Notes: a model not told the origin generated them from the letters alone. Shown: positions 1 through 23,133, numbered from the stretch's first letter. The stretch: 23,133 nucleotides of DNA from Selaginella moellendorffii (GCF_000143415.4 NW_003314406.1:291532-314664); one strand, 5' to 3'. Made by a program: numbers and translations.

Positions 1-23
1 AGCTCTATTTCGTTAAAGTGGGA
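1..23 (+). repeat. Left terminal inverted repeat (may extend beyond the window start)
   Basis: 23/23 match to the reverse complement of 10287-10309. Confidence 0.9.
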
Positions 24-659
24 TTTATTCAGTAAAATGGGACTAGGTACAAATTTTCAAGTATTTGAAAATGACGTGAAATTATATGTTTTTTGTCCAG
101 GGGCTAGACATATCTGGGGCATGGTGACTAGCGCGGTGACCTTATGTCCAGACTGAGTCCATCTAGTTGTATAATAAATCTCATTGTCAAGGTGAACAAG
201 CCGAATCTGAAGCTAAAGAAGAGCGATGGCATGCGCGCACACACTATTTGTTTGTTCATTGAGCGTGTGGTGAGCTTTCCAAGATGAACATCATTCCTAT
301 TAGCCAGACATATAACTTAATGGTGAGAACATTTAGATATTATTCAATGTTATCTTTTTCTAACGAATCTAATTGTGAAGGTGTAGCAAGAGGCATTGCT
401 AGTCTGGAGAAGTCATTTAACTCATTTGACCCTTAGTGTATTTTCATGAAACTAAATAACATTCATATTATTAAGGAAATTCTCTAGTACCTTTTTTTTA
501 CGACATAGAGGCTTGCATTTCTTTCAAAGGTGATTTAGTAAAAGGCCTGAGGGCACATGCCATTCTATTTCTCAGACCGGTATTAAGATATACTAGTGCA
601 AAGGGAAAAAGGTATTTGGTGATCAAGTAAATGGCATGAGGGCACACGCCATTATAAGC

Positions 660-917
660 CTAAGCGCTAGTGGACACCTCCTTTTTGGTACTCTCAGCGG
701 TACTATCATCCTTCTCCGGGTCAGTTGTTTTGCTTTGGATTGTTGTCTCTGACGTTACTGGGGCGTTCTCGATAGTTGTTAATGTTGCCGTTTGTTCAGA
801 AAAATGATCACCTGGAGTATAGTACGGGGAGTTTGGAAGACTTATATATTCTACATCTTCACCTATCTCCTTCTCCGTCTCCTTTTCTGCCTCACTTACA
901 GATTTTGTGCTTGCCAT
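660..917 (-). CDS. Possible small S/T/E-rich ORF (85 aa) downstream of the transposase
   Basis: ATG at 917 to stop at 660 (MASTKSVSEAEKETEKEIGEDVEYISLPNSPYYTPG...). Composition is biased and disordered-like, and the ORF is flanked by palindrome copies. No recognised homology. Confidence 0.3.
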   Translation of the reverse strand: MASTKSVSEAEKETEKEIGEDVEYISLPNSPYYTPGDHFSEQTATLTTIENAPVTSETTIQSKTTDPEKDDSTAESTKKEVSTSA

Positions 918-1132
918 GAGAACGCTCTTCACCCTAAAATATGGAGTTCGTTGTGTTATAAAAGGAAACCAACACACACGCTGCAAGGGAATGATGGTAC
1001 ATAAAGCACGTAAGCCCACAATATGGGTTTATGTGCCATTAATATGGGCCACACGCCATATTATTAGATTTATGCACGTGTGATTGGTAAATGCATATGT
1101 CACATCATCTTTGTTTTACCTCACACACTATA

Positions 1133-4100
1133 TCAAGCCTCCTCTGATTCAGATTCGGATTGTTCACCTTGAAATAAAATACATTAGAAACTTTGTAAAG
1201 GAATATTAATGAATCTCACCTTGAACCCGAGTTATGAATGCTCTTGCTGCATCTCTTGCATGGTCTGGCAAGGTGATGGTGGCACTCTGCTTCCGCATCC
1301 AACCATGCACAACATTATCCACCGATATGCTCATGCTGGGATCCCTTGGATTCAGCACCCATCTCTTTTCTAGGCAATCCTTCGTATATCCGGAACTTGG
1401 CTTGAACCACTCCACAGTTACATTGAAGGAGTTAGTTTCCGCGTCCTCCTCTGCATCAGTGATGCAGCGCCCCACCCATATCATTTGTTTTTTATTACTG
1501 GGTCTGACAAGCACGACCATTCCTTTGCAGACCTGTACTGGATTGAATGCTGAATCCGGCTTCTTGTTCCTCGGCCCACAATAGTGATCCTCAACATCGT
1601 TATCTGTCACTGCATTTCCAGAGGACATTGTTCCGCTACTATCTGGTGCTCTTGGTTCTGGCCAAAAGGACTCTTCCAATTCTTCATATACAACCGGCCC
1701 ATTTTGGATAGCAGATATAATCTTCTCCCAGTATTCGAGCAAAGGCTTGCACCTCTGAAAATAGGATTCTCCACCAAACACCAACCCCCTCTTCCAGAAG
1801 GCAATATGCTGTCTAATCCCGGCCACTATACTTTCCTGGTCTTTGAGTCCATCCGGGTGCATCGGCCGTGGGGAACCCTGAGGAATCATAGGTTCCCCAG
1901 TTATGGGATCTCTCTTGAAGAGTTCAATGCCGTCCACTGGCAACCACACTGTGTCCCATTCTCTCATCTTGTACCTCATCACTGGAGCACCGTCACACAT
2001 GCTGAAATGAAACTGAAGAGGCTTGGAGTGGCCAATCAGCGTTTCGGATCCATCCCTGATGTAGCCTCTTACAAACCCCTTAAAGTCTGGAACCTCTGTC
2101 AGAAGTGCAGCTTCAACAGTGCCTTTGATGCAATTTTGGAATTCATCGTAGAGTTGTGGGAGGGTGAGGACATTGGATCGCCGGAGGGACTCTGCCAGGT
2201 GACTGAACATGGCATCGACGTCTTCATGAGTGTGCCCAACCATGAGAAAGCCAAGTGTAACCGTTTCAAATATGCCTTTGGCAACAAGCATCGCCAAGTA
2301 CGCGAAGACGTACATGTTTTTGTTCTCACTGCCAGCATTGTCTGTTTGGAGCAGAAGATGGGGTGGAAGGCCACATCGGCCGCAAGAACTTCCTTGAGAT
2401 TCTGCTTCGTTTGGATGAGGCTGTGCATTCACCGGGCGACCAGCCTCGTCGGAATGGCATGAGGCCTCACGTGATAACCCTACAATCTGACGGCCAACAT
2501 ATTCACTGGGATGGCATGGGGCCCCACGCGATACTGCAAGCCTTTGCTCCTCCTCCAGCTGAACCCTGTATGGGGTTCGATCGACAAGGGCCTTATGCAA
2601 GGGTTGGCCATTCAGCTCAGTCTGCGCACTTTGCAGAGACCTTAAGTGTTTTGCTAGGGACGCAATCATCATGTTTGCACCCCCGCCACCCCATAGAGGT
2701 ACAAAGAAGTTCCCATAGTTCTGGGCACCATGCCCATGAGCGATTATGCCAAACAGAGACACAGGCAGCTGCATGGATGAAGAGATTGCCTTGGGGGCAG
2801 GATTGAGTCGAGGTAAGCACGTCTTTTTCTGGTCCATTTTGTCGTGGATGATGCAGAGGTAAGAGTCAGGTCTCTCCATGGAGAGAATCCTGTTATGATA
2901 ATATGCAGTCCTGCAGCTTCTCTGCTCGATGTTGTGGTCGAGCCGCCTTCTAACCAACGTCTCTCGCTCTTGAGCGCTGCAAGAATTCTTCGACAAAGCC
3001 ATTTTGATAGCAGTGCACTCGTCACACTTTGAAAAGCCTGGAGTACTTTCCTATACTCACATCCCTGAACCTGTTGCTCCACAATCTACTAAATCTAGAT
3101 GNNNNNNNNNNNNNNNNNNNNNNNNNNNNNNNNNNNNNNNNNNNNNNNNNNNNNNNNNNNNNNNNNNNNNNNNNNNNNNNNNNNNNNNNNNNNNNNNNNN
3201 NCAGCTTCCTGTAGCCATTACTCTGGAGTTCCCGATTCACATCTTCCAATATGGCCCCCTTGGTATACATGGAAGGGAGAACTCGTTGGGTGTCTCGTGT
3301 TCCATCTTCCAAGAGGCGGGTTTTATGTGGTTGCTGCTCGCTACATGTCTCGACAAACCTCTTGAAGATTGCCTCTCCATATACAACATGACCCCTGGTT
3401 TTGTGCGTACCGTCGTTCCCATGGACTGCCTGTTGAACCCTTTGTTCCTCGAACTCAGTTTTGATTCTGTAGAATGTGCTTCGAGGGACTCCATAAATGA
3501 TTCTCCATGCCTTCATGCAGACCAAACCCCTCTGGAAGACCATGCCCCCCACCTGATGTTCTGAAGCATCAACAGATGACCGTAATGCCTCATACACAAA
3601 ATTGCGAGCTACCTTCCAGGACAATGTCTTGTATCTTGCTCTCTCCTCTTCAATAGCATCCCAATCAGCATGTTGACAGCACCTCCTCTTGCAACAAGCA
3701 ACTGTTGAGACCATTCGAACCTCCATCGCCATTTTCTGCCTTTTCGGTTCGTTGCTCAGATCCCTTTGGCTGCGCTTTAGGAAGGTGTACTTTCTTTTCC
3801 CATGAAGAGATGTTCTGTCATCAGTTGTAGTGGTGTTTGATTGTGAATCCTTCACATTCTCAAACACTAAGTGCCTCAATTTCCACCGCACAATGCTTCC
3901 AATAGTCAGACTGTTTTCTTCTGTGTCAACAACCTCTAAAATCGCAACTCCAATATCATCCCAGCCCAATTCTTGATTAGCAACCGCATCTCTTGGATCG
4001 ACAATTGTGGCTAAGCCCTCAGCTACCACCTCCCCCTCGGGGTTGTTTAGAAACACTTTTGCCTGAATCCATGTAGCACGGTTCTTAAGATCCACGGAGG

Positions 4101-4371
4101 GAACATGCGTCGCACTTGCGCTGTCCCCAACATCTGCTTTCTTCTGAAGATTTTTCAAGGCAACAACAACATTTACCCCGACGACCATCTCTCCTCGTTC
4201 AATAGCGACCACATTCCCATCGAAGACAGTCTCTACTGATACAGCAGCATTGCCTTCCCCAAGCCTTTCACAGTGTATAACAAAGTTCCGATCCATAGAC
4301 ACAAGGGTCCCTTTTGCAACTCTCTTCCCACCATTCAAAATGTAAACCTTTTCCCCAACCCTGAAGGCCAT
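1133..4371 (-). CDS. Sola1-like/DUF7869-type DDD transposase (~1000 aa), one apparent +1 frameshift at ~3036
   Basis: ORFs 3022-4371 and 1206-3002 join if one base at 3036 is removed, giving KYSRFSKCDECTAIKMALSK. Motifs seen: CCKRRC, VCMKAWRIIYGVPRSTFYR (HTH-like), HGNDG, IIHDKMDQKK (D1), LQTDNAGSENKN (D2), FLMVGHTHEDVDAMFS (D3). A probable 52-bp terminal intron at 1168-1219 adds GEQSESESEEA* ending at 1133; unspliced, the stop is at 1206. A splice acceptor (TTTCAG) immediately precedes the ATG at 4371. Confidence 0.85.
3102..3201. other. Assembly gap (100 N placeholder)
   Basis: Run of N. The flanking peptides YRKL / SRFSRLW suggest the true gap is only a few bases. Confidence 0.95.
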
Positions 4372-4737
4372 TCTGAAAGTGCAGAAAAGAAGTTAAGACC
4401 ATACAAAAAATGATTGGAGAATGGCCTAAATCATAACATACCAAACAACCTCAATAGCATGAGGCCACATGCCATTATTCAAACATGCTATTGACACCCA
4501 CGTGAAATTTCGCATTCACAAAATTGGCATGAGGCCTCATGCCATCTTGATATACACATAGCTGCAGGCAAGTAAAAACATACATGACAATACGCTAGCC
4601 ATGAAATTGCAAGGGCCCAAGATGGCATGTGGCCTCATGCCATTTCTAAATGTGGTCCTAAGCCATTCCATGGTGAACATACCAGGAAGCACAAGTGCCG
4701 AATATCAAGAGGAAGCGGTAGCCACACCAAAGACAGT

Positions 4738-4870
4738 GCCGCTCGCAACACCGCAACTACTCGTAGCGCCGCTCGCAACACCGCAACTGCTCGTAGCGCC
4801 GCTCGCACAAACTGCCACTCGCATAAACTGCCGCTCGCAATGGCGCTCGCAATGCCGCAACCGCTCGTAG
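4738..4870. repeat. GC-rich minisatellite (30-bp unit GCCGCTCGCAACACCGCAACTRCTCGTAGC x2 plus degenerate GCTCGCA sub-repeats)
   Basis: Tandem units at 4738-4767 and 4768-4797, followed by decayed copies. Lies upstream of the transposase ATG. Confidence 0.85.
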
Positions 4871-5161
4871 ACGCATAAACCACAGCCCACAACGCCGCTT
4901 ACACAAGCAGCGCTCACTGCGCTCAGCGGAACCAAGAACACGGCGCACAAAAATGATAGACCTAGGAATGAGTTCGAGAATTCAAAAATAACACACGCTT
5001 GAACGTCACATCAAATCCTCTGACAAACCAGATCTTATGATTCCTCTGACAAATTTCAAACTGAGTAGCTTCTAGACTTTGCTGTCGGAGGTTGAACTTT
5101 GTCACATCATGTCCTTGCCTCGATCCAGCTGTGCCATGTCAGTGATTTGAACTTTGCCATG

Positions 5162-5179
5162 CCATGTCAGCGATCCGCG
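5162..5179 (+). promoter_or_regulatory. Plant histone-promoter type I-like element (hexamer plus reverse octamer)
   Basis: CCATGTCAGCGATCCGCG versus the consensus CCACGTCANCGATCCGCG: one C>T mismatch, at a CpG. A degenerate copy lies at ~5134. Confidence 0.5.
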
Positions 5180-5244
5180 CCAAGATTATTCGCCGTGTAA
5201 AGGAATAATTACGCTGTGTGTGTACGTCCATTTATGGCAATATA

Positions 5245-6635
5245 AGGCCACACGCCATTCAAAGAATAATGCTCGACATAAGCCCACACGCCATTCAAAG
5301 AATAATGCTAGTCGAGCATTTTTTGGTGCATTTTTGGGTTCAAAATTGCATGAGCCCACACGCTATAAAGTTTACCTGTACCAAAAATAGAAACAGCTTT
5401 ATTTACTTGGGAATTTAAGTGGTTGAGGCATTTTTAAACTTACAAACACATGCCCTACTTACATTCCTTTGGTTGCCTAAAATTCAAAAATATTATAAAC
5501 CTTTCTTTTTGCATTTTCAATGTTTTCAATTATGGTTTTTGATTTTCGTAGGACCAGCCTAGTAATCTATTTGCATCCCGTCATGTTTATAGCTAGCTTT
5601 CGTTCGTCCCCTTCGCTAGCCTGAGATACATCTGCTCGGCATCTGCCTCTTACAGCATTTGCCCAGAAAGGGCATCTTTCTTCACGCAGCATTTGCCACA
5701 TGTTTAGGGTTTAGGGTTTAGGGTTTAGGGTTTAGCAATTCAGTAGCTTGATAAACATGCAAATACAGAACTTGATGCAAAATCCTTTGATATGTCACAA
5801 TGCCCCTAGGACCATAAACACATTTCAATAGAGAGGGTCTTTTCATTTCATAACTCCTTACGTAGATCTTGGTGAAACCAGAGTTAGTGAAGTTAGTTTC
5901 TTGTGATCCCGCATCTGATTGTGATGTCCCTTTGCAGTTTCGATGGAAAGGTCAATGCACACCAAACTGTGAAATCTTGGAGCAAAATAACGGTCGGATC
6001 TATGGCAAATGCCCCTGAAACATTGTAAGGCTCGTGTGGTCTCATGTGGTGTCCGATTGAGATGCTTCTTTGCAGGGTCATCAAGAAAGACATTGTATAC
6101 CATTCTGTAAAATCTAGTTGCGATCTAACGGTTGGATCTCCAGAAAACTCAAAAAAATCTCGCGCGTGTCAGAATATCCTAGGAATATACTCCTATGTGC
6201 CCCTGAAAATGGCATGCGGCCCCACACCATTCAAGAGATAACACTAGATGACGCCGAGAATTTTTTGGTGCATTTTTTGGGTTCAAAATTGCATGAGCCC
6301 ACACGCTATAAAGTTTATCTTTGCCAAATAGAGAAAAGTTTATCTGTGTCATGTGAGGTAGTTACAGTCCTTTGTGCTCGGCATCTGCCTCTTGCAGCAT
6401 TTGCACTGAAAGGGAATTTTTCTCCATTCAGCATTTGGCCCTGAAAATGGCATGCGCCCACACGCCATTCAAGGAATAACGCCACAGGACGCCTGGATTT
6501 TTGGGTTTAAAATGTTTAGGGTTTTTTGGGTTTTTTCAAAATATTTTGGGTCCAACGTTTTTTGGGTTTCTTTGGTTCAAAATTGCATGAGCCCACACGC
6601 TATAATATTGATTTGAGAGAAAAATAGAAACAGAT
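5245..6635 (+). repeat. Three degenerate direct copies of an intergenic block, each with paired palindromes
   Basis: ...CACRCCATTCAA...TTTTTGGGTTCAAAATTGCATGAGCCCACACGCTATAA occurs at ~5245-5398, ~6200-6340 and ~6440-6635. TGCTCGGCATCTGCCTCTT.CAGCATTTGC is repeated at ~5633 and ~6375. Confidence 0.85.
5702..5735 (+). repeat. Interstitial plant telomeric repeat G(TTTAGGG)4TTTAG (telo-box array)
   Basis: Read directly. Degenerate TTTAGGG/TTTTGGG runs also occur at ~6500-6570. Confidence 0.95.
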
Positions 6636-6895
6636 AGAATTTCTTTATTTAGCTGAACATCTGCCATTTTTGGAAATACAAGATGCTTTGGAATATCCAA
6701 TCATGCATGGTATAAATATAGCGAGGGTATTAAATGATATCCCAATCATGATCTTTCTTTTGGATTTCGCGTGCATGCAGTCCGAGGAATGATGACGTTG
6801 CGGATTTCTTTTGGATTTTGCGTGCTTGCATGCGCGCGGCAATCCAGAAATTAATGGTGGCGCCCAAGTCCGAGGAATGATGACGTGGCGGGATA

Positions 6896-7855
6896 NNNNN
6901 NNNNNNNNNNNNNNNNNNNNNNNNNNNNNNNNNNNNNNNNNNNNNNNNNNNNNNNNNNNNNNNNNNNNNNNNNNNNNNNNNNNNNNNNNNNNNNNNNNNN
7001 NNNNNNNNNNNNNNNNNNNNNNNNNNNNNNNNNNNNNNNNNNNNNNNNNNNNNNNNNNNNNNNNNNNNNNNNNNNNNNNNNNNNNNNNNNNNNNNNNNNN
7101 NNNNNNNNNNNNNNNNNNNNNNNNNNNNNNNNNNNNNNNNNNNNNNNNNNNNNNNNNNNNNNNNNNNNNNNNNNNNNNNNNNNNNNNNNNNNNNNNNNNN
7201 NNNNNNNNNNNNNNNNNNNNNNNNNNNNNNNNNNNNNNNNNNNNNNNNNNNNNNNNNNNNNNNNNNNNNNNNNNNNNNNNNNNNNNNNNNNNNNNNNNNN
7301 NNNNNNNNNNNNNNNNNNNNNNNNNNNNNNNNNNNNNNNNNNNNNNNNNNNNNNNNNNNNNNNNNNNNNNNNNNNNNNNNNNNNNNNNNNNNNNNNNNNN
7401 NNNNNNNNNNNNNNNNNNNNNNNNNNNNNNNNNNNNNNNNNNNNNNNNNNNNNNNNNNNNNNNNNNNNNNNNNNNNNNNNNNNNNNNNNNNNNNNNNNNN
7501 NNNNNNNNNNNNNNNNNNNNNNNNNNNNNNNNNNNNNNNNNNNNNNNNNNNNNNNNNNNNNNNNNNNNNNNNNNNNNNNNNNNNNNNNNNNNNNNNNNNN
7601 NNNNNNNNNNNNNNNNNNNNNNNNNNNNNNNNNNNNNNNNNNNNNNNNNNNNNNNNNNNNNNNNNNNNNNNNNNNNNNNNNNNNNNNNNNNNNNNNNNNN
7701 NNNNNNNNNNNNNNNNNNNNNNNNNNNNNNNNNNNNNNNNNNNNNNNNNNNNNNNNNNNNNNNNNNNNNNNNNNNNNNNNNNNNNNNNNNNNNNNNNNNN
7801 NNNNNNNNNNNNNNNNNNNNNNNNNNNNNNNNNNNNNNNNNNNNNNNNNNNNNNN
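6896..7855. other. Assembly gap (960 N), probably hiding the cargo gene 5' end
   Basis: Run of N. Confidence 0.99.
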
Positions 7856-9879
7856 ACAGCAATCCAGCCTGAGCAGCCTATGGAAGAAATGCAAGAGGGG
7901 GATGAGGAGCCAGAGAAAGATAATGAGCAGGAAGAGCAGAAGGACGAAGAGGAGGACGAAGAAGAGGAGGACGAAGAAGAGGAGGACGAAGAGGACTTGG
8001 ATGGTCCTCACAATGGTGACGATCACAATAACGACGATGACGATGATGACGATGATGGCCAGCCTGAGGTGGCCAAAGAGCAGCGGAGGAAGGTCATACA
8101 AGACAAACCATCAGGTAAATAATAGTACATCCATTCCTAACCTTTTACCATTTCTAACATTGTCCATGTAGGTCGCAGAAGAAATGGTAAGTAGAGATTA
8201 TTCAGTTGAATTAAGATACAAACTCTAGCCTTTAGTGTCGAGGAAGGATAGTGCCAAGCAAGGGTCGAAACGTATGTCCAATCCTTCAGAATCAGCAGTG
8301 CGCCCAAGTGATATCGGTCCTAGTTCCTCAATAGCAGTTGATGGTAAATACAGTATAGTCGATTCAATGTGCTAATGAGTTTGTTTTTAGTAGCCAGTAG
8401 GGAGGATACCATCTCAATCGAAGGGAGATATTTGGACATGCATATGGATCCGCCAATGGACTCTACTTGCCTGCAAGAGTCATCAAAGCTGGTGGAGGCT
8501 ACTATCCATATCAACGCCAAGCAAGCTGACCACGCTCCACTTGATGCTGCCCATACCACTGAGTCAATCTTGTCCACGTATCCAACTGACGGTGACCAGG
8601 CGCCATTGGACCCGCATGAGGCCGCCCCAGCCGCCGAGCCGGTCGTATCCTCATTTCCAACGTGTGCCCAATCGTCTGACTACGCGCCGTTGGAACCACC
8701 CTACACCGCCCCTGCTGCCTGTTCGGTCATGTCCACTTTGCCAACGGAGGCACCAGCTGAAATGGCGTGTGATCACACGCCATCGGAACCACCCCATGCC
8801 ACTGTTGAGCCAGTTGTACCAGAGTCTACAGCTGAAATGGCATGTGCCCACACGCCATCGGATGCGATTGACCCCACATTGCAGAGGAGAGTATTTCCGC
8901 CCTTCACGTTTCCTCGACCAAAACCCTCTGAACGACCATCGGGAGCACCATTCGCTAATATTGTAGATGGTAAAATTGACTTGTACCATTTTTTATGCTA
9001 ACGCATTTCATTTCAGAGTCACGGCGAAAGTACTGTATCGTTTTTGATCTGAACGGTGTCCTTTTCTCCCATGAGCGTGGCTCGTCCTCGAATGTCACTG
9101 CACCCTCCAAAGCCTGCGGTCGCAAGTTGGTCAAAAGAGACAGATTCACATTAATCACACGGGAGAAACTGCGGGATCTAATAATGACCATGCGACACTT
9201 AAAACAGAGGGCCGGGTTCAATTTGCAATTGGGAGTTTGGACATCCATGATGCGCCACAATGCATTAACGTTGCTACAGATGATGCACGATCAGACGCGA
9301 GTAATATTACCATTTGACTTTCTCCTAACGCAGGAGGATTGCTTGACTATGGTCCATGTGAGGGGTAGCAAGCCCATCTTCGTCAAGGCAGAGGCTGTAG
9401 TGATGAACCGGACTGCTAGGTCAAGTGAACTCCTCATCATCGATGACTCGCCGATTAAAACTGCAGCGAACATGCACACATATGCAGTGCACCCCATCTC
9501 TTGCAGTATGGAAACTAGGGAGAAGAAACCGTATGTTCTGGGGGACCTTGCAAAACGGCTTGAAGCGATGGTGATAGAGAACCGGCCAGTCCAGGAGGTG
9601 GCTGCAGAAATCAACCAAATGGCAGATGGAACGGTATATCAGAAGCCATTTGATCGGACAGACACCAGTCATCATTTATGGCATGTATATTGTCTAGCCA
9701 AGCACTATCCACATCTCCATAATCTGCTCAACCGGATGGGTTCTTCGACCACTGAACATGAGCGTGGACGTATTAGAGAAGAGATGGCATTACTATTGGG
9801 TTTAAATCCTGATAGTGTGGAGAGTGATGAAATTCCAAGATTATTGTATAGGCGTTGGAGGCAAAAAATAACAGTCTGA
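7856..9879 (+). CDS. Spliced transposon cargo gene: acidic D/E tract, Pro/Ala-rich repeats and a C-terminal FCP1/SCP (NIF)-like HAD phosphatase-fold domain; 5' end may lie in the gap
   Basis: Predicted exons: <=7856/7880-8114, 8172-8186, 8236-8343, 8391(or 8394)-8969, 9017-9879. All four GT-AG introns are 47-57 bp and phase 1, and they splice into one open frame. HAD motifs: CIVFDLNGVL (I), LGVWTS (II), IFVK (III), LLIIDDSPIK (IV). Confidence 0.8.
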
Positions 9880-10286
9880 GATGGCATGTATTTATTTAAA
9901 AATGTAACTTATTATGGCATGGGGTTCCATGCCATTGTATTAATATTAAAAGACAATTCTTTGAGAGGATTTGCATTATACTAGAAGTGTTACAGCATGT
10001 TATTGGAAGTCTACGAAGTTGTTTTATTAATAAGGGGAAAGTAAAGATTGAATGGGGACTTGGGCTCCACCTAGACTCGGAGCAACTGAGCCAATATTAA
10101 AAGGATGGAAAGAAATTGGACGACGATGACAAGGAGAAGAGAGAGGTGAAGCAGTGAGAAGTGATTGAGTAGACATTTCCTTGTTTAAAATAAAATGGCA
10201 TGTGCCTCAATGCAGTTGAATTTTGTTATATTTATATACTATATAAAGGTTTGGAAACCTTATTTTACAAGTGGGATAATGACAAT

Positions 10287-10309
10287 TCCCACTTTAACGA
10301 AATAGAGCT
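10287..10309 (-). repeat. Right terminal inverted repeat
   Basis: TCCCACTTTAACGAAATAGAGCT is the reverse complement of 1-23. A second, inverted AAGTGGGA copy lies at 10269-10276. Confidence 0.9.
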
Positions 10310-10657
10310 TTTGGGTGACCAATGATGAACAGGAACCTTGATTGGACGAGCATCCCTGGTTGGAATCGGATGACATGTGGCAATTTTGGCCCCAGACGAT
10401 AGGTCAAATTCAAAGAGATTAAAATACTCCTTCATGAGCCAGTCAACCATTGCAACACAAAGATCGTCAGAGGGATCGGAAAAAGGAAGAGAAGAACAAG
10501 ATGGAAACATAGGAGGAAATAGTGGGGGAACAAAAGTAATGGAAGCAGAGGTAGAAGTAGAGGGACAAAGAGGTACGGAAGTGAAAGGAATGGATGAAAC
10601 ATAAAGAAGTATGAGATAAGGGGGAGAAGCCTCAAAGTCACACTTGGCATGATTGCG

Positions 10658-10957
10658 CTACAACCAATCCATACCAAAAATGAGGTCAAAAGCTTGACTC
10701 GGCACAACCCGCAACGACTGCAACTCAAGCTCGAGATCGCCCAGATGCACAACTAGGTCCGCCTCATCCCGTGCACATGCATGTGTATAGCCGTTGCCAT
10801 AAAGAATAAAAACTGATTCCGCCACATGACACAAGTGTAGACGATAACGTGTGGCAACAGGTCGAGCAATAAAAGATAAACTCGAACCTATATCAACCAA
10901 CACAGAGAGAATAATAAGAGACCTCTTGTTATAAAAACGAGCTTGGAAAGTAAACAC
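10658..10957 (-). pseudogene. Retroviral-type aspartic protease remnant
   Basis: VLVDIGSSLSFI (D[S/T]G changed to DIG) and FDLIFGMDWL motifs. Confidence 0.85.
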
Positions 10958-11178
10958 TGGATGAACTAGTGCCGAGTGAACCCCTTAATGATACTCCTGA
11001 AAGAAAGATGGAGGGGTCACTGACTTATTCGCGCAAAGTCCCTCCATTACTCATGCAACTCCTCATTTCCCGGATGCATCTCAGTGTTCAAACTGTCCAC
11101 TACAATAACACTAATGGGACGTTGCTGACACCAAGGTCTCCACCCAGGAAATGGAGGTCGCCAATCCGGAAAATGCCA

Positions 11179-11886
11179 ACAATGCCGATAAATATGACCA
11201 ACTTCATCATACGCCCAACAGCAAACATCATGGCCACGACCTCGTCTTTGCCCTTGTCCTTGGACTCAAGCAGCAGCAGCATCAACCTCCATTGGAACAG
11301 AACCATCACCCATAGGAAGTGGAGCTAAAGGACATGCAACGAGAAGTGGAAGAGGCGACGTCTCATAATGTTGTGCCAAATGAAAAGCGTCATCAAAGGT
11401 GGCGGGAGCAAGTGCATGCACAAGTCAGACAAAATCTTGACGAAGTGCTGGCCAAAACATTCCTAGCTTGATCCGCTCCAACATATTTGGCTCTACACGA
11501 AAAAAAAGACTTCGGAAACAAACGCCAAATTGCATCACCAACTTAGATGGCCCTTGGCGAAGACGATGCAATTGTTGGAAGGCATCATCACAGTCATTGG
11601 CATGTCCGAAGGCGCATTTGACAACGTCCGGGAGAACACTCCAATCCCTACAAGTGGCTGCGCTTAAACCATTGTACCATTGCAATGCTGTCCCGTTGAG
11701 ACACGTGGGAAACTCACGCAAACATCGAGCATCATCCCAAGAATGATATGTGGCAATCACCGTGAAGTGATCAAACCAATGGTACATATCATCCCCAAGA
11801 GTCTCATGAAAGAACTCCTGCCGAACACGAGGATTGGCACCAAGAGCAAGAGGAGTTGTACCACATGCCATGAACGTTGCCATCAA
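11179..11886 (-). pseudogene. gag remnant (capsid plus decayed CCHC knuckle)
   Basis: HWFDHF...WDDARCLREFPTCLNGTALQWY...LHRLRQGPS retrotransposon gag pattern. CWAYDEVGHIYRHC at 11179-11220 is CX2CX4HX4C with C>Y. Confidence 0.85.
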
Positions 11887-12194
11887 CTGAGTTTAGTTGT
11901 TCAATTGCAAGTGCATAGCATCAAGCAATTGTACCAATTGCTGCTCAAGAGTCAAAAGAGGAGATTGCTGATCTGCCATGAAAATGAACGAAAAAGAAAG
12001 AGCAAAAGAAGAAAAATGATGAAAAGCTAGAAGGAAATGGTTGATCTAGACAATGCAAAAAGCTAGATCTAAAGCAAAATCCTGAAAGGAAAGAACAAAA
12101 GAAAGGAAATGGAAAAAACTAGATCTAAACAATGCAAAAGCTAGATCTAAACCAAAATCCCAAATTTAAGCACTCTCCAGGGACAATCAAAGGT

Positions 12195-12211
12195 GCCCCT
12201 CATCTCCACCA
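12195..12211 (-). other. Primer-binding site complementary to the tRNA-Ala 3' end
   Basis: Minus strand reads TGGTGGAGATGAGGGGC, complementary to the plant tRNA-Ala end ...CCCCGCATCTCCACCA with one mismatch (tRNA sequence from memory). Confidence 0.75.
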
Positions 12212-12212
12212 A

Positions 12213-12387
12213 TGTGAATACTTGGAATATAGAAAAGGAATACAGAAAATGTGCATATCAATTAGCCCAAAAACCTTAGTTTATATATAGGAGCGAGTGG
12301 TCCGAATTGAAGCAAATCCGACAGCTACCAAAATCCCACTATGCTAATATTAGTATATGGCATCGTAGTCGTACACTTGGCCCTCAC
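12213..12387 (-). repeat. 5' LTR (175 bp) of the gypsy element
   Basis: TGTGA...TCACA inverted termini. TATA-like CTATATATAA on the minus strand at 12281-12290. The PBS follows after 1 nt. Confidence 0.75.
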
Positions 12388-15300
12388 AACAACAAATAGT
12401 TAAAATTATTAATTCCTCTACTTTAAGTTAGAATATATCATATTTTTATTGACATTATTTTCCCTAGATTATAATTAAACAAATTTATGTTTTTAAATTA
12501 TACTTAGTTTTTTTTAAAAAATTAATAAAAGATCTCTATAAATACGTAGTAGTTATTTTTTTAATATTTAGGTTAATTTTTTAGAAATTTGTATATGAAA
12601 TCCTCTCATTTGATGACAGGAATATTTATTCTTTGTAAGAGAGATAGTTAAAATTCAGAGCATTATATTATATATCATTAAAATTCTTTTATATTTTGTA
12701 TAGAGCAAATGAATTAACATATTAAATCTACGATTCAATTAATTTATTTAAATTTCTGGCATCATAACAATGTTATTGAGGCTAAAAGATTTCACAAAAG
12801 GTGAATTCTTACTTTGATATTAGGGTATTGATTATACAGAATCTTTTTTTTTAACCATAACATATCAGAAAATTTAAAAATTGTCCATAGATTAATTTAA
12901 TAATAAGAAAAGCTAAAGTGATGATGAATGACATTTTTTTTAGATAGTAGCCTTTTGTATTGTGTCTATTGTTGTTTCAATCATATCTTTAACTTTACAT
13001 CATTATTTTTTTAATATGTTTTTCATGTATCAATGCACAAATTATTAGTCTTAATAAAGTATTATAACTTTATGATATTGCACAAATCTTACACTATATT
13101 TGAGGTAACCGACAACTCAATGTGATTAGATTTATTGATGAATGTGTAATAAGTATTATAAGATTATTTTAAAAAATAAAACTAATTTACAATATATGGC
13201 AAAAGTTACATATCACTTTGTCAAGTTAAAATAGCTGAAGCTATTCAACTCTTCTATTTTAACTTATTAAATATTTCATGTTGTATTGTCTGTACTTATT
13301 TAATTTAATGTTATAGTATATTGCTTCATGTGTCTGCTATATACCATCTTTATACAACAAAATTATGTTTAATTTTATTAATGAAGTATGATGATGCTGA
13401 GATTCCAGCTCTGCTAGAAATTATAGATTAAAATAAATATCAAAAAATTCCAAAAGAAAATTAATTATATTTTTAGTGATTTCTTTAGATATTACAATAA
13501 TTTTTGAAATGAATAGTTTTAATTAGTTTATGGTATACTTGTAAAACTTTATATGAGTAATGGAGAGAGTAGTTTTTTGAATAATGTTTAGTGCTAATAA
13601 GTTTAAAGTTTATTAAGTGCATAAGAATAAGTCTAATACTATTTTAAAACCTTTTATAAGAAACAATAAAACGGAATATACCAATAATTATTAATTAAAA
13701 GTTACTCTTTTATATTTCTCATTTGCAGAGATTATATTGAGTCTATGCATGAAATGGAAGCCCACTTTCAATGAAGCATAAAGCAATTTTTAATTATAGT
13801 GTAAAGTTGTGTGTATTTAGAGAAAAAAGTGCTCCACCAAGGAGAAGAACATCAATTTACAGGTAAAGAGTATATTTGTTTGGAAAGAGTAGGATTATTT
13901 TTGTTTACCCATTATCAGAGAAATTAAAGTAGGCTCTGATTTACAGGGAATGTGGTTTAGCTTTCAAAGTTTCTACAGACAGGTGGTTATCCATTACATT
14001 TCATAAAAGGGCTTTTGGAAACATTGAGTGAAAGTGAAGTCCTCTTCACATGGTAATGGTTTGAGGTTTCTTTCTGTAGCCTCCTATAAGAACTCTCAGC
14101 TTGTCCGAATCTGATTCAAAGATCTGTTTCTAGAGGATTCTCATGCAACTAAATTCAACAGGTGGTAAAGATCATATGGAGAAATGGCTGTATACCTTTA
14201 AGTCAGTGATAGACCTTGCTATGATAATAATCTGTGTCATCATTGAAGTGTTTGGTCCTGAGTCCTGGCTAAGAACCATACTCTTGGTTGAATCTAGTGC
14301 CACAGTCAATGCTTTGATTCCTTACACAGCATTCCTTACATGGCCTTGATTGTGTCTGTAGGAAAATCTGGGATTCCAGATCAATTTGTCTCTACAGAAA
14401 AACAACCTTGCTGCTAGAAAAAAATAAAACCAACCAGCAGCTGGTGCTTCAGTTTGGTTCTTCCAGGTCTTTTTGAGGGAAATAATAGTTCTTAGCTTCA
14501 TTAATGCATTGTTTAAAGACGGGAAATCAAAATCAATAATTGATGTTATTATTTGTCTGTTTTGTAATATAAACACAAGAAAAATGACTGTCAGACTTGA
14601 GCGTAAGAAACTTGCCTGGTTGTTTTTGTGCTCATTTGTGTGAGTCTCAAAGAGACAGAGAAGTGAGTTTATACGTCGCTGCAATTTTGTTCTGTCATGC
14701 CACATCCATAGAGAGACAAAATTTATGTGGAGATGCAGCAGCTGGACAGGCAAATGAAAGGTACCTCTAAGACACCAAAGTGGAGGCCATTTTTTGGATA
14801 AACAAAAAACAGATGTGCGACCTCCAATGCCAGACCTGCGAACTGAATTGCCTTGGTCCATCAACCTTGAGGCACGACTGAATTGCCTGCGCAATGTAGG
14901 AAAGACATTGGAAAGGAGACAAGGGCTTTTTAGCCAGGAGACTTTATTGTATATACAATGATGGCCAGCTGATAATCCAGTGAGCAATAGGTTTAATGTA
15001 CTTAGTTGAGCCCTCCAAAACACTCTTGCAAGTTAAGCAAGAACCCAAGGTTGCCATATGAAGATTGTGCCAAGCACTGAGCAGCAAAGATGCGGTCCAC
15101 GTTTGCTCAGATTCTCGATGAATTCCACAAGACAATGTGGGAATCATCAAGCTTGTATAAGCCCATGCTGACCATTTGCATTTAATCTACTTTCTACATT
15201 GAAGATCCACTGAAGGCCATGTTTTCTTGAGGTTCTTTCTCTCATTGTCTCACATCTTGTACGAAAGCATTGAGATGGTGACGATACAGTGCCTGGCCCA

Positions 15301-15832
15301 AGACACGCACTTAGCAAAGATGCGACCTCCACTTTGTTGAGAGATCAGATCAGTGCTTTATTCATTATACGCATTTTTGTGCCCAGTTTTTCCTGCATTT
15401 TGAATCAAGTTCAGTGACTGATGAACTTGAAAAGCAGATGAAGATACCAGAAAGGCACCTTACATAAAAGCCCAGCCTTCACTCAGTCTTTTACTCGTCC
15501 GATTCACTCAGAGATCCCAAGCTCCCCTTGCAGACCTTTTTTAAATGAACCTGCACCCAAAGCCGAATAGGTTTGTAGACCAGATCAAAACCTAATAAAC
15601 CTACAAATAAAACATAAAAACTAATAATAAAAGCATTAAAATAACTTACCAAATGGATACCCATAGTTTCCCTGTTACCAGTGCTTTTGAGGAATTCATA
15701 TGTATAAAATTTTTCAAAGTTCTTTTTAGTAACTACAGGTATTTTCAATACATTGCAAAAACCATCAGCTTTGAAAGGAGAAAGTTAGTGCGGCTGATAT
15801 GCTGCTATGGATGGTTTGGCAGACATTCTTAT

Positions 15833-16690
15833 ATGCAATCTTCCAGTGTGGTAGCCAGGAGCAGCACGTTTACGGGCAGGAGGGCCAGGTTTTCCATGGA
15901 TCAGCTGTGCTGCTGCCGCCCCCCACAGCGGCCCCTGCCAAGGAATCTCTCCAGCTCGTGACAAGGGAGGAGTGATTGGGGCTCTACGAGGACATGATCC
16001 CTGGTCAGATGTATTATAGGAGCAAGATGTTTGTATTTGTACAGCAATGGACAGGAGGCCGTGTCCACAGGATTCGTCAAGGCACTCAAGGAGGACTACA
16101 TTTGCAGCACTTACTGAAATCACATCCACGCGCTGAGAAAAGGTGTCCCTGCCAGGCAAGTGATGAGCGAGCTCTTCAGCAAATCCACTGGCTGGGCACG
16201 GCCAAGGTGGATCCATGCATATGTTCTCCGCTGCTAGGAGGATTTGCTTTCATCGGTAATGGGATCCCCGTGGCGACTGGAGCAGCCTTCTCAACCAAGT
16301 TCTTGCGGGAAGTTCTCAAGGATCTCAGTGTGAACGCAGTGACGCTGGCGTTTTCAGGGATGGGACTTGCAACAATGGGCAGTTCTTGGAGTGCTTGGAC
16401 ATGGCGGTGCTGTGGAAGCTGCCAATTGTCCACGTGGTGGAGAACAACCTCTGAGCGATCGGCATGGACCACTTTTGAGCTATGTCAGTGCTGGATATCT
16501 GGAAGAAAAGAGAGGCTTTTGTATGCATGGAGTTCACGTCGATGGAATGGACGTGCTCAAAGTCAGCGAGGTGGCCAAGGAAGCCATTGCGAGAGCTTGG
16601 AGGGGTGACAGCCCGACATTAGTGGAGTGTGAGACTTATTGGTATATAGAGGTCATTCTCTCACCGATCTGGACGAGCTCTGGAAGCCTG
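15833..16690 (+). pseudogene. Plastid pyruvate dehydrogenase E1 alpha subunit pseudogene (5' exon only)
   Basis: Read across frames: transit-peptide-like [110 protein letters not shown] (TPP-binding motif), HVDGMDVLKV, PTLVECETY, RGHSLTDLDEL. Many stops and frameshifts. Ends at the donor G|GTAAGT (16691). Confidence 0.92.
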
Positions 16691-16751
16691 GTAAGTGCCT
16701 TGCTTTGTTCTTCGTGGATAACACCATGAAGCGGAACCTAAACCCTTTTTG

Positions 16752-16790
16752 TGCCACGTGACAGATGCCACGTGTCCATGCCACGTGTCC
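16752..16790. promoter_or_regulatory. Triplet of G-box/ABRE motifs (TGCCACGTG x3)
   Basis: TGCCACGTGACAGATGCCACGTGTCCATGCCACGTGTCC read directly; function is inferred. Confidence 0.5.
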
Positions 16791-17804
16791 ATAAGAACCC
16801 GAGGTTCAGGGCCTTGGGCCACTAAACGAAGGAATGGTGCCAAACTCCCAAGCGTAAAGCCAAAGAGTGGTGAAACCGAACCACAGAGCAACTCTCAAGT
16901 GTAAAGCCCAAGGAGCATAGGGACAGGAGCCCAGAGCGACTTGGAACAGTCCTGGAGCAACCAGCATCTTAATGCTAGGACCAGCATGCAAAACGGTGCC
17001 AAACGGAGTTTGGCGCTATTTCGGCATACTGGTGGCCTAACGCGAGGACATGGGTACTCCACCAGCTAGCATGGTGTGGAACTTGGGCTTAGACCCAAGC
17101 CAGATGCAGAATAAGGACATGCACGCAAGCGGGAGCTAGACTATGCCTCAGGTTGGTCGGCCATGCCCGACCTACCCACTATCCCTACTATACATTTGGA
17201 ACCCCCCAAAGGCCCCCCCCCCCCCCCCCCCTTGAGGAACACACACTTTGGGCTTTCACCCTAAGCCTCCCTTAGTATCAGGAGTTAGTCTCTGGGACAA
17301 GCTCGAAACTTACTAAATATGGAATGTCCCTAAATTGTGAATTTGGACATGGGACAAACACCGTTGTGTTCAAGCCGATCTCTATATTCCGTAGATGTGC
17401 CAAATGAGCAAATCTGGACACTTTCCATAAATAGCATTTGAGACCAAAATGAGACTAACACAAAGGGCATGATAGCGAGAGTGTTTGGCAGCCATCATCT
17501 AGCAAATATTGAGGGACCAATCTCAATATCGCGGGGGTTCCCAACACTAGCAAGTGCAAGCCAACATCATGAGTTTCTCATCACCGTGTCAAGTTTGCTT
17601 GACTAAATGACAACTTAGGATTTCCTTCCTTAGTGCCCTTCTGGTCTAAGTGCACATGTGATGACCAGTTTCTCAACTAGCTTAGGCGGAGACTAATAAC
17701 AGGTCCAACAATACTGACCTTTTGCCATCGTGGCAGTAAGGTAAAAGTGTCCGTAAGGACTGGTCGACAGGTAACTTTCGATACCCGAAGTCACATTCGC
17801 AACA
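16790..17804 (-). repeat. Left direct repeat (putative 3' LTR)
   Basis: Aligns with 20357-21094. On the minus strand it begins TGTTGCGAATGTGAC straight after the PPT. Contains a poly-C run at ~17213-17231. Confidence 0.8.
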
Positions 17805-17816
17805 CTCTCCCCCCTT
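17805..17816 (-). other. Polypurine tract
   Basis: Minus strand AAGGGGGGAGAG, immediately followed by TGT. Confidence 0.75.
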
Positions 17817-20356
17817 AGGGAAGATTAACGTCCTCGTCAATGCATACTCCAGTCTAGAATACCGTCAAGGAAACAACTCTAGAAAAAGTTCACAGTACTC
17901 ACACTATGTGAGAAATGCACCAACTTAAATGAGTTAGGAGGCAACCTCTTTGTCTAACGCGGATGCGCTACCAGCTCAGACACGTTCCAGCCGTCGCCGA
18001 CAAGGAAATGACCAACAGAATTTGCCACCCTTGCTGCTTTGGGAATCACCCAGCTTACAAAAGTGTGATATGCCCCTGCCCGCAGGGACATAGAGAGAGA
18101 AGCTAGAGGCCCCAACCCTCCTAAGCAAAGAAACCAAACCCGTCGGTATGGTTTAGATAGACTACTGTAAACAGGCAGTTAGTTGTTTACACGGTCACGC
18201 CCTTTTAACGGAATAAGGAACATCGACAAAGAGGTGGGTTATGTGACCAGTCGATAGTAGCTACCCCATGACTAGAGATTTCAGCATGTACACGAAGTGC
18301 CGAAGCTAGTCTGCCTATACTGGCCCAAACTCAAAGATCAATAGATGGACAATATCAAAGTCATAGACAATGATATCTTAGAGACTTATTTATCAGTGAA
18401 TATATTTTAAATTAGAACACAAAAGTATTCCAATGAAGTTATCATTCGATAAACTAGTATTATAGGATAGGAACCACCAAGAACACCATAATTGGTAAAT
18501 ATAGGAATCACCATCCAACAAAACTCAATAGCAAGCGTATCATCAAAAAAACTTCAATAATAAAACTTAACTATTGGAAATGGTAGACAGTATGCTAAAC
18601 AACTTACTAAAGATAACTCAAAGAACACAAAGTATCATTGATTAGCAAGCAAGATGCTCGCAAATGTATTACTCGAAGGAAATAACATCCCAATATATCA
18701 GAACTATATATATAATCTGAATAGATCCTAGCCAACAACACCAAGGAACTCAAGTTGCCTAAGCAAGTGTCAGCAACATCCTATTGATGTCTTAAACCCA
18801 AGAGACCAATCCAGAGCAAACCACAAAGAACATGTGGTAATGCGAGAAGCCAAAAGCCATCAAAGAGAATAACTAACCATCATGAAAGATCATCAATCAT
18901 CTCGTCAATAAAGAGATGCAGAATCATCATGAAAGAAGAATCCACCATTATGAAGAATGGCAAATCATTCTATATCAACAATAATCAAACAAAACTTTTT
19001 TTGACAAGGATAATCAACTATTTTAGATGATAGTCAATCATCACCAATGATTGCTAAATGCAAATACTAACTTCAACATCAAAGCTAATAAGCCAAAATG
19101 TCTTCCCCAATGACTTCTAACAAATGGAACAATGAGCATAAAACTCAAAGAACCAAAAGCGTGAAGAACCCTATAGCTAAGTCTTGCTTAATAATGATCA
19201 CGAATCTTGCATAAACTAACTTCAATGCTAAAAAGAAAATCATGGTATAACCCATAATATCCTCCTCAACACATCCATAAGCTAAACTTCATAATGCAAA
19301 GCTAATGAAGAGTATGTCTGCATCAATCCAAAAGCTAAGCATAACACAGTTATGCTCGACAAGTAATCACCAAATGATCCTCCATGAATCCATCTATAGC
19401 AAGACATAACTCACTTTATAACAAGCACAAGAAAAATCATCAATGATCAATATATTCCAACTCAAACCCCAATAAGGATTCAAATATTCCAATATCTGTA
19501 GAGTTAGCATAGTCCACGACTAAATCACCTTTCAAGGAAAAGCCAAAGCTCAACCCCTCGTCTAAAACACAATTAACTCAAACTTGTCACTCAGTTCATT
19601 TGAACGTCAACATAGTTGCTAATTAGCAAATGCACAAATGCTAATAACACAAAGTCATGGCCAAATCATCAACACTATCTCTATCGAGAGTAATGAAATG
19701 CAATATCAATCCTAAGGATAGACATCTCATCTCACTTGAATCTCAACATCAATAATGTCAACGACAAGGCATCATTTTAATGCTATCAACACTAGAACAA
19801 AGCTAGAAGAAAGCACGAGTGTATCACCACTTAAGACTTTCTAGCAACCAAGCTAACCAAAGTCGAAAATACCTTAGTCGGTATCTGAGACCAAATCTTC
19901 AGCAAAACTCAGTTATAGATAACACTTCCTCAAGGAGTGAATCACCACATCCAAGACTCAATGAAACCCAACACTATAAACTAAACACAATCAAATGATA
20001 TTGACAGAGGTAGAGTCGAAATGCCAATATGGAAAACCCACATAAGTCTAATGACACGATCCTCCGCAACACCATCCGGTAAAGCAAGCCCATCACCGCT
20101 AAATCATCATCAAGTGAAGCAAGTATTAGAGGTCCTCAACAAAGTCTATAAGCAACCATTAGTCGCAAGGCAACCAACAATCACTCTTCAACTTGCCTTC
20201 ACAAGACCCAAACACTAAACTTGCGCCATTGAGTTATATACTTGTCCAACATGAACGTAATACCCTAGATACGAGATAAAGGTTCATTGATAAGCACAAA
20301 CTAAATAACCACTCGAATCCAACTCAACTGTAATAAGCTCACCAACACGTCTAGTC

Positions 20357-21094
20357 AATAACTCTGAGGTTCAGGGCCTTGAGCCACTGAACGAAGGAAC
20401 GGTGCCAAACTCCCAAGCGTAAAGCCAAAGAGTGGTGGAACTGAACCACGGAGCAACTCCCGAGTGTAAAGCCCAAGAAGCGTAGGGACAGGAGCCCAGA
20501 GTGACTTGGAACAGTCCTGGAGCAACCAGCATCCTAATGCCAGGACTAGCACGCAAAACGGTGCCAAACGGAGTCTGGCACTATTTCGGCATACCGGTGG
20601 CCTAACGCGAAGACATGGGTACTCCACCAGCTAGCATGGTGTGGAACCTGGGCTTAGACCCAAGCCGGACGCAGAACAAGGACAAGCACGCAAGCGGGAG
20701 CTAAACTTTGCCTCAGGTTGGTCGGCCATGTCCGACCTACCCACTATCCCTACTATACATTTGGANNNNNNNNNNNNNNNNNNNNNNNNNNNNNNNNNNN
20801 NNNNNNNNNNNNNNNNNNNNNNNNNNNNNNNNNNNNNNNNNNNNNNNNNNNNNNNNNNNNNNNNNCATGAGTTTCTCATCACCGTGTCAAGTTTGCTTGA
20901 CTAAATGACAACTTAGGATTTCCTTCCTTAGTGCCCTTCTGGTCTAAGTGCACATGTGATGACCAGTTTCTCAACTAGCTTAGGCGGAGACTAATAACGG
21001 GTCTAACAATACCAACCTTTTGCCATCGTGGCAGTAAGGTAAAAGTGTCCGTAAGGACGGGTCGACAGGTAACTTTCGATACCCGAAGTCACAT
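20357..21094 (-). repeat. Right direct repeat (putative 5' LTR, incomplete)
   Basis: By hand count, 27 differences in 400 bp versus 16801-17200 and 5 differences in ~228 bp versus ~17568-17795. Confidence 0.8.
20766..20865. other. Assembly gap (100 N placeholder, ~370 bp by comparison with the left repeat)
   Basis: Run of N. The flanks map to 17200 and ~17568 in the left copy. Confidence 0.95.
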
Positions 21095-21831
21095 GGGTGG
21101 CCTTGCATCCACAAACATAGAGCTCCTCCTATACAAGTGCCTCTTTATAGGCAGAACCATCACAAAAAATGAATAAAAGCATTTCAACTTTTACCACATG
21201 TTTTAATCTAGGCAGTCATTTGAAAGTGATAAAATAGTAACTGCCCGAGTCCTCTAGGTGAGAATGGAATTGAGAGATAACATATAATATATACATAGTA
21301 TATAGTAAAGCAGAGATTCTTAATATATGCAATCATCTTGAATTAACTCTATCATTTGAATTTTGTAGCTCCATTGACACCCTAAACCTCTTCAAATAAA
21401 CAATTAAAAATTAAAAATTTAATAAAATTTATAATATTTTTATTTTAATAATTTTTTAATTATCTTGTTTTTCTTAGTCCCTTTTTAAGATAGATTGTTA
21501 TCTAAAAATATTTATTCACAAGATTTTCTCCAATCAAAAAGTTTAAAATTTTAATTTTTTAATTTATAAATTACATCAACTAAGGTAGGTTTGATGAAGA
21601 TTGATTTCTCAACTCTAAAATCTATTAAACCCACTATGATCAGTTGAGACAGGAAAAAAAATGAGTGTTTTTTAGTGTTAGAGGCAATTGTTCATATCTA
21701 CATGCACCTCATAGTCATCCACTCATCATTTTGTTGCTCCTACTCATCTATAGTTTCCAGTTTTTGAAGTTGCAGCATCTTCTTGCTTTTCTGCACGCAA
21801 TTTATCTATTTCATAAAGGACTTATGGTTGT

Positions 21832-21950
21832 TTTACCTGACCATTAACAATTGTCATCGGAGTGTCTTCACCAACATCAATGTCTTCAAGATGCAAAGAA
21901 TCTGCATTCAGGTGCTTTTCAACTTTGACAACCCTGCCCACTCTGATATG
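21832..21950 (-). pseudogene. Fragment of a tRNA-binding OB-fold domain (MetRS C-terminal/EMAP II/Arc1p-like)
   Basis: HIRVGRVVKVEKHLNADSLHLEDIDVGEDTPMTIVNGQVK matches the family pattern DIRVGxIxxVEKHPxADSLYxExIDVGExxPRTIVSGLVK. Confidence 0.85.
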
Positions 21951-22034
21951 GGAAAAACTCTCCAGATCGCAGAACAAATATCGCACCTAGACTTCTATCA
22001 AGACACTCACATAGAGTGCTTCTCAAGTTGTGTC

Positions 22035-22235
22035 TCTGCTGTGCACAATCCTTATGCCCTTAAACCATGATACAATGCATGCACGAAGGTGGTCTTGTCA
22101 GGATGGCTACTGTGGTGGAGCATTCCCTGGAATACACAAGGCTAACCATTTTGATTCCAGGCTAAGAGCATTCACAAAGTCCTCTCAGTTTTTTTGGAAG
22201 TAGACCTCTGAACACGTTGCATATAGCATGACCAA
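22035..22235 (-). pseudogene. Degraded PLS-class PPR gene fragment
   Basis: Across frameshifts: LVMLYATC ... NAL ... QNG ... VFQGMLHHSSHPDKTTFVHAL ... GIRIVHS. Confidence 0.55.
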
Positions 22236-22441
22236 TTTCCAAGGACACTGGAGGTTGCAAAACCAACTCTATGCCTCATTTCAAGTGGCAGTGGCCTTGA
22301 TGATAGAGCCACGTAAGATCCAGTTTATGGATTACATGGTTTAGGTCTAGAGCACAAGAAGAACATTGTTTTGGTTCACAGTCCAAGACTGGACTGGCTG
22401 ATTCTGTAATGAATCTCTTCAACTCTTTAGAGGTCTCCCAC

Positions 22442-22518
22442 TTTCCCAATCTGGTCTTCCACTGGGAACTTGATGTCCAGTCTGACCCCGGTGGAATTGG
22501 GCAATTTGTTCCAAGCAA
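22442..22518 (-). pseudogene. Fragment of a SKU5/SKS-like multicopper oxidase gene
   Basis: LGTNCPIPPGSDWT, a 1-bp deletion, then KFPVEDQIG, versus the family motif GTNCPIPPGxNWTYxFQVKDQIG. Confidence 0.8.
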
Positions 22519-23133
22519 TGTCTTATGAACTTAGACAACATTCTTGGAAGAAAACACTTAAATGAAACTTTCCACCGTTGCAAAACATATGATAGAGAAA
22601 AGCTCAAGATCAAAGTAGTTGGTGTTGTTCATAGCAAGATAGGGATATTTTCCTGCATGTCTCCCTGCAGCAGAGAGCATTTTTGAGCCTTGGCATATCC
22701 TCCCAGATGGCTGCCATGACCTTGGTGCTCTACGACATGGTGCTCAAATTATCCTTGCTTGGATCTATAGCTGTTACAGCATCGCCTGGATCTGGGATTG
22801 AGCATTGCTGATCTCGATCATTTTGCTTATGCAAAGAAAAGAGCCAAGATAGGAGAAGGATGTAAACCAGTCTGCTGTTTTGCCTCAAATTTCTATCCGC
22901 TGCCACAAGCCAAGGACACGCTCTTGCTAATTACTCTCAAGAAAGCTCCTCCTTGGCAGAGAGCCCTTTGATTCCACCAGAGGCATCTGATAAAATTAGA
23001 ATTATTTTTCTCACGTCCACAGCGCTTCCTTGGCAACGCAAACACAAAGAACCATTAACTCAAAACTCAAAACCACCTCTTTACCATTAACTCAAAACCA
23101 CTCCATTCCCATAAAGAAATACAGTTTGCTCAG

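Follow-up and report, generated by a model that had tools for sequence, protein, structure and literature searches.

A Sola1-like DUF7869 transposon in Selaginella moellendorffii with an FCP1-like accessory gene and a palindrome array of its own

The first 10,309 nucleotides of the window (the whole 23,133-nt stretch of Selaginella moellendorffii DNA analysed here) hold a DNA transposon with terminal inverted repeats (TIRs), a DUF7869 (Sola1-like) transposase, a divergent accessory gene of phosphatase fold and an array of palindromes private to the element, in agreement with the original prediction. With moderate confidence, we regard it as a young, repeated, two-gene Sola1-like element inserted into a Ty3/gypsy-like pol, whose palindromes would be bound by a protein that the element encodes and that docks as a dimer, with the transposase as the favoured candidate and the phosphatase-like protein as an add-on. 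The copy of this two-gene cut-and-paste transposon in the window is incompletely assembled and probably defective.

Ends, transposase and state of the copy

The anatomy of the element was observed directly. Its TIRs (1-26 on the plus strand, starting AGCTCTATTTCGTTAAAGTGGGA, and 10284-10309 on the minus strand) are 26 nt long and 96% complementary, the 23 bp reported earlier being their perfect outermost part. The terminus could be placed by an independent copy, L001, the homology of which ends immediately past ...AATAGAGCT; window positions 1-133 are 100% identical to L001, the flanks diverge straight after the terminus, and the right flank of the window copy (TTTGGGTG, directly after the right TIR) is unrelated to the L001 flank. 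Beyond this boundary a Ty3/gypsy-like retrotransposon extends on the minus strand (10310-11886), with gag (Retrotrans_gag, 11425-11886, E=1.6e-7), the protease motifs ...VLVDIGSS... and ...FGMDWL (ORF 10658-10957) and the first residues of reverse transcriptase (RT), where an RT-start-like ...HPIPTRDARPIKVPVHHWSP lies in ORF 10265-10510, the protease and RT stretches being recognised by eye. The element sits at the RT domain start of a Ty3/gypsy-like pol, which supports the proposed insertion into a gypsy RT.

L001 is 97-100% identical to the window copy and represents an internal-deletion derivative. A 243-nt difference between the two at 4120-4363 was considered as an intron and rejected for want of GT-AG ends; it is a deletion. 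Synonymous and non-synonymous differences between the copies stand at 16:14, a synonymous excess that would lie far above neutral decay and that we counted, by sequence comparison, toward activity of the family. An exact-protein lookup of window ORFs 8995-9876 and 1209-3002 gave no match on record, P0001/L001 was the only other copy found, and a metagenome scan with the TIR yielded 0 matches.

The transposase gene occupies 1206-4371 on the minus strand (about 1,020 codons, apparently a single exon) and is split in the window into ORFs 3022-4371 and 1206-3002 by an assembly gap and a frameshift. Gap 1 (3102-3201) is a run of 100 N; in L001 8 nt stand opposite the 4 nt and the Ns of the window, so about 4 nt are missing, and P0001 reads YRKL-SQF-RFSRLW in frame over the gap. 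The frameshift is due to an extra base at 3037-3038 (CC on the plus strand, GG on the coding strand), +1 relative to L001 (...CTCCAGCTTTTC... in L001 vs ...CTCCAGGCTTTTC... in the window), after which frame 1 hits a stop at 3022-3024. P0001/L001 is continuous across both breaks; the window copy, as written, therefore cannot make transposase. Consequently, the element can no longer be called complete, given its two gaps and one frameshift, and the figure of 10.3 kb includes 1,060 placeholder Ns in the two assembly gaps, the first of which corresponds to only about 4 nt in L001. With the end of a contig only some 60 nt away, the frameshift could be a sequencing or assembly error. An extra 3' transposase exon at 660-1019 was also rejected, since the homologues stop where ORF 1206-3002 stops.

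Pfam recognised the DUF7869 catalytic core at 1959-2369 on the minus strand (residues 212-348 of ORF 1206-3002; E=1.4e-42). Homologues of the transposase number 70, among them a protein of Calypogeia fissa and DUF7869 proteins of animals; in alignment A1 the acidic residues D54/D57 (IIHDKMDQ), D221-N222 (LQxDN) and GHTHE-D261-x-D263 show little or no variation, and the window copy has every one of them. A Cys-rich CCxxxCC motif and an HTH-like stretch mark the N-terminal part, as they do in plant and animal homologues. The domain match and the three acidic positions (D54/57, D221, D261/263) may represent a Sola1-type DDD catalytic domain, DUF7869 being tentatively equated with Sola1 by analogy with Sola1-1_Ec32 of Ectocarpus; a literature search on DUF7869 found no paper mentioning it.

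The termini point weakly in the same direction: in the window TIR (AGCTCTATTTCGTTAAAGTGG...) AAAGTGG begins 14 nt from the tip, which is typical of Sola1. Insect Sola1 TIRs carry the motif 14-15 nt from the tip, that of A. cephalotes (GACCATTTATTCTGAAAGT) having AAAGT at the same offset as the window TIR and the others (GGACCGTTTATTTTGAAAGTGG...) having AAAGTGG one base further inward (PMC3845634). The window and A. cephalotes TIRs are identical at 10/19 positions. According to PMC3845634, citing Bao et al. 2009, the Sola1 target-site duplication (TSD) is 4 bp with an AWWT preference; with one end visible per copy, the single flanks are TTTG in the window and TTTA in L001, neither of them AWWT.

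The accessory gene and its FCP1-like domain

The accessory gene is read from the plus strand, its visible 3' part covering 7856-9879 with five stop-free exons (7856-8114, 8172-8186, 8236-8343, 8391-8969 and 9017-9879) of 607 codons in all. All four introns are GT-AG and of phase 1, and the frame is already open immediately 3' of gap 2. This second gap (6896-7855; 960 N, an estimated length) conceals the 5' portion of the gene. Its start and true length lie out of view there, and the two halves on either side are presumably joined as in the assembly.

The visible product runs from an acidic tract through a disordered, basic/Ser-rich and Pro-rich linker to an FCP1/SCP-like (NIF, HAD-fold) domain at 9031-9477, which Pfam matched to NIF (PF03031) with E=1.3e-5 and 25.4 bits vs a cutoff of 21.8. 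On the visible upstream exons Pfam found no domain; a ParB-like/methyltransferase part, if any, would be within gap 2. The AF2 model of the NIF domain (pLDDT 75) had its best Foldseek matches among SCP1/CTDNEP1/TIM50/FCP1 (E about 2e-8, probability 1.0), with TM by target of 0.62-0.67 to SCP1/2/3, which shows the HAD fold of FCP1/SCP type in the predicted structure. The phosphatase fold foreseen for the cargo is thus upheld, for a gene of which only the 3' 607 codons are visible, the 5' part lying in gap 2.

In alignment A2, D10, N12, G13, W74, N81, Q105, K123, D142, D143 and K147 are invariant, and all are kept in the window copy. Besides the fold, the domain has in common with the FCP1/SCP/CTDNEP1/TIM50 HAD phosphatases the motif III Lys (K123) and the motif IV Asp-Asp (D142-D143). 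Motif I (FDLNG, 9043-9057) departs from the canonical DxDx(T/V), reading FDLNGVL with Asn in place of the second Asp. This D-x-N-G form is common to the plant relatives, e.g., Sphagnum fallax KAH8970694.1 and Morus notabilis EXB99777.1, and all 11 of the nearest homologues have it without exception, these Sphagnum and Morus host proteins included; it is therefore a subfamily mark and not decay. With Asn at the second Asp, ordinary phosphatase chemistry would be uncertain. From its known relatives the window domain differs in sequence (an identity of only 21-28% to any of them) and in its setting, at the C-terminus of a protein encoded by a transposon. The 10 weak matches to the FCP1-like ORF in a 1.84-billion representative set were all NIF proteins, none from a transposon context, and the searched literature reports no FCP1-like domain as transposon cargo. 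P0081, the sole weak match in a 5.8-billion set, was dismissed as a relative, being an unrelated cellular gene on a compact eukaryotic contig.

The palindrome array and its candidate readers

The palindrome spans 22 bp, ATGGCRTG-N6-CAYGCCAT, in the form ATGGCATG-N6-CATGCCAT. Its enrichment is a direct observation: at <=2 mismatches there are 16 sites, all in 226-9935, against a chance expectation of 0.03, and 0 in the other 12.8 kb of the window. Six are perfect, and with weaker sites the count in the element comes to about 20, in line with the number and the confinement to the element originally claimed. The sites are spread throughout the element at a spacing of <=2 kb, with none inside the TIRs; a metagenome scan with the pattern returned only single chance sites per contig.

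Three of the sites (226, 542 and 631, spanning 226-652, plus a weaker one at 1039) lie 3' of the transposase stop, two (2454-2532) in a variable linker of the transposase ORF, and three (4454-4643) precede the transposase ATG by 83-251 nt. Five more (5345, 6209, 6288, 6447 and 6582) belong to intergenic repeat modules (5345-6603), with half-sites at 5251 and 5287, and two perfect ones (8762-8858) are located in accessory exon 4, each encoding ...AEMACxHTPS...; a perfect site at 9914 and a degenerate one at 10195 mark the 3' UTR/right subterminal region (9914-10216). Homologues possess the transposase linker too, without conservation of its sequence (A1 columns 620-740), and both of its palindromes are retained in L001. 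The divergent intergenic region shared by the two genes (4372-6895) proved as repeat-rich as anticipated, with tandem repeats of 30/16/12 nt at 4738-4858 and duplicated 70-73-nt modules at 6195-6630 besides the palindromes.

Three distant relatives, L003, L004 and L005, with transposases of about 32-37% identity, each carry a different palindrome of 20-24 bp, as directly observed: 20 copies in L003, 9 in L004, where a second element carries a variant, and 7 in L005, where about 0 would be expected in each. L005 comes from the liverwort Calypogeia fissa, and its palindromes flank its transposase gene. Upstream of that gene no ORF of at least 110 aa was seen, in a screen that small exons would escape, and its downstream neighbour is an unrelated chromovirus; L005 may have decayed and lost an accessory gene that it once carried. 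In the upstream ORFs of the three relatives Pfam detected neither ParB nor methyltransferase nor NIF domains, and tblastn with the visible cargo part found no match in them; the L004 upstream gene is dissimilar to that part, its ORF giving a weak Ulp1/C48-like lead (Atlas). No convincing TIRs or TSDs were found for these relatives.

Because the arrays differ among relatives and L005 has no recognisable second gene, the transposase is favoured over the cargo as palindrome binder. The binder and the role of the phosphatase-like domain are matters that we infer as follows. The AAAGTGGGA-type termini would be recognised by the transposase for cutting, and the palindromes, which occupy the promoter region, the subterminal region at either end, the UTRs and even variable coding linkers, would be sites specific to the family at which an element-encoded protein docks as a dimer, an N-terminal DNA-binding part of the transposase being the most probable candidate. 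Docking could confer a private self-recognition, by which the transposition complex is assembled, the element's own divergent promoter is switched on, or both. Given TIRs devoid of the palindrome, binding of the transposase to it would be an extra assumption. The accessory protein would be a lineage-specific add-on whose phosphatase-like domain may target a protein present at the element, e.g., the transcription machinery; such cargo hints at interference with protein phosphorylation there. If an element-encoded protein does read the palindromes, the families would offer natural orthogonal pairs of protein and DNA site, the palindrome differing from family to family.

Alternatively, the accessory protein might itself be the reader, a possible but rather doubtful arrangement in which a hidden ParB-like N-terminus docks as a dimer, like ParB on parS, and brings methyltransferase-like and FCP1-like domains to the element chromatin to keep it transcribed, a sequence-specific anti-silencing analogous to that of VANC. 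Palindromes at intervals of <=2 kb over the whole element and not merely near its ends, their absence from the TIRs, and a visible accessory part that is intact and keeps every subfamily-conserved residue would all suit such a reader, and precedents exist in the Sola1-1_Ec32 ParB-like/methyltransferase gene, in PAG3 beside the inverted-repeat arrays of Plavaka and in VANC with its family-specific motif arrays. Yet no ParB-like sequence is visible in the window (it would lie within gap 2), and all three distant relatives possess arrays despite the negative Pfam and tblastn results above, L005 seemingly with no accessory gene at all. Relatives that keep their own palindromes beside other, or no recognisable, accessory genes thus weaken the notion of the cargo as palindrome reader.

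It seems improbable that the array has no element-encoded reader and consists of host transcription factor sites gathered as promoter/enhancer modules, several with CATG/TGCATG cores. Many sites do lie in the duplicated intergenic modules and directly 5' of the transposase start, and the variants at 5345, 6288 and 6582 contain TGCATG; however, sites also occur in 3' regions and coding linkers, and the palindromes, alike in size (20-24 bp) but wholly different from relative to relative, are better explained by co-evolution with a reader that the element encodes than by a conserved host factor. Hardly more credible is a functionless array, generated by repeated local duplication of hairpin-forming sequence in a decaying element: the window copy is defective and some sites are in tandemly duplicated modules, but the array is scattered over 9.7 kb in unrelated sequence contexts, includes the six perfect sites, is retained in the second copy L001 and has its analogues in transposase relatives at about 32-37% identity.

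Comparison with known systems

Multiple internal sites for an element-encoded protein, apart from the TIR tips, are familiar from the 12-bp TNPA motifs of En/Spm and the subterminal AAACGG of Ac, where they are needed for transposition and autoregulation. The En/Spm and Ac sites do not extend beyond a few hundred bp at either end, whereas the window element has them throughout its central promoter region and in coding linkers as well.

Among land-plant DNA transposons, a further likeness is offered by the Arabidopsis VANDAL elements (Mutator-like), whose accessory protein VANC is an anti-silencing protein with a function shown experimentally (Hosaka et al. 2017; PMC5735166). Here too, short family-specific motifs are multiplied in non-coding regions and differ between related families. 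In contrast to the window element, which is known from sequence alone, VANDAL has an unrelated transposase and accessory protein, and its short motifs are non-palindromic. If the proposed self-recognition is true, it would be a second land-plant case, after VANC, of a transposon marking and regulating only its own copies. More speculatively, and in our view unlikely as a whole, non-seed land plants might harbour a Sola1-like lineage with a private recognition code, that is, a family-own 20-24-bp palindrome read by an element-encoded dimer, which here would bring a D-x-N-G FCP1-like (pseudo)phosphatase to the element and so alter its transcription or silencing, a sequence-specific anti-silencing system of an evolutionary origin separate from that of VANC.

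The view of Sola elements as transposase-only, on which the original prediction leaned, is outdated, since Sola1-1_Ec32 of the brown alga Ectocarpus possesses an opposite-strand accessory gene of ParB-like/DNA-methyltransferase type, proposed to bind and modify its own element (Dinatale et al. 2025; PMC12477816). The main parts of the two-gene design are already described in algae. Both are large TIR transposons, Sola1-type in Ectocarpus and Sola1-like in the window, with a second gene opposite the transposase (here the transposase from 4371 to 1206 on the minus strand and the accessory gene, ...7856-9879, on the plus strand), a likeness of architecture. Sola1-1_Ec32 joins its ParB-like part to a DNA methyltransferase, without a phosphatase-like domain and with no dispersed palindrome array reported, whereas the window element, in a land-plant host, visibly has an acidic linker and an FCP1-like domain.

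A comparable gene, PAG3, occurs in the Plavaka (KDZ) transposons of the red alga Bostrychia, where a ParB-like N-terminus is combined with an enzyme domain beside inverted-repeat arrays and is proposed to bind its own transposon (10.1101/2025.02.11.637652). It differs in belonging to another transposase superfamily, in tandem arrays by the gene as opposed to the element-wide scatter seen here, and in its enzyme, a 2OG oxygenase.

Transposase and its second copy

The transposase gene, delimited from ORFs and Pfam matches, runs from 4371 to 1206 on the minus strand, and its C-terminal ORF matches Pfam DUF7869 (E=1.4e-42). Among its 70 homologues, the best apart from the near-identical product (P0001) of a second copy of the family reach about 40% identity and come from environmental assemblies; those that can be named include a protein of the liverwort Calypogeia fissa and several animal and algal proteins. 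In the alignment, D54/D57 (IIHDKMDQ), D221-N222 (LQxDN) and GHTHE-D261-x-D263 were invariant or nearly so, and the window copy keeps all of them, together with an N-terminal CCxxxCC motif and an HTH-like stretch that were also seen in plant and animal homologues. Residues 1 to about 175 (3847-4371, minus strand) consist of a pair of similar beta-rich repeats that match Pfam TNP1/En-Spm Transposase_23 weakly (E=0.073), and DUF8039 occupies the equivalent N-terminal place in the transposases of relatives.

The second copy, L001 (Logan contig ERR10900155_18243, positions 1-3577), aligns to window 4545-4363, 4120-3202, 3097-2142 and 133-1 at 97.6-100% identity. Since it is without window 134-2141 and about 243 nt near 4120-4363, L001 is an internal-deletion derivative, of the type made by cut-and-paste families. 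Compared with L001, the window has one extra base at 3037-3038, which throws the ORF out of frame, so that translation meets a stop codon at 3022-3024; L001 is itself frameshifted by a 7-nt deletion at window 2365-2371. As each copy is broken once and at a different place, the comparison implies an ancestral transposase encoded by one continuous ORF of about 1,020 codons; the extra base, with a contig end some 60 nt away, could have arisen in assembly. Furthermore, the two transposase genes differ by 16 synonymous and 14 non-synonymous changes, a synonymous share far above that of neutral decay, and so the lineage diverged under selection for a working transposase.

Accessory gene and its FCP1-like domain

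The second gene lies on the plus strand, and an N run at 6896-7855 (gap 2) removes its 5' part. Our gene model starts at the first base after this gap and places the visible exons at 7856-8114, 8172-8186, 8236-8343, 8391-8969 and 9017-9879; each of the four introns is of the GT-AG type and in phase 1, and the 607 codons contain zero stops. From an acidic tract the product passes through a basic/Ser-rich and Pro-rich linker into a C-terminal domain that exceeds the Pfam cutoff for NIF (E=1.3e-5). When this domain was searched against 1.84 billion representatives, 10 weak matches were returned (best E=1.8e-6), every one of them a NIF protein, the best belonging to a Sphagnum host-gene cluster and another being a Morus FCP1-like protein. 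An AlphaFold model of the domain (pLDDT 75, pTM 0.69) matches SCP1, CTDNEP1, TIM50 and FCP1 at E of about 2e-8 and, in Swiss-Prot, Nem1/CTDSPL. The phosphatase fold put forward in the original prediction is confirmed for this domain, a putative phosphatase.

Motif I of the domain reads D-x-N-G (FDLNG), not DxDx(T/V). This motif, along with W74, N81, Q105, K123, D142-D143 and K147, is common to all 11 aligned homologues and kept throughout in the transposon protein, so that the Asn marks a subfamily and not damage. By language-model features, the ESM Atlas clusters nearest the FCP1-like domain (9019-9876, plus strand) are giant-virus NIF proteins (score 0.96, 209 shared features), whereas HMMER pointed to plant host proteins such as that of Sphagnum. 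Over 7856-10700, a run labelled probable RNA, X19, holds 28% of the sampled cargo-region words and another, X20, holds 5%, an overlap which hints that the cargo region is transcribed.

Palindrome arrays and their candidate readers

The palindrome of this family, ATGGCATGAGGCCTCATGCCAT, taken as ATGGCRTG-N6-CAYGCCAT with at most 2 mismatches, occurs at 16 sites, all within 226-9935, where shuffled sequences gave an expectation of 0.03; 6 sites are perfect, and half-sites number 26 within the element and 1 beyond it. Three sites follow the transposase stop codon (226, 542, 631), two fall in the variable linker encoded by the transposase ORF (2454, 2511) and three lie 83-251 nt 5' of the transposase ATG (4454, 4524, 4622). 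Of the others, five belong to intergenic modules that are duplicated (5345, 6209, 6288, 6447, 6582), two to exon 4 of the accessory gene (8762, 8837) and one to the 3' UTR of that gene (9914); the TIRs contain none. All four sites falling in the aligned segments of L001 are kept there.

Contigs carrying transposases of about 32-37% identity each have a palindrome of their own, with a chance expectation of about 0 apiece: CCTATGGC-N6-GCCATAGG at 20 sites in locus L003, GGTATCGTCG-N3-CGACGATACC at 9 sites in L004, a GTATCGGCGG... variant at several sites in a second element of L004, and TCACGAACCATGGTTCGTGA at 7 sites in L005, from Calypogeia fissa. Across four loci, a palindrome array lies beside every transposase, and a recognisable accessory gene is not in all of them. 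In L003, L004 and L005 we found no similarity to the visible part of the cargo and, upstream of the transposase, no ParB, methyltransferase or NIF domain by Pfam; L005 has no ORF of at least 110 aa 5' of its transposase, and its downstream neighbour is an unrelated chromovirus. In L004, an ORF upstream of and divergent from the transposase (1675-2619, minus strand) gave only weak leads to Ulp1/C48-type peptidases (Atlas 0.81-0.86; Pfam YopJ, E=0.054). Accessory genes may differ among lineages. The two DUF7869 elements of this locus (1160-5750 and 14597-15193) share one 166-kb environmental contig, and their palindrome arms differ (GTATCGTCG versus GTATCGGCG), which looks like recent site divergence between sister elements.

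What, then, reads these palindromes? We favour, with roughly even confidence, an element-encoded dimer, most probably part of the transposase, which by binding would give the family private self-recognition and allow its divergent promoter to be autoregulated. The main rival, a possibility to which we give distinctly less credence, assigns the reading to the concealed N-terminal portion of the accessory protein, which would bring the FCP1-like domain to the element; the same role has been proposed for algal ParB-type accessory proteins, and VANC would be an analogue. Because the palindromes of the relatives all differ while being similar in size, we rate two further readings as less likely: that the palindromes serve as host-factor sites, and that the array is without function.

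Precedents for such a design exist. In Ectocarpus, the Sola1 element Sola1-1_Ec32 bears a ParB-like/methyltransferase gene on the opposite strand (PMC12477816), which runs counter to the earlier view that Sola elements are usually transposase-only; in red-algal Plavaka, arrays of inverted repeats accompany a ParB-type accessory gene (10.1101/2025.02.11.637652), and VANDAL/VANC of a land plant has motif arrays specific to each family (PMC5735166). New in comparison with these three are a land plant as host, the D-x-N-G domain of FCP1-like type and the element-wide scatter of sites, coding linkers included.

Ends, gaps and possible Sola1 affinity

Each inverted arm (1-26 and 10284-10309) measures 26 nt; the two are 96% complementary, perfectly so over the first 23. 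L001 is identical to the window over 1-133 and continues past the terminus into TAAAGACA..., the right end of the window into TTTGGGTG...; with the flanks differing, two independent insertions agree on the terminus ...AATAGAGCT. To the right of the element lies a minus-strand Ty3/gypsy-like retrotransposon. Its gag match (Pfam, E=1.6e-7) and the protease and RT-start motifs recognised by eye in ORFs 10658-10957 and 10265-10510 place the insertion right where the RT domain begins, as had been proposed.

N runs occupy 3102-3201, 6896-7855 and 20766-20865. The first (gap 1) lies inside the transposase gene; L001 has 8 nt in place of the window's 4 nt and 100 N, and P0001 reads across the site in a single frame (...YRKL-SQF-RFSRLW...), so that about 4 nt are absent here from a gene that is continuous in the sister copy. 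For gap 2, sequence searches for family members found no further copy of the region. The claimed 10.3 kb does not stand as a measured length, since the size of gap 2 is that of an unbridged N run, and because the family is repeated, the scaffold may have joined two different copies across it. We consider the element real and its family moderately interesting, the present copy being gapped and probably defective.

In the TIR of the element, AAAGTGG begins 14 nt from the tip. The Sola1 TIR of A. cephalotes has AAAGT at this offset as well, and in those published for other insects AAAGTGG lies one base further in (PMC3845634); the architecture matches that of Sola1-1_Ec32. The single flanks TTTG (window) and TTTA (L001) are a misfit to AWWT, the 4-bp duplication given as the Sola1 hallmark (PMC3845634). 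Judged from published TIRs and architecture, the element is a candidate member of Sola1.

A 25-nt inverted repeat 3' of the transposase stop (187-211 and 1148-1172, 96% complementary) encloses 936 nt with four palindrome sites; it may represent either a nested insertion or a long stem, and no duplication was seen flanking it. At 5701-5736, the intergenic region of the element holds a short stretch of TTTAGGG repeats, which are of the plant telomere type. Amid retrotransposon debris, an ORF fragment at 16367-16729 (plus strand) matches Pfam E1_dh (dehydrogenase E1 component, E=1.9e-11) and may be either an exon from a host gene or a fragment that was captured.
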